The notes beneath the pieces were generated by a model. That model saw only the letters and a program-made list of their open reading frames with translations, did not search any database and was not told where the DNA came from. From Nitrospirota bacterium (GTDB taxonomy: Bacteria; Nitrospirota; Thermodesulfovibrionia; Thermodesulfovibrionales; Dissulfurispiraceae), in NCBI GenBank assembly GCA_963710375.1, contig CAVPZX010000002.1, positions 1-64,000 on the forward strand: a DNA stretch of 64,000 nt, given 5' to 3'. The position numbers and the translations under genes are program-made. Of the stretch, positions 1 to 64,000 are shown piece after piece. The number at the start of each line of letters is the position of its first letter. Position 1 is the stretch's first letter.

Positions 1-958
1 CATGCGGCATAAGAAAGACACGCCTCTCGTTCGGCAGCCGGGTCCTCCCAAAGTCAGGCCGCCGGATATGGACAAACTGAAGCGGGATATTGATCAGTTG
101 TCTCATGGTTATAATCGCACACAGGGCACGGGGGCATTATATGCTCGTTACGCATCAGGCGTCTCAAGAAGGGAGTTGCAAAGAATGGTACCGATGGCGA
201 GGCATGATCTCAATATGTTGCACCGACAGAATCTGAGGCGCATTCACTGGAACGTGCCGAACGTTGCGTGGTCTATGGACCCCTGCGAATACGCACAGCG
301 TGACGAAACCGGCGCAAAGATGTACCTGAACCAGATGCAGGACATGGCTTCTCGCTACAAGTTCAATCCCATGACAGGAGACATCCCCTGCGGCGAAGAA
401 ATATCCGGCTATCTTACTGCAACCTTCAACCGTTTCGGCTCGCCACTGTTTCTCAAGCGGGACAATGGCGGTAACCTCAATCATTCGGCGGTCAATGACG
501 TGCTTGCTGATTACTTCGTCATGCCGGTGAACAGTCCGGTTCATTATCCGCCTTACAATGGCGCTATCGAAGAAGCGCAAACCGAGCTGAAAAACGGGCT
601 TGCTTCGAAGCTCGCTTATAAACCCTCTTGTCCGCGTGAACACCTGGAGGCATATGCCTCGACAGTTGAGCATGATCTTAATCACCGGCCTCGTCCATGC
701 TTGAGTGGTAAGAATGCTTGCCAGGTGTACTTCACCGGCAAAAGAACGTTTTCCAAATGGGAAAGGAGGGATGCCTATGACTGGATAACGAACTTGCAAA
801 ATGATATATTATGCAGTGAGGGAGTTCAGCCGCAAGCGGCCTGGCGCATCGCCGTGGAGTCCTGGCTGAACATGAAAGGCTTTATAACCATTACCCGAAA
901 CGGAAAAGTGTTACCCAGTTTTTTCTGATTTCGGTATCATAAACTCATGGCGTGCACA
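1..958 (+). mobile_element. Right part of an IS481-like insertion sequence
   Basis: Transposase followed 30 bp later by ...CATGGCGTGCACA (TGT terminus on minus strand); left end is outside the window, so IR and TSD cannot be verified. Confidence 0.55.
2..928 (+). CDS. DDE integrase-core (rve) transposase, IS481/IS3-like; may be 5'-partial
   Basis: DDE-like motifs WSMD, KRDNGGN, YNGAIEE, and LNHRPRPCL. Confidence 0.8.
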   Translation: MRHKKDTPLVRQPGPPKVRPPDMDKLKRDIDQLSHGYNRTQGTGALYARYASGVSRRELQRMVPMARHDLNMLHRQNLRRIHWNVPNVAWSMDPCEYAQRDETGAKMYLNQMQDMASRYKFNPMTGDIPCGEEISGYLTATFNRFGSPLFLKRDNGGNLNHSAVNDVLADYFVMPVNSPVHYPPYNGAIEEAQTELKNGLASKLAYKPSCPREHLEAYASTVEHDLNHRPRPCLSGKNACQVYFTGKRTFSKWERRDAYDWITNLQNDILCSEGVQPQAAWRIAVESWLNMKGFITITRNGKVLPSFF

Positions 959-1207
959 GGGTTGTTCACGGCTTTATGTCCCCACGCAAGGCGTTGAGGG
1001 TTTCCGCATAGAGAACCATCAAAACATCCGTCATGCAAAAAGGAACTCTCATCTTCATGCCTTCCTATATAGTCTTCTGGAAGTTTATACCATTTTCTAC
1101 AAGGCGTTATATAACACCTGAGTTTAACTAAAGAATATCATTATAAAGAAATCTGTCAAGGGAGTGCAAAAAGGTCTTATGAAGATGTACTATACTAAAT
1201 TATTGAA

Positions 1208-1807
1208 ATGATCATGTCGATACTATTTGATTTCGGAGGCGTGTTGGCCGAAGAAGGCTTCAGAAAAGGACTGAGGGCTATCGCTATAAAGAACCACCTC
1301 AATCCTGATGACTTTTTTACGGCGGCTACCAACCTTATATATCAGACGGGTTACATAACGGGATTGACCGATGAACATGATTATTGGAAAACTCTGAGAG
1401 AAAAGACTGGAATTGTCGGGTGTGATGAGGAACTTAGGGAAGAGATACTGAGCAGATTTATAATAAGACCAGGGATGTTGGAGCATGTTGAAAGACTTGA
1501 GTTCCGCGGGTACACCGTCGCAATCCTTAGCGACCAGACAAACTGGCTAGAAGAGATTAACGCGAAAAATCCTTTCTACCATTGTTTTGACTATGTCTTC
1601 AATTCAATCAGGTTAGGAAAGTCCAAGCGTGACCCTTCGGTTTTCATGGATGTATGTTCGATAATGGGATGCAGGACTAAGGAGGCGCTCTTTGTGGACG
1701 ATAATGCTGGTAATATAAAGAGGGCTTCAGAGGAAGGTCTGGCGACGATTCATTTCAATGGTATGAGCAATTTTGAAAATCAGATTTCGGAATTAGACAA
1801 GCATTAA
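1208..1807 (+). CDS. HAD family phosphatase
   Basis: ILFDFGGVL motif I, K in GKSKRDP, FVDD motif IV. Confidence 0.9.
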   Translation: MIMSILFDFGGVLAEEGFRKGLRAIAIKNHLNPDDFFTAATNLIYQTGYITGLTDEHDYWKTLREKTGIVGCDEELREEILSRFIIRPGMLEHVERLEFRGYTVAILSDQTNWLEEINAKNPFYHCFDYVFNSIRLGKSKRDPSVFMDVCSIMGCRTKEALFVDDNAGNIKRASEEGLATIHFNGMSNFENQISELDKH

Positions 1808-2225
1808 CCGTATCTGAGAATCTTATTTTGACAGTTATTTTCCGAAATTAACATTTTTGGTGAGATGTATGAGGTGTTGATTATAAGTATCTCATCAGCT
1901 TCAACTTCCTGATGGTCTCAATTAGTCGGTGAATCTGGTGCCCTTCGCTAAAAATGTCGGATCACTTCTTTTGAGGCAGCTGTCAATGAAGGTTTCTTCT
2001 GGATTTTCTCACCGGGGAAAATCGTATCCCGACCCCTCGCTCAATGTAATCGCTCGACCTGGGGCATTGCTGACAAGAAAAGTTATGTCCTGTACTCCTC
2101 AGGTATAAAAAAACAAGCCTGGTTTCGATTACTGTGAGTTATCTTACCTACAGACATCTCCAGTCTATAAAAGTTTCATCGAGGCAGTAGCAGGAATACT
2201 CGAACTGATGTAATAATTGTAAGAC

Positions 2226-2543
2226 ATGGAAACGAAATTTGCTATTCCTCTTACAAATAACGACAGGATTTTTGTTGAATTTAAAACCGACCGGGGGGAG
2301 GTGACAACTTTTATCGTAAAGTTGATATGTGACATTCACGGCCATAGCTACGAGGTTATGCGATACGACAGCGCGCATGGTAGCCCACATAAGGATATTA
2401 TGGACACGTCTGGGAATGTAATGCGCAAAGTATGGTATGATTATCTTAGTAATAGTCAAGCGCTCACAATGGCGATTGATGACATAGAAGACAACCATAA
2501 CTTTTATAGAAAAAGGTTTATAACATGGCTAAGAACGAATTAA
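2226..2543 (+). CDS. Hypothetical protein, possible toxin (RYDSAHG-x-PH family)
   Basis: 105-aa ORF with RYDSAHGSPHKD motif, overlapping a small basic ORF. Confidence 0.6.
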   Translation: METKFAIPLTNNDRIFVEFKTDRGEVTTFIVKLICDIHGHSYEVMRYDSAHGSPHKDIMDTSGNVMRKVWYDYLSNSQALTMAIDDIEDNHNFYRKRFITWLRTN

Positions 2544-2689
2544 CAGTGAAAGAGATCGTTGCTTTTATAGAGAGCAAAGGCGGCAGGAAAGTAACAGAGG
2601 CCGACAAGAAGACCGACTGGTATAAAGTTGCTTCAAAAAAACCTTCATGCTTTAAAAGTAAAACAACCCGCAAAAGAGCAAAAGTATAA
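2525..2689 (+). CDS. Small basic protein (54 aa), possible antitoxin partner; not in the ORF track
   Basis: Manual translation MAKNELTVKEIVAFIESKGGRKV...KRAKV; overlaps the upstream stop. Confidence 0.5.
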   Translation: MAKNELTVKEIVAFIESKGGRKVTEADKKTDWYKVASKKPSCFKSKTTRKRAKV

Positions 2690-2950
2690 CAAGTCTTTCA
2701 GTGCTTAATCAAACCCGTCATTTCAACAATTATCAAAAGAAAGCATTACATTTCATGGACAAGACCGCAGGCAAGATTACTGTGAGGAACAATTTCATTT
2801 TATGCTTAAACTTACAGACACGGAGAAACCTTTTGATTATAAGATGCATTAAGACGATGGCTTTGATATAATTCAGACAGAACTTAAAGCTAATGAAGTG
2901 CGCTGAAGTCATTTATTTGTTCGATTTAAATGTCTTCAGGAGGTAAGAGA

Positions 2951-3178
2951 GTGCAAAATAATTTGAGACTGGATGCCGGCCAGATTGAGGTGGTGGATGA
3001 TGCTATGGCCGAGGTGCTGAAGCGTAAGTCTCCATCTGAAAGAATAGGAATCGGATTCAGCATTTGGTCATCGGCTTATAACATGCTGACAATTCATCTC
3101 AAGAAAACCCATCCTGGCTGGAGCGCAGAAATGCTTAGGCGGGAAGTTAACCGGAGATTATCTCATGGGTCCGTTTGA
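2951..3178 (+). CDS. Hypothetical protein of the type found upstream of nucleotidyltransferases
   Basis: AGGAGG RBS before GTG; SPSERI...HPGWS...EVNRRL pattern; overlaps the next gene. Confidence 0.65.
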   Translation: MQNNLRLDAGQIEVVDDAMAEVLKRKSPSERIGIGFSIWSSAYNMLTIHLKKTHPGWSAEMLRREVNRRLSHGSV

Positions 3179-3376
3179 ACTCCTTCAAAAGATCATAGAG
3201 ACATTTGAAGCTCTTCAAATTCCGTATCTTGTTACAGGCTCGGTAGCATCCATGGCTTACGGTGAGCCCAGACTAACGAACGATATAGATATTGTTGCTG
3301 AGATTTTTGATGGTCAAAACGGCTGGAACTGACTGAAATATGGAATGCGATTCTAAAGCGGATTGGGGAGAAATAA
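3165..3376 (+). pseudogene. Nucleotidyltransferase remnant with an internal deletion
   Basis: N-terminus has YLVTGSVASMAYGEPRLTNDIDIV (GS...DxD), stop at 3332; a C-terminus-like WSKRLELTEIWNAILK follows in another frame. Confidence 0.7.
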
Positions 3377-3379
3377 TCG

Positions 3380-3727
3380 TCAGCCGCCTGAGCGTTTCGG
3401 CCTATACCCCATTTTTGTTAGTGCCGTGATAAGCGCGTCACAATGGTCGCCCTGAATTTCAAGAGACATGTCCTTGACTGCGCCGCCGGCCCCAAGCCCT
3501 GACTTCAATTCCTTGAGCAGTGCCTCCTTATCTCTTTTTGAAATCTGCAGACCCTCGACTACCGTGACAGACTTCCCGCCCCTCCCCTTCCGGTCCAGCC
3601 GGACAATGACCTTCTGATGGGCAGGATTCAACATCGGCTCGACACTATTTACGAGAGGTCCTTCCTTTCGGGAAATAGGCTTGTCGGTCGAGTAGACCAA
3701 TTTAGATTTTTCTTCCGGATTATTCAT
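3380..3727 (-). CDS. yciH: Translation initiation factor SUI1 family
   Basis: LVYSTD, RKGRGGKSVTVVEG, IEIQGD-like motif. Confidence 0.9.
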   Translation of the reverse strand: MNNPEEKSKLVYSTDKPISRKEGPLVNSVEPMLNPAHQKVIVRLDRKGRGGKSVTVVEGLQISKRDKEALLKELKSGLGAGGAVKDMSLEIQGDHCDALITALTKMGYRPKRSGG

Positions 3728-3902
3728 AAATTTATACAAGGAGCAGTCAGGCCACAGCGCTTCGTCTCATTCTCGCAAGGCATCCAGCCTTGCTCCGAGG
3801 CTGTGACAGCCTGTGCCACCGTCCTTGGTGTCACTTAGGCTGTCAAAGTCCGCTCAGCACCATGTCCCGCCTGCCCCTTGTATAAATTTATAATAATGTG
3901 GG
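3715..3902. mobile_element. MITE-like non-coding element (~190 bp)
   Basis: Terminal IRs TTATTCATAAATTTATACAAGGAGCAG / TTATT-ATAAATTTATACAAGGGGCAG; nested internal hairpins. Confidence 0.7.
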
Positions 3903-3907
3903 CTAAG

Positions 3908-4837
3908 TCATTTTTTCAGCATTTCTTCAATAGTAATGCACACGGAATTCTCTAGCGCGGCAAGGTCATAGCCGCCTTCAAGGGCAAAGATGATAGGGGT
4001 ATGTTCCGGGTCAGACGGGGAAGAGAGGATGCAGGCAACGATGTCGCGAATCCCTTCGTCGTTTACCCTTAAACCTGCAAGCGGGTCGTGTGCATGTATG
4101 TCGTAGCCGGCAGAAACCAGGAGTATGTCAGGAGCGAATCCCTTCACCAATCCTGGAAGAACTTCGCAGTAAGCAGAGAAAAACTCTTTAAAACCGGAAC
4201 CGGCCGGCAGAGGGATATTAAAGGTATATCCCTTACCCTTGCCTTTCCCACGTTCGGCGCTGCCGCCGGTGCCGGGATAGTGAGGGGATTGATGAGTGCT
4301 GAAATAAAAAACGGTATCATCCTCGTAAAACACATGCTGAGTACCATTGCCGTGGTGGACATCGAAATCGATAATAAATACCTTTTTATAGCCTGCTTTT
4401 TGTGCATACCGCGCGCCGATTGCAACATTGTTAAAAATACAAAAGCCCATAGCAGCGTAAGCCTCTGCATGGTGGCCTGGAGGCCTCACTGCGCAGAACG
4501 CCCGGAGTATCTTTCCGGATTTGCATTGCTTCACTGCATCAATGACAGCGCCTGCGGCATGGAGCGCTGCTTCAAGACTGTGCTCTGATAAATACGTATC
4601 GGGGTCGAGGTGGCCTGTCCCAAAATTCCTGACTTTTTCGACATAGCTCTTCGTATGTACCAGCTCAATGTCTTGATATTGCGCCTTACATGGGGCGATC
4701 AGGACAAGGTCCTTCCAGAAAGGAGCGCGCTTAAGTCTTTCAGTTATGGCTATCAACCGCGCTTTCGACTCGGGGTGACCCAAAGGCGTTTCATGCTTCA
4801 AAAAGACCGGACCGTAGACAAAGCCCACTTTATGCAT
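3908..4837 (-). CDS. Histone deacetylase family (AcuC-like) Zn deacetylase
   Basis: HPES, RPPGHHA, GFCIFNN, DFDVHHGNGTQ, LEGGY. Confidence 0.95.
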   Translation of the reverse strand: MHKVGFVYGPVFLKHETPLGHPESKARLIAITERLKRAPFWKDLVLIAPCKAQYQDIELVHTKSYVEKVRNFGTGHLDPDTYLSEHSLEAALHAAGAVIDAVKQCKSGKILRAFCAVRPPGHHAEAYAAMGFCIFNNVAIGARYAQKAGYKKVFIIDFDVHHGNGTQHVFYEDDTVFYFSTHQSPHYPGTGGSAERGKGKGKGYTFNIPLPAGSGFKEFFSAYCEVLPGLVKGFAPDILLVSAGYDIHAHDPLAGLRVNDEGIRDIVACILSSPSDPEHTPIIFALEGGYDLAALENSVCITIEEMLKK

Positions 4838-4853
4838 AAAGAATTATAACAAT

Positions 4854-4978
4854 AAAAGACAGGCAATAGGCGATAGGCAATGGGCAATAGGTGAAAAAAA
4901 ATAATAACAAAAAAGTACGTGCTTATTGTTTTGTCTTTTGCCTATAGCCTATAGCCTATAGCCTATTGCCTGTCTTTT
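4854..4978. repeat. Inverted array of AGGC(A/T/G)AT heptamers forming a long hairpin
   Basis: ~41-bp arms: AAAAGAC(AGGCAAT-like)x4-5 and reverse complement. Confidence 0.85.
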
Positions 4979-4997
4979 TGAGGTATAATTGAAAGGT

Positions 4998-6608
4998 ATG
5001 CCGGATCAATCCAATGATATGCTGCCCGAAGAAACCAAAAAGGTCCTGACCGATACATTCAGGCAACTGAAAGATGTTGTCAAGATCGAGGTCTACCTGA
5101 GCAAAGAGCCTAATCAGTACAATGAGGCGACTACTATGCTTCTGAGGGGAATAGCAGAACTTACGGATAAGATAAAGGTGCGTTTTTTTAACCTCGAAAG
5201 TGATGAGGCAAGACATAAAGGTATTACCCGGTCACCAACTATCCTTATAAGCCCTGACAGGTTCAAAATCAGTTATGTCGGCGCTCCTGTAGGAGAAGAA
5301 GGGCGTACACTGATTATGGCCATTATTCTTGTATCGAGCAACGGGACCCTGCTTTCAGAACAGTCCTTGAAGAGGCTTTTTGAACTGAAGGAGCCGAGAC
5401 ATATCCAGGTTTTTGTCTCCCCAACCTGTCCCTACTGTCCTCAGCACGCCCTTGTTGCCATATCAGCCGCAATTGCGTTGCCTGAACTCATTACAGTTGA
5501 AATAATCGAAATGTACGAAAACAGGGACTACATGGACAAATACCATATAATCACTGTTCCGTTTACGGTCATAAATGAAGTAACGATCGGATCCGGCGTC
5601 CGTCCCCCGGAACTGTTTGTAGAAGAAATCCTCAGCCTTTCGTCTGTAGACATCATGTCCGCTTCTTTTTCAGGGGATGTTGTGGATCTGGATATCGCGA
5701 TTATCGGTGGAGGTCCGGCAGGGCTTGCCGCCGGCATTTATTCAGGGCGCAGCGGCTTGAAAACCGCAGTTATCGAAAAGGCGAATGTAGGGGGACAGGT
5801 GCTTATAACACCGATTGTAGAAAATTATCCCGGTTACAGCCAGATAGCAGGGAAGAACCTTGTAGATATAATGTACCAGCAGGCATTGCAGTATACATAT
5901 ATTTTTGAAAGCGAAGACGTTACGGATGCCAAAAAAGCGGATGATGTATTCGAGTTGAAAACAACCAAAAGGTTGTTCAGGGTAAAGGGCATTATAATTG
6001 CAACCGGAGCCGAACACAGGAAGCTCGATGCTCCAGGTGAAAAGGCACTGTACGGCAGGGGTGTGAGTTATTGCGCCACATGTGACGGCTATTTTTTCAA
6101 GGACGGCGGAAAGGTGATTATTGTGGGAGGAGGGAACTCTGCAGCAACAGATGCCCTGTACCTGAATAGTCTTGGCGCTAAAGTAACGCTGGTCCACCGG
6201 GGACCTGCTTTAAGAGCCGAGGCCTTTCTGCAAAAAAGCCTTGCTCAGAGAGATATCCCGATTTTCCTGCATACGGTGGTTAACAGAATTTATGGTAAAG
6301 ACCGCGTAGACGCGGTAAAACTTGAAAACCTAAAGGACAGGTCCTTCAAAGAAATGATTGTTGAAGGGGTATTTGTTTCAATCGGCTACACCCCAAACAA
6401 TAAGATAGCAAAGTTGCTCAACCTCGACATGGACCCTGAAGGTTATGTCAGGGCCGACAACACTCAGAGAACCGCTATCCATATGGTCTATGCAGCCGGC
6501 GATGTGACCGGTGGGATAAAGCAGATAGCGACTGCTGTAGGACAAGGTTCTGTTGCCGCCATCTCGGCATTTGAAGATTTCTCCAGTCCCTACTGGAAAA
6601 AGAAATAA
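4998..6608 (+). CDS. Thioredoxin reductase with N-terminal tandem thioredoxin-fold domain (AhpF-like)
   Basis: TCPYCP in N-domain; GGGPAG, SYCATCDG, GGGNSA, AAGD. Confidence 0.9.
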   Translation: MPDQSNDMLPEETKKVLTDTFRQLKDVVKIEVYLSKEPNQYNEATTMLLRGIAELTDKIKVRFFNLESDEARHKGITRSPTILISPDRFKISYVGAPVGEEGRTLIMAIILVSSNGTLLSEQSLKRLFELKEPRHIQVFVSPTCPYCPQHALVAISAAIALPELITVEIIEMYENRDYMDKYHIITVPFTVINEVTIGSGVRPPELFVEEILSLSSVDIMSASFSGDVVDLDIAIIGGGPAGLAAGIYSGRSGLKTAVIEKANVGGQVLITPIVENYPGYSQIAGKNLVDIMYQQALQYTYIFESEDVTDAKKADDVFELKTTKRLFRVKGIIIATGAEHRKLDAPGEKALYGRGVSYCATCDGYFFKDGGKVIIVGGGNSAATDALYLNSLGAKVTLVHRGPALRAEAFLQKSLAQRDIPIFLHTVVNRIYGKDRVDAVKLENLKDRSFKEMIVEGVFVSIGYTPNNKIAKLLNLDMDPEGYVRADNTQRTAIHMVYAAGDVTGGIKQIATAVGQGSVAAISAFEDFSSPYWKKK

Positions 6609-6811
6609 ACCCTGTCACTTTGCCGGAAATCAACCTTTTTTATATAGAAAACCGCTCGTAGTCCCAACTAATGTTTTCACTTTCAAATCAAACATATGGT
6701 TGATTTATTCCAGTCAATCCGCTATGATAAAATCTAACACTGTCAAAGATTTCTGATGAATGGGTGCTTCCCAAAAAGTCTGAAACTTTCCGGGGCACTC
6801 AGGGAGGAGCA

Positions 6812-7036
6812 ATGATCACAAAAGAAAGGGTCGAGGAAATTTTGGGTAAAATCAGGACCGGCCTGAAATCAGAGGGCGGAGATATTGAATTAATTGAGGT
6901 AAAAGACGATATAGTATATGTGAAACTAACGGGAGCATGCGGCACTTGTCCTATGTCCACCCTTACGTTAAAGAACTGGGTTGAATCGACAATGAGAAAT
7001 GAGATACCGGAGGTTAAAGCTGTTCAGGCGATATGA
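6812..7036 (+). CDS. NifU C-terminal domain (Nfu) Fe-S carrier
   Basis: GGDIEL, GACGTCPMS; GGAGG RBS. Confidence 0.92.
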   Translation: MITKERVEEILGKIRTGLKSEGGDIELIEVKDDIVYVKLTGACGTCPMSTLTLKNWVESTMRNEIPEVKAVQAI

Positions 7037-8379
7037 TTGATCCCGACCATAAAGGACATAGACGCGTATACTTAGAAGCAGGCATAAAACTCTGCATCCA
7101 GGTCGTGATTTACGTTCTTTTTGTCCTTTTGTCCACTTTATCCCGGCCCATTTCCTGTGCTGCCGGGGACCCGGTAGAGCTCAAAGGACTTAGATATCAT
7201 ATAACACCGGAATACTTACGGGTGGTCATCGAACTTTCCGGTACCGCGTCATTCACAAATGCGAAGCTCTCCAACCCCGAACGTCTGTTCCTCGATATCA
7301 ACAATGCAAAACTCGCAAAAGATTTACAGAAAAATTATACGATAAATGATCCGTTGGTCAAAAGCATCAGACTTGGCCAATTCAATGCCGATACAGCAAG
7401 GATTGTTTTTGATCTCGGTTCGACAGATTATGACTTCAAGATATTCAGCCTGGAGGACCCAACCCGTCTTATCATCGATATTTTCCCTAAAGGGTCTGTT
7501 GGAAAGAAACCGGTTCCGGAGAATATCGAAAAACCTGTGGAGCCGCCCAAGCCGGACGCAAACCGCGAGGCAGGCGTTATGCGCAGGAAAATTGTTATCG
7601 ACCCCGGCCATGGCGGCCATGACACAGGCGCAATCGGGCCGACTGGACTGTACGAAAAAGACGTTGTCCTGGATATCGCCCTGAGAGTCAGGGACATTAT
7701 AGAGAAAAAATATCCCTCATATGAAGTAATACTTACCCGCGACAGCGATGTGTTCATACCGCTGCCCGAGCGGGCACAGATTGCAAATAAAAGCGCTGCG
7801 GACTTCTTCCTGTCCATTCACGCCAATGCAAGTCCGAACAGAAAGGCAAGGGGTATTGAGACATATCTGCTTAACTGGACAAATGACGAGGAAGCCTTGA
7901 AGGTTGCTGCCAGGGAAAACGCCATATCACTGAAAAAAATGAAACAGGTGCAGAGTGAATTGGGAGTTATACTCGCTTCTTTGGACAGGGACAGAAAGCG
8001 GGACGGATCGCTTAATCTTGCAGGTAATATCCAGCGCTCCCTAGTTTCGTTAATAAGGTCCAGGTACCCAAAAGTCGCCGATCTTGGCGTGAAGCAGGCT
8101 TTATTTTACGTCCTCGTTGACGCCCAGATGCCCTCAGCTCTTGCCGAGGTATCTTTTATAAGCAACCCGGAGGAGGAAAAGCTGCTGTCTGAAGGAGCGT
8201 ACAAACAAAAGATCGCTGAATCTATTGTCGATGGGATTAATGCCTATTTTAATTCAGAGCCGCGACAGCAGCAGGTGGCATCAGGCGGTACAGAACAACA
8301 AACAGAGATTAGTACTGACAGTCCGGATTCCAAACCATATAAAACCACAAAAATAAGATATACCGGCACATTAAGGTAA
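7033..8379 (+). CDS. N-acetylmuramoyl-L-alanine amidase with AMIN domain
   Basis: IDPGHGG, EKDVVL, SIHAN, EVSFISN; AMIN motifs NPERLFLD and IRLGQF. Confidence 0.93.
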   Translation: MIDPDHKGHRRVYLEAGIKLCIQVVIYVLFVLLSTLSRPISCAAGDPVELKGLRYHITPEYLRVVIELSGTASFTNAKLSNPERLFLDINNAKLAKDLQKNYTINDPLVKSIRLGQFNADTARIVFDLGSTDYDFKIFSLEDPTRLIIDIFPKGSVGKKPVPENIEKPVEPPKPDANREAGVMRRKIVIDPGHGGHDTGAIGPTGLYEKDVVLDIALRVRDIIEKKYPSYEVILTRDSDVFIPLPERAQIANKSAADFFLSIHANASPNRKARGIETYLLNWTNDEEALKVAARENAISLKKMKQVQSELGVILASLDRDRKRDGSLNLAGNIQRSLVSLIRSRYPKVADLGVKQALFYVLVDAQMPSALAEVSFISNPEEEKLLSEGAYKQKIAESIVDGINAYFNSEPRQQQVASGGTEQQTEISTDSPDSKPYKTTKIRYTGTLR

Positions 8380-8383
8380 CGCA

Positions 8384-9046
8384 TTGTCTTCAGGAATTTA
8401 TCTCTTACTATACTCCTGCTTCGCAGTTATCGTATTTCTTGTCGAAAGCATTAAGTTGCATGCCATAATAGCATCGTGTGTTATTTTAGCGCTTTTTTTC
8501 ATACCGTTTAAAAAAATCAAGAGTGGGGCTGTCCCCATATTTTTTTTCCTTACTTTTACTTTTATCAGTAATCTGTTTTATCAGTCAGGCATGGTTGTCG
8601 CTGCGGTGGGGCCTGTCACTATCACTGTAGATGGTCTCAGAATTGCTTCCTTGCGCGCGCTCAGGGTTTTTGATATGGTGTACGCAGCGAAAATACTGAC
8701 ACATATTACACCCATCGAGGAAATGATCGGCTCACTAAAGAGGGTACTACGCCCTCTGCAGCTGATAGGGCTTCCAGTGCATGAGTTCTTCTCCATCATG
8801 GCACTCACCCTTCAATGTTTTCCTGTTCTGAAGCAAAAGCTTTATGACAGATACAGTGAGAAGGCGAAACAGCGGTCGGGAACATCAACAGATGTCACCG
8901 GGATAAAAAGTCTCATATCCAATTTCAGGATTGCTGTCGCCCTCCTTGCCTCTTTCATGATTCCGCTTTTTGTTGAAAGTATGGCTGAACCTGAAAAGTT
9001 CTTCATGTCCGCAAATTTAATCACAGACGATACAGAGGACAAATGA
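8384..9046 (+). CDS. ECF transporter transmembrane component (EcfT/CbiQ-like)
   Basis: Hydrophobic; pattern LRPLQLIGLPVHEFFSIMALTLQCFP. Confidence 0.7.
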   Translation: MSSGIYLLLYSCFAVIVFLVESIKLHAIIASCVILALFFIPFKKIKSGAVPIFFFLTFTFISNLFYQSGMVVAAVGPVTITVDGLRIASLRALRVFDMVYAAKILTHITPIEEMIGSLKRVLRPLQLIGLPVHEFFSIMALTLQCFPVLKQKLYDRYSEKAKQRSGTSTDVTGIKSLISNFRIAVALLASFMIPLFVESMAEPEKFFMSANLITDDTEDK

Positions 9047-10605
9047 TCAGGTATTTGATTGAAAACGGTACAGTGGTTGACGGAAGCGGTTCAAGGCCGC
9101 GCGAAATGAATATCGGTATCCATGACGACAGGATCGTCTATGCGGGCGACGGAAGAATTGACGCTGAAAGAACCATTGATGCACGGGGATTAATTGTCGC
9201 TCCCGGGTTTATAGATACTCATGCCCATTCGGAGTTCACGGTACTTGCTGACGGAAGAGCTGAAGGAAAACTTTCGCAAGGCGTTACAACAGAGATAAAC
9301 GGCAACTGCGGCCTATCCGCAGCCCCCCTGTATGGTGAGGCGCTTATACGCAGAGAGGCTGATATGGACGAGTTGGGGATAACGGCACGGTGGTCAACAT
9401 TCGGGGAATATTTCGCTCTTTTAAGAAAAAAGGGTATAGGACTCAATTATGCAACGCTGTGCGGCCACGGCAATATCAGGGCCTCGGTTATCGGCTATAA
9501 GGATTCGGCGGCTGAAGACGATCACATGGCGGCGATGAAAAGGCTTTTATCTGATGCTGTGCAAACAGGAGCAAAAGGTCTATCGACAGGGCTTATTTAC
9601 CCTCCCGGCATTTATTCCGACACTTCAGAACTAACGTCGCTGGCAGGTGGTTTGCCGTTCCCTGGTGTTTATGCCTCGCACATGAGGAGCGAGGGGGATG
9701 CTCTTATCGAGTCTATTCGCGAAATACTCGAAATAGGCCTGGGAGCTGGGGTGCCTGTCCATATATCTCATCTGAAAACCGCAGGTGCACAGAACTGGTG
9801 GAAGATAGATGATGCCCTCAGGCTGATTGAGACATCAAGAACAGCCGGTATTAACATAACATGCGACAGGTACCCTTATGTAGCAGCCGCCACAGATCTA
9901 GACACCATACTGCCTTCATGGGTATACGAAGGCGGCATTGAAAGTGAACTGGAACGGCTCAAAGACCCTGAAACAGCTGCACGCATTAAGTCTGACCTAA
10001 GCCGGAAAGACATTGATTACTGGAAAGGTGTTTATATCTCCTCAGTCGCCAACCCCGAAAACAGATGGATGGAAGGAAAAAATATCTTCGATGTTTCTTT
10101 AAAAACCGGCCAAAAGACCGTTGATGCGCTTCTGGACCTGCTCATTCGTGAGCGGGCAAGGACCGGGGCAATCTTTTTTTCAATGAGCGAAGATAACCTC
10201 AGGCGCTTTCTGTCCCTTCCATACCTCATGATAGGCTCTGACAGCTCCGTCCGGTCTTTTTCAGGCCCTACGTGTTACGGCAAGCCTCACCCAAGGGGGT
10301 TCGGCAGCTTCCCGAGATTTATCGGCAGATATGTGCGGGACGAAGGTCTCGTAACACTGGAGGAGGCAGTAAGAAGGATGGCCGCCCTGCCTGCAGCAAC
10401 ATTCGGTCTTACGGGCAGGGGCGTCATTAGTGAAGGGGCTTATGCGGATATTGTGATTTTCGATTATGAGCGTATTATTGATACGGCAACATTCAGGGAG
10501 CCTTTCAGCAAGCCTGAGGGCATTGACTATGTCTTTGTAAACGGCAGCATGGCTGTCAACGGAGGAGATTTTACGGGAACGCTTTTAGGCAGGGTCCTTT
10601 CTTGA
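9043..10605 (+). CDS. N-acyl-D-amino-acid deacylase (D-aminoacylase)
   Basis: PGFIDTHAH, GNCG, GLIYPPG, HISH, HPRGFGSFPR. Confidence 0.93.
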   Translation: MIRYLIENGTVVDGSGSRPREMNIGIHDDRIVYAGDGRIDAERTIDARGLIVAPGFIDTHAHSEFTVLADGRAEGKLSQGVTTEINGNCGLSAAPLYGEALIRREADMDELGITARWSTFGEYFALLRKKGIGLNYATLCGHGNIRASVIGYKDSAAEDDHMAAMKRLLSDAVQTGAKGLSTGLIYPPGIYSDTSELTSLAGGLPFPGVYASHMRSEGDALIESIREILEIGLGAGVPVHISHLKTAGAQNWWKIDDALRLIETSRTAGINITCDRYPYVAAATDLDTILPSWVYEGGIESELERLKDPETAARIKSDLSRKDIDYWKGVYISSVANPENRWMEGKNIFDVSLKTGQKTVDALLDLLIRERARTGAIFFSMSEDNLRRFLSLPYLMIGSDSSVRSFSGPTCYGKPHPRGFGSFPRFIGRYVRDEGLVTLEEAVRRMAALPAATFGLTGRGVISEGAYADIVIFDYERIIDTATFREPFSKPEGIDYVFVNGSMAVNGGDFTGTLLGRVLS

Positions 10606-11309
10606 AACCTCTGATAGGCATAACTGCTGACAGTCATGACCGCCTTTTCAGGTTGAAACGGGACTATGTTTCTGCCGTGGCACGTGCAGGCGGCTCGCCG
10701 TTAGTGCTTGTACCTGTTTTCGATGACATCCCCCATATTGCCGAACTTGTGGACGGCCTCATGATCCCGGGTGGAGGCGACATCCCATCTGAATATTATA
10801 ATGAGACGGCAATGGTCCCCGCTGCTTGCCTGGATTTTACGGAAAAGGACAGAACAGATTTCGAGCTTTCCCTGCTGCGCGAAGTGAATAAGAAACAGAA
10901 ACCTGTTCTGGGGATATGCTATGGAATGCAGCTCATCAATGTCATGTTCGGAGGAAGCCTTTATCAGGATATAATGCATCAGACAGGAGGCGGTCGAGGC
11001 CATAAGGATGAACAGCACGTTATAAGGATTACCGCACCCTTCCCCCCCGGTTTGCAGCAACTGTCCCTGACAATCAATTCAAACCATCACCAGGCGGTCA
11101 AAACATTGGGCAGCGGACTGGAGGTATTTGCTGAAGCAGAGGACGGTATCATTGAAGGCATTTACAGCCCGCACCATCCTTTCCTGGCCGGCGTCCAGTG
11201 GCATCCTGAAAAAGGGTGCGATATACTTTCATTAAGAATACTGGCATTATTTATAGAAAGGGCAATAACGAACAGAGAACAAATCGCCTCGTTTTGTGTA
11301 GATATATAA
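10602..11309 (+). CDS. Peptidase C26 / gamma-glutamyl-GABA hydrolase family
   Basis: PGGGD, GICYGMQ, HHQAV, VQWHPE. Confidence 0.92.
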   Translation: MKPLIGITADSHDRLFRLKRDYVSAVARAGGSPLVLVPVFDDIPHIAELVDGLMIPGGGDIPSEYYNETAMVPAACLDFTEKDRTDFELSLLREVNKKQKPVLGICYGMQLINVMFGGSLYQDIMHQTGGGRGHKDEQHVIRITAPFPPGLQQLSLTINSNHHQAVKTLGSGLEVFAEAEDGIIEGIYSPHHPFLAGVQWHPEKGCDILSLRILALFIERAITNREQIASFCVDI

Positions 11310-11315
11310 GGTGTC

Positions 11316-12371
11316 ATGAAAGCAAACAGGTTTTACTTCATTGTCATGCTCGCCATCACAGCAGGTCTGGGATACCTGACTTTCCAGATACTGAGGCCGT
11401 TTATTGCGTCGATAATGTGGGGCATTGTCCTGTCTATAGTTTTCTATCCCGTATACAACTACCTTGGAAGATACCTTAGATGGAAATCATTGAACTCCTT
11501 TATCGTCCTTGTCATTATCATTGCAATTATTATCGGCCCTTTTTCGTATTTTTCATACCTCTTGATAGGCGAATTACAGGATATTTCACACCATATGAGC
11601 ACCGGGAAAATGGAATTGCTGCATGATGTCATGAGTTATCCCGCAGTGCAATATTCGCTGGACTGGATAAGCACTATCTTCAATCTTCCATTTAGTGAAG
11701 CAGATATAGAAAAGACCCTTAGCGATAATGCCCTACTGATGGGGAAGGATTTAATTGGCAGGATCCCCAGCGGCCTGGGCAGCGTAGTCACTGTCTTAAT
11801 AAACTTTATCTTTATGGCATTGGCCATATTTTTCATGCTCAAGGATGGAGCTGCCTTTCTCCGGAAGAGCCGTGATTATATGCCGTTTTCAGAGCAGCAG
11901 AAAGAAAGACTCGCCTCACAGATCAGGGACATTGTCATTTCAACAATTTACGGCGGCGTGCTTGTTGCGGTCCTGGAGGGAATAATAGGAGGCATAGCCT
12001 ATTCCGCACTTGGACTAAGGTCGCCGGTCTTATGGGGGGCGGCTACTGCTATTTCATCGTTCATCCCGATGGTGGGCTCATTTGCTGTATGGGGAGGCAT
12101 AGCGTTATATTTGTTTGTCCAGGTGTCTGTCATGAAGGGAGTCATACTTGTGCTGATAGGCATATTCGGCATCAGCCTTATTGACTATGCCCTCAGGCCG
12201 GTGCTGATAGGCAGCAGGACCAGAATGCCTGTAATAATTATTTTCTTCAGTGTGCTCGGCGGCATCAAGTTTTTTGGCCTGTTAGGGCTCATTATGGGAC
12301 CTCTTGTGGTGGCCCTCTTTGTGTCTGTCATGGATATTTTCAGAAATATTGAAACAGACAGAACTGCCTGA
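11316..12371 (+). CDS. AI-2E family transporter
   Basis: Multi-TM; FFMLKDG, LRPVLIG, GGIKFFGLLGLIMGP. Confidence 0.9.
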   Translation: MKANRFYFIVMLAITAGLGYLTFQILRPFIASIMWGIVLSIVFYPVYNYLGRYLRWKSLNSFIVLVIIIAIIIGPFSYFSYLLIGELQDISHHMSTGKMELLHDVMSYPAVQYSLDWISTIFNLPFSEADIEKTLSDNALLMGKDLIGRIPSGLGSVVTVLINFIFMALAIFFMLKDGAAFLRKSRDYMPFSEQQKERLASQIRDIVISTIYGGVLVAVLEGIIGGIAYSALGLRSPVLWGAATAISSFIPMVGSFAVWGGIALYLFVQVSVMKGVILVLIGIFGISLIDYALRPVLIGSRTRMPVIIIFFSVLGGIKFFGLLGLIMGPLVVALFVSVMDIFRNIETDRTA

Positions 12372-12508
12372 CTTGTTAAACCCTCTTCCTCGCTTGCATT
12401 CGAACTATTACCGATGTCTTCGATCCCGACAGTAATACAGCTATAAAACTGGCTGTCTCCGCTTCTCCAGTGTGTTATACTATAGAGAGACTGAGAAGGG
12501 AATATTTT

Positions 12509-13213
12509 ATGAATATTGTCAGCTCAAGGCTGCTCAGAATAGTATTTTTAACCTCCGTCGTAAGCATTATATCTGGTTGTGCAACACCTCAATATAACTA
12601 TATGCCTCAAAAAATCGAAATCAGTGAGCCCCCCTTAGGGAGCATTAATACCACATATATTGGTGACAGCATGCTTAGACAAGGGAATTTTACCGAGCAT
12701 GACGCCATATATCTGGAGTCGGACCAGAAAATAGGTTCGGCTTATATCTTGGAAGAAGGCTATTATCTCAAACAGGGAGGAGATGAGAATTCGGATTTTT
12801 ACAAGCCGGGCCGCGACCCGGACAGTGGTTTTGTTGATCAAGCGGGTACAGCTGATCCATGGCAAAGCATACAGGCATATAAAGACAGAAAAAAACTTTG
12901 TGTAGTAACAGTGTTTAACTTGCAAGTTTGCAACCCAGACGCGTTATTTAAGAGAGAGAAAAAGCTCATGGTACGAGCTGACTCATTTCAGCAAACCTTG
13001 ATTTACAACGGTAAGGTTGGGAATAAAATAAATGTTGCATATCGTGAATTTTCCGGTAATTTAGCCCTTCCTGCATTTAATAACACAGTTGAATACGATC
13101 TGAGCGGGTCAAATATTATCGGATATAAGGGAGCAAGGATCGAGGTTATAGAAGCCACAAACGAGTATATAAAGTACAAAGTCCTTTCAACTTTCAATAA
13201 GGCGAATTTCTAA
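12509..13213 (+). CDS. Conserved hypothetical lipoprotein
   Basis: Signal peptide with lipobox ISGC; C-terminal SFQQTLIYNGK...YREF...VEYDL...GYKGA. Confidence 0.75.
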   Translation: MNIVSSRLLRIVFLTSVVSIISGCATPQYNYMPQKIEISEPPLGSINTTYIGDSMLRQGNFTEHDAIYLESDQKIGSAYILEEGYYLKQGGDENSDFYKPGRDPDSGFVDQAGTADPWQSIQAYKDRKKLCVVTVFNLQVCNPDALFKREKKLMVRADSFQQTLIYNGKVGNKINVAYREFSGNLALPAFNNTVEYDLSGSNIIGYKGARIEVIEATNEYIKYKVLSTFNKANF

Positions 13214-13220
13214 ACTTCAG

Positions 13221-16200
13221 TGTAAATTTAATCATAAACTGATGAGAATTGTAAGCATAAACTGGCCAGAATACCCCAAATACAGATGTTTTAACGCCGA
13301 CTTTTTACACCCTTGTAAGCATAATTTGGCCAAAAGCCTATGAGTGTAAATTTATAGAAGATAAAACAGGAGCTATCTGGCAAAGTTAGGTCCTGTGTTA
13401 CTTCCCACTTGCACATTGCAAAGTCTTTGCCCGTAAGAATATTTTCTACTCCTTCCTGTTATCCGCAAGTTAAGATTGCTGCAACTGTATGAACGTTTCA
13501 CCTGGAATCAACGTTCCACACCTCTCGGCGATATTGTTAGTTTTTAAAAATAACTGTGAAAGCCAGGCTGCGTAAGACATCCCTGAAACAAATAATGGAG
13601 AGGTAAAAGTAGCGTAGCTAAACTCTGGTCAAAACAACTCTATGTTGGCGCAACGATGATTGATGGACTCTCTCTTTCCGTGTTATGCTTTTGCTAAAAT
13701 GAATAAGTCTTTTTCATTTAGTGATTTATCCCTAAAAAGCAAAATCACCGGCATGGTGCTGTTTCTTTTTTTGTGCAGCATCTGGGCGCTGACGTTCTTT
13801 ATTTCAAATCGATTGGAACATGAAATGGCCGCGCAGTTGGAAACACAGCAGTTCTCAATAGCATCATACATTGCCGATAGTATTGAGAGCCAGGTCAAAT
13901 TTCGTATTAATTCGCTGACGCACATTGCTAACATGATCACCCCTGAACTTGTAGCCAACCCCGACAAACTAAGGAAGTTCCTCCGTGACAAGCCTTTGTT
14001 GGCAACTCTCTTTCAAACCGGGGTTGAGGTTATTTCCAGGGAAGGCATAGGAATTGCCGATTACCCTATATTACAGGGGCGGGCAGGTTCATCACGTTCA
14101 GAACTCGAATATTTTAAAGAGGTGGTCACTACCGGAAAACCGGTGGTGGGAAAGCCCTGGATAGGTCTATTTTCAAAAAAAACTGTCATTTCTTTTGCCG
14201 TCCCTGTTCTGAGCCCATCAGGCAAGCTTATCGCTGTGTTGGCAGGTTATACATTGGTATCCGACCCGGCGCTTTTGGGTTCAATCGAAAACGCTGAATA
14301 TAAAGACTTCCTTGACAGACTCCTTTTGGTATCTCCCAAGTATCGCATTTACATCACCGGTAGTGATCCGACGCGGATAATGAAGCCAACACCAAAAATT
14401 GGCGTTAACCCTTTGTTCGATCGGTTTATGTCTGGGTTTGAAGGCTCAGGAATCTCCGTTAATTCAAGGCATATACGAATGCTTATGTCCGCTAAGCACA
14501 TACCAACTCCAGGCTGGTTTATCCGGGTAGGGTTGCCGGCAGAGATCGCATTCTTGCCGATTCGTTCAATGAGGAATTGGGCATATTCCATAGCGTTAGG
14601 GCTATCACTACTAAGCTCTTTGCTTGTATGGCTAGTTATCAGGCAAGCACTACTACCACTCTCTACCGCAAGCAAACTAATAAAAGATATTACCGAGGAA
14701 CGGTTACCGCTACAGGATATACCTGTTACTCAATATGATGAGGTTGGTCAGCTGCTCAGCAGCTTCAACATGCATCTTAATTTCCGCAAACTGGCGGAAG
14801 ATGCTCTCCATAAATCAGCGATGGAAATTGAAGACCTCTACAATAATGCCCCATGCGGTTATCACTCTTTGGACAAAGACGGCGTCTTCCAGCGAATCAA
14901 CGACACCGAACTTGCGTGGCTGGGCTATACAAGGGACGAAGTGCTCCGGCGAATGAAGTGGTCGGATGTAATCACGGCCGCTAGCTTGAGGAGCTACCGG
15001 GAAAATTTCCTGCAATTCAAGGAACGGGGATATATCCGCGACCTTGAATACGAAATGGTTCGTAAGGATGGCAAGGTGTTTGTCGGACTTCTAAACGCTG
15101 TTGCCCTCTATGATCCCGACGGTAATTATGTTGCAAGCCTGGGAACTTTAGTAGACATCACGGAGCGCAAGAGGGTTGAAGAGGCATTACGAGAAAGCGA
15201 AACTAAGTTCAAGACAATGGTGGAAACATTACCACTGGCCGTATACTTGAATGTTGGGATAGAACAGAAAGGCGAATACTTAAACCCCACGTTTATCAAA
15301 TTGTTTGGTTATACCATGGAGGATGTTCCGAGTATTTCGGAATGGTTGCCGCTGGCCTATCCTGATGAAATCTACCGGAGACAACTCTCGGAGGAATGGA
15401 CAAAAAGGGTTAAGCGTTCGATAGAGACCCAATCGCCCATCGAGCCGATGGAATCCGTAGTTACCTGCAAGGACGGATCGAAGAAAAATATCTTGTGGGG
15501 TTTCATTACCATGGGAGACAAGAACTACGCCTACGGCATTGACCTGACTGAGATCAAGGAGGCAGAGAAGATGATGGCTCACCTAGCTGCCATTGTGCAG
15601 AGTGCCGAAGATGCGATTATCAGCGAAGACCTGAGTGGTATCATCGAGACATGGAACGTGGGGGCCGAGGAGATTTTCGGCTATACGGCTCAAGAGATTG
15701 TTGGCAAGCATATCTCGGTCCTGCTCCCGCCTGGCCACACGGATGAGATCCCTGACATTCTTGGGAGAATTTCGACGGGTGCGAACATTGAGAACTTCGA
15801 GACAGTGCGTATGCGAAAGGATGGCACTTTGATACAGGTTTCTCTCACATTCTCGGCTATTAAAGATGAAAACGGCAGAATTGTGGGTGCATCAAAGATA
15901 GCGCACGACATCAGCGAAAGAAAACGGATAGAGACCGAGCGGAACAAGCTAGTAGTTGATCTGCAGGAAGCACTCGCCAAAGTAAAGCAGTTATCGGGAT
16001 TATTGCCGATATGCGCTTCTTGCAAGAAAATTCGTGATGATAAAGGTTATTGGAAGCAAATAGAAACGTACATTACCGAACATTCCGAGGCCCTGTTCAG
16101 CCATGCAATCTGTCCTGAATGCGGGAAAAAACTGTATCCTGAATATTACGATAATGTATGGGGGAAAGAAGATAAATGACATGCTAAAAAGCTCTGTTGT

Positions 16201-16675
16201 GTTATTTGCGGCAGGTAACAATTTTTAAGAATCGACCACGCTTTTACGATCACCATCAAAATACTGATTGTTCAGAAATTTTTCTTGTTGCGGGACAGTT
16301 CCAACTCGAGAGTTTTTGGGAGAAGACTGCAGTCGAGGGATGAGCGCTTCCGCATGTACTCCTCAATAGAGTTGCGTGAATCCTAAACTACTTGTTTTAA
16401 GTAGTTATCCTTGTCAACTTCGACTCCCTGATACTCTCAATTAGTCGGTGAATCAAACTTACGGAAGGGGCCGCATGTCACTGTTCATTACTTGGTGAAA
16501 CCGAAGTTCTACTGTCTTATCTATTAGGGATGGCTAAAACCCAACCGTTAATAGTTATACCATAAATCCAAAGTAGGTGGTGCAAGCTGGAGATTCACAA
16601 AATGTAAGCATAAATTGGCCAAGGTAAAATGTTACCATAAACTGGCCAAATGGCCATTTTATGCTCGGAATGACA
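13221..16675. mobile_element. Non-autonomous Tn7-like (TnsB-family) mini-transposon
   Basis: TGT..ACA termini, TTCAG direct repeat at 13216-13220 and 16676-16680, repeated AAGCATAAAYTGGCCA-like sites at both ends, no transposase. Confidence 0.85.
13660..16179 (+). CDS. Membrane sensor: Cache + HAMP + 3 PAS + C-terminal Cys/His domain; no kinase domain
   Basis: Two TMs, DEVGQL, PAS/PAC motifs (DITERKR, WNVGAEEIFGY), C-terminal LPICASCKKIRDDKGYW...SHAICPEC. Confidence 0.85.
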   Translation: MMDSLFPCYAFAKMNKSFSFSDLSLKSKITGMVLFLFLCSIWALTFFISNRLEHEMAAQLETQQFSIASYIADSIESQVKFRINSLTHIANMITPELVANPDKLRKFLRDKPLLATLFQTGVEVISREGIGIADYPILQGRAGSSRSELEYFKEVVTTGKPVVGKPWIGLFSKKTVISFAVPVLSPSGKLIAVLAGYTLVSDPALLGSIENAEYKDFLDRLLLVSPKYRIYITGSDPTRIMKPTPKIGVNPLFDRFMSGFEGSGISVNSRHIRMLMSAKHIPTPGWFIRVGLPAEIAFLPIRSMRNWAYSIALGLSLLSSLLVWLVIRQALLPLSTASKLIKDITEERLPLQDIPVTQYDEVGQLLSSFNMHLNFRKLAEDALHKSAMEIEDLYNNAPCGYHSLDKDGVFQRINDTELAWLGYTRDEVLRRMKWSDVITAASLRSYRENFLQFKERGYIRDLEYEMVRKDGKVFVGLLNAVALYDPDGNYVASLGTLVDITERKRVEEALRESETKFKTMVETLPLAVYLNVGIEQKGEYLNPTFIKLFGYTMEDVPSISEWLPLAYPDEIYRRQLSEEWTKRVKRSIETQSPIEPMESVVTCKDGSKKNILWGFITMGDKNYAYGIDLTEIKEAEKMMAHLAAIVQSAEDAIISEDLSGIIETWNVGAEEIFGYTAQEIVGKHISVLLPPGHTDEIPDILGRISTGANIENFETVRMRKDGTLIQVSLTFSAIKDENGRIVGASKIAHDISERKRIETERNKLVVDLQEALAKVKQLSGLLPICASCKKIRDDKGYWKQIETYITEHSEALFSHAICPECGKKLYPEYYDNVWGKEDK

Positions 16676-16689
16676 TTCAGATTCGCTGT

Positions 16690-17529
16690 TTATGATGGTT
16701 TTTTATCCAGGAGCCGCATGAGTCCGATAAAGTCATCATCCCCCCAACCGGCGGACATTCCCTGGTCATAGATTTTTTTTAGATGCCCGGTTTGTTCGAG
16801 TGACACTGACAGCTCGACAGCGGTCTCCAATGTCAGACGAAGGTCTTTATCCATATTCTTGAGTGAAAACTGCGGCGTGTAATCGCGCTGACGCAGCTTG
16901 GGTTCTTTAAGATCCGAAACGCCGGAACGTGCAGCATTTCGAGCCAGCGCATTGAAATAGACTTCATCCGGGATCCCCTCTGCCCTGCACAAAGCCAGGC
17001 TCTCGCACAAAGTTTGGGCCACGCCGGCAATGTTCAAATTCATTGCAAGCTTCAGCGAAGAGGCTGAACCCAGCGGCCCGATATGGATAATGGCACTGGA
17101 TATAGGTTCGAGGATTGGGCGGGCCTTTTCGACGACTTCCGGTATCCCACCAAGATAATAAACGGTTTGGCGCTGCTGAGCCGCAAGTTTGCTTCCTGTA
17201 AAGGGAGCTTCCAGGAACAATGCACCGGTCCGCTCCACCTGTTCGGCAAAGAGTCGCGTCCATTTGGCGGAAATTGTGCTGGATTGGATCACCAATACCC
17301 CGCGGCCGAGCTTGAGTTGAATTTTGTCCAGAACAGACTGCACTGCAGGAGGGTCAGTGACGACGATGAAGATCACCTCCGCTCCTTCTACCGCCTCCTC
17401 AATAGTTGCGTAAAAATTGGGGAAATCTTTTGGCGTCCGGTTCCAGCATCGCACGGCATGGCCATCGGAGATCAGATTTTTCGCCCAGGCGCTACCTATA
17501 ATGCCCAACCCCAAGAATGAAATTTTCAT
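16690..17529 (-). CDS. NAD(P)-dependent oxidoreductase, 3-hydroxyisobutyrate dehydrogenase family
   Basis: FLGLGIIG, WNRT, EAPFTGS, KLAMN, KDL. Confidence 0.9.
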   Translation of the reverse strand: MKISFLGLGIIGSAWAKNLISDGHAVRCWNRTPKDFPNFYATIEEAVEGAEVIFIVVTDPPAVQSVLDKIQLKLGRGVLVIQSSTISAKWTRLFAEQVERTGALFLEAPFTGSKLAAQQRQTVYYLGGIPEVVEKARPILEPISSAIIHIGPLGSASSLKLAMNLNIAGVAQTLCESLALCRAEGIPDEVYFNALARNAARSGVSDLKEPKLRQRDYTPQFSLKNMDKDLRLTLETAVELSVSLEQTGHLKKIYDQGMSAGWGDDDFIGLMRLLDKKPS

Positions 17530-17671
17530 TTTTTATCGTCCTTTCTTAAACGGATTCGAATTTGTTGCGTGAAGTGAGTTTGACATGGAAGTATATAGTT
17601 TCTGTTCATCTCCGCAAATTATATCATACCTTTGCACCATGATTAACAGATAATTTATTGTCCTTGCCCCT

Positions 17672-19186
17672 TTATTTGAGTTCTATCGCTTTCACCTTCT
17701 TCAGTGCTATCCAGTCCTTCATATGACTCAGGTTGTCGCTGAGATCCCACCAGCCATTCTTAAAGGTAGAATAATCGGGAGCTCCGGTCATTGCTGAGGA
17801 ATATCTTACAGAATTACTGTAAAAAAGCCATTGCTTCACCCACATCTTTTCTATTGTTTCATCAAAGGGGTTTGTCTTGTCCTCTATCCCGGAAGCCCAG
17901 GCGTCAAGCACAAGCTTTGTAGCCGCGAGGGTCATTTCGTTCGTCTCTGTTATCGTGCTTGCGAGTTTCTCAAAGTGGCCGTTTATCCAATCGATGTTGT
18001 GGCAACTGTTACAGACACATTTCATGGTATTCATTCTTTTTTCCTGTTCGGATATGTCGATAAGATACTTAGATGCCGGCTCACCTGTGAAGGCGGTCGG
18101 CAGCGGCAGACCGTCCTTGTTCCGGATGATCGTTGTATCTCCAGACTTGGGCTGGGGATGGCTGTAAACAAGGCCAAACAACCTGACCCAGAGTCTGGCG
18201 CCGAAGTCATGCGTTCTTTCTGCGATCACCTTGCCATCGATAGAGACGATGAGGCTGTTGTGGCATACCGCACAGGCTGGTGCTTTAAAGTCTTTTCCGA
18301 CTGTCCAGGGCACGGCATTAAACTCCCACTCATGTTCCTTGGAGAACAAGATATCCCCATGTTTGCTCTCCGCATAGACATCCCAGGCAGGTGTGTCCGG
18401 CTCCAGATGGCATTGGGCGCAGGTATGAGGCTTTCGGGCGACCTCTATAGAAAAGCTGTGCCTCGGATGACATGCCGAGCATGAACCTCTGCTGCCATCA
18501 GGGTTCTCCCTTCCCACCCCCTGATTCGGCCAGTTGGTAAGGTCAGGGAACATCAGCTCCCCCATCTTGGTGTTCACCTTTTTCATTCCTCTTGACTCGA
18601 CCCTTGTTCCGTGGCATCCGAGGCATGTCTCGTGGAGTGTCTTGTCCGAGGGTTTCTCTGATACCATTTTTCCGTTCGCTATCTTCTCAAGACCGTCCAC
18701 AGTGTCAACTAATTCATGATAGACGGGGTTCTCCATAAGGTTCTTTATGGCATAGGCCTTTTTGCTGCCCGAGAATTGATTTACCTCAACAGGGTGGCAG
18801 GTCTTACAGTCATTCGGAGAAACAACCACATTTATTTTAAATCCCATATGATCAAAATTATCTTTGTGCTTTTCAGGGTTCTGGCCGTGGCATTCATAGC
18901 ATCCGACAGCGTATTTTGAAAATTCCTTAGGCAACCTGTCCGTCGAGATCCTCCGCTCAAGAACACCCTTTTTCATGGCATCTTCGGGTTTTGTTCTTGA
19001 GTGCCTGCTCGAAAGCCAATCCTCGACAATCCCGGGCGTGAACATTTTATGGCAAGCTATGCAGGCCTGTGTCTGTGGGCTCAAAGGAGCCCCGGGCTCA
19101 TTCTGTTTTTTTTCTGATGCGATGCCGAAAGTTGCAAAGAAAACAACGGCCAAGAAAGTTACGCTGAACCTGATTATAGGTGCCAT
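17672..19186 (-). CDS. Octaheme cytochrome c, hydroxylamine oxidoreductase-like (epsilon-Hao type)
   Basis: Eight CxxCH motifs, signal peptide, WPNQGVGR-NPDGS-GSC, YAESKHG. Confidence 0.85.
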   Translation of the reverse strand: MAPIIRFSVTFLAVVFFATFGIASEKKQNEPGAPLSPQTQACIACHKMFTPGIVEDWLSSRHSRTKPEDAMKKGVLERRISTDRLPKEFSKYAVGCYECHGQNPEKHKDNFDHMGFKINVVVSPNDCKTCHPVEVNQFSGSKKAYAIKNLMENPVYHELVDTVDGLEKIANGKMVSEKPSDKTLHETCLGCHGTRVESRGMKKVNTKMGELMFPDLTNWPNQGVGRENPDGSRGSCSACHPRHSFSIEVARKPHTCAQCHLEPDTPAWDVYAESKHGDILFSKEHEWEFNAVPWTVGKDFKAPACAVCHNSLIVSIDGKVIAERTHDFGARLWVRLFGLVYSHPQPKSGDTTIIRNKDGLPLPTAFTGEPASKYLIDISEQEKRMNTMKCVCNSCHNIDWINGHFEKLASTITETNEMTLAATKLVLDAWASGIEDKTNPFDETIEKMWVKQWLFYSNSVRYSSAMTGAPDYSTFKNGWWDLSDNLSHMKDWIALKKVKAIELK

Positions 19187-19276
19187 ATCCACTCCATAAA
19201 GTAATTTTCTCATATCATCCATTTTTGTCAAGCTGCATTTGTTTCGGCATCAGCACTTACCATGTTATTATGATTA

Positions 19277-20869
19277 ATGCACGTTGGGCGACCACCGCGG
19301 TTTTACTTATCAATTGGAATTCTCCTTTTGCTTTCCATCACACTGTTTTTGGCCGGTTGTACTTCTTCAAACCGCACAGACGGCTTTTTTTACTACAGGT
19401 TGAATGCCAATCCCTCAACACTTGATCCGGCTTTGATAACCGATGTCGCAGGCGCTTCAGTCGCGGCAAAACTTTTCAATGGCCTTGTCAGACTGGACGA
19501 CAATATGTCTGTCTCACCTGATATTGCTGAACGGTGGCAAATATCACGGGATGGCCTAAGGTACACCTTTTTTCTTAAACGGGAAGTTCGTTTCTCCAGT
19601 AACCGGGGGGTCAAGGCTCAGGATTTCAAGGCCTCATTTGAGAGAGTCCTGAATCCCCGGACAAAGTCGCCTAACGTTTGGATTTTCGACAAAGTTGAGG
19701 GTGCGCAGGCTTATAGGCATGGTCAGGCCGGAGATGTTGCCGGATTCCGGGTTATCGATAATTATACCTTCGAGATAAAACTTAAAAGTCCTTTTTCTCC
19801 GTTTCTCAGCATACTGACGACTACCCCGGCGTATGTTGTGCCCGTAGATGAACCCATCCGCCGGGGAGACGATTTTTTGGGCGGCACCGGACCTTTTAGA
19901 CTGAAGTCATGGATGCCTGACAGGGAAGTGGTACTGGTGAGAAAAGAAAACTACTTTGACGGGCGCGCGAAAGTCAGGGGTATTGTCTATAAGATAATAC
20001 CCGAGGATTTAACAGCGGTTACTGAATTCGAACTTGGCAATCTTGATGTTATTTCCCTTCCTGCCCAGGCATATTCCAAATTCAGGAAAGATAAAAAATG
20101 GAGCGGCCGCATCGTTTCAATCGAGGGACTTGATACCTACTATCTCGGCATGAATACATCGAGACCTCCTTTTGACAACATAAAAATAAGGCAGGCCGTT
20201 GCGTGTGCCATCGATACAAAAAAAATCCTGAGGACGTTTTACGAGAACAGGGGGAGACCTGCTGCCGGACCTGTTCCCGACCTGCTCAGGAGATGGGAAA
20301 TCAATGCCGCACTTTATGATATATACAAGTATGATCCTCAGAGGGCGAGGGACATAATAAAAAGCGCGGCTCTGTCAGGAATGCGGGTTAACCTTTACAT
20401 AACGGCTGACCAGGATGTTGTTGATCTCGCTGAAATTATTCAGTCATATCTCGCCAACGCAGGGATTGAAGTTGTGATCAGGCAGCTTGAGTGGAACGCT
20501 TTCAAAGAGGCGGTAAACACGGGAGAGCCGGATCTGTTCTGGCTAAGTTGGTGGGCCGATTATCCTGATGCCGAGGACTTCCTTTTTCCGCTGTTCCATT
20601 GCTCAAACATTGGTCCTGCAGGCAACAAGACCCGGTATTGCAATAAGGCAGTAGATGATCTCATTAAACGGGGACAACTTTCTCTTAATGAGCATGACAG
20701 AAACCGTTATTACAAGCAGGCAGAAGAAATGATAATAAAGGATATCCCCTTGGTCTCTTTTTGGCATAGAACGGATTTTCTAATAAAGCAATCATGGGTA
20801 AGAGGATACAAAGTCTACCCCATTTATACAATGGACAAAGGTATGGGAATTGACAATCCGGGACACTGA
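19277..20869 (+). CDS. Peptide/nickel ABC transporter substrate-binding lipoprotein (family 5)
   Basis: LAGC lipobox, TLDPA, GTGPF, WWADYPD. Confidence 0.92.
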   Translation: MHVGRPPRFYLSIGILLLLSITLFLAGCTSSNRTDGFFYYRLNANPSTLDPALITDVAGASVAAKLFNGLVRLDDNMSVSPDIAERWQISRDGLRYTFFLKREVRFSSNRGVKAQDFKASFERVLNPRTKSPNVWIFDKVEGAQAYRHGQAGDVAGFRVIDNYTFEIKLKSPFSPFLSILTTTPAYVVPVDEPIRRGDDFLGGTGPFRLKSWMPDREVVLVRKENYFDGRAKVRGIVYKIIPEDLTAVTEFELGNLDVISLPAQAYSKFRKDKKWSGRIVSIEGLDTYYLGMNTSRPPFDNIKIRQAVACAIDTKKILRTFYENRGRPAAGPVPDLLRRWEINAALYDIYKYDPQRARDIIKSAALSGMRVNLYITADQDVVDLAEIIQSYLANAGIEVVIRQLEWNAFKEAVNTGEPDLFWLSWWADYPDAEDFLFPLFHCSNIGPAGNKTRYCNKAVDDLIKRGQLSLNEHDRNRYYKQAEEMIIKDIPLVSFWHRTDFLIKQSWVRGYKVYPIYTMDKGMGIDNPGH

Positions 20870-20957
20870 TATGATGAATGGGTACTTTTTCATATTTTTT
20901 ACGGAACCGGCATGTATTATAATGGTAAAGCTTTAACGTTTTGAGGAGGAAGGCACT

Positions 20958-21815
20958 ATGAAAAATAAATTGAAACTGGGTGACCTCGAATTATTCTGGC
21001 TCAATGGCGGAAGGTTTGAATTGGACGGTGGATCAATGTTCGGCGTAGTCCCCAAAATAATGTGGTCCAAAAAATATCCATCCGATCAGGATAACTACAT
21101 CCCCATGAGTGCTTCGCCGATCCTTGTTAAGACGCCGGACGCCCTTATAGTCATCGAATCCGGGCTGGGCAATAAGCTTACGGACAAGGAAAAGCGGATA
21201 TTCAGACTGAAAGAGGAATGGAATATCTTCGCTGACTTGAACGCCTTAGGCATTAATAGAGAGGACATAAATTTCGTGGTATTGACCCATTTTGATTGGG
21301 ACCACGCAAGCGGCGTTGTCATGACGGATGAGAAGGGTCAACCAGCCCTCACCTTTCCCTCTGCAAAACATGTGATTCAGAAAAGTGAATGGGAAGATGT
21401 ATCAGAACCAAACATAAGGTCCATCAATACATATTGGCCCGTAAACTCCGCGTTGCTGAAAGGTAGCAGAAACCTTGAGTTGATCGAGGGTGAGACCGAA
21501 ATTGTGAGGGGAATAAGGGCAATTCACACAGGCGGCCACAACAGGGGACACCAGATCGTGAGGTTGGAATCAGGAAGCCAATTGGCAGTGCATTTGGGGG
21601 ACCTTCTTCCCACTCACGCCCACTTCAATCCCCTCTGGGTCATGGCATACGATAGTTATCCTCTGGATTCCATAAAACTGAAGGAGGAGCTGGAGAAAAA
21701 GTACGTTAAAGAAAATGCCTGGTTCACTTTCTACCACGATCCTTTTGTACTCGCCTGCAAGTTTGATGAAAAGGGGAATATTTTGGATAGCCTGCCTCCA
21801 ATAATGGCTGCATAA
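20958..21815 (+). CDS. MBL-fold metallo-hydrolase (YtnP-like)
   Basis: LDGGSMFGVVPK, THFDWDHA, GH, YHD. Confidence 0.9.
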   Translation: MKNKLKLGDLELFWLNGGRFELDGGSMFGVVPKIMWSKKYPSDQDNYIPMSASPILVKTPDALIVIESGLGNKLTDKEKRIFRLKEEWNIFADLNALGINREDINFVVLTHFDWDHASGVVMTDEKGQPALTFPSAKHVIQKSEWEDVSEPNIRSINTYWPVNSALLKGSRNLELIEGETEIVRGIRAIHTGGHNRGHQIVRLESGSQLAVHLGDLLPTHAHFNPLWVMAYDSYPLDSIKLKEELEKKYVKENAWFTFYHDPFVLACKFDEKGNILDSLPPIMAA

Positions 21816-21827
21816 CATGCTGAATTT

Positions 21828-22763
21828 ATGATAACACGATACATTATTAAAAGACTCGTCCTTTTGATCCCGCTCCTGCTCGGCATCACTCTTGTTTCAT
21901 TTACTCTTCTCCGGGCTCTCCCCGGCGATATAGCGCTGAGTCTTGCAGGCGAACATGCCAGTCAGGAAACCATAGAGAGCATAAGAAAAGAGATCGGCGT
22001 TGACAAAGGAGCCCTGAATCAGTATGCAGGCTATCTTAAGATGCTTATACGCGGCGATTTCGGCAGGTCTTATTATACCAACCGAGATGTTTTGACGGAT
22101 ATTGCTCTGAAATTCCCGAATACATTGAAACTCGCCTTTGCCGCTATGGCGCTGGCAATACCCCTCGGTATCATAATTGGTTATGCAGCGGCTTACAAAA
22201 GCGGGGGACTGGTCGAAAAAATCATCGATGGTCTGTCACTCGCAGGCCTAAGCATTCCCGTTTTCTGGAGCGCCATTATCATTATGATTATATTCAGCCT
22301 CGGGTTGAAACTGTTACCCCCCTCAGGCACGGGGAATATCAGGTTCCTCATCCTCCCTGCATGCACACTCGCGATACCGGCTGCGGCAACATTGGTGAGA
22401 GTGACAAGGACAGCCGTTACCGATGTGCTCGGCATGCCTTTCATTACAACAGCCATAGCAAAAGGGTTACCGTTGCGGAAGATACATATACACCATGTCC
22501 TGAAAAATGCAATAATTCCAATCGTTACTATAATCGGCCTCGATTTCGGCAGCTATCTGAACGGCGCTGTGGTTACCGAAACCATTTTTGGGTGGGACGG
22601 CATCGGAAGGTTTACGATGGAAGGGATAATCAAGAGGGACTACCCTGTTATAATGGGATGTATCATTGCCGGCACAGTGGTTTTTGTCATTGTCAATCTC
22701 TTGATAGATGTGCTCTATCATTATCTCGATCCAAGGATAAGGTTGCATGGAAAAGAGAGCTAA
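21828..22763 (+). CDS. Peptide ABC permease (DppB/OppB-like)
   Basis: LPGD, GDFGRS, TAIAKGL, ETIFGWDGIG, RDYP. Confidence 0.93.
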   Translation: MITRYIIKRLVLLIPLLLGITLVSFTLLRALPGDIALSLAGEHASQETIESIRKEIGVDKGALNQYAGYLKMLIRGDFGRSYYTNRDVLTDIALKFPNTLKLAFAAMALAIPLGIIIGYAAAYKSGGLVEKIIDGLSLAGLSIPVFWSAIIIMIIFSLGLKLLPPSGTGNIRFLILPACTLAIPAAATLVRVTRTAVTDVLGMPFITTAIAKGLPLRKIHIHHVLKNAIIPIVTIIGLDFGSYLNGAVVTETIFGWDGIGRFTMEGIIKRDYPVIMGCIIAGTVVFVIVNLLIDVLYHYLDPRIRLHGKES

Positions 22764-23562
22764 CAAGGCTGTGCTGCCGCTGCTCTTTGTTGTCTTCCTT
22801 TTTACGCTATCCGTATTATTTCCTCTCCTTCCCTTGCATGATCCCGATAAGATAAACCTGGATTCTTTAAGCCGGCCGCCAGGTATGGAGCACCCGTTCG
22901 GGACAGACAGCAAAGGCCGGGATATCTTTGCACGAGTCATCTACGGAAGCAAGATATCTATAGGAGTTGCTGTTACGGCTGCCTTTGTTTCTGCCGTTAT
23001 CGGTTTTGCAGTGGGCCTTACCGCCGGTTATTTCGGCGGAGTCTTTGACACAGTTGCGATGTCAATCGTGGACTTTGTCATGTCTTTTCCATCGCTTCTG
23101 CTGGCTATCGCCATAACGGTGGTACTTCCTCCCGGTATTTATACCGTCATGATAGCTTTGGCAGCAGTAGGCTGGACATCATTTGCGCGGTTGATACGGG
23201 GGCGGATACTGACGTTAAAGGACATGGCATTTGTGGATGCGGCAAGGGCAGTAGGATGCAGTGATATAAGAATTATGTTTTTGCATCTTGCTCCGCTTTG
23301 CATTCAGCTGGCCCTCGTTTTAACAGGCATTAAGCTTGGAGGATTCCTGATTACCGAGGCCACTCTCAGTTTTCTTGGCCTGGGCGCCCAGCCTCCCACA
23401 GCGACATGGGGTTCAATGATCAGCGCAAACAGGACCTATGTTCTAAGTGCGCCATGGATGGTTTTGTATCCGGGAATTGCGCTGTCGTTAACAGCATTTT
23501 GCTTTAACTTGCTCGGCGAGTCCTTGAAAAGAAAATACGGGCTGAAAGAATACAGCGTTTAG
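22747..23562 (+). CDS. Peptide ABC permease (DppC/OppC-like)
   Basis: HPFGTDSKGRD, FVDAARAVG, LSFLGLG, WGSMI. Confidence 0.93.
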   Translation: MEKRANKAVLPLLFVVFLFTLSVLFPLLPLHDPDKINLDSLSRPPGMEHPFGTDSKGRDIFARVIYGSKISIGVAVTAAFVSAVIGFAVGLTAGYFGGVFDTVAMSIVDFVMSFPSLLLAIAITVVLPPGIYTVMIALAAVGWTSFARLIRGRILTLKDMAFVDAARAVGCSDIRIMFLHLAPLCIQLALVLTGIKLGGFLITEATLSFLGLGAQPPTATWGSMISANRTYVLSAPWMVLYPGIALSLTAFCFNLLGESLKRKYGLKEYSV

Positions 23563-23571
23563 GGCGAGCCT

Positions 23572-23973
23572 TTATCTTTCTCTGAGCTTTTCCTCTTCTT
23601 CTTGTTCAGTTTTACATTCGATGCACATGGTAGTTACAGGTCTGGCCTCAAGACGCTTGATATTTATCTCCTCTCCGCAAGACTCACAAATGCCATAGGT
23701 GCCGTTGTCGATTTTCTCTATTGCCTCATCGATTTTAGCAAGGAGCTTTCTTTCCCTGCCTTTCAGTTTGAGCATAAAATTCCTGTCTATTTCAGCCGAT
23801 GCCTGATCACCCAACTCAGGGAATACGGTTTCATCCGGCAATGCAGTTAAGGCAATCCCCGCCTCAGATATGAGAGCTTCACGCTGCCGGTTCAGCTTCT
23901 TTCGTATCTCCTTAAGCTTCTTTTCACGCAAAGATATATCTTTGGATGTCTTTATCTTTCCTTTCTCTTTCAT
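23572..23973 (-). CDS. dksA: RNA polymerase-binding protein DksA
   Basis: Coiled coil, GDQA, YGICESCG...RLEARP...CIEC. Confidence 0.9.
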   Translation of the reverse strand: MKEKGKIKTSKDISLREKKLKEIRKKLNRQREALISEAGIALTALPDETVFPELGDQASAEIDRNFMLKLKGRERKLLAKIDEAIEKIDNGTYGICESCGEEINIKRLEARPVTTMCIECKTEQEEEEKLRER

Positions 23974-24201
23974 ACTCCATCCTCTTTGTCTTAAAAAATA
24001 TAAACATCTAAAAATGGTTTTATAAGGATAACAGAAATATCCGCGTGGAGTCAACGACTGCTCACTTTTTACTGACCTCAATCACTTGAAAATACTTGAC
24101 AATTATGGAACCATGTAATATAAAATTATAAAGCGGATCGGCCTTCTCGGGAAGAAGACGGTATCCATCTCAGCAGTTAATATGAAATGTGAGGGAAGAC
24201 A

Positions 24202-24480
24202 ATGACAAAAGCGGACATTGTAAATTTTGTTTTTGAGAAGGTAGGACTTCCGAGAAACGAGGCGCAAAATATAGTGGAAGTTGTTTTCGACTCTATTAAG
24301 CAGACGCTTGTGGCAGGGGAATCCATTAAGGTTTCAGGCTTTGGGACTTTTAATGTGCGAAAGAAAAACTCTCGCATAGGCAGAAATCCTAAAACAAAGG
24401 AAGAGGTGGAGATCACCCCGCGCAAGGTCGTGACTTTTAAGTCTAGCGATCAGCTAAAAGAGGCTATTGAAAAACAGTAG
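24202..24480 (+). CDS. ihfA: Integration host factor subunit alpha
   Basis: MTKADI, SGFGTF, RIGRNPKT; upstream of merR and tRNA-Pro. Confidence 0.9.
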   Translation: MTKADIVNFVFEKVGLPRNEAQNIVEVVFDSIKQTLVAGESIKVSGFGTFNVRKKNSRIGRNPKTKEEVEITPRKVVTFKSSDQLKEAIEKQ

Positions 24481-24484
24481 CCGG

Positions 24485-24928
24485 ATGTCAGAGGATGTTG
24501 AAGAAACTCGCAGTGTGCTGATAATGCAGGATACGTATAAAGCACCCCAGCCGCTAAAGCTTTTTCCGGAGAAACTATTTTATAAAATAGGAGAGGTCAG
24601 CAGGGTTGTAGGTGTTGAATCGTATGTGCTGCGTTACTGGGAGACAGAGTTCTCTTTTCTTAATCCGAGAAAGAGCAAGTCGGGACAAAGGATCTATGCG
24701 AAAAACGATGTCGATCTTATACTGAAGATTAAACACCTTTTGTATGAGGAAAAGTATACGATAGACGGTGTCAGGCGCAAGCTCGGAAGTGATGCTGAAC
24801 AGCAAAGTCCGGTAGACGGCCAGGCAGACCCAGGAGTAACCGCTGAAGCTGCTTCAGACACTCAGAATATCCTCACTATGGTAAAATCGAGGCTTAAAGA
24901 AATACTCCATCATCATTTCGGGGCGTAG
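24485..24928 (+). CDS. MerR family transcriptional regulator
   Basis: KLFYKIGEVS...VLRYWETEF; conserved ihfA-merR-tRNA-Pro context. Confidence 0.9.
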   Translation: MSEDVEETRSVLIMQDTYKAPQPLKLFPEKLFYKIGEVSRVVGVESYVLRYWETEFSFLNPRKSKSGQRIYAKNDVDLILKIKHLLYEEKYTIDGVRRKLGSDAEQQSPVDGQADPGVTAEAASDTQNILTMVKSRLKEILHHHFGA

Positions 24929-24993
24929 CGCAGCCTGGATAGCGCACTCGCTTGGGGTGCGAGAGGTCGGCCGTTCGAATCGGCTCGCCCCGA
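24919..24993 (+). tRNA. tRNA-Pro(GGG), CCA not encoded
   Basis: Cloverleaf: CGGGGCG/CGCCCCG acceptor, CTCGC-TTGGGGT-GCGAG anticodon arm, TTCGAAT T-loop. Confidence 0.97.
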
Positions 24994-25120
24994 TGTTTTT
25001 ACCTTTTAAAATCAATGGTTAGTGAAGGCTGTTTTTATCCACTCCACCTTCACTCCACCCTGTTTGAGCGAAAGCAGGTCTTACTTTGACTCAAACAGCC
25101 TGTTTTGTTATGATTAACCC

Positions 25121-25522
25121 ATGAGAAAAACCACTCAGAACTGGTTGCTTTCATCTGAATATGATGTTAAGACCGCAGCAGCATTATTTAAAAACAAACG
25201 ATATATTTATGTTGTGTTTATGTGCCACCTTGCTCTCGAAAAGACTCTGAAAGCAGTCTTGTCCGAGATGCTCGATGAAATGCCGCCCTATACGCATAAT
25301 CTTAACAGGCTTATTGATATGAGCAATATATCATTGCCGGAGGAGCATAAAGCATTTATCAATAGAATTAATCTTCAGAGTGTCCCGACAAGATATCCTG
25401 AAGATTTTAAGAGACTTTCAAAGGAGTTCAATAAAATCATCGCAGAAGATTACTTAAAGCAGACTAAGAGGATAATCAGATGGTTAAAGCAAAATACACG
25501 GCAACTGAAATCAAAAAAATAG
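25121..25522 (+). CDS. HEPN domain protein
   Basis: FMCHLALEKTLKA, THNLNRL, TRYP. Confidence 0.9.
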   Translation: MRKTTQNWLLSSEYDVKTAAALFKNKRYIYVVFMCHLALEKTLKAVLSEMLDEMPPYTHNLNRLIDMSNISLPEEHKAFINRINLQSVPTRYPEDFKRLSKEFNKIIAEDYLKQTKRIIRWLKQNTRQLKSKK

Positions 25523-25824
25523 TCGGGAACCTGACAAAGACCCTCAAGGCGAATGATATCGCCGTAGACAAAATAATACTATATGGTTCTTACGCAAAGG
25601 GCCAACAACGAGACCATTCAGATATAGACATCGCTGTAATCTCCCCACATTTTGCCGGTAAGAGATTATTGGAGATACAAGCCGAGCTGGCCAGGGTGCT
25701 TTCAAAATATCTGGCAATTGTTGAGCCTGTGGGATTCGCTTCAGAAGACTTCAAGTCTACCGGGCCCGGAACTCTACTCGGTGAAATAAAAAGATCCGGT
25801 AAAATACTCTATTCGGAACAATAG
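25480..25824 (+). CDS. Minimal nucleotidyltransferase (MNT)
   Basis: LYGSYAKG...SDIDIAV. Confidence 0.92.
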   Translation: MVKAKYTATEIKKIVGNLTKTLKANDIAVDKIILYGSYAKGQQRDHSDIDIAVISPHFAGKRLLEIQAELARVLSKYLAIVEPVGFASEDFKSTGPGTLLGEIKRSGKILYSEQ

Positions 25825-25916
25825 GACGCTTCAATCCACCTCCACTCCACCCTTTTTCGCCTAAAATGGTATATAATTCAATAAATGTATATATACATCA
25901 TGCTGGAGGTAGCTTT

Positions 25917-26156
25917 ATGAGACGAACTCAAATCTATATCGATGAAGAAACCTATGGAAGTTTGAAAAGAGAAAGTAAGCTTAAAGGCATCTCAATATCC
26001 GAGATTATCCGGGATAGCGTGCAAAAAAAATTGAGCAGCAGAGTAGAAAGGATAATCAGAGCCACTGACAGCGTAAGCGGCCTCTGGAAAGATAGACGGT
26101 TCGATGTGGACGGGTTTATTCGTGAAGTGCGGACGGACCGGAAGATATGCTCATAG
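25917..26156 (+). CDS. CopG/RHH antitoxin (VapB-like)
   Basis: MRRTQIYI...SISEIIR; upstream palindrome ATGTATATATACAT at 25885-25898. Confidence 0.85.
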   Translation: MRRTQIYIDEETYGSLKRESKLKGISISEIIRDSVQKKLSSRVERIIRATDSVSGLWKDRRFDVDGFIREVRTDRKICS

Positions 26157-26251
26157 CCGACACAGACATACTCATTTGGATACTGAGGCAGGACAAGGCC
26201 TTGGTTGAGCGGTTTAAAGAAGTCTGTACAGGTATTTCCCGACAAGACTGA
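26147..26251 (+). pseudogene. Truncated PIN-domain toxin (VapC-like)
   Basis: MLIADTDILIWILR PIN N-terminus overlapping the antitoxin stop; ends after 34 aa. Confidence 0.75.
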
Positions 26252-26370
26252 ACAGAAGCGCTGCCAGAACAATCGTGGTAACAATAACATATGTGCGATC
26301 CTTTTCTTTTGCAAAGGCAAACAGGAGAAACGCAACCCATGCAACAGGGGTAAACATAAGGCCAAAACCT
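26214..26370 (-). pseudogene. C-terminal fragment of a DUF1634-like membrane protein
   Basis: Manual translation TPVAWVAFLLFAFAKEKDRTYVIVTTIVLAALLFSL; no start. Confidence 0.55.
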
Positions 26371-26443
26371 GTAGGCACCGCGTGGACATGATAGGTTTGT
26401 CGTCCTTCAGAGGACGTTCATAACCGACAGTCTCTAAGCCAAT

Positions 26444-28090
26444 TTAGTGGACAAACGTCGCATATTCGGGCTTATACACGTGCCGCCGTACAAAGGCCAC
26501 CATGTCGGTCGGTCGGTCAACCCGGGCCAGGCCGGAATCAAAGACTAGTTTGGCTACCCGAGCGGCTGTCTGAACCTCGATCTCCAGGATGTTCGACTGC
26601 AGCGGGTACAGAAGACCCTGCCTGAGCAAATCGGCAGGTACCTGGTCCGCCACCGCCTGCCCGGCCTCGATGAACATTGAGTCTGTGACACGCTTCGCCT
26701 GCGTGGCGAAGATCGCCATACCGACCGCCGGGAATATGTAGAAGTTGTTCGCCTGTCCCAGCAGAAATGTCTGGCCGTTATAGTGGACCGGCGCGAACTG
26801 CACACCGGCGGCGTAGATCGCCTTGCCCTTTGACCAGTTGTAGGCTTGCTCCGGCGTGCATTCTGCATGCTCGGTCGGGTTCGATAGTGCAAGGATCACA
26901 GGGCGCTCATTGATCCTCGCCATACTCTCGACGACTTTCTGTGTGAAGGCGCCGCCGATCGTGCTCACACCGATGATCGCGGTCGGCTTGATGCTCTCTA
27001 TAGCAGCGACGAAATCCCGCGTCGGCGCGTGCTGGTGAGCATACGGCATCTGGAAATCGATGAGGTCCTTGCGGGTCGTCTCCAGCAGGCCGTTGATGTC
27101 GAACATATAGACACGCGACTGTGCTTCCTTGAGGGTTACGCCTTCAGCAACGAGCGCGGAACAGAGCAGGCCGGCAAGGCCGATACCTGCCGAGCCCGCG
27201 CCGAGGAACAGGTACTTTTCGTCTTTCAGCTTAGTACCCTTTAGCTTGGCCGCGTTGATCATGCCTGTAAGTACGATGCCGGCTGTGCCCTGTACGTCGT
27301 CGTTATAGACGCAGTACTTGTCGCGGTAGCGCTGGAGCAAGTGCACGGCATCCGCACCCGTCCAATCCTCAAAGTGGATGCAGCACTTCGGGAATACCTC
27401 CTGCACCGCCTCGACGAACTCATCGACAAACGAAAAAAGATCCGCAGTCGACGGGCGCGTTTTGCGCAGGCCCAGATACAAAGGATCATTCAGATACTGC
27501 TCATTGTTGGTGCCTGCGTCAAGATACATGGGCAGCAGGTATTGCGGCGGCACTCCGGCGCAGGCGGTGTATAGTTGCAGCTTGCCTATGGGGATGCCCG
27601 CGCCGTTGGCCCCGAGGTCACCAAGGCCGAGGATCCGGCCGCCATCAGTGACGCATATGAACCGAACGTCTTTCTGCGGCCAGTTTTTCAAGACTTCCTT
27701 CACTTTGCCGCGACGCGTGATCGAGAGATACATCCCGCGAGTCTGGCGGTAAATGTGGCCGAACTTGAGGCAAGCCTCGCCAATCGTGGGATCATAAACA
27801 ATCGGGAGGAATCGCGCCGGGTCGGACATGACGGTCCTGTAGAAAAGTGTTTCGTTATGGTCGAGCAGATTGATCAGGTAGATATAGCGATCGAGGTCTG
27901 TGTTCTTATGGCCGAGCTGCATCATCACGCGCCGCAACTGCAGTTCCTCGGTTTCCGTTACATCGGGTACGAGGCCAATAAGGCCGAGTGCCTGCTTTTC
28001 GGCCTCGGTGAAGGCTGTAGACTTATTGATCCTCGGGTCGTTCAGAACGTTGATACCGCGTTTAGTGTTGCCGGCACTGGAATTGGACAT
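26444..28090 (-). CDS. maeA: NAD-dependent malic enzyme
   Basis: VTDGGRILGLGDLG, HFED, NDDVQGT, LGAGSAG, LSNPT, GQANN. Confidence 0.93.
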   Translation of the reverse strand: MSNSSAGNTKRGINVLNDPRINKSTAFTEAEKQALGLIGLVPDVTETEELQLRRVMMQLGHKNTDLDRYIYLINLLDHNETLFYRTVMSDPARFLPIVYDPTIGEACLKFGHIYRQTRGMYLSITRRGKVKEVLKNWPQKDVRFICVTDGGRILGLGDLGANGAGIPIGKLQLYTACAGVPPQYLLPMYLDAGTNNEQYLNDPLYLGLRKTRPSTADLFSFVDEFVEAVQEVFPKCCIHFEDWTGADAVHLLQRYRDKYCVYNDDVQGTAGIVLTGMINAAKLKGTKLKDEKYLFLGAGSAGIGLAGLLCSALVAEGVTLKEAQSRVYMFDINGLLETTRKDLIDFQMPYAHQHAPTRDFVAAIESIKPTAIIGVSTIGGAFTQKVVESMARINERPVILALSNPTEHAECTPEQAYNWSKGKAIYAAGVQFAPVHYNGQTFLLGQANNFYIFPAVGMAIFATQAKRVTDSMFIEAGQAVADQVPADLLRQGLLYPLQSNILEIEVQTAARVAKLVFDSGLARVDRPTDMVAFVRRHVYKPEYATFVH

Positions 28091-28137
28091 TGGTTTCTCC
28101 TTTGCTGATTTAGTGTTTAACTTTGGCTGCTCCGCTC

Positions 28138-29550
28138 TCACACAGCAGTGTTCCCGGCTACGTAAGGCCTGACCATCTTAGCCGGATCGACAATGGAGTC
28201 AAACTCTTGCTCAGTTACAAATCCCAGCTTCAATGCGGCGGCCTTCAGCGTGAGTTCATTGTCCATCGCGTAGTGCGCAATTTTTGACGCTTTGTCGTAG
28301 CCAATGACCGGCGAGAGCGCGGTCACGAGCATCAGGGAGCGGTCTACATACTCCTTGATCTTCTTTAGATTCGGCTTCGTCCCCTCGACCAGGAACTTGC
28401 GGAAGTTTGTGCACCCGTCGGTCATGATCGTGATTGAGTGCATGATGTTGAAGATAATCAGCGGCTTGTAGACGTTCATCTCAAGGTAACCGCCGGCGCC
28501 GCCGAAGCCAACTGCCACGTCGTTCGCCATCACCTGTACGGCGATCATCGTCAGCGCCTCGACCTGGGTCGGGTTAACCTTGCCCGGCATGATCGACGAG
28601 CCAGGCTCGTTCTCCGGGATCACCAGCTCAGCGAAACCGGCTCGCGGGCCGCAGGACAGCAGCCGGATGTCATTGGCGATTTTGTAGAGCGACACTGCCA
28701 GCGTACGTAGTGTGCCGGAAAGCTGTACCAGAGCGTCGTGAGCGCCCTGCACCGTGAACTTGTTCGGCGCGCTGATGAATGGCAGACCCGTAAGAGCGGC
28801 GATTTCTGCAGCAGCAGCCTCGGCAAAACCAGGAGCCGAGTTGATGCCTGTGCCCACTGCCGTGCCGCCGAGCGCGAGACGGTATACACCCTTTAGGGCA
28901 TCCTCAATTCTATCGAGATTGTCCGCGAGCATACCCGCGTAACCCGACCATTCCTGACCAAGCGTAAGTGGCGTTGCATCCTGCATATGGGTCCGACCGA
29001 TCTTGATGATGTCGTTCCATTCCCCGGCCTTTGCAGCGATCGCATCGTGCAGAGACTGCACAGCCGGGATCAGCTTCTGCTTCACGCTGACCGCTGCCGC
29101 AATATACATTACCGAGGGAAACGAGTCGTTGGTTGACTGCGCCATATTGACGTGATCGTTGGGGTGAACAGGTGTCTTGCTTCCGAGCGGCGTGCCTGCA
29201 AGCTGGCAGCAGCGATTGGAAATCACTTCGTTCACGTTCATGTTGAACTGGGTGCCGCTGCCGCTCATCCAGACATTCAGCGGAAACATGCCATGATGCA
29301 GGCCGGCGAGTATCTCGTCACAAACCTGAAGAATCAGCTTGAAGGGCGCCTCAGCAAGCAGCCGGCCGGCATGGTTCGCGATAGCAGCGGCTTTCTTAAG
29401 CGTCGCATAGGCGGTGATCATCTCTCTCGGTATCAAATCCTTCCCGATGCTGAAGTGCTCAAGCGACCGCTGAGTTTGTGCGCCCCAGAGCTTGTCGGCA
29501 GGAACCTCGACCTCGCCCAGGCTGTCGGTTTCTTTGCGAACTTTATCCAT
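28138..29550 (-). CDS. fumC: Fumarate hydratase class II
   Basis: [26 protein letters not shown]. Confidence 0.97.
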
Positions 29551-29586
29551 GATGCACCCTCCCCTTTTCTATTTTGCTCATGAAAA

Positions 29587-29614
29587 ATCATAACGTGTTC
29601 TATGATTTTGTCAA
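29587..29614 (-). promoter_or_regulatory. Sigma70-like promoter of fumC-maeA with overlapping palindrome
   Basis: TTGACA-16-TATGAT; AAAATCATA-N8-TATGATTTT at 29584-29609. Confidence 0.65.
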
Positions 29615-29677
29615 GTTTGGTGCTGTATGGTATTGTTAAGTAGCAACCAAATTTCTTATTAATGCAAGGAGACCTAT

Positions 29678-30745
29678 ATGGTACATAAAATAGCTGTTGT
29701 GCCAGGAGACGGGATCGGCAAGGAGGTCGTGCCTGAGGGAGTGCGTGTCCTTGACGCTGCAGGCCTCCGGTTTGGGTTCAGCTTCGAGTGGACGTGGTTC
29801 GACTGGAGCTGTGAGCGCTTCTCGAAGACCGGCCGTATGATGCCTGAAGACGGTCTCGATCAACTGAGGCGGTACGAGTCTATTTTCCTTGGCGCTGTCG
29901 GTCACCCGGGTGTGCCGGACCACGTATCGTTATGGGGGCTGCTGATCCCGATCCGCCGTGGTTTCCGGCAGTACATTAACCTGAGGCCGGTGCGCCTGCT
30001 CAAGGGAGTAAAGTCGCCGCTCGCAGGACGCGGTCCAGCCGACATCGATATGGTGATCGTGCGCGAGAATAATGAAGGAGAGTACTCTGAAATCGGCGGA
30101 CGCCTCTACGCCGGGATGCCGGAGGAGTTAGCGGTACAGCAGGCAGTCTTCACTCGCAAAGGCTGCGACAGAGTCATGCGCTACGCATTCGAACTGGCCA
30201 TGAAGCGGCCCCGCCGTCACGTGACGTCGGCAACCAAGTCGAACGGAATCATTCACTCCATGACATACTGGGACGAGCGTTTCGCCGCTATCGCTAAGGA
30301 GTATCCCGACGTTAAGACCGCGAAGTACCATATCGACATCCTCACCGCGCATTTCGTGCAGCATCCCGACTGGTTCGACGTTGTAGTCGGCTCTAACCTC
30401 TTCGGCGATATCCTCTCGGACCTGGGCCCTGCTATCGCCGGCTCCATCGGACTCGCGCCTGGCGGCAACATCAACCCTGAGAAGGATTATCCGTCAATGT
30501 TTGAGCCTGTACACGGCTCGGCCCCTGATATTGCAGGCAAGGGAATCGCGAATCCGATCGCTCAGATATGGACAGGGGCAATGATGCTCGATTACCTGGG
30601 CCATCCCGAGGCGGCGCGCGCCATTGTCGCCGCGATTGAGCGTGTGGTAGAGGATGGCAAGGCGCTTACACGCGACCTCGGCGGCCATGCGTCAACTGCC
30701 GAAGTCGGGCAAGCCATCGCAGCGCTAGTACAGGGGGAAGCGTAA
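29678..30745 (+). CDS. Tartrate dehydrogenase / D-malate dehydrogenase (decarboxylating)
   Basis: GDGIG, VPDHVSLWGLL, RENNEGEY, ATKSNG, EPVHGSAPDIAG (TtuC/DmlA-like). Confidence 0.92.
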   Translation: MVHKIAVVPGDGIGKEVVPEGVRVLDAAGLRFGFSFEWTWFDWSCERFSKTGRMMPEDGLDQLRRYESIFLGAVGHPGVPDHVSLWGLLIPIRRGFRQYINLRPVRLLKGVKSPLAGRGPADIDMVIVRENNEGEYSEIGGRLYAGMPEELAVQQAVFTRKGCDRVMRYAFELAMKRPRRHVTSATKSNGIIHSMTYWDERFAAIAKEYPDVKTAKYHIDILTAHFVQHPDWFDVVVGSNLFGDILSDLGPAIAGSIGLAPGGNINPEKDYPSMFEPVHGSAPDIAGKGIANPIAQIWTGAMMLDYLGHPEAARAIVAAIERVVEDGKALTRDLGGHASTAEVGQAIAALVQGEA

Positions 30746-30770
30746 GAAAGTTACTTTATACGGATCCCAA

Positions 30771-32186
30771 TTATTTAATGGCAAGAAGGTATGGGACACC
30801 AATAACTATCAGCGCAACAAGGAAAATCATCCCAAAAATGAGTCCCAATTTCCAGAAGTCCCTAACGCTGATATATCCGCTTCCGTAGTAGATGGGACCC
30901 GGTCCGGTGGCGTAGGGCGTTATAATACCCATGATTCCCAGTGAGTAGCAGAGAAGAAGGGCAAAAGTTTTGACTGGAAGACCCGGTATGGCAGCACCGA
31001 CAGCCAGCATCACGGGCAGTACGGCCGTGGTATGCGCAGTAAGGCTTGCGAACATGTAATGAATGATAAAAAAGATCGCCACCAGGACCACCATCACAAC
31101 AAGGGGTGACATTCCTGTCAGCAGGGCTGCCATACTCTTGGCGAACCAGGTAACAAATCCTACCTTATTGAGGCCATCAGCCAATGCAACAAGGGTAGCA
31201 AACCAGACGAGAACGTTCCATGCCTGTTTGTTCGTAAGGATGTCTTCCCACGTGACAGTCCCTGTGATGAGCATCAAAGAGATAACAAGTCCTGCAACCG
31301 TGGTGGCATCCACAAATTTACCGCCGAAAATCCACAAAGTCAGGGCGAAAAGAGCAAGCAGGGCCATCACAAGCTCCTTGCGGGAAAACTTGCCCATCTT
31401 GGAGAGTTCCAGAGCTGCGCACGAGGGTACTTCCTCGCAGGATTTGAGTTCAGGGGGGTAAATCTTAAAGATGAGAAAAGGAAGCGTCAGAATGAGAATA
31501 ATGCCCACAGGAAGAAAACCGACAAACCATTCTGTCCATGAGATACTGACCTTTACCGTCTTGTTTACCAGATCTATGGCCAGAAGATTTGGAGCTAAAG
31601 AGGTGATAAACATGGAACTGGTTACACAGGTTGCCGCAAAGGCCGTCCACATGATGTAGGCCCCGATTTTACGAGATGTTTCTCCGGGAGAGGACCCATA
31701 AAGACCGGGAAGATTACGAATAATGGGGAAAATGATACCGCCGCTCCTCGCCGTATTCGAGGGCGTAAAGGGAGCCAGGATGAGATCGGAAAAAGTGATG
31801 GCATATCCGAGTCCCAGTGGCTTTCCGCCCAACGCCTTGACCAGGATCAGGGCGATGCGTCTGCCAAGGCCTGTTTTATCATAGCCCATCGCAAACATAA
31901 AAGCCGCAAAGATCAACCAGACAATCGAGTTGGCAAACCCGGACAAGGCCCACACTATGTTATTGGCTGGTTTAGGGCCGGCCAAACCCAAAGCCGCAAC
32001 AAGGAAGACGCCGATAAACCCCACGGCTGCTGCCGGAAGAGGCTCCAGGATCAGACCCAATATAACAGCGCTGAAAATAGCAAAGAAATACCAGGCAGTC
32101 TGGGTTAATCCCTGGGGAGCAGGGAGTAATGCGATAATGATACCCAAAAGCAAAGGCAGGACAGCTTTCCACGGAATCGTCTTCAT
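30771..32186 (-). CDS. DASS family di/tricarboxylate transporter (TtdT/CitT-like)
   Basis: TGLGRRIAL, PSNTARSGG, FASLTAH, TPYATGP. Confidence 0.93.
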   Translation of the reverse strand: MKTIPWKAVLPLLLGIIIALLPAPQGLTQTAWYFFAIFSAVILGLILEPLPAAAVGFIGVFLVAALGLAGPKPANNIVWALSGFANSIVWLIFAAFMFAMGYDKTGLGRRIALILVKALGGKPLGLGYAITFSDLILAPFTPSNTARSGGIIFPIIRNLPGLYGSSPGETSRKIGAYIMWTAFAATCVTSSMFITSLAPNLLAIDLVNKTVKVSISWTEWFVGFLPVGIILILTLPFLIFKIYPPELKSCEEVPSCAALELSKMGKFSRKELVMALLALFALTLWIFGGKFVDATTVAGLVISLMLITGTVTWEDILTNKQAWNVLVWFATLVALADGLNKVGFVTWFAKSMAALLTGMSPLVVMVVLVAIFFIIHYMFASLTAHTTAVLPVMLAVGAAIPGLPVKTFALLLCYSLGIMGIITPYATGPGPIYYGSGYISVRDFWKLGLIFGMIFLVALIVIGVPYLLAIK

Positions 32187-32212
32187 CTTTAACCTCCTTC
32201 TCTTCGACATAA

Positions 32213-32241
32213 AGAATAATACTGTGTTATATGATTGTCAA
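32213..32241 (-). promoter_or_regulatory. Sigma70-like promoter of the DASS transporter
   Basis: TTGACA-17-TATTCT. Confidence 0.65.
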
Positions 32242-33302
32242 GCCAGTGTACGAGTTGCAAACATTTTCGACATTGCCCCTTTTTCTATGAGTGACTGTGA
32301 TGGCGATTTTTGGCCAAGACTTTTGTGTGGTCGAATGCAGTTATAGAAGACAAGATACTCAGCCAATCGCATTCTAAAAAGTTTGATGTCATGTATTGAG
32401 TCGAGGTTTTGAGCGACGAACTCATCTTTAATTGTTCTGTTGTATCGTTCAATGAAACTATTTATCTTAGGGCAACGAGGATAACTAAAGAGATGCGGTA
32501 TTTTGTGTTTTTGGAGTTCTTTATCAAAGTCACCGAGGAATTCAGAGCCGTTATCACTTTGCACAGACAGCACTGGGAGCGGGCAAACAAGCATAAGGCG
32601 TTTCAGGAAGTCTGTTGCCGAGCGGCTTGAAAGCGAGCCGTAGCAACCAGTCAGGGCAAACTTAGTCACAACATCTATTGCTGAAATCAGGTACCGGGTA
32701 ACACCGGCATCGTGAACAACTGAACTATCGGCCAGAAGGTAACCTGGTTCAAGGGGTTTGGGTGATTTTTTTACACGTTGTCTTTTGCATTTCTCAGGCT
32801 GTTTTCTGTCGGGGTTGTGGTACACTCTGCCTGGGCTGCCCTGGGAAAAGAACTTGTATCTCTTGATGATCTTGCCTATTTTAGACTCAGAGATAGTAGT
32901 AATGCCCATTTCTTTGCAATATGCATCCAGCAAAGGTTTAAGTTTCTCTTTGCCGATTCTTCCGTACTTGCGTCTGTAGGCACGAATGAACTCTACGATA
33001 CGCTGATCAACAGACATGGTCCTTACGTTATAGGGTTTTGTACTGACAGGCACAAGAGCTTCCAGCCTTCCTCCAGACTGCATGAGCTTTTTCTTCCAGG
33101 TATAAATCACCTTGCGATCTGCTCCAAAAGCTTCTTTAGTGGCTGCCTCACCATATTGATCGTAGAACTGAATGATCTTATGTCGCTGTTTTGCCACTTC
33201 GTTTTTATCAAACCTCTGAAGACCCCTGAGCATATCCTGTAGCCTCCTCCAGCCACGTATCCAGCTGAAGATAGGATATGCCCGTGCATAATGATCCATC
33301 AA
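32238..33302 (-). CDS. Integrase-core (rve) transposase
   Basis: N-terminal HTH, LADS, QSDNGSEF, IERYNRT, RPHKSL. Confidence 0.92.
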   Translation of the reverse strand: MMDHYARAYPIFSWIRGWRRLQDMLRGLQRFDKNEVAKQRHKIIQFYDQYGEAATKEAFGADRKVIYTWKKKLMQSGGRLEALVPVSTKPYNVRTMSVDQRIVEFIRAYRRKYGRIGKEKLKPLLDAYCKEMGITTISESKIGKIIKRYKFFSQGSPGRVYHNPDRKQPEKCKRQRVKKSPKPLEPGYLLADSSVVHDAGVTRYLISAIDVVTKFALTGCYGSLSSRSATDFLKRLMLVCPLPVLSVQSDNGSEFLGDFDKELQKHKIPHLFSYPRCPKINSFIERYNRTIKDEFVAQNLDSIHDIKLFRMRLAEYLVFYNCIRPHKSLGQKSPSQSLIEKGAMSKMFATRTLA

Positions 33303-33335
33303 ACGTCAATGTCGAAAATGTATCGTAACTTTTTT
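32247..33335 (-). mobile_element. IS481-like insertion sequence, 1089 bp
   Basis: 29-bp imperfect IRs sharing ACATTTTCGACATTG; AGCCAG direct repeats at 32241-32246 and 33336-33341. Confidence 0.88.
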
Positions 33336-33439
33336 AGCCAGGATTCGAATAGTAGACACCTCCCTTGTAAAAAAGCATTAGCATATCTTCCCTTACTGTG
33401 ATAAAGTTCAGGGAGCTAAACTGCTGCTCAGGAGGAGAC

Positions 33440-34039
33440 ATGAACAGCCATCTTAATGAGATTCTTGAAGAGATAAGAGAGTTGGAAAATAAGGTGCAGT
33501 TGGAGCTGAAGCGGAGGGAAGAAGAGCTGAAGTATAAGATTAGCGAAGGCAAGGTAATATTCGAACGGGAGATTATCGAACTCCACAAGAAAATCAGGAT
33601 TCCGTTGTTCGTCTATATCATTAAAGCCCCTCTTCTCACAATCCTGTCTGCACCGGTAATATACGCAATGGTTGTACCGGCAGTGCTTATGGATCTCTGT
33701 CTATGGATATATCAGGCAGTGTGTTTTCCTGTTTACAAAATCCCGAAGGTGAAGCGGAGCGATCATATAATTTTTGACCGTCATTATTTGAAATACCTGA
33801 ACTTGCTCGAAAGGTTGAACTGTGATTATTGCAGTTATTTTAACGGCCTTTCTTCGTATGCAATGGAAATTGCGGGTCGGACTGAGCAGTACTGGTGTCC
33901 GATCAAGCATGCTTCTGGAAAGGCCCAACGCCATTCCAGAGAGCGTTTTTTTACCGATTATGGGGATGCCGAAACTTATCGGGCAAAGCTTTTGGAAATT
34001 CGGAGACAATTTAAAGATATTGAATCAAATCAGGAATGA
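33440..34039 (+). CDS. Conserved hypothetical membrane protein with Cys motifs
   Basis: GGAGG RBS; coiled coil, TM segment, NCDYCSYFNG, EQYWCPIKH. Confidence 0.75.
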   Translation: MNSHLNEILEEIRELENKVQLELKRREEELKYKISEGKVIFEREIIELHKKIRIPLFVYIIKAPLLTILSAPVIYAMVVPAVLMDLCLWIYQAVCFPVYKIPKVKRSDHIIFDRHYLKYLNLLERLNCDYCSYFNGLSSYAMEIAGRTEQYWCPIKHASGKAQRHSRERFFTDYGDAETYRAKLLEIRRQFKDIESNQE

Positions 34040-34051
34040 GGTAACCAGAAT

Positions 34052-35539
34052 ATGCAAACAGATGGAAAGCTACACCGTGCGCTCTTAGAGAGAATCGCAC
34101 GCAGGGCAATGCTTCAGAGGGGATTACTCCCTGACTTTTCTAGTGAGGCACTCGCTGAACTTGACAGGATTCAGTCGCCCGCAGCAATAAACGACGACCA
34201 GCTTCGTGACCTTACAAACCTGCTGTGGGCCTCCATCGACAACGATGATTCTCGCGATTTAGATCAACTTACCGTCGCCGAGGCAATACAAGGGGACAAG
34301 GTGAAGATACTTGTTGCCGTGGCTGATGTAGATGAACTTGTTAATAATGGCTCGGCAATCGACAAACACGCCCGCCATAATACTACCTCTGTTTATACCG
34401 CTGCCAGGATATTCCCTATGCTTCCCGAAAAGCTTTCTACCGACCTGACATCCCTGAATTTCAATGAGGATCGACTGGCAATCGTTGTTGAAATGGTGAT
34501 CGGCCCGGATGGATCTTTAGAGATCTGCGATATCTACAGGGCGCGTGTCCGCAATCATGCAAAGCTCGCCTATAATAGTGTGGCCGCATGGCTTGAAGGA
34601 CATGGAATTCTGCCTGAGGCTGTTGCTGCAGTAAAGGGGCTTGAGGAGAATCTACGCTTGCAGGACAAGGCAGCGGTAAGCATGAAAAACCTCCGGCATG
34701 TTAACGGCGCCCTAAGTTTTGAAACGCTGGAGGCGAGGCCGGTATTTGACGGCGATGAAATCCGTGATCTCGAACTAGAAAAAAGGAACCGGGCAAAAGA
34801 CATTATCGAGGATTTCATGGTAGGGGCGAACGGCGTAACCGCAAGGTACCTCTCGTCGAAAAAATTCTCTTCTATCCGACGTGTAGTGCGCACTCCAAAA
34901 CGATGGGAGCGAATTGTGGAACTTGCTAATGAACATGGGTTCGAACTTCCTAATAAGCCTGATTCAAGAGCCCTGGAGGAGTTCCTTACCAAGGCTAAAA
35001 CAGCTGACCCGGTGAGATTCCCCGACCTCTCCCTGGTGGTGATCAAACTTATGGGGGCTGGTGAATATGTTGCAGCACTTCCCGGAGAGACCGCCCCTGG
35101 ACATTTTGGCCTAGCGGTCAGGGACTATACCCATTCCACAGCCCCTAACCGGCGTTATCCCGATCTTATCACACAACGCCTGCTGAAGGCCGCGATAGGA
35201 GATAATCCTTTGCCTTACAGCAATGATGAGCTGGAAGTCCTGGCGAAACATTGCACCGAAGAAGAAGACGCCGCAAACAAAGTAGAACGACAGGTCAGGA
35301 AATCCGCGGCGGCAATGCTGCTGGAACATAGAATTGGGGAGCAGTTCGATGCCATCGTTACCGGCGCAGCGGCAAAAGGCACCTGGGCCAGGCTTCTCAC
35401 GATCCCTGTCGAAGGGAGAGTGGTCCATGGTTTCGAGGGCCTTGATGTCGGCAACAGGATTCGAGTGCAGCTCACATTCGTAGATGTTGACCGGGGATAC
35501 ATCGATTTCAGGAAAGTCGGTCGATCAAAGAGACATTGA
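34052..35539 (+). CDS. RNB-domain exoribonuclease (short RNase II/R-like)
   Basis: SIDNDDSRDLDQ, IEDFMV, HFGL...YTHSTAPNRRYPDL; C-terminal S1-like domain. Confidence 0.92.
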   Translation: MQTDGKLHRALLERIARRAMLQRGLLPDFSSEALAELDRIQSPAAINDDQLRDLTNLLWASIDNDDSRDLDQLTVAEAIQGDKVKILVAVADVDELVNNGSAIDKHARHNTTSVYTAARIFPMLPEKLSTDLTSLNFNEDRLAIVVEMVIGPDGSLEICDIYRARVRNHAKLAYNSVAAWLEGHGILPEAVAAVKGLEENLRLQDKAAVSMKNLRHVNGALSFETLEARPVFDGDEIRDLELEKRNRAKDIIEDFMVGANGVTARYLSSKKFSSIRRVVRTPKRWERIVELANEHGFELPNKPDSRALEEFLTKAKTADPVRFPDLSLVVIKLMGAGEYVAALPGETAPGHFGLAVRDYTHSTAPNRRYPDLITQRLLKAAIGDNPLPYSNDELEVLAKHCTEEEDAANKVERQVRKSAAAMLLEHRIGEQFDAIVTGAAAKGTWARLLTIPVEGRVVHGFEGLDVGNRIRVQLTFVDVDRGYIDFRKVGRSKRH

Positions 35540-35555
35540 CGAGTAGAAATAATAA

Positions 35556-35584
35556 TTGACATATACGTTAAGGTTAGTTATTAT
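35556..35584 (+). promoter_or_regulatory. Promoter/operator of the aor operon
   Basis: TTGACA-TATACGTTAAGGTTAGT-TATTAT; 26/29 identical to 43000-43028 (minus). Confidence 0.75.
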
Positions 35585-35644
35585 CATTCTTGAAAGTTGC
35601 CTTCTCTCTGACAAGAGATGCGCATGCAACCAGGAGGCACTCCT

Positions 35645-37504
35645 ATGGGCAATGGATATGCCGGAAAATTCTTGCACATCAATTTAACGGAAGCTTCGAC
35701 TAAAGACTTCATTATTGATGATGCTGTAATGAAGAAATATATCGGCGGGAGTTGCCTTGCTGCCAAGCTCTTTCTCGACAGGTATCCCATTGACCTCGAT
35801 CCTCTGGCGCCTGAAAGCCCGCTCATGATCATGACAGGTCCCTTGGTGGGCAGTGGATTGCCGGGCACATCGAGGTTCAGCATCAGCGCAAAATCACCAC
35901 AGACGGATATCTGGGGCGAATCAGCCTGCGGAGGGACTTTCAGTCCCGACCTGAAGCGGGCTGGATACGAGGGCATCGTTATAGACGGGAAGGCGAGCTC
36001 TCCCGTGTACGTTTCCATCACCGAAGATAGCGTTCAGATCCTGGATGCAGCACACTTATGGGGCAAGGACATCTATGAGGTCACTGATATTCTGAAAGAG
36101 AAGGACAAGTCCTTCAAGGTGCTTGCTATAGGTCAGGCTGGCGAAAACATGGTCAAGATAGCTGCCATCGGCAATGACAAGGGACACTTCAGCGGGCGGA
36201 CCGGGCTCGGTGCTGTCATGGGTTCCAAATACCTGAAGGCAATTATTGTAAAGGGTTCAAAAAAGGTTTACAAGGCAGATGAGGAAAAATTCAAACATTT
36301 CCTGAAAGAAGCCATGCAAGAGGCAAAAGATTCCTTCATTGCCGATGGCCTTCACCAGATGGGTTCTGATTCAAATATGGACCTTGGCATGGTCAGCGGT
36401 GATATCCCGATCAAGAACTGGACTGTCGGTCAAGACTTCACGCTTTCCTCCAATCTGAGCGGACCCACCATGAAGGAGAAGTACCTCACCAGGGCGCATG
36501 CATGCTCAAACTGTCCTGTTGCCTGCAAGAGGGTGGTCAAAGTTGAAGATGGACCCTTCAAGACAGCCGAAGGTCCGGGTCCGGAATATGAAACCTGCGC
36601 TTCCTTTGGCACCATGATGATGAATCCTGATCTCACTGCTGTGATAAAAGCCAATGAGCTCTGCAATAAGTACGGGATGGACACAATCAGCTGCGGCTCA
36701 GCCATTGCCATGACCATGGAGCTCTTTGACAAAGGCACTCTCACCAAAGACGATCTGGATGGGCTCGATTTATCATGGGGGAACATGGACTCCGTGATGA
36801 TACTAATCAAAAAAATCGCCTTAAGGGAAGGGTTTGGTGATGTTTTGGCTGAAGGAAGTGTTAAGGCTGCCGGAAAGATCGGCAAAGACGCTATCGATGC
36901 AGTGGTAGCCGTAAAGGGCCTCGAAGCACCCATGCACGATCCTAGGGGATTCCACGGAATGGGCCTGGCGTATATGATGTCCAACCGGGGGGCCTGCCAC
37001 CTTCAACATGCGGTGCTCGCTACAGAACAGGGCATGGTATACTGGTCTCAACTCTTCGACATGAAGGAAGATTATGTCGGCACAACGAGTATCGGCAAGG
37101 CAGCGCTGGTCTACAACTCCGAGAACTACGGAATACTCGGAAACTCTCTGTCCATCTGTCACTATCTTGTCTATATCTTAAAGCCCGAAACGATTCTTGG
37201 CGCCTTCAATGCTATTACAGGCTGGAACCTGAACTTCGGGGATCTGCTCAAAGCCGGCATGAGAGACTGGACCCTGAAACGTGGCTTCAATAACCTGCTT
37301 GGAATTACGATAAAGGATGACAAGCTCCCCAAAAAACTCCTCACAGCATTAGGAGAAGGTGGAGCAGCTGGATCCATACCCGATGTAGAACTTCTTCTCA
37401 AAGAGTATTATGCCCTGAGAGGCCTTGACGAAAGAGGCTACCCCAAACGGGAAATACTCGTCGATCTCGGTTTGGATGAACTCGAAAACAGGCTTTATGC
37501 CTAA
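35645..37504 (+). CDS. aor: Aldehyde:ferredoxin oxidoreductase (W/Mo-bis-pterin family)
   Basis: KSPQT, GRTGLGAVMGSK, CSNCPVAC, GPEYET, GMDTIS, HDPR, RGACH. Confidence 0.93.
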   Translation: MGNGYAGKFLHINLTEASTKDFIIDDAVMKKYIGGSCLAAKLFLDRYPIDLDPLAPESPLMIMTGPLVGSGLPGTSRFSISAKSPQTDIWGESACGGTFSPDLKRAGYEGIVIDGKASSPVYVSITEDSVQILDAAHLWGKDIYEVTDILKEKDKSFKVLAIGQAGENMVKIAAIGNDKGHFSGRTGLGAVMGSKYLKAIIVKGSKKVYKADEEKFKHFLKEAMQEAKDSFIADGLHQMGSDSNMDLGMVSGDIPIKNWTVGQDFTLSSNLSGPTMKEKYLTRAHACSNCPVACKRVVKVEDGPFKTAEGPGPEYETCASFGTMMMNPDLTAVIKANELCNKYGMDTISCGSAIAMTMELFDKGTLTKDDLDGLDLSWGNMDSVMILIKKIALREGFGDVLAEGSVKAAGKIGKDAIDAVVAVKGLEAPMHDPRGFHGMGLAYMMSNRGACHLQHAVLATEQGMVYWSQLFDMKEDYVGTTSIGKAALVYNSENYGILGNSLSICHYLVYILKPETILGAFNAITGWNLNFGDLLKAGMRDWTLKRGFNNLLGITIKDDKLPKKLLTALGEGGAAGSIPDVELLLKEYYALRGLDERGYPKREILVDLGLDELENRLYA

Positions 37505-37522
37505 TAGTGGAGGGATTATCTT

Positions 37523-37951
37523 ATGGCAAAAGTTAAGGCATTGACACAGGAATGGATGGATGCTTACAAGGCCGCAATCGTTGCAGATCCTGATTACAAG
37601 GAAATTGCCAAAAACTGGGAAGGCAGCGTATCGCTCATCGTTAATGCCGACCCGAGTAAGGGTGTACCTGAACCTGTCTATCTTTTCCAGGATTACTGGC
37701 ACGGTGATGTGGGCGATTTTATTGTTTGCGACAAGGCCAAGGCCGAAAGCGCAAAGTTCGTCCTTACCGGCGACTATTCACGATGGAAACAAGTGGCTCG
37801 CAAGGAGCTTGATGCTACCAAAGGACTCCTGCAGGGCAAGTTGACGATGAAGGGTGACCTGCCATACATAGTAAAGAATATCCTGGTGATCAACAAGGTC
37901 GTGGATATCCTCGGAAAGTTCGAGACCCAGTGGCCCGATGAGCCTGAATAA
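37523..37951 (+). CDS. SCP2 sterol/lipid-binding domain protein
   Basis: FVLTGDYSRW...LDATKGLLQGKLTMKGDL. Confidence 0.85.
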   Translation: MAKVKALTQEWMDAYKAAIVADPDYKEIAKNWEGSVSLIVNADPSKGVPEPVYLFQDYWHGDVGDFIVCDKAKAESAKFVLTGDYSRWKQVARKELDATKGLLQGKLTMKGDLPYIVKNILVINKVVDILGKFETQWPDEPE

Positions 37952-37975
37952 CGCATATAGACGAAGGAGAGAGAA

Positions 37976-39139
37976 ATGGCTTACGATCTAGATCTGTCAT
38001 TCAATTATTTCGCTCCCACCAAAATTGTCTTCGGGGTAGATTCATCAAAAGATGTTGAGATAGAGATGAGCGCTATTGGAGGTACCAGGGCAGTCGTTGT
38101 CACCGACCGGGGAATTATAAATGCCGGTCTCATAGACCACATAGTAAAGGCCCTTGGCAACAAGTGTGTCGGCGTGTTCAGCGACGTCCCCCAGGATACA
38201 GGGGTAGAGGTCGTGGATGCAGGAGCTTCTTTTGCCAAGAAAAACTCTGCAGATATCGTCATAAGTGTTGGCGGGGGAAGTGTTATCGATACAGCCAAGG
38301 GCATGTGCATACTGCTCACCGAAGGCGGCAATCTTCGGGATTTAAACGGGGTCCAGTTATTGACCAGACCCCAGACCCCGCATGTAGTGATACCCACCAC
38401 TGCGGGCACAGGCAGCGAAGTAACTAATGTAGCTGTTATCATGGACAAGGAAATGGGTCGGAAACGCCTGGTGGTCGAGAACTTCATTGTTCCCCGCCTT
38501 GCCATCCTGGATCCGAAGATGACTGCAAAGCTGCCAAAGCTCATGACCGCAGGCACGGGAATGGACGCCATGACCCATGCTGTGGAGGCGCTCCATGTCG
38601 TGCCCCACGAGCCCATCACCGATGCACTTGGTATTCATGCCATTCGTCTTCTGTACAAGTACCTGCCGGAATGTATCGCGAACGGCTCAAATCTTGTTGC
38701 GAGAGGCCAAACGCAGATAGCGGCAACTATGGCCGGCTGGGCCTTCGGTATCGCAGGCGTCGGAAATGTCCATGCCCTTGCACACTCGATTGGCGCAGTC
38801 GCTCACGTGCCCCACGGAATTGCCAACGGCATACTGCTGGCCGATTGCATGGAATTCAATACCGAGAGTTGTCCAGAGGCTTATGCCATGGTGGCAGAGG
38901 CCTTCGGGCTCCGCGAAAAGGGAATGGATGACATGGAAGCAGCCAGGACAGCTATTGCCGCCGTGAGGGAATTTACCAGGAAAATAGAGCACCCCCAGCG
39001 ACTGTCCGAAATGAAAGTGACAGAGGATGATATTGCAAAGGCGGCAGAGCTCAGTCTTGGTGATGGAGCCATACTAAACAATCCCCGGTTTGTACTCGAT
39101 TCTTCCGAGTGCCTCGGAATTTACAAGAAGGTGCTTTAG
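37976..39139 (+). CDS. Iron-containing alcohol dehydrogenase
   Basis: GGGSVIDTAK, PTTAGTGSE, DAMTHAVE, HALAH, HG. Confidence 0.95.
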   Translation: MAYDLDLSFNYFAPTKIVFGVDSSKDVEIEMSAIGGTRAVVVTDRGIINAGLIDHIVKALGNKCVGVFSDVPQDTGVEVVDAGASFAKKNSADIVISVGGGSVIDTAKGMCILLTEGGNLRDLNGVQLLTRPQTPHVVIPTTAGTGSEVTNVAVIMDKEMGRKRLVVENFIVPRLAILDPKMTAKLPKLMTAGTGMDAMTHAVEALHVVPHEPITDALGIHAIRLLYKYLPECIANGSNLVARGQTQIAATMAGWAFGIAGVGNVHALAHSIGAVAHVPHGIANGILLADCMEFNTESCPEAYAMVAEAFGLREKGMDDMEAARTAIAAVREFTRKIEHPQRLSEMKVTEDDIAKAAELSLGDGAILNNPRFVLDSSECLGIYKKVL

Positions 39140-39150
39140 GAGGTTTTGAT

Positions 39151-39570
39151 ATGACAGGGCATTTTATAAAAAATCAGGCAGAGGAAGTTCCGTTCTCATT
39201 TATAATAAGCGAACTCCTCTCCTCGAATATAACCCAGAAAGCCGAGAGGATGCGCACGTTCAAGAGCATGTATGGTGTGGTCGCCATTCATCTGGTCAAC
39301 ATCGAAGCAGCAGTATCCCTCATATTTGCAGGCGGCACACTGAGCATAGTACCGGGCATCGCAGGAAAACCCGATATCATCATCACAACCGACTCGGATA
39401 AGGTGATGGGCCTGAACCTGATTTCCGTCAAGTTCGGACTCCCCTATTATTTTGATAAGGCTGGTTTAACCGTCCTAAAGCAGCTATTAAGCGGGGATAT
39501 CAAGATCAAGGGCATGCTCGCACATCCCATACTTCTCACCAAGCTTACGAAGATCATGTCGGTGATGTAA
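39151..39570 (+). CDS. SCP2-like protein
   Basis: KPDIIIT, LLSGDIKIKG; RBS present. Confidence 0.65.
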   Translation: MTGHFIKNQAEEVPFSFIISELLSSNITQKAERMRTFKSMYGVVAIHLVNIEAAVSLIFAGGTLSIVPGIAGKPDIIITTDSDKVMGLNLISVKFGLPYYFDKAGLTVLKQLLSGDIKIKGMLAHPILLTKLTKIMSVM

Positions 39571-39620
39571 GGAGCTAGCGTACTGCATGAAGACCTGGAC
39601 CATTATGTATCTTTTGGCCA

Positions 39621-40250
39621 TCATTCGACCATTACGGCTGCGCACATAACGGCTGAAGCCCAGATGGTATCTGATCGAGAAAGCTGAAATTCGCAGGTCG
39701 AGTCGAAAAAAAGGTCCACCCTTTCTGGGAACTCCTCATCCCTGAGCCACAACACCATTGTTACCGGGACCCGCGGCAGAGGGTAGAGCCTGATGCAGGC
39801 GTCCCCATGCCCTGTGACAACTTCTGCGCCCCAAACCTTTCCCCGCTCGATGAACCCTTCTTTATCATCGGCAAACCTGGAGGCTATGGCATCGAGCGGG
39901 AGCACATAGGTGCCGGATGAAAAACGGTGTCCTCCCTTGACATCCACAGGCTTGATCAATCTCCCTGTCGGTGGGATATCTTTGGCACTCGACATATAAC
40001 AAAGCACGGTAAGCCTGAAAACAGTTTTAAGTTTGTTTAAAAAGATCTCGCCCTGAGCAGCCTGGCAGCTGATTCTCATTTCGAGGGGATTGACATGGAT
40101 GTCTAAGCCGAAACACCGGAGCACATAGGCCCCGGCCTCTTCATCATAAATAGAGCCGGTTCGCCTGCATACATCCTCATGGGAGAGTCCGCACAACTCC
40201 TGCCACGCCTTTTCCTCACCCGATTCAATCTTTATCGGTACAATTTCCAT
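39621..40250 (-). CDS. DUF3786 domain protein
   Basis: GGHRF, GDA, PLPRVP, LWLRDEEFP, FD. Confidence 0.8.
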   Translation of the reverse strand: MEIVPIKIESGEEKAWQELCGLSHEDVCRRTGSIYDEEAGAYVLRCFGLDIHVNPLEMRISCQAAQGEIFLNKLKTVFRLTVLCYMSSAKDIPPTGRLIKPVDVKGGHRFSSGTYVLPLDAIASRFADDKEGFIERGKVWGAEVVTGHGDACIRLYPLPRVPVTMVLWLRDEEFPERVDLFFDSTCEFQLSRSDTIWASAVMCAAVMVE

Positions 40251-40287
40251 ATCACTCCCCGTACCGTGCCATCTGCCCCTATGAACC

Positions 40288-41469
40288 TTACCTGACCCTT
40301 TCCACTATCATTGCGATGCCCTGTCCTCCGCCTATGCACAGTGAGGCGAGACCCAACGCCACATCCCTGCGCAACATCTCAAAGAGGAGTGTCACAAGTA
40401 TCCTGGTTCCGCTTGCTCCCACGGGATGTCCCAGGGCGATGGCGCCGCCAAGAACATTCACCTTATTCATATCCCATCCCATTTCCCGGTGTACCTGGAT
40501 CGACTGGGATGCAAATGCCTCGTTAATCTCTATGAGATCAAGGTCGTTCACAGTGCAATGCACTCTTGCTATTAGCTTTTTGCATGCGTTGATAGGGCCA
40601 AGCCCCATGTATGCGGGGTCAAGGGCGGCAGACGAAGCACCCACAATCCTGAATGCCCACGCTGGGTTCAGCTGCTTCATCTTTTCCCCGGAAACAACGA
40701 CCACTGCCGCAGCCCCATCATTGATTCCCGATGCGTTCCCGGCCGTCACCGACCCATCCGCCCTGAAAGCGGGTTGCAGTTTTGCAAGGCCCTCAACCGT
40801 TGTGCCGAAGCGGGGATGCTCATCAGTATCGAAAATCTTGTCCTCACCCTTCTGCTGTTTTATTTTGAGTGGCACAATCTCGTCCCTGAACTTGCCATCC
40901 TTGATAGCCTGCTCTGTCTTATTTTGTGATGCAGCGGCGAATTCATCCTGCTCTGTTCTGCTGATCCGGTATTTCTCCGCAACGTTTTCGGCAGTGATCC
41001 CCATGTGGTAGTCATAGAACACATCCCACAGGGCATCGTTGATAAGCGTATCGGTCATCTCAGCGTTCCCCAGGCGCTGTCCCCACCGCGATGACTTCAC
41101 CACGTAGGGAGCACCGGTCATATGTTCCATTCCACCCGCAACCACGACATTTCCCTCTCCCGAAGCAATAGACTGCGCGGCAATGGCAACCGACTTCAAT
41201 CCTGAGCCGCAGACCTTGTTCACGGTAAAGGCAGGAATATTCTCCGGAAGACCGGCGCGGATTGCTGCCTGTCTCGCAGTGTTCTGTCCCAGTCCAGCCT
41301 GGAGAACATTCCCCATTATCACTTCTTCAACTTCGTCTCCTTTTATTGCGGTCCTTCTGACGACCTCTTTGATCACCTCAGACCCCAGGTCGATTACGCC
41401 CAATGAGGCGAGGGAGCCGTTGAATTTTCCTATGGCAGTCCTTACCCCGCCAATAATAAAAGCGTCCAT
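40288..41469 (-). CDS. Acetyl-CoA C-acyltransferase (thiolase)
   Basis: [25 protein letters not shown]. Confidence 0.96.
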
Positions 41470-41622
41470 AGTTACTCCTCCTCTGTTACGCGGTTCGTGC
41501 GGCAGCGTAAACCCTAGAATAGATATGATAACAAAAAATCAGATTCTCATGCCGCCGCCTTTAACAAATTTGACGAATGTGATTTCAGCGCCAGCCGTAA
41601 CAGGGAACAGACGCCGATCAAT

Positions 41623-42909
41623 CTATTTAGCCTCTTCAAGCGCAGCAGGCAGCCCAACGTTAGTCCTTATATCAGTCCACTCTTTTTGACCTATTGCAGC
41701 ATCATCACCCTTCAGGGTATCTATGGTCTCAAAATAATCGGCCTGATATTTATCTTTCTTGACCTCGGCTGCAGGTTTGCACTTGACGGCATACATGGTC
41801 TGGATAGACTGATGGTCCCAAGGCCTCCAATACTGCTCATCTTTCAGACCGACATACTTATGTCCTTCAAGCGCGTTTATAACAGCTTTTGTGTCGAATG
41901 TCCCGGCGCGCTCTACAGCCTCCTTATATACGAAAGGAATAACGTATGCCGCTTCACCGATTTCTGTAGGATATTCCTTGTATAGCTCCTCGTATTTCTT
42001 TACAAAGGCTATCCCTTTAGGATAGTTGAATTTAAATGGTACCTCCCAGTTCCACGACTCTGAGCCTATTATGCCCTCCATGGCCTCGGGGCCTGCTCCC
42101 TGCGCCATACTGAGGTTCACGATAGGAACTATAATCTGCATCGTCTTCTTCAACCCCATCGCGTAGGCCGTTTTTACAGCTATCACCATATCGCGTCCAA
42201 ACAAGTTCAGCACCAGGACCTCGGCATTGCTGTCTTTGGCAGCGCTCAACGCATCCTTGAAGTCCATAGCGCCAAACGGTGTTAAAACCCCCCTATTTAC
42301 GGTCTTGTCAGTCGTATTGGTGAATTTTCTGATGGCGTCTTCGGTTGTCCATCCAAAGGTGTAATCAGTCGTAATGTAAAAATATTTTTTGCCGGCAAAA
42401 TTTTTATTCAGATAATTTGCCAATACCTTTGCTGCCATATACGAGTCATTACTTTCCCTGAATACATTCTTGTGGCCCTCTTCACCGGTGACCGACGTAG
42501 AATACGCCACGGTGGCAAAATAGAGTTTGTTTCTCTGCAAGGCGGCCTTTCCAATAGCAATTGTCTCTGCGCTCGTGGAGCCGCCGTCCAACATCTGCAA
42601 ACCCTCCTTATCGATAAGGTCAAGGGCCATTTGCTTTGAAAGTTTTGGGTTTGGCTGCGATGGCACGTAGATAAGCTGTATTTTTTTCCCTAAGATACCG
42701 CCTGCTGCATTAACTTCTTCAACTGCAAGGTCTCCTGCCCTCTTCGCCTCTAATCCCATCTTTGCGTAAGGACCTGCCTCCGGGTAACTCACGCCGATCT
42801 TTACAATCTCTTCGGCATAAACAGAGACCCCGGTTGCCAACAGAAACATACCACTGATGATTAACACAACTAGTCTGGAAATAAGAGGACTGATCACCAT
42901 TCTTTTCAC
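41623..42909 (-). CDS. Branched-chain amino acid-type ABC substrate-binding protein (no permease nearby)
   Basis: Signal peptide, VNAAGGILG, DYTFG, ERAGT. Confidence 0.85.
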   Translation of the reverse strand: MKRMVISPLISRLVVLIISGMFLLATGVSVYAEEIVKIGVSYPEAGPYAKMGLEAKRAGDLAVEEVNAAGGILGKKIQLIYVPSQPNPKLSKQMALDLIDKEGLQMLDGGSTSAETIAIGKAALQRNKLYFATVAYSTSVTGEEGHKNVFRESNDSYMAAKVLANYLNKNFAGKKYFYITTDYTFGWTTEDAIRKFTNTTDKTVNRGVLTPFGAMDFKDALSAAKDSNAEVLVLNLFGRDMVIAVKTAYAMGLKKTMQIIVPIVNLSMAQGAGPEAMEGIIGSESWNWEVPFKFNYPKGIAFVKKYEELYKEYPTEIGEAAYVIPFVYKEAVERAGTFDTKAVINALEGHKYVGLKDEQYWRPWDHQSIQTMYAVKCKPAAEVKKDKYQADYFETIDTLKGDDAAIGQKEWTDIRTNVGLPAALEEAK

Positions 42910-42999
42910 AGCTAACCTCCTAAAATATTTTTTAACAAAGAATCAGCAAAAAGCTGATTTAAAAAGCGGAATATGCTAAGACTGACTAACTAGCTGAAC

Positions 43000-43028
43000 A
43001 TTATAGCTAACCTTTACGTATATGTCAA
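43000..43028 (-). promoter_or_regulatory. Promoter/operator upstream of the SBP gene
   Basis: TTGACA-TATACGTAAAGGTTAGC-TATAAT, a consensus 17-bp-spaced promoter. Confidence 0.8.
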
Positions 43029-43135
43029 GTATGGTTGTTACACGTGGTTGTTACACGTGTCAAGGCAAAGCAGAAATGTCAGGTTTTTTTATTTGTTCCG
43101 ATATCGTAGAAAGAACAACGCCGCTATAGGATCTT

Positions 43136-44080
43136 CTAATCCTTAAACGTTTTGCCTATCAAAACAGAGCACTCTGAATGCGCCAGGATGTTTCTTGATA
43201 CACTTCCCATCATCCCTTTCATTCCTCTTAACCCTCTGCAGCCGACTGCTATTAAGTTTGCTCTTAACGTCTCCGCTGTTCTCAGTATTTCTCCGGAAGT
43301 GTCCCCGACTCCCGAAACGACGTCTATATTGCTGAATCTTTTTCCAAGAAGGTCCCTGGCGTTCTCAAGAATTCTTCTGGATTCCGCAACTCTCGTTTCT
43401 CTGATTTTTTCCTCAACTTCAAATATCCGTTCGATTGTTCCAGCATCAAACATCTGGGGGATATCCAATACTTCTGACGGTGTTACATTCATTATCTTTA
43501 TTTCCGTATTATCGTAAAACGGTATTTTAGATAAAAACTCTCCGGTGTCACGGGAATAATCGGAGCCATCAGTGGCAAACAGCACTTTGATTCTGTCAGG
43601 TTTTTCATGCACTGTCAGTTTTGAAATGAGAACCGGCTTTGGTGATTTAATGGACACCTCTTTCGTCACGCTTCCTATAAAAAACGATTTAATACCTCTT
43701 ATTCCCCTTGCTCCCATAACAATCATGTCCATATCAGAATTCACAGCTGCGTCAATTATGCAATCGTCAGGAGAACTACACTCCACGATTGCAGTGCTGA
43801 TTTTGGCCTTAACAGGCTGCAGAACCCTTGAGACGGAATCGATAATTCTGGGAGCGATTTCCTTCTTTATTAACTTCAGAACATTGTAATAAGAGACTTC
43901 ATCGAATTCTTTGTGGTACCACTTCTGTGGAAACCAGACTTGCAAAGGTTGTATGGATGGAACCCAACATATTGCGTGGAAAATGGTTATTTCATCCTCG
44001 GAAGATAGATTAAGGCAGGTGAGGAAGTTCGCAGCTCCCTCCGAGAATTCAGAACCATCTGTTGCCAGCAGTATTTTCAT
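43136..44080 (-). CDS. Tandem universal stress protein
   Basis: Two ATDGS...GxRG...GSV domains. Confidence 0.92.
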   Translation of the reverse strand: MKILLATDGSEFSEGAANFLTCLNLSSEDEITIFHAICWVPSIQPLQVWFPQKWYHKEFDEVSYYNVLKLIKKEIAPRIIDSVSRVLQPVKAKISTAIVECSSPDDCIIDAAVNSDMDMIVMGARGIRGIKSFFIGSVTKEVSIKSPKPVLISKLTVHEKPDRIKVLFATDGSDYSRDTGEFLSKIPFYDNTEIKIMNVTPSEVLDIPQMFDAGTIERIFEVEEKIRETRVAESRRILENARDLLGKRFSNIDVVSGVGDTSGEILRTAETLRANLIAVGCRGLRGMKGMMGSVSRNILAHSECSVLIGKTFKD

Positions 44081-44233
44081 CTGACTCAGCCTTGCCTCAT
44101 CTATGAAACCAAGATACCATAGATCACGTGAAAAGACAAACAGGAGTCCGTTTATGGAAAGAAAATCTACCGCTTCGGTTTGTACTTTGCCACATTTTAT
44201 AGTAGACTTTGTGTACCGTGTTGGAGGCCTGAG

Positions 44234-45250
44234 ATGAACCCTTTCGCAGTCGGCATTATTGTGGTGGTAGTTCTGCCGGTGTTAGCTGTTGCCGGATTGA
44301 TAGTTTTCGGCACCGCGGAGCCGCCTGCGTTACTTACTTCCGTCAGCAACCCGTTTATTGCGATGGACTACAGAGGACTGCCCGCCCTGGAGAGGTACCA
44401 GGCACGCGATGGAGCGCGACTTTCCTTTCGGGTGTATGCGGCCGGCCGGAAACAAGTTGCCGTCCTGATTCATGGCTCCGCCGGCGGCAGCAGCAGCATG
44501 CATGCGCTGGCTCTTGCACTTCAACGTGATGGCATTACTGTCTATGTGCCGGACCTTCGCGGCCACGGTTCAAATGCTCCTCATGGCGACATTGCTTATG
44601 TGGGACAGTTGGAGGATGACCTGGCTGATCTCCTTGCAAGAGCAAAGCCGACCTTCCCCAACGCAAAGTGGACCCTGGTGGGCTTTTCATCCGGGGGAGG
44701 TTTCGCATTGCGTGTGGCTGCTGAGGTGCCTATGGGGCAAATGTTCGACCGCTACATACTTCTGTCACCATATCTGAGATTCGACGCCCCAACATTGCGC
44801 ACGAACGCGACAAGTGTATCGGAGCTGAAGTCAGGCAAAGGCAGCAGTCCGGTTCCAATAACTGCTCAAAGTTGGGCAAAGGGCTATACCGGCAGGATCA
44901 TTGGTCTCAGGATCCTCAACCGATTCGGCATACACGTTTTTGATGGCTTGCCTGTCGTGGCATTTGCGGTGCCTCCGAATATGGCATTCGTCACCAGGAC
45001 TTACTCTCTGCGCCTGCAACAAAACTTCGGGCCGCATGCGGATTATCTTGCCGACATTCGCTCCGCATCCCGTCCATTGCGCGTCTACATCGGCGCGGCC
45101 GACCAGCTCTTCATTCCAGAAAAAATGCAGGAAGTCTTCCAGTCACAGCGCAGTGATGTACCGGTCATCGTTCTTCCAGGTTTGGATCATGTTGACATGG
45201 TCACGCGTCCAGAGGCGATTGAGGCTACCGTTAGCGTATTTCAGCAGTAG
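44234..45250 (+). CDS. Alpha/beta hydrolase
   Basis: HGS, DLRGHG, GFSSGG, H in GLDH. Confidence 0.88.
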   Translation: MNPFAVGIIVVVVLPVLAVAGLIVFGTAEPPALLTSVSNPFIAMDYRGLPALERYQARDGARLSFRVYAAGRKQVAVLIHGSAGGSSSMHALALALQRDGITVYVPDLRGHGSNAPHGDIAYVGQLEDDLADLLARAKPTFPNAKWTLVGFSSGGGFALRVAAEVPMGQMFDRYILLSPYLRFDAPTLRTNATSVSELKSGKGSSPVPITAQSWAKGYTGRIIGLRILNRFGIHVFDGLPVVAFAVPPNMAFVTRTYSLRLQQNFGPHADYLADIRSASRPLRVYIGAADQLFIPEKMQEVFQSQRSDVPVIVLPGLDHVDMVTRPEAIEATVSVFQQ

Positions 45251-45346
45251 GACGGGACTTTGCGGTACAATAATTAGTTTTCGGAAAGGTTATACATAGA
45301 TTTAGAAATTATGCCGAATATAAGTTGAACACGTGGGGATATATCC

Positions 45347-46414
45347 ATGAAGGCAACTGTCTTTGACATGAAGAAAGGTATCTTTCAGGTCTCGGTCGAA
45401 GACCTGTCGCAGCTCCTTCCGGCAGATGGATTCTTCTGGCTCGACATCGATGGCGCATCGGAGGAGGAAATCCAATCGGTAGCAGCCGCACTTCATCTTT
45501 CCGAGCAGATGAGTTCCTGGCTCCCCCGCTTCGGACAAAGGGCCAGACTCGAATTGGGCAAGGAGCAAATCCGGATCTCCACATGGGGAGTCGGAGCTTC
45601 CGGCATGCCAATCGAGGTACACGTCCTTTTTTCGCAATCGTGGCTTCTAACGGTACACGCCGGTGGCGGCAGTTCTATGGACCGGGCGCGCGGCATATAC
45701 CGGAATGTCGTCCCGACGATTGAGGCTCGACATTCTGGTCTTCTCGTCATACTAACCGAGTTGATGGCAAGTTTTGACCCGTTGCTCGAGCGCCTTGATG
45801 AATCGCTTTATGCCTTGGAGGAACAAGTCATCCGGGCGCCGACAGAAGCGCAGATAGAGCAGCTCGCGAGACTGCGTAAACAGTTGTGGTCACTGCATAG
45901 GATATGGGAGCCACAGCAAGGGGCGGCAAGTAAACTCTCGTTCTCTATCAAGAGACTGTCGGGAATGAGTGAAAGGGCAGATCTGGTCCGTGACTACGCA
46001 GAGCGCATCTCGGACCTCATGGATAGGATCAATGACCTGCGCCAACGTGCCACTGAAGCTATGGAAAGCTACGGGACGAGCGTTTCCAACAGACAGTCAC
46101 AAGTCATCAACCGTCTGACGATCATCGCTGCTGTTTTTCTCCCGCTGACTTTACTGACCGCCTTCTTCGGAATGAATTTTCAATGGATGATTGACCGCCT
46201 GCAATCGCTGGAAGCCTTTCTTGCCCTTGGAGTCGGCTTGTTTATTGCGACATTAGTTGCCACGTTGTCACTCTTTAGGAACCGTGGATGGCTGGGTGAA
46301 AAGCAAGCGGGAAAACTTGAGGCAGTGGCCATTGCTCCAACGACAATCCGGTCGCATGCGGCCGATGCTCAAAACAGTGGTGCGAGCAGCCCTCCGCCTG
46401 CTCAACCGGGATGA
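45347..46414 (+). CDS. CorA family divalent cation transporter
   Basis: FFWLD, RLTIIAAVFLPLT, FGMNF. Confidence 0.9.
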   Translation: MKATVFDMKKGIFQVSVEDLSQLLPADGFFWLDIDGASEEEIQSVAAALHLSEQMSSWLPRFGQRARLELGKEQIRISTWGVGASGMPIEVHVLFSQSWLLTVHAGGGSSMDRARGIYRNVVPTIEARHSGLLVILTELMASFDPLLERLDESLYALEEQVIRAPTEAQIEQLARLRKQLWSLHRIWEPQQGAASKLSFSIKRLSGMSERADLVRDYAERISDLMDRINDLRQRATEAMESYGTSVSNRQSQVINRLTIIAAVFLPLTLLTAFFGMNFQWMIDRLQSLEAFLALGVGLFIATLVATLSLFRNRGWLGEKQAGKLEAVAIAPTTIRSHAADAQNSGASSPPPAQPG

Positions 46415-46421
46415 TCATAGA

Positions 46422-48137
46422 ATGACGAAAGGCCGGACGGAGGTTCAAGGCATACGGGCGCCTGTTTTGCAGGGGATATTACCCATCAAAGGGTCCCAGG
46501 TGCCTACCGATGTTATCGCTGGTCTCACGCTGGCTGCCCTTGCCATTCCTGAAGTGATGGGCTACACGAAGATCGCTGGCACCCCGGTGATCACCGGTCT
46601 TTACACCATCCTCATTCCGATGGCTCTTTTCGCTTTCTTCGGGTCATCCCGCCACCTGGTGGTGGGCGCCGACTCTGCAACAGCAGCTATTCTTGCGGGT
46701 ACACTCTCCCGTATGGCTGCACAAGGGTCGGCTGAGTGGCTCGCACTGGCAGGCGTCCTCGCGTTACTGTCAGCGGCTTTCCTTATCATCGCCCGTATCA
46801 TTAGCCTGGGGTTTCTCGCGGATTTCCTCTCGCGCACCGTGCTCGTAGGCTTCCTTACCGGCGTCGGCGTTCAGGTTGCCATCGGCGAGATATCAGGAAT
46901 GTTCGGCCTGCCTGGTGGAGGACACGGTGCAATCCACAAGATCATAAACGATCTGCAGCAGATCGGGCAGACTAATTTTTACGTCTTGGCCATCTCCATC
47001 GCCGTGATTGTGCTCATCGTCGGGTCAAAGAAGGTCTCAGAAAAAATCCCGGGCGCCCTGATAGCTGTGGTTTGCGCCATCGTCGCCAGCTCGGTGTTCG
47101 ATCTTGAAGCTCACGGCGTACATCTGCTCGGGTATATCCCGGGCGGTCTTCCAAAAATCGGCCCGCCCGACGTCCACTGGGATAAGGGCCTGGTCTTGAA
47201 GTTGCTTCCCACCGCATTTTCGATGTTTATAGTCATTCTGACCCAGAGCGCAGCGACCTCACGGGCTTACGCTGCCCACTACAACGAGCGCTTTAGCGAA
47301 GACGTGGATCTGACAGGTCTGAGCCTGGCCAACATCGGTGCTGCATTATCCGGGACCTTTGTCGTGAACGGAAGCCCCACCAAAACCCAGATGGTCGTCA
47401 GCGCCGGTGGACGCAGCCAGCTTGCACAGATCACCACGAGCCTCGTTGTGCTGCTCGTGCTGCTGTTCCTTACGGGTCCGCTGGCTAACCTGCCGAATGC
47501 GGTCCTGTCAGCAGTTGTATTCCTGATTGGCGTGGAATTGATTGACTTCAAAGGGATGCGTAAGATATGGATCCAGCGACCGCCCGAATTCTGGGTTGCG
47601 CTGATTACTACCCTCGTAGTGATCTTCATCGGCGTAGAGGAGGGTATTATTCTTGCCATGGTGCTGTCACTTATAGAGCACGTGCGGCGGAGCTACAGAT
47701 CGAAAAACGTCATAATCTCATCTGACAAGAAGGGCGGCTGGCGGATACTGCCGGTAACCGCTCCGGAGCAAGTACGGCCCGGACTTCTTGTGTATCGCTT
47801 TGCCCACACGATGTATTACGCTAATGCGCAACAACTCTCCGAACAGGTTATCGACCTCGCGAGCAGGGCACAGCCCCCCCTGGTCTGGTTCTGTATCGAT
47901 GCGTCAGCGGTAGCCGATGTGGACTTCACTGCAGCATCAACCCTTCGCGATATTCACGGCATTTTGAAGAGGCAGGGGATAAGGCTTGTGTTTTACCAGG
48001 TGATCGACCTCGTCAAGGCCGAGTTGGACAGGTATGAACTCACCGGTCTGTTTGGGAAAGACGCCTTCTACGGGACCATCGATGAAGTAGTAAGCGCATA
48101 TGACAAAAGGTCAACAGGCAATATCGCTGAGAACTGA
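46422..48137 (+). CDS. SulP family anion transporter with STAS domain
   Basis: DVIAGLT, IPEVMGY, GSSRHLVVG, DVDFTA. Confidence 0.93.
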   Translation: MTKGRTEVQGIRAPVLQGILPIKGSQVPTDVIAGLTLAALAIPEVMGYTKIAGTPVITGLYTILIPMALFAFFGSSRHLVVGADSATAAILAGTLSRMAAQGSAEWLALAGVLALLSAAFLIIARIISLGFLADFLSRTVLVGFLTGVGVQVAIGEISGMFGLPGGGHGAIHKIINDLQQIGQTNFYVLAISIAVIVLIVGSKKVSEKIPGALIAVVCAIVASSVFDLEAHGVHLLGYIPGGLPKIGPPDVHWDKGLVLKLLPTAFSMFIVILTQSAATSRAYAAHYNERFSEDVDLTGLSLANIGAALSGTFVVNGSPTKTQMVVSAGGRSQLAQITTSLVVLLVLLFLTGPLANLPNAVLSAVVFLIGVELIDFKGMRKIWIQRPPEFWVALITTLVVIFIGVEEGIILAMVLSLIEHVRRSYRSKNVIISSDKKGGWRILPVTAPEQVRPGLLVYRFAHTMYYANAQQLSEQVIDLASRAQPPLVWFCIDASAVADVDFTAASTLRDIHGILKRQGIRLVFYQVIDLVKAELDRYELTGLFGKDAFYGTIDEVVSAYDKRSTGNIAEN

Positions 48138-48162
48138 CCACTGCTGTGAAGATACAAGTGCT

Positions 48163-49269
48163 TCAATCCGGTTCCTCCGGTGAGTGTTTCTCTTTATCTT
48201 TTGGAATTATTACCGTTATCGTGGTGCCTGCATTTTGGCTGCCGTATATCCGAAATTCACCGTTGCAAATCTGTACACGCTCCCGCATCCCCAGCAGGCC
48301 GAATGAATTGGCCTTTGACATATGCTCCTCCGTAATCCCAACGCCATTGTCGGAAATATCAAGCATTATGCTGTCGCCTCGGTCACTTAACGTCGCCGTC
48401 ACCTTTGTCGCCTGTGCATGCCGGAGCACATTGCTTAGCGACTCTTGAAATATCCTGAAAAGGGCGATAGAGTGCTTTCCGTCAACAATAATGTCATAGG
48501 GAACCAGATTAACCTCACATTCAATTCCGCTTCTTTTCTGGTATTCCTGAGCCTGCCACTCGATTGCCGCCCCAAGACCAAGATGGTCCAGTACTGACGG
48601 TCTCAACTCCGTGCAGAGCCTTTTCACTGTCTTTATAGTCTCATTAACAAGCCTTAAATCAGCTTTTATCAGTTCCTCAAGTGTTTCTATCCCCTGATTG
48701 GTTGCCACTTTCTTTTCCATCACTGATAAGTCCATTTTTAAAGCAGTAAGTGTCTGACCAAGTTCATCGTGTATTTCACGGGCAATCCAGGTCCTTTCTT
48801 CTTCCCTGGCGGATTCCAGATGGGCGGCAAGATTTCGTAATTGTTCATGAGATATCTTAAGTTCTTTAACCGCCTTCCTGCGTTCAAACTTCTCGGTTGC
48901 CTCTTCCAAGGCCCTGCGCACCGAAGGTGCGAGCCTTGATATCCTGTCTTTCAGAACATAATCCGTTGCTCCGCTCTTAAGAGTTTCGATGGCCAGTTCT
49001 TCGCCCATCGTACCCGAGATGAAAATAAACGGCATATTAGGACATCTTTCTTTTGCGATAGCAAGTGCGGAAAGCCCGTCAAAGCCGGGCAAAGAATGGT
49101 CGGCAAAAATTATATCAAATCCGCCGCTATCTACAGCCTCGATAAAGTCATCGCTTGTTTCTACCCGGAATATATTGCAGGCGATGCCTTCTTCATCGAG
49201 GGCCGATCTGACGAGTTCGGCGTCGAGGGGTTCATCTTCGAGGTACAGGATTCTCAGAGACGAATTCAT
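48163..49269 (-). CDS. REC + HisKA_3 (NarX/UhpB-type) histidine kinase
   Basis: N-terminal receiver; EERTWIAREIHDELGQ, QESLSN, DNGVG. Confidence 0.93.
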   Translation of the reverse strand: MNSSLRILYLEDEPLDAELVRSALDEEGIACNIFRVETSDDFIEAVDSGGFDIIFADHSLPGFDGLSALAIAKERCPNMPFIFISGTMGEELAIETLKSGATDYVLKDRISRLAPSVRRALEEATEKFERRKAVKELKISHEQLRNLAAHLESAREEERTWIAREIHDELGQTLTALKMDLSVMEKKVATNQGIETLEELIKADLRLVNETIKTVKRLCTELRPSVLDHLGLGAAIEWQAQEYQKRSGIECEVNLVPYDIIVDGKHSIALFRIFQESLSNVLRHAQATKVTATLSDRGDSIMLDISDNGVGITEEHMSKANSFGLLGMRERVQICNGEFRIYGSQNAGTTITVIIPKDKEKHSPEEPD

Positions 49270-49310
49270 CTGATTATCTCCTTTATATTTTTAGCGTGCA
49301 GTCTGCATAG

Positions 49311-49766
49311 TTATGCATCACTCCCGTCCAAGTGCGGTGGTGCGCTGACAACCGCCCAATAAGCCCCTATACGTTTTATTACGTCAATAAACTGGTGGAA
49401 ATCAATCGGCTTTACTACATAGCTGTTTGCGCCGAACTTATAGCCCTCGGCTATATCACTATCTTCGTTTGATGAAGTAAGGATCACAACCGGCAGGCAC
49501 CTGAGCTTTTCGTCGGTCTTGATAAGCCTGAGCACTTCAAGTCCGTCTATCTTGGGCAGCTTAAGGTCAAGCAGGACGAGGGCAGGCAAACCGTCTGTCC
49601 TGGAGGTAAACTTTCCATGGCAGTTGAGATAGTCCAGCGCTTCTTCGCCATCACGAACAGCCCTGACCCGATTGGCCAGATTGTTTTCAGCAAGACCTGT
49701 GATGATCAGTTCTGCATCATACGGATCGTCCTCTACAAGCAAAATATGTTTTAGTAGGTCAGGCAT
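49311..49766 (-). CDS. Single-domain response regulator (Rcp1-like)
   Basis: LLVEDD, LLDLKLP, LTSS, GANSYVVKP. Confidence 0.93.
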   Translation of the reverse strand: MPDLLKHILLVEDDPYDAELIITGLAENNLANRVRAVRDGEEALDYLNCHGKFTSRTDGLPALVLLDLKLPKIDGLEVLRLIKTDEKLRCLPVVILTSSNEDSDIAEGYKFGANSYVVKPIDFHQFIDVIKRIGAYWAVVSAPPHLDGSDA

Positions 49767-49768
49767 GC

Positions 49769-51697
49769 TTATGTCTCCTTTATTTTTGGCAGTGTAAAGT
49801 AAAATGCGGCACCCTGTCCCACAGCGCCTTCGGCCCAGACTCTCCCGTCATGGCGGGTAATAATACGCTGCACATTTGCAAGTCCGATCCCTGTGCCTTT
49901 AAATTCGTCCTGGGAATGGAGACGCTGGAATACACCGAAGAGTTTATTTACATATTTCATATCAAATCCTACACCGTTGTCTTTGACAAAAAATATAAAT
50001 TCGTCGTCGTCCTCTTTATATCCTATCCTGATTTCAGCACGGGGACAAGTACTCGTGTATTTAACCGCATTAGAAATGATATTAGCAAGCACCAGGCCCA
50101 GCATCGATTGGTCACCGTATACTTCAGGCAGTTCATCAATATCCCATATAATATACCTCCCTGCCGCTTCATGTTGGATATCGCCGACAGCCGCTCTGAC
50201 CAGTGCGTTAAAGCTTACTTTTTCCTTTCGTATTTCTACACGCGATATGCGGGAGAAGGCGAGCAGATCATCGATAAGCATTCCCATCTTTTTTGAGGCC
50301 GCGGATATAGCGTCCATATAATGGCTGGTTTCGACATCAGTGCAGTACCCCAGCTTTTGTTGCAACAGTTTCATGAAGCCTAACATATGCCTCAAAGGGG
50401 CTCGAAGATCGTGAGAGACTGAGTAGCTGAAAGATTCAAGTTCTTTGTTGGCAGCTTCAAGATCAGCCGTTCGTGCAGCAATCCTCTGTTCAAGTTCTTC
50501 GTTGATTATCCGAAGCGCCTCCTCAGCCTCAAGCCGTTTTCTCTCATTGGCCATGAAATCTATTGCAAAAGAGACATCCTCCGTCAATGATGTGAGCAGT
50601 TGTATTTCCTCATCGGTAAAAAAGTATGACTTACTTGAATAGACAGTTAATGCCCCGATGACACTGGAGCCGGCATGGATGGGGAAGGCTGCGGAAGAGC
50701 GGAGCCCGTGTCGAGAGGCCCTTTCGCGCCAGGGAAGCATGCGGGGATCATGTTCTATGTCGCCGGAAATTGAGTACCTGCCTTCGAAGGCTGCCGTACC
50801 CGTGGGTCCTCTTCCTTCGGGCACATCTGATGCATAAATCTTTACACCGTTGAGATAACCGTCCGTGTCCCCATAGCTGGCAACCGGTTTTACTATTCGC
50901 GAACCTGGATCGATCAGCCCAATCCATGCCATCTTGAATAGCCCGTCTTCAACAGCAATGCGGCAGACCCGGTAGTACAGCTCATCAGAATCATGGATGC
51001 GAACTATCGTCTCGTTCACTTTACTCAGGACTGAATACAACCGATTCAATCGGGAAATCCTGTCCGCCGCCCTCTTCCGCTCTTCCAGTTGAGCAAATAA
51101 TTTTTCGTTGGTTATTGACAACTCCGACGTTCGTTGCATGACTTTCAGTTCTAATTCATCATGAGCCCTCTTGAGCGTCTTCTCGGCATGCCTGCGGGCG
51201 GTGATGTCAGCCGCATAAATGCGTGCGACCTCAAACTGGGGAAGTAGCTGAATCGTCTCGCTGAAAACCCGGTCCTTAATGATTACCTCGCGATAAATGG
51301 TCGTTTCGTTTCCCTTGTCCCAGTCACCTAATGTAGCCTCCAGGTCCGGCGGAAGAAAGGCGTCAACATCCCCTTTGTCCATCCCCAAGCTTTCCAGCGT
51401 ATCCAGGGAACTTTGATTGCAAAAGATGACATTGCCCGAGGAATCGATTTCAATAATCGGATTAGGATTCAGTTCAGGGAAAGACGCGAGACGCCTGGAG
51501 CGCTCTTCGGCCTGTTGGTGGTCCGTGATCGTACGGTCCATAATCCATGAATTGATGAGTGCTGCAGCAGTAAGGAACAGAAAAACAATGACAATACCGG
51601 CACCCGCCAGTTTGAAAAAGGAAAGAATGAGGACAATGATTAAAGCCGTAATTACCGAAAGAACAGCGTTTATTTTCAACCTTCGTCTAACCTGCAT
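49769..51697 (-). CDS. PAS-GAF sensor histidine kinase
   Basis: FSYSVSHDLRAP, NAVKY, DNGVGF, GTGIGLA; GAF with GRGPTG. Confidence 0.93.
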   Translation of the reverse strand: MQVRRRLKINAVLSVITALIIVLILSFFKLAGAGIVIVFLFLTAAALINSWIMDRTITDHQQAEERSRRLASFPELNPNPIIEIDSSGNVIFCNQSSLDTLESLGMDKGDVDAFLPPDLEATLGDWDKGNETTIYREVIIKDRVFSETIQLLPQFEVARIYAADITARRHAEKTLKRAHDELELKVMQRTSELSITNEKLFAQLEERKRAADRISRLNRLYSVLSKVNETIVRIHDSDELYYRVCRIAVEDGLFKMAWIGLIDPGSRIVKPVASYGDTDGYLNGVKIYASDVPEGRGPTGTAAFEGRYSISGDIEHDPRMLPWRERASRHGLRSSAAFPIHAGSSVIGALTVYSSKSYFFTDEEIQLLTSLTEDVSFAIDFMANERKRLEAEEALRIINEELEQRIAARTADLEAANKELESFSYSVSHDLRAPLRHMLGFMKLLQQKLGYCTDVETSHYMDAISAASKKMGMLIDDLLAFSRISRVEIRKEKVSFNALVRAAVGDIQHEAAGRYIIWDIDELPEVYGDQSMLGLVLANIISNAVKYTSTCPRAEIRIGYKEDDDEFIFFVKDNGVGFDMKYVNKLFGVFQRLHSQDEFKGTGIGLANVQRIITRHDGRVWAEGAVGQGAAFYFTLPKIKET

Positions 51698-51842
51698 TTT
51701 TTCGCCTTACCTTACTATTCCTTCCAGCACCTCATCGAGCAGGGCTCTTTCTGACAGCAAAGATATATTATCAGAGCTAAAACCGGATTACAATTACAAT
51801 TCCCTGAATTTACAGATGTAATTAGGAGAAAAAGGCGTTTAT

Positions 51843-51904
51843 GTCAGACAGAACCTGACGCGTTTTTCGGTTATTTCCTACAGAAAAATCGGCTTCAGAC
51901 TGAT
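51843..51904. promoter_or_regulatory. Three tandem NarL/LuxR-type inverted-repeat boxes
   Basis: GTCAG-N7-CTGAC, TCGG-N6-CCTAC, ATCGG-N7-CTGAT at ~22-bp period. Confidence 0.55.
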
Positions 51905-52058
51905 TCCATGATCCGTCCGGATGATTTAAACTCAGACAAAGCTGATATTCAGAAGGTAGGACTTTTTATGCCGCCTTCTGTTTTAAATTAAAACTGTCCG
52001 GCTCGGACGAACTCCATCAAGTTATTTATTTTGGGGTGAACCAAAAAGGAGGTTATCA

Positions 52059-52394
52059 ATGAAAACAATTGAGGTCAAATTATATAAAGCCGTAGTATTC
52101 CTTTTTTTGGCTATTGGGCTGCCCGCATTCATATTTGGCTGGGTGGTGGCGGTAAATTTCAGCGGTGTTTTTGAAACAGGGTATAAAATGGCTTTTTTTG
52201 ATATTAAATCTGCCATAAAAGAGTCGGTTAAAGACGGACAACCATTTTTTTATATGCATGGCATCAAGATATTCTCCGAAAACTGCATGAAAAATGATAA
52301 TTCCGAAACCGGTAAACCGGTCAGGGAAAATAGCTCGGAAAAGAAAGATAATAAGAAAAAGGCGTTCAGAATCAGCTATAACATCAGGGATTGA
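52059..52394 (+). CDS. Hypothetical membrane protein
   Basis: AGGAGG RBS, N-terminal TM. Confidence 0.65.
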   Translation: MKTIEVKLYKAVVFLFLAIGLPAFIFGWVVAVNFSGVFETGYKMAFFDIKSAIKESVKDGQPFFYMHGIKIFSENCMKNDNSETGKPVRENSSEKKDNKKKAFRISYNIRD

Positions 52395-52447
52395 TTTGAA
52401 TCTACTCGTGAATGGTAATGAAGAATTACTTAATAAGGAGGAGTCCA

Positions 52448-52771
52448 ATGATAAACAATTTGAAAACTGATGGAACTATTAAAAAAGTTGTAAAGAAGAA
52501 AGCCCCGGGTGAACAGCTTAAAGCACTTGCAGAAGCAATACTGTTACAGTCAATGGAAGATTTATGGATCTATGAAGAAAGATCGAACTGCATAGATTTT
52601 TTTAGCGGGGAAGGGTTTCGAACATGTTCCGAAATCGCGGGGATGAGTTCCGATGACAAGGTAAAAATACTGAATATGGTCGGAGATGTTACTTATCAGA
52701 ATTCACGAAAAAACAAAAGGGTTAGAGGTATAAGAGCTGATAGACGTGATGCTTATGAGCTTGTACGGTAA
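52448..52771 (+). CDS. Hypothetical protein
   Basis: AGGAGG RBS; LAEAILLQSMEDLW...FFSGEGF..C..IAG. Confidence 0.7.
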   Translation: MINNLKTDGTIKKVVKKKAPGEQLKALAEAILLQSMEDLWIYEERSNCIDFFSGEGFRTCSEIAGMSSDDKVKILNMVGDVTYQNSRKNKRVRGIRADRRDAYELVR

Positions 52772-52799
52772 AGCATAAAAAGCAGTTTGGAGGTGTGAG

Positions 52800-52967
52800 A
52801 TGGCCTGTCCTTTTTTAAAAGTGGCTTATGTAGCTTATTGTAGTGCATGTGATTTTCCATATACTCCAAGCATCATCGAACTGGAAGAACAGTGTTTTAA
52901 AGAGAGTTTCGAGTCTTGTGTCCATTTTAATAATGTTCAGGCAACAGAGCAGGTTGCAGCGGACTAA
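52800..52967 (+). CDS. Small Cys-rich protein (55 aa); not in the ORF track
   Basis: GGAGG RBS; MACPFL...YCSAC...PS..ELEEQC...C. Confidence 0.65.
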   Translation: MACPFLKVAYVAYCSACDFPYTPSIIELEEQCFKESFESCVHFNNVQATEQVAAD

Positions 52968-53035
52968 TACACATAGTTATTAATAACCCTTTAACTCGCG
53001 GACATTGCCGGGCAAATCACTTCTCCCTCAATCTG

Positions 53036-53072
53036 CGGCACCCCAAAAAGTCTTCGGCTTTTTGGGGTGCCG
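53036..53072. terminator. Strong hairpin, probable terminator
   Basis: CGGCACCCCAAAAAG-loop-CTTTTTGGGGTGCCG. Confidence 0.75.
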
Positions 53073-53142
53073 TTGTAAAGAAAAGTCCACACTGCCTCTT
53101 TTTTCAATTAGGTAGAATGCTGATAGCCTGCTAAGCTATAAT

Positions 53143-53784
53143 ATGGATGATTTGATTAACATATTAATTGTAGATGATCATGCAGTTGTACGTGCCGGGC
53201 TGAGACAAATCATTTCCGGCGTCTCTGACATGGCTGTTGCGGACGAAGCTGATAGCGCTATAGAAGCGCTCACCAAAATAAGGAAAAAAGGATATTCGAT
53301 GGTAGTCCTGGATATCGCCATGCCAGGTAAAAGCGGCCTCGATGTTTTAAAGGAAATAAGAAGTGAACATCCCAAACTTCCTGTTCTTATGCTGAGCATG
53401 TACCCTGAAGACCAGTATGCTGTGCGGGCCTTGCGATCTGGAGCATCAGGTTACATGACAAAGGACAGCGCGCCTGAAGAACTGGTGACTGCCATACGCA
53501 CTGTGGCTGCAGGCAGGAAATATATAAGCTCTGATCTGGCGGAAAGACTAGCCTTGAACCTCGATACTGACATGAAAAAAGAGCCTCATGAAATCCTTTC
53601 GGACAGAGAGTATCAGGTATTGTGTTCGATAGCTTCCGGCAAGACTATCGGCGAAATTGCGGATCAGCTTTCTCTGAGCGTTAAGACAATCAGCACATAC
53701 AGGAGCCGCATTCTTGAAAAAATGCAGCTCAAGAACAATGCTGAATTGACAAATTACGCCATAAGGAACCACCTCATAGACTAA
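53143..53784 (+). CDS. NarL/FixJ family response regulator
   Basis: VDDH, LDIAMP, LSDREYQV, LSVKTISTYR. Confidence 0.95.
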   Translation: MDDLINILIVDDHAVVRAGLRQIISGVSDMAVADEADSAIEALTKIRKKGYSMVVLDIAMPGKSGLDVLKEIRSEHPKLPVLMLSMYPEDQYAVRALRSGASGYMTKDSAPEELVTAIRTVAAGRKYISSDLAERLALNLDTDMKKEPHEILSDREYQVLCSIASGKTIGEIADQLSLSVKTISTYRSRILEKMQLKNNAELTNYAIRNHLID

Positions 53785-53876
53785 AGTAACTATCAGTGCT
53801 TCAATTTTGCTTCTTGTCTTTTGGTGATTTCCATATTAAAATGTAAGAAAAGAAATTTGTCATACAGGAGGGGCTG

Positions 53877-54359
53877 ATGGATATCTTTGCATATGCCATG
53901 CAGATGGAGAAAGATGGAGAAACGTATTACCGGGAGCTTTCGTCAAAGACAGATAATAAAGGGATAAAGAACATCCTCACGATGCTTGCAGATGCTGAGG
54001 TTATCCATTACAACATTTTTCAGACAATGAAAAGGCATGAACAGATTCCGGGGATTGATTCAAAGAGTCTTGAGGGCATTAAGAACATCTTTGCCCGGCT
54101 GAAGGAAGACGAACCATCCAGGGTCGATTCAACTCAAGTCTCTCTTTACCGCAAAGCCCAGGACCTTGAGAAAAAAACCCTCGATTTTTACCTCGAAAGA
54201 GCTGAAGAGTCAAAGGATGAGATCGAAAAGACCATTTTTAAGAGAGTTGCTAATGAGGAAAGGAAGCATTATCTCATTCTCGAAAATATTATCGATTTCG
54301 TGGAGAGACCGGACACGTGGCTCGAAAATCCAGAGTGGTATCACCTGGAGGACTTTTAA
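53877..54359 (+). CDS. Ferritin-like (rubrerythrin-type) protein
   Basis: MEKDG..YY, ExxH motifs EVIH and ERKH. Confidence 0.88.
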   Translation: MDIFAYAMQMEKDGETYYRELSSKTDNKGIKNILTMLADAEVIHYNIFQTMKRHEQIPGIDSKSLEGIKNIFARLKEDEPSRVDSTQVSLYRKAQDLEKKTLDFYLERAEESKDEIEKTIFKRVANEERKHYLILENIIDFVERPDTWLENPEWYHLEDF

Positions 54360-54379
54360 GGGCTCGCCCTAAAGTTAAA

Positions 54380-54410
54380 TGCAGGGGCAAACTCAGTGGT
54401 TGCCCCTGCA
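54380..54410. terminator. Hairpin terminator between convergent genes
   Basis: TGCAGGGGCAA-N9-TTGCCCCTGCA. Confidence 0.75.
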
Positions 54411-54416
54411 AAATTA

Positions 54417-57400
54417 TTACTCAGCCTTCCATGTAGCCCGGTGTTTTAGATATTGCCATCTCCTCTTAACATCACCCTCGGCCTGTTTCATGAGTGCAGC
54501 AGCCAACTCAGGGTTGATCGCCCTCAATGCCTTGTAGCGGTTCTCGTTATATGCATATTCCTCGAAGGTAATTGTCGGCTCCTTGCTGTCGATGACAAGC
54601 GGACTCTTGCCCTGCAGCTCGAGTTCGGGGTTATACCGGTAAAGGGGCCAGTGGCCGCATGCAACAGCTTTCTTCTGCTCTTCGATCCCCTTGCTCATAT
54701 CAATGCCCTGTGCGATGCATGTCGCATAGGCGATGATCAACGACGGGCCATTGTATGCCTCGGCCTCTGTGAATGACTTTACGGCCTGGGCCGGACTTGC
54801 GCCGAATGCAATCTGGCCGACATACACGTTTCCGTACGTCGCCATGATGAGACCAATGTTCTTTTTAGGCGTCCTCTTCCCGCCGGCTGCAAACTGGGCA
54901 GTAGCGGCAAGAGGGGTTGACTTGGACATCTGTCCTCCCGTATTGGAGTAGACCTCGGTATCGAGAATCAGAATGTTCACGTTTTCCCCGGAAGCCATTA
55001 CCTGGTCGAGTCCCCCGTAACCTATATCATAGGCCCAGCCGTCCCCGCCTATCGACCAGACGGATTTCCTGACAAGGTAATCTGCCAGGGACAGCAGGCT
55101 TTTTGCCTCGGGCGAATTATCTTTCGAGAGTATTTTTTTGAGTTCCCCTATCCGGGCCCTCTGTTCTTCGATCTTTTCCAGATTCGACTGGTCTGCATTT
55201 TTTATAGAATCGAAGAGTTCACGTGTGCCGGCATATGCGGGATTCTGAGCCAGTTTTTCGATAAGTTCCAATGCCTGCGCATTAAACTTGTCAACAGTCA
55301 GTCTCATACCTAAACCGAATTCAGCATTATCTTCGAACAGGGAATTTGACCACGCAGGCCCCCTGCCGTCGGACCGTTTTGTATACGGCGTGGTCGGCAG
55401 GTTGCCGCTGTAAATTGATGAACATCCGGTCGCATTGCCTATAAGCAGGCGGTCGCCGAAAAGCTGCGTGAGCAGTTTCAGGTATGGTGTTTCTCCGCAG
55501 CCTGCGCAAGCGCCGCTGTATTCAAAGAGAGGTTTCACGAATTGGCTTCCCTTGACTGTCGCCACATTGTACCTGGAAGGCTCAGTTTCAGGCAGACTGA
55601 GGAAGAATGAGTAATTTTCCGTCTCCTGGGCCCTCAGCGGTTCCTGGGGATTCATGTTGATCGCCTTGAAATCCGGAACCTTCTTGCCCTCAGCGTCTTT
55701 CTTGAAGCCCGGACAGTTAAACACACAGGAGCCGCATCCTGTGCAGTCCTCAGGCGCCACCTGGACGGTGAACTTCAGACCCTCGAGTTCCTTACCTTTG
55801 GCATTAACTGATTTGAACCCGGAAGGCGCGGATTTCAGGAGGGCAGGGTCATAGGCCTTCATCCTTATCGTCCCATGAGGGCAGACAAAGGAGCACTGGC
55901 CGCACTGGATGCAGATATCCGGCTCCCAGACAGGGATATGAACGCCGATGTTCCGCTTTTCATACTGCGTTGTCCCGGTCGGCCATGTGCCGTCAGCCGG
56001 CATGGCGGAGACAGGCAAGTAGTCGCCCTTGCCCGCGATCATCTTCGCTGTTACGTTCCTGACAAACTCAGGAGCCGTTTCCGGCACAGGCGGCTTCCGC
56101 CGTATTGTGCTCGTGACTTTTTCAGGGACAGGCACTTCAACGATGTTCTTAAGAGCCGTATCGACTGCTGCATAGTTCATTTCGACCACCGCTTCACCCT
56201 TCTTCATGTAAGTCTTCTTGATTTCGGCTTTGATCGCCCTGATAGCATCGTCTTTCGGAATTATTCCCGAGATAACGAAGAACGCTGTCTGCATTATCAT
56301 ATTGATCCTTCCCCCAAGACCAATCTCCTCAGCGAGCGATATGGCGTCGATAATAAAGAACTTCATGCGCTTTGAAATTAGCTGCTCCTGCACTTCAACA
56401 GGCAGGGTGTCCCATATCTTGTCCTTGGGATGTGCGGTGGTCAACAGGAAGGTTGCCCCATTCTGTGCGTGTGACAGCATGTCATATTTTTCGAGGAACG
56501 ATGGATTATGGCAAGCTATGAAGTCGGCTGTTGACAGGAGATAGGGATTGAGTATCCTGTCCTTTCCGAAACGTAGATGAGATGTGGTAATGGAGCCTGA
56601 CTTCTTGGAGTCATAGACAAAATAACCCTGGGCAAAGTTGTCTGTTACAGAGCCGATGATCTTTATCGTATTCTTGTTTGCCCCGACCGTGCCGTCCGCG
56701 CCCAGCCCGTAGAACATGGCCTTGTAAGAGTTTTTCCCCTCAACGGTAAAAGACTCGTCATAGTCGAGGCTGGTCCCCGCGACATCGTCGTTTATGCCCA
56801 CAGTAAAATGGTTCTTCGGCACAGGCTGTGAAAGATTATCAAATACTGCCTTTGCCATAGCCGGCGTGAACTCCTTAGAACCAAGGCCGTAGCGGCCTCC
56901 GACAATCCTGGGGTAGGTCTTCAACCGCGAGGTCCCTTTTTCCAGCGCCTCGCCCAATGCAGTTCTCACGTCCAGATAGAGGGGATCGCCGATGGCGCCG
57001 GGCTCTTTTGTGCGGTCCAGGACAGCGACAGTTTTCACGCTGCCCGGAATAGCCTGAGCAAAGGCATCGGTATCAAATGGCCTGAAGAGCCTGACCTGGA
57101 CCAGTCCCAGTCTTTCCCCTTTTGCGTTCAGCGCATCGATCGTGCTCAGCACGGTTTCCCCTCCCGAACCCATAATAACGATCACGCGCTCAGCTTCAGG
57201 GTGGCCGTAGTAATCAAAAAGGTTATACTGTCTGCCCACTATGGCGGCAAACTTGTTCATGGCCTTCTGAACGATTGAAGGCGTTTCATTATAGAATTTG
57301 TTCACTGTTTCCCTTCCCTGGAAATAGACATCCGGGTTCTGGGCAGTGCCTCGCAGCACAGGACGGTCAGGCGTGAGACCCCTCATGCGGTGGGCTATCA

Positions 57401-57998
57401 CAAGGTCATTGTCTATCATCGCTTTCATGTCGTCAAAGGTCAGCTCTTCGATCTTCTGTTCCTCGTGAGACGTTCTGAAACCATCAAAGAAGTGAACAAA
57501 GGGAATCCTCGATTCAAGGGTTGCGGCCTGGGCAATAAGCGCAAAGTCCATCGCCTCCTGCACATCCCTGGAGCAAAGCATGGCAAAACCCGTGGCACGG
57601 ACAGCCATAACATCGGAATGGTCACCAAAAATACTGAGCGCCTGCGCAGCCAGGGAGCGGGCAGTCACATGGAAGACCGACGAAGTAAGCTCTCCGGCTA
57701 TCTTATACATATTAGGCATAATCAAAAGGAGGCCCTGAGATGCTGTAATCGTCGTGGTCAGGGCCCCGGTAGTAAGGGAACCGTGGACCGAACCGGCAAC
57801 GCCGGCCTCCGACTGCATCTGGCTGACTCGTGGCACGGAACCCCAAATGTTCACCTTGCCCGCAGCAGACTTTGCATCGCATATTTCCGCGATGGGAGAT
57901 GAAGGGGTTATCGGATAAATCGTAATGATCTCATTCACCGCATGGACAACATGGGCGCATGCGGTACAGCCGTCAACAGTTATCATTCTTCTTGCCAT
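54417..57998 (-). CDS. nifJ: Pyruvate:ferredoxin (flavodoxin) oxidoreductase
   Basis: YPITPS, two ferredoxin motifs, GACAGCGE, GGDGWAYDIG. Confidence 0.97.
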   Translation of the reverse strand: MARRMITVDGCTACAHVVHAVNEIITIYPITPSSPIAEICDAKSAAGKVNIWGSVPRVSQMQSEAGVAGSVHGSLTTGALTTTITASQGLLLIMPNMYKIAGELTSSVFHVTARSLAAQALSIFGDHSDVMAVRATGFAMLCSRDVQEAMDFALIAQAATLESRIPFVHFFDGFRTSHEEQKIEELTFDDMKAMIDNDLVIAHRMRGLTPDRPVLRGTAQNPDVYFQGRETVNKFYNETPSIVQKAMNKFAAIVGRQYNLFDYYGHPEAERVIVIMGSGGETVLSTIDALNAKGERLGLVQVRLFRPFDTDAFAQAIPGSVKTVAVLDRTKEPGAIGDPLYLDVRTALGEALEKGTSRLKTYPRIVGGRYGLGSKEFTPAMAKAVFDNLSQPVPKNHFTVGINDDVAGTSLDYDESFTVEGKNSYKAMFYGLGADGTVGANKNTIKIIGSVTDNFAQGYFVYDSKKSGSITTSHLRFGKDRILNPYLLSTADFIACHNPSFLEKYDMLSHAQNGATFLLTTAHPKDKIWDTLPVEVQEQLISKRMKFFIIDAISLAEEIGLGGRINMIMQTAFFVISGIIPKDDAIRAIKAEIKKTYMKKGEAVVEMNYAAVDTALKNIVEVPVPEKVTSTIRRKPPVPETAPEFVRNVTAKMIAGKGDYLPVSAMPADGTWPTGTTQYEKRNIGVHIPVWEPDICIQCGQCSFVCPHGTIRMKAYDPALLKSAPSGFKSVNAKGKELEGLKFTVQVAPEDCTGCGSCVFNCPGFKKDAEGKKVPDFKAINMNPQEPLRAQETENYSFFLSLPETEPSRYNVATVKGSQFVKPLFEYSGACAGCGETPYLKLLTQLFGDRLLIGNATGCSSIYSGNLPTTPYTKRSDGRGPAWSNSLFEDNAEFGLGMRLTVDKFNAQALELIEKLAQNPAYAGTRELFDSIKNADQSNLEKIEEQRARIGELKKILSKDNSPEAKSLLSLADYLVRKSVWSIGGDGWAYDIGYGGLDQVMASGENVNILILDTEVYSNTGGQMSKSTPLAATAQFAAGGKRTPKKNIGLIMATYGNVYVGQIAFGASPAQAVKSFTEAEAYNGPSLIIAYATCIAQGIDMSKGIEEQKKAVACGHWPLYRYNPELELQGKSPLVIDSKEPTITFEEYAYNENRYKALRAINPELAAALMKQAEGDVKRRWQYLKHRATWKAE

Positions 57999-58251
57999 AC
58001 TTTACACTCCTTTTTAATGGTCTTATAAGGAAAAACTTTTCTCCTTCGGGTGTTCTTCTTCTATTGCGATCAGATGTGCTCCTGTTTGGGAAAAACACTT
58101 CAATTTCATTAATTATAGCACACATAAGAGGGATTTTTAAGAAGTTGGTTCACCCACTGCCGATGATTCCCACACCTTGATAATTCCCTGTTCGCGTGTT
58201 ATTCTTTTTCATGCCAAAGAAGCAATTTCAATTTACTGAGGGCTCACGAAT

Positions 58252-58713
58252 ATGACATATGAGGAAAAACTAAGGTCAGTTGGGCTTGGGCTTTCGGAAG
58301 CGCCAAAGCCGCTAGGCTCTTATGTCCCCTGCGTCCGCACCGGCAACCTCCTCTTTCTGAGCGGCATGCTTCCTCTAAGGGCCGGCAAGCTGACACGGAC
58401 GGGAAAGGTCGGAGAGTCCGTGTCCCTGGCCGAAGCACAGGAAGATGCCAGGCAGGTAGTGCTCAACGCATTTGCCGTCATTAAAAATCATACGGGAAGC
58501 CTTGATACGATCAAGCAATGTATAAAAATAAACGGCTATGTGGCATCCTCCGCTGATTTTACCGAACAGCCGAAAGTTTTAAATGCGGCATCAGACTTTC
58601 TATTTGAAATTTTGGGTGAAGCAGGCAAACATGCGAGGGCGGCTGTGGGCGTTTCAGTGCTGCCCCTGAATGCTCCGGTCGAAATAGATTTTATTTTTGA
58701 GCTGTATCCTTAG
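58252..58713 (+). CDS. RidA/YjgF family protein
   Basis: FLSGMLP, QPKVLNAASD, HARAAVG, LPLNAPVEI. Confidence 0.92.
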   Translation: MTYEEKLRSVGLGLSEAPKPLGSYVPCVRTGNLLFLSGMLPLRAGKLTRTGKVGESVSLAEAQEDARQVVLNAFAVIKNHTGSLDTIKQCIKINGYVASSADFTEQPKVLNAASDFLFEILGEAGKHARAAVGVSVLPLNAPVEIDFIFELYP

Positions 58714-58715
58714 AA

Positions 58716-60368
58716 TTATTGCTGTAACGATAAAGCTGACGTATACTCTTCCCATAGCAGTTCTTTCGTGGTGTCCGACTTTATAAAATCCCACGGCAGT
58801 ATTTCCTCCAAATCCCTCTTCCTGAAGAGATAAAAATCCATATCTGTTCCGGTTTCGGAGCAAGCCCTTTTCATGTCATCGGTCTTCGACATGGCCTCAA
58901 TGACCTTGAATACCCTTCGGTCTCCTCTGGCAAATAAGCCTTGCAGGTATGCGTACTTCGGAACATCGTGAAACACTTTTACGTTTCCATCATCTCTAAG
59001 CGTTTTTTTGATAAACTTAAGCCTTTCTTTTACAACGCCAAGAGGTTCCATGGCATACCACTGAAAGGGAGTGAGCGGCTTTGGCACAAACGTACTGATA
59101 CTCAAGACGAGAGTGCCTCTCTTTGAGGTCCGCCTGATTTTTCTCACCAGCTCTACAATCCCTGAAATATCTTCCTGAGTTTCCGTTGGCAGCCCTATCA
59201 TGAAGTAAAGCCTTAGGTTCTCTACACCCGTTTCGAGTATGCGCGCAGAGGTATCGAGTATATCGTTCTCGCTGATTTTTTTATTTATCACCTTGCGCAT
59301 TCGTTCGGTTCCCGCCTCGGGTGCGATTGAGATACTTTTATGCCCCTTGAGGAGTTCTACCAGTTCCGAACTTTTCGGGCAGGCCCGCAAAGAAGTGATC
59401 GAGAAATCGACACCCCGGATGCCCAATACCTCTTTTATATGTGCGTAATCGGTTAAAGACGGCCCTATCAGTCCTATTTTGCCCGTGTATTGTTTCGCAC
59501 GCAAGATTTCATCTTTAATGAGAGCAATTTCTTTCTTCCTAAGCGGACGATACATGTGCCCGACAAGGCAGAACCTGCAACTCCAAGGGCATCCGCGCAT
59601 TGCCTCTATAAGATACATATTGGAAAATTCAGATCCCCTACTGACAATAGCAGTAGTGACGGACGCTGATGAGAGCTCTCCGAAATGCCTTCTCATCACT
59701 GTTGCAGGGGCGTCTTTCAACGGAATTCTTTCTGCAAGTGTGCCGTCATTATTATAATGAATCGAATAGTAATCAGGCACGTAGACGCCCTCAATAAAAA
59801 GGGCCGTTTTTTTTACGGCCTCCTTGACCTGACCTGTCTGCATTGCCGCCTTGTATTTTTCCAGAAACTCATTCAGAGACTCCTCGGCATCTCCTATAAA
59901 CATAACGTCAAATACTGGAGCAACAGGTTCCGGATTAAATGAGGGGCATACGCCTCCAGCAATCAGCAGTGGGTGAAAGCGGTCTCTCCGTGTAGACAGG
60001 AACGGTATTTTTGCAGAGTCAAGAATCCTGAGTATATTTGGGTAGTCATTTTCAAAGGGGATAGAAAAAGCCACAATATCAAATGTTGTGACAGGCCTTT
60101 TCGATTCAAGGGAAAAAAGCGGAGTGCCGGTCTTTTTATGCAGAGCCAGGTCCTCTTCGTCAGGCATAAACGCCCGCTCGCAGACCACATCATCTCTCAT
60201 GTTAAGCAGGCCGTAAACACCTTGAAAACCGAGATTGGCCATGCCAACCCTGTAAGTGTTAGGGTAGATCAGACATATGGATATTCTTCCGCCAGGGTCT
60301 TTAAAAACAGTTCCCTGCTCACCGGAAAGGTATGAGTCAGCTTTTTCTATAAGGGCGCGGTTTATCAA
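58716..60368 (-). CDS. B12-binding-like radical SAM protein
   Basis: YPNTYRVGMANLG, RGCPWSCRFC, APEAG, YFMIGLP, FVPKP. Confidence 0.9.
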   Translation of the reverse strand: MINRALIEKADSYLSGEQGTVFKDPGGRISICLIYPNTYRVGMANLGFQGVYGLLNMRDDVVCERAFMPDEEDLALHKKTGTPLFSLESKRPVTTFDIVAFSIPFENDYPNILRILDSAKIPFLSTRRDRFHPLLIAGGVCPSFNPEPVAPVFDVMFIGDAEESLNEFLEKYKAAMQTGQVKEAVKKTALFIEGVYVPDYYSIHYNNDGTLAERIPLKDAPATVMRRHFGELSSASVTTAIVSRGSEFSNMYLIEAMRGCPWSCRFCLVGHMYRPLRKKEIALIKDEILRAKQYTGKIGLIGPSLTDYAHIKEVLGIRGVDFSITSLRACPKSSELVELLKGHKSISIAPEAGTERMRKVINKKISENDILDTSARILETGVENLRLYFMIGLPTETQEDISGIVELVRKIRRTSKRGTLVLSISTFVPKPLTPFQWYAMEPLGVVKERLKFIKKTLRDDGNVKVFHDVPKYAYLQGLFARGDRRVFKVIEAMSKTDDMKRACSETGTDMDFYLFRKRDLEEILPWDFIKSDTTKELLWEEYTSALSLQQ

Positions 60369-60463
60369 TTAAAATGTTGAATTTTGGATGCTGAATTTTG
60401 AATTAAGGAAATTAAATTTTATTTTTTCCACAATTCAAAATTCAAAATTTAACATTCAAAATT
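60367..60463. repeat. Inverted array of TTGAATT/AATTCAA heptamers
   Basis: Left arm (TGAATTT-like)n, right arm (AATTCAA-like)n. Confidence 0.8.
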
Positions 60464-60473
60464 TGTTGACTTA

Positions 60474-61745
60474 CTAAATCTTTTTCCTCAAGAAAGTCGG
60501 AATATCGAAAACATCCTCAACAGGAAACACGGAATTATTTATTAATTCAGGATGCTCATTAATGTCCTGCTCCAAATGTTCCTGCCCGCTTGAAGCAGTC
60601 TGTTCCTTTGTCAAAGGAGGGGCTGAGGGAGCGGATACTTCGGGCTCTTTTGGATGTTGATATTCCTCCACATACTCTTTTGGGGTAATGCCGATGTTTT
60701 TTGACAATACTCTCTCAGAGCCTCTCAGGCAGACGGGATCTTTTTTCGGCGTCCACTTCCTGATCTGCGGCAATTCGGCCTTTTCAACCCTATCCTCAAG
60801 ACCTGTGGCGATTACCGTAACCTGCACACTGTTGTCCATATCAGGGTTTATGACCGCGCCAAGAATAATATTCGCATCATCATGAGATGAATCATGGATC
60901 AGCGATGCAGCCTCCTGAACAGAATCGAGTGACATGGTCAGACCGCCGGTGATATTGATCAGAATACCCTTTGCCCCTTCAATTGATGATTCTTCCAGGA
61001 GAGGGTTGGAGATCGCTTTTTTGGCGGCATCGAATGCACCCCTCTCGCCCTCTCCGCTGCCCATCCCTATCACTGCCCTGCCGGCTTTTTGCATTATCGC
61101 CTTAACATCCGCAAAATCAAGATTGATAAGACCTGGGATCAGTATCAAATCGGAAATCCCCTGTATCGCCTGTCTGAGGACATCATTTGCAATTGAGAAC
61201 GACTTCAGCAGTGGGGTGCCTTTTTCAACCACCAGATGTATCCGGTCATTGGGAATAACGATAAGCGTATCAACGCACTTTTTAAGCTCCCTTATTCCTT
61301 CTTCTCCATTCATGGCACGCTTTCTGCCTTCGTAGTAAAAGGGCCTGGTCACGATGCCGACGGTGAGAATGCCCAGCTCCTGCGCCAGATTGGCAATAAC
61401 CGGAGCAGCGCCGGTGCCTGTGCCTCCGCCCATACCGGCGGTAATAAATATCATATCTGCGCCTTCGATTACACTCATGAGGGAATTTTGATCATCGAGG
61501 GCCGCCTGCCTGCCTATAACAGGGTTTGACCCGGCCCCCAGTCCTTTAGTCAGCGATTCCCCGATCTGAACTTTTACAGGGGCCAGGGATGCTTCAAGGT
61601 GCTGCTTGTCCGTATTGACAGCAACGAATTCTATGCCGAAGATGTCGGCGGAGACCATACTGTTAATAGCATTCCCTCCGCCTCCGCCAACACCGATTAC
61701 CTTTATTTTCGCAACCAGCCTGCTCACTTCATCCAATTGAAACAT
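60474..61745 (-). CDS. ftsZ: Cell division protein FtsZ
   Basis: GGGTGTG, NLDFAD, C-terminal DIPTFLRK. Confidence 0.99.
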
Positions 61746-61760
61746 AACAGCCTCCCATTT

Positions 61761-63062
61761 TCATTTTCCTCTTACAACCTTTCTGAACCAACCGGTCATT
61801 CTCGCAACAATTTTGTTGAAAACATTAGAAGAGAACATTGACCCTTCGGCCGGTATTAACGATTCGGCGCCGTATACTATGAGACCTATACCAGTTGCGT
61901 ATATAGGGGTATTGAATTCTCCCTTCAGCCCCTGAATGCGTGCACGCCCGCCATCGTTCCCCTGGTCCTCATGAGCCGCCCGCACCGGGTACCCGATCCT
62001 GACCGGCATGGACAGAATAGCCTCAGCCATCCTGTCAAAACCTGAAAGAAGCGACGAACCGCCGGTGAGTATAACCCCTGAAACAGCAACACCGTCCCCC
62101 TGAAACGACTGCATCTCCTGTCTGATAAGTTCAAGGAGTTCTTCGCTCCTCGGCTGCAGTATTTCGGAAATATATTTTCTGGGAATTGTACGCACCTGGC
62201 CGTCAATGGCAACAATATCTACCTCGGTCATCTCGCTCTTTTCAGATGAAGGGATCACCGCTGCCACGGTCCCAAATTTCTTTTTTATTCTCTCAGCCTC
62301 GGGAAAGGGCACCCTCAACCCGACAGAAATATCATTTGTAAAGTGATTACCCCCGATGCCCAATACCGCTGTATGCCTGAGCCATCCGTCTTTGTAAAGG
62401 GCTATATCGGTGGTGCCTCCCCCTATATCCACGAGCATAACGCCCATGTCCCGCTCATAGGAAGTAAGCGTGGCCTCTGCCGACGCAAGGGGCTGCAAAA
62501 CAATATCCACAACCTCAAGCCCTGCCCTTTCACAGCATTTCAGAAGGTTTTGCACTGAAGTGACCGCTCCGGTAACAATGTACACCTTTACTTCAAGTCT
62601 GACGCCGGCCATCCCGACAGGATCTTTTATCCCGTCCTGTCCATCGAGGATAAAATCCGTTGGAAGCACATGGAGTATTTCCCTGTCGAGAGGAACGTAT
62701 ACTGCGCTGGCTGAATCTATTGCCCTCTCCACATCCTCATGTGTCACTTCTTTTCCCTTGATACCGACTGCGCCATAGCTGTTGAAACTTTTTATATGGC
62801 TACCGGCGATTCCGACATATACCTCCCGAACACTCGTTCCGGTCATTTCTTCAATGTCGGCAACTGCCTTCTTTATAGAGTTTGCCGTGGCTTCAATGTC
62901 AATCACAACGCCTTTCTTCAGGCCGTTCGAAGGATGGCTGCTGACCGCAAGCACCGATATACCCTCTTCACTTACCTCGCCCATAATAGAGCATATCTTT
63001 GTCGTTCCAGCATCCAGTCCGACTATTATATTCCCGCTGTTAGTTCTTTTTCTTCTTTCCAT
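61761..63062 (-). CDS. ftsA: Cell division protein FtsA
   Basis: GLDAGTTK, DIGGGTTD, LTGG; adjacent to ftsZ. Confidence 0.97.
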   Translation of the reverse strand: MERRKRTNSGNIIVGLDAGTTKICSIMGEVSEEGISVLAVSSHPSNGLKKGVVIDIEATANSIKKAVADIEEMTGTSVREVYVGIAGSHIKSFNSYGAVGIKGKEVTHEDVERAIDSASAVYVPLDREILHVLPTDFILDGQDGIKDPVGMAGVRLEVKVYIVTGAVTSVQNLLKCCERAGLEVVDIVLQPLASAEATLTSYERDMGVMLVDIGGGTTDIALYKDGWLRHTAVLGIGGNHFTNDISVGLRVPFPEAERIKKKFGTVAAVIPSSEKSEMTEVDIVAIDGQVRTIPRKYISEILQPRSEELLELIRQEMQSFQGDGVAVSGVILTGGSSLLSGFDRMAEAILSMPVRIGYPVRAAHEDQGNDGGRARIQGLKGEFNTPIYATGIGLIVYGAESLIPAEGSMFSSNVFNKIVARMTGWFRKVVRGK

Positions 63063-63837
63063 TATGCGCCGCCTCTGTTGTCTCGCTGCCACCGGCCTCC
63101 TGTTGCACGGGTTTAACAATGATTTTATTAGCAAACCTGAGATCTATATACTGAACAGTCATGTTTCTTTTCTGTATTTCATCTCTCACAAAAGCAAGTC
63201 TCTCCAGTTTCTTCTCAAAATCACCCATACCAACCTTGATCATCATTGTATCAACGTTCAGGGTAATATCTTCGGGTCTCTGTCCCGTAATTTCAACATT
63301 ACCATTATATGATACCACTCTTTTATCATAAAGGACCCCTGCAAGCCTGACTGCCTCAGCATAGGTTTCCCTGTTACTGACAGGGTCAATGCCTTTTATG
63401 ATAGGCAGAAGCAATATAGATCCTTCTTTCATCTGTTCGAGCATTACGCCCTCGTTATCTATCAAAAAAGGTTTACCAGCCATGCTCAGCAATGCAACCG
63501 GTGTTCGTTCTGTTACCTTAATACGGACCATGCCGGATAATTCTTTCCTGACCACGGCATCTTTTATCCACGGAGAATGCTTAAGGCCCTGGTAAATATC
63601 TCTGCCGGAAACACCAAACAGTTCACTGTTTGTTCTGATCTTACACAGCGCGCTCAACTCTTCATTTTTAAGATGGTGATTTCCTATGAAGACTATTTCG
63701 GTCACATGTAAAAGACGCATTATGAGAAAAAAAACAGCAAGGCACAGTACAGCGGCGAACAAGGGGGGTATAATAACAAAATAGAATCGCTTCTTTTCTT
63801 TCTTCCTCTGTAATGTCCTTATATTCCGTCTCGCCAT
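63040..63837 (-). CDS. ftsQ: Cell division protein FtsQ/DivIB
   Basis: TM, POTRA domain, YIDLRF; position in the dcw cluster. Confidence 0.9.
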   Translation of the reverse strand: MARRNIRTLQRKKEKKRFYFVIIPPLFAAVLCLAVFFLIMRLLHVTEIVFIGNHHLKNEELSALCKIRTNSELFGVSGRDIYQGLKHSPWIKDAVVRKELSGMVRIKVTERTPVALLSMAGKPFLIDNEGVMLEQMKEGSILLLPIIKGIDPVSNRETYAEAVRLAGVLYDKRVVSYNGNVEITGQRPEDITLNVDTMMIKVGMGDFEKKLERLAFVRDEIQKRNMTVQYIDLRFANKIIVKPVQQEAGGSETTEAAHNGKKKKN

Positions 63838-63907
63838 TTACCTTTAATCCCCCTTCCCCTTTAGAAAAAGAGAGACGCCGGGGGATTCTGCCATGAATTT
63901 GCAAAAA

Positions 63908-64000
63908 TCAAACTTTTAACCGGTACGCATTTCCATCCCCATATAGCGACAATGCAAGTATCCTCTCAATAAGGTCCGGGAAGTCTATTCCGGCCAGCTT
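63908..64000 (-). CDS. ddl: 3' end of D-alanine--D-alanine ligase (partial)
   Basis: KLAGIDFPDLIERIL; directly upstream of ftsQ. Confidence 0.75.
   Translation of the reverse strand, partial: KLAGIDFPDLIERILALSLYGDGNAYRLKV

Follow-up and report, generated by a model that had tools for sequence, protein, structure and literature searches.

A Tn7-like element between two convergent genes

The window, a stretch of 64,000 nucleotides from a Nitrospirota genome, holds an element of 3,455 bp (13221..16675) between two convergent genes (Table 1). Its tips are TGT at 13221 and ACA at 16673-16675, and the pentamer TTCAG stands in exact duplicate on its two sides, a 5-bp duplication of the kind that marks Tn7-like transposons. 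The element starts 7 bp past the stop codon of the upstream 247-aa gene and ends 14 bp before that of the convergent dehydrogenase gene; the reconstructed empty site is a 16-bp gap between the two stops. The original prediction had claimed these tips, the duplication and the length, along with an insertion 7 bp past a stop in a convergent gap of ~16 bp, and each of these points was borne out.

Table 1. Coordinates of the element, its ends, its cargo and its neighbours within the window
Feature	Position	Strand	Description
Upstream flanking gene (outside element)	12470..13213	+	247-aa protein, lipobox-like start
Target-site duplication TTCAG, first copy	13216..13220	+	seen in the sequence
Three-site inward end	13221..13332	+	cores 13233-13245, 13256-13268, 13320-13332; nt 13, 36, 100 from tip; right end by clade convention
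Cargo ORF, 839 aa	13660..16179	+	predicted membrane anchor, dCache_1, three PAS domains, short Cys-rich C-terminal domain of no named family
95-bp stretch	16494..16589	-	77% identical to non-coding DNA upstream of an IS110-like ORF on contig C6 (IS110 label from a reading of the ORF start)
Two-orientation end	16609..16675	-	inward terminal core 16663-16651; outward cores 16636-16648, 16609-16621; nt 13, 40, 67; left, target-side end by clade convention
Target-site duplication TTCAG, second copy	16676..16680	+	seen in the sequence
Downstream flanking gene (outside element)	16690..17529	-	NAD-dependent 3-hydroxyisobutyrate-dehydrogenase family; 3' end faces target-side end

The only long ORF in the element is the Cache-PAS cargo gene, in whose 839 residues no kinase or cyclase domain was found. 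A paralogue in the same genome (C2:615242-616344) is 78% identical over the first 1.1 kb of the cargo, and most congeners hold matches of 68-81%. Because of these matches, the predicted sensor gene likely originated among the Cache-PAS genes of the host lineage itself. In its non-coding parts the interior is pieced together from repeats dispersed in the host genome, plus an IS-like fragment. Outside the element, the 247-aa protein has no Pfam or NCBIfam match and its gene is patchy among relatives, with further homologues in 301 genomes of the class being distant and partial. Positions 12000-18000 gave no Rfam match to a structured RNA, and a promoter scan scored below shuffle level.

A tblastn search with 10 Tns proteins found no tns gene or remnant within the element (best E 0.094), in keeping with the original prediction; the TnsB, TnsC and TnsA/TniQ of an autonomous Tn7-like transposon are thus absent from its 3,455 bp. 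The element is a non-autonomous derivative of a Tn7-like transposon, and as it contains no transposition genes, any movement, past or future, likely depends on borrowed enzymes. It is single-copy, with no sibling across the 3.19-Mb assembly.

Architecture of the ends

The two ends together carry six copies of a CATAAWNTGGCCA-type site, so that tips and repeated-site arrays are present at both, as in the cis-acting ends of Tn7-like transposons. The predicted CATAAA core at nt 13 was found at both tips. A search with the 19-nt site at ≤3 mismatches returned 5 matches genome-wide, 4 of them in these ends. A matrix scan of the 3.19 Mb likewise found no strong site cluster apart from the two ends; as the matrix was derived from these very sites, their own scores are circular. 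The duplication is intact and so are five of the six sites, the exception being the terminal one at 13233, which is off consensus (CATAAACTGATGA).

At the 16675 end, the site at nt 13 points inward and those at nt 40 and 67 point outward, so the first two sites form a head-to-head pair. A left end whose transposase sites face both ways is the published signature of the fused-TnsAB (PmcCAST/McCAST) tRNA-homing clade (PMC9881144), and the 16675 end has this form. Hence the end that had been predicted as right is, by the clade convention, the left, target-side end, while both predicted ends proved real. Likewise, the sites predicted near 16603 and 16630 are present, and their outward orientation, opposite to that of the terminal site, had gone unnoticed. 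The claim of a non-autonomous Tn7-like element is supported and narrowed to the fused-TnsAB clade, an assignment based on end layout and on relatives retrieved with a pattern built here.

This layout recurs elsewhere. Among 68 genomes of the family, one other (G062, loci L040/L090) bears the site, with the same 13/40/67 spacing and 88% identity over 67 bp of the 16675 end. The opposite end resembles that of an autonomous element, L075, whose far-end sites lie at nt 13, 36 and 101 compared with 13, 36 and 100 here.

Relatives sharing the site pair

Scanning species-representative genomes for the head-to-head pair yielded 96 loci in many phyla, 16 of which comprise only about 600 bp or less of sequence. 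At the exact offset, a TGT tip was present in 51 of the 96 and TG in 77, counts that allow either orientation. At ≤2 mismatches the pattern matched 19 of 401 genomes of the phylum, and a reversed-pattern control 0 of them. The flanks of the 77 TG-tipped loci were classified by purpose-written regular expressions. By these, 27 have a tRNA or tmRNA end 5-40 nt outside (26 of them at 24-32 nt), one has a flank resembling a T-arm, 12 share a motif that also occurs at dnaN-like 3' ends and at another gene's start, 8 share a Chloroflexota motif, and 4 abut another end; 24 were unclassified and one had too little flank.

Tns hits were found at 10 of the 96 loci, and nine of the 96 encode a TnsAB ORF together with TnsC (Pfam was run on five of these nine TnsABs). 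The same site sequence therefore occurs on TnsAB-encoding elements, as the original prediction required of TnsB-family relatives. In autonomous members, at most ~90 bp separate tnsD from the left end, and at most ~250 bp separate tnsAB from the right end. One of them, L075, is of the CATAAWNTGGCC type, holds a TnsABCD set and has sites that differ from the focal ones at 1-2 of 13 bases. Its TnsAB matches PDB chain 9bw1_M with 1049 bits over residues 23-862. We take this 898-aa chain to be PmcTnsAB, which fits because the C-terminal PmcTnsAB construct ends at residue 898 (PMC11915506). A metagenome scan gave 39 further loci, 36 of them TG-tipped and mostly on short contigs, with no tns hit in any of the 39. 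Two viral scans for a Mu-like phage end returned 0 and 5 single-site matches.

Candidate far ends could be placed for 18 of the 77 loci, and nine of these 18 showed a matching 5-bp duplication, against 0.018 expected. Three of the nine complete elements encode TnsAB and TnsC, two with TnsD (L075 and L118) and one, L076, without tniQ. The other six have no tns hit and span 249-8269 bp (L083, 249 bp; L111, 335 bp; L060, 363 bp; L127, 1745 bp; L052, 2004 bp; L092, 8269 bp), and one more mini of 2383 bp (L150) came from the metagenome loci. Similar stripped-down copies exist in several bacterial phyla. Five mini-bearing genomes were tested for a helper: two encode a TnsAB that shares 80% (one genome) or 65% (the other) identity with that of L075, and three do not. 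Mini L083 shares its genome with tns-bearing L063, whose left end is near-identical, and so has a matching helper in its own genome.

The empty site and the choice of target

Congeners differ in gene order around the insertion: in six of them the dehydrogenase gene has other neighbours, and one, G002, has the upstream gene. In G002 one GTCAG stands after the stop of this gene, at a junction resembling the empty site. Of the 8 bases that come next, 6 agree with the reconstructed empty site and 1 agrees with the element. Beyond ~15 bp the similarity fades and the gene order differs. Short as this match is, the G002 junction supports insertion, and its single (G/T)TCAG with matching sequence beyond agrees with the prediction that relatives lacking the sensor should carry one TTCAG. 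The exact empty junction had 0 matches in metagenomes.

The nearest tRNA gene in the window is at 24918, far from the fixed tRNA distance of homing relatives. The closest ends belong to G062, L153 and, with more divergence, G080, and each lies 6-9 bp beyond a tRNA(CAT) gene (9 bp in G062); the G080 element encodes tniQ, tnsD and an interrupted tnsAB. The host's own tRNA(CAT) copy is unoccupied.

A sequence-specific selector could have chosen the site: a TnsD may have mistaken a tRNA-like word in the dehydrogenase 3' end for its target, or that gene may hold a new attachment site. What speaks for such a selector is a 10-mer that the target-side flank shares with host tRNA(CAT) (P 0.003 for that tRNA), together with the use of apparent non-tRNA motifs elsewhere in the family. 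P rises to 0.11 when any of the 45 tRNAs is allowed, the word occurs 4 times in the host genome, and it is not conserved in the tRNAs of G062 and L153. It also lies 13-15 nt out of register with tRNA(CAT), and TnsD acts at a fixed distance (PMC11837452). In-register tRNA mimicry was rejected, with identity at chance (P 0.23-0.85), as was a new attachment site, since none of seven relatives carries an end beside the orthologous dehydrogenase gene. We regard a selector of either kind as improbable. RNA-guided targeting by a helper's Cascade is more improbable still, even though the clade includes type I-B2 and I-D CASTs (PMC9881144). The Cascade, short array and matching spacer of such CASTs were not found, no cas gene lies inside the element, and the assembly yielded no CRISPR array (exact-repeat scan), cas1 or DevR-type cas7; assemblies can lose arrays, and the Cas7 search covered the DevR type. 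Programmed target choice, which the original prediction had entertained, is therefore unsupported; nor is there a tRNA at the site or a second insertion at the neighbouring gene in the seven relatives. The site is likely an off-attachment landing, unlike the tRNA site of the closest relatives.

The helper and the origin of the element

The assembly, 98.8% complete in 9 contigs, contains two tns operons and no TnsB with ends of the focal type. A genome scan for sibling elements and a helper with the same ends, proposed along with the idea of a trans-mobilised shuttle, returned neither. The non-autonomy in that idea is supported; its trans-mobilisation is a proposal for a single copy with no matching helper in this assembly. 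A gyrB-linked tnsA-B-C-tniQ element was rejected as helper: its TnsA and TnsB are separate, and its sites are inward-only and off at 3-5 of 13 bases.

A resident element at C2:840451-870566 lies after tRNA-Asn and has its own 5-bp duplication, a fused TnsAB and TnsC. The reading frames for these two proteins are uninterrupted and the conserved acidic residues are retained, and its tnsD is split over two frames by a frameshift. Its sites at nt 14/42/70 and 13/36 follow the two-orientation layout of the focal element, and each of the seven has 4-6 mismatches over 13 bases to its nearest focal site. The TnsAB of G012 is 71% identical to the resident protein, and the left-end sites of G012 show 0, 3 and 1 differences from the focal ones, the first being equal at 13/13; this TnsAB and this left end are on separate contigs, joined only by a split tnsD. 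In a TnsAB tree the resident protein groups with that of G012 (100/100), and because the deeper branches are weak we name no donor. TnsAB homologues were found in 4 of the 68 family genomes and not in G062.

The resident machine may itself have been the helper, delivering cargo to unselected sites because its tnsD is frameshifted. Its end layout, its open ORFs and the G012 orthologue, which appears to go with an end so close to the focal one, argue for this, and L076 shows that a complete TnsAB+TnsC element can lack tniQ. The divergence of all seven sites argues against it, as does the finding (PMC9723613) that diverged TnsB sites define non-cross-mobilising groups in type I-F CASTs, if not always fully; the tnsD frameshift, moreover, may be recent or an assembly error. 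On balance a resident helper is possible and rather doubtful, and it is simplest to suppose a helper that was lost or only passing.

We favour, at roughly 60%, an element of the fused-TnsAB type without transposition genes that was inserted by the TnsAB-TnsC machine of another element. This figure is for movement of the 3.5-kb form and includes the resident-helper case; the targeting alternatives exclude neither movement nor deletion. The TnsAB and TnsC would have been supplied by an element now absent or only distantly matching. By analogy with the family, TnsAB would bind the six sites and cut at TGT and ACA, and the ends would be joined across a 5-bp stagger, giving the observed TTCAG on both sides, presumably at an off-attachment site. 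The combined 13/40/67 and 13/36/100 layout matches that of G062 and autonomous L075. Against this explanation count the single copy, the lack of a matching helper, the drifted 13233 site and the lack of an exact empty allele. The duplication by itself is the same for a mini that jumped and for a full element that lost its middle.

The latter course, in which a full transposon of the TnsAB clade landed here and an internal deletion afterwards removed its tns genes and other cargo, so that the 3.5-kb form never moved, is the less likely one, though it deserves tentative consideration. The lone copy, the mosaic interior and the drifted terminal site are all compatible with it, and in G062, where no TnsAB was found, the element that shares this end carries different cargo. 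Deletion sits less well with the lack of any tns remnant beside either end, where autonomous members keep tnsD and tnsAB close by, with the otherwise intact sites and duplication, and with the frequency of complete minis with duplications in the family. The element today is likely stranded.

Significance

The focal element is a real, non-autonomous variant of a known transposon group. The clade and its end layout are already published, and trans-mobilisation of degraded members has already been proposed (PMC11837452). For tns-free, cargo-bearing members we found reviews and no dedicated report, in a literature search that reached few subscription papers; one preprint applies the term 'nonautonomous' to TnpB elements. 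Surveys of Tn7-like cargo start from tnsB (PMC8649781), so tns-free elements go uncounted; in our small sample they made up six of nine complete elements.

The PmcCAST-type end layout extends far outside cyanobacteria, and the natural minimal donors of 249-363 bp and the apparent non-tRNA target motifs offer ready tests of end requirements and of TnsD retargeting. A bolder and unlikely reading starts from a site common to many phyla and from TnsABs only ~30-35% identical. A pool of transposase-less cassettes (249 bp-8 kb) might then be movable by any TnsAB-TnsC, passing or resident, and here a selector-less resident machine might have placed a signalling gene of the host in an unremarkable intergenic gap. 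If true, a family noted for strict homing would also be shuttling genes naturally and without targeting, out of sight of tnsB-anchored surveys. The single element is a modest finding; the more useful lead is the pool of minis in the family as a whole.

Comparison with known systems

MITEs and Tn3-derived miniature elements also consist of ends without a transposase and are moved in trans, sometimes with passenger genes. They belong to other transposase families and have symmetric terminal repeats, as opposed to asymmetric arrays of TnsB sites. Tn7, Tn6677 and engineered mini-Tn7 donors have TGT/ACA tips, site arrays, a 5-bp duplication and cargo between cis-acting ends. The end sites of Tn7 and Tn6677 are described as single-orientation (PMC9881144), whereas the focal end has outward inner sites.

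Degraded array-targeting TnsAB elements (PMC11837452) are of the same clade and likewise have intact ends without a working transposase; their trans-mobilisation is a proposal only. They keep tnsD with broken tnsAB and tnsC, have no cargo and occur in several identical copies, whereas the focal element, present once, contains a host-type gene and no remnant of tns genes.

The closest likeness in end structure is to the fused-TnsAB tRNA-homing transposons (PmcCAST I-B2, McCAST I-D and non-CRISPR relatives; Hsieh & Peters, PMC9881144), which share the both-orientation target-side sites and the 5-bp duplication. The focal element differs from them in having no tnsAB, tnsC, tnsD/tniQ or cas, in its position away from a tRNA gene and in its non-cyanobacterial host. 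Its same-site relatives encode TnsABs close to 9bw1_M and lie mostly ~25 bp past tRNA genes, as the tRNA-homing clade does.

Tn7-like elements of the host

Beyond the focal mini-element, the host genome carries two elements bearing tns genes. In the one with separate TnsA and TnsB, the first base lies 12 bp downstream of the gyrB stop codon. Both of its outer flanks read CATGCT (six bases, or five plus one), and an additional left-type end lies within it at 1022341. Together, the shared flanks and the second left-type end suggest tandem insertions at a gyrB site. Single TGT-tipped ends with a site resembling that of the gyrB-linked element were also observed at window 2816 (minus) and on a further host contig (G000:C3:2249, minus). 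Each lies 2-3 kb from its contig start, where the contig breaks at an insertion sequence.

In the fused-TnsAB element behind tRNA-Asn, tnsD is frameshifted. Directly adjoining this element is a left end of greater age (G000:C2:870572), whose sites represent a third variant; no partner was found for it.

Features and loci of the focal element, the host genome (G000) and related elements
Feature	Position	Loci or remarks
Cys-rich C-terminal domain of cargo	window 15940-16176	
Interior non-coding stretches matched elsewhere in host genome	window 16494-16589; 13352-13491; 16366-16454	
Tn7-like element with separate tnsA, tnsB, tnsC, tniQ	G000:C2:1001932-1025780	L026, L027
Fused-TnsAB element behind tRNA-Asn	G000:C2:840451-870566	CTGTT duplication
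Acidobacterial loci beside ATGCC.ATGCG, two contrasted sets		L072, L094, L101, L107, L135 vs L056, L088, L102, L106, L119, L126, L128
Chloroflexota loci with GTGCCCCCCTCA motif		L074, L083, L093, L100, L111, L118, L120, L139

Cargo and non-coding interior of the focal element

The Cys-rich C-terminal domain of the cargo protein has no Pfam family. It also occurs on response regulators and on GAF, MASE and Cache proteins, as well as in stand-alone proteins of 75-95 aa. Interior non-coding stretches matched two dispersed repeats and, on host contig C6, sequence lying upstream of an IS110-like ORF. The non-coding pieces on either side of the cargo gene form an imperfect inverted pair, and the same pieces lie adjacent to each other at C2:638996-639089.

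Distribution and attachment sites of relatives

Focal-type ends were present in 12 of the 28 genomes of one family of the phylum (f31), with at most three per genome, often beside tRNA-Pro, tRNA-His or tmRNA. Among metagenome members (e.g. L147-L185), 27 of 39 had TGA or TGC tips, and several directly adjoined another end, forming tandem stacks.

Flanks of acidobacterial members shared a single motif, ATGCC.ATGCG, in two settings: a dnaN-like 3' end versus, in reverse, the beginning of a different gene (the genes are named from our reading of the flanks). Our literature search found no paper dedicated to attachment at dnaN. Chloroflexota members lay ~40 bp past a common GTGCCCCCCTCA hairpin motif, which is not a tRNA; several of these members are gene-less minis of 249-367 bp. 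Three further elements, in two relatives' genomes (G062, L090; G080, L195) and at L153, followed tRNA(CAT) by only 6-9 bp instead of the usual ~25 bp, a spacing that implies a shifted recognition distance.
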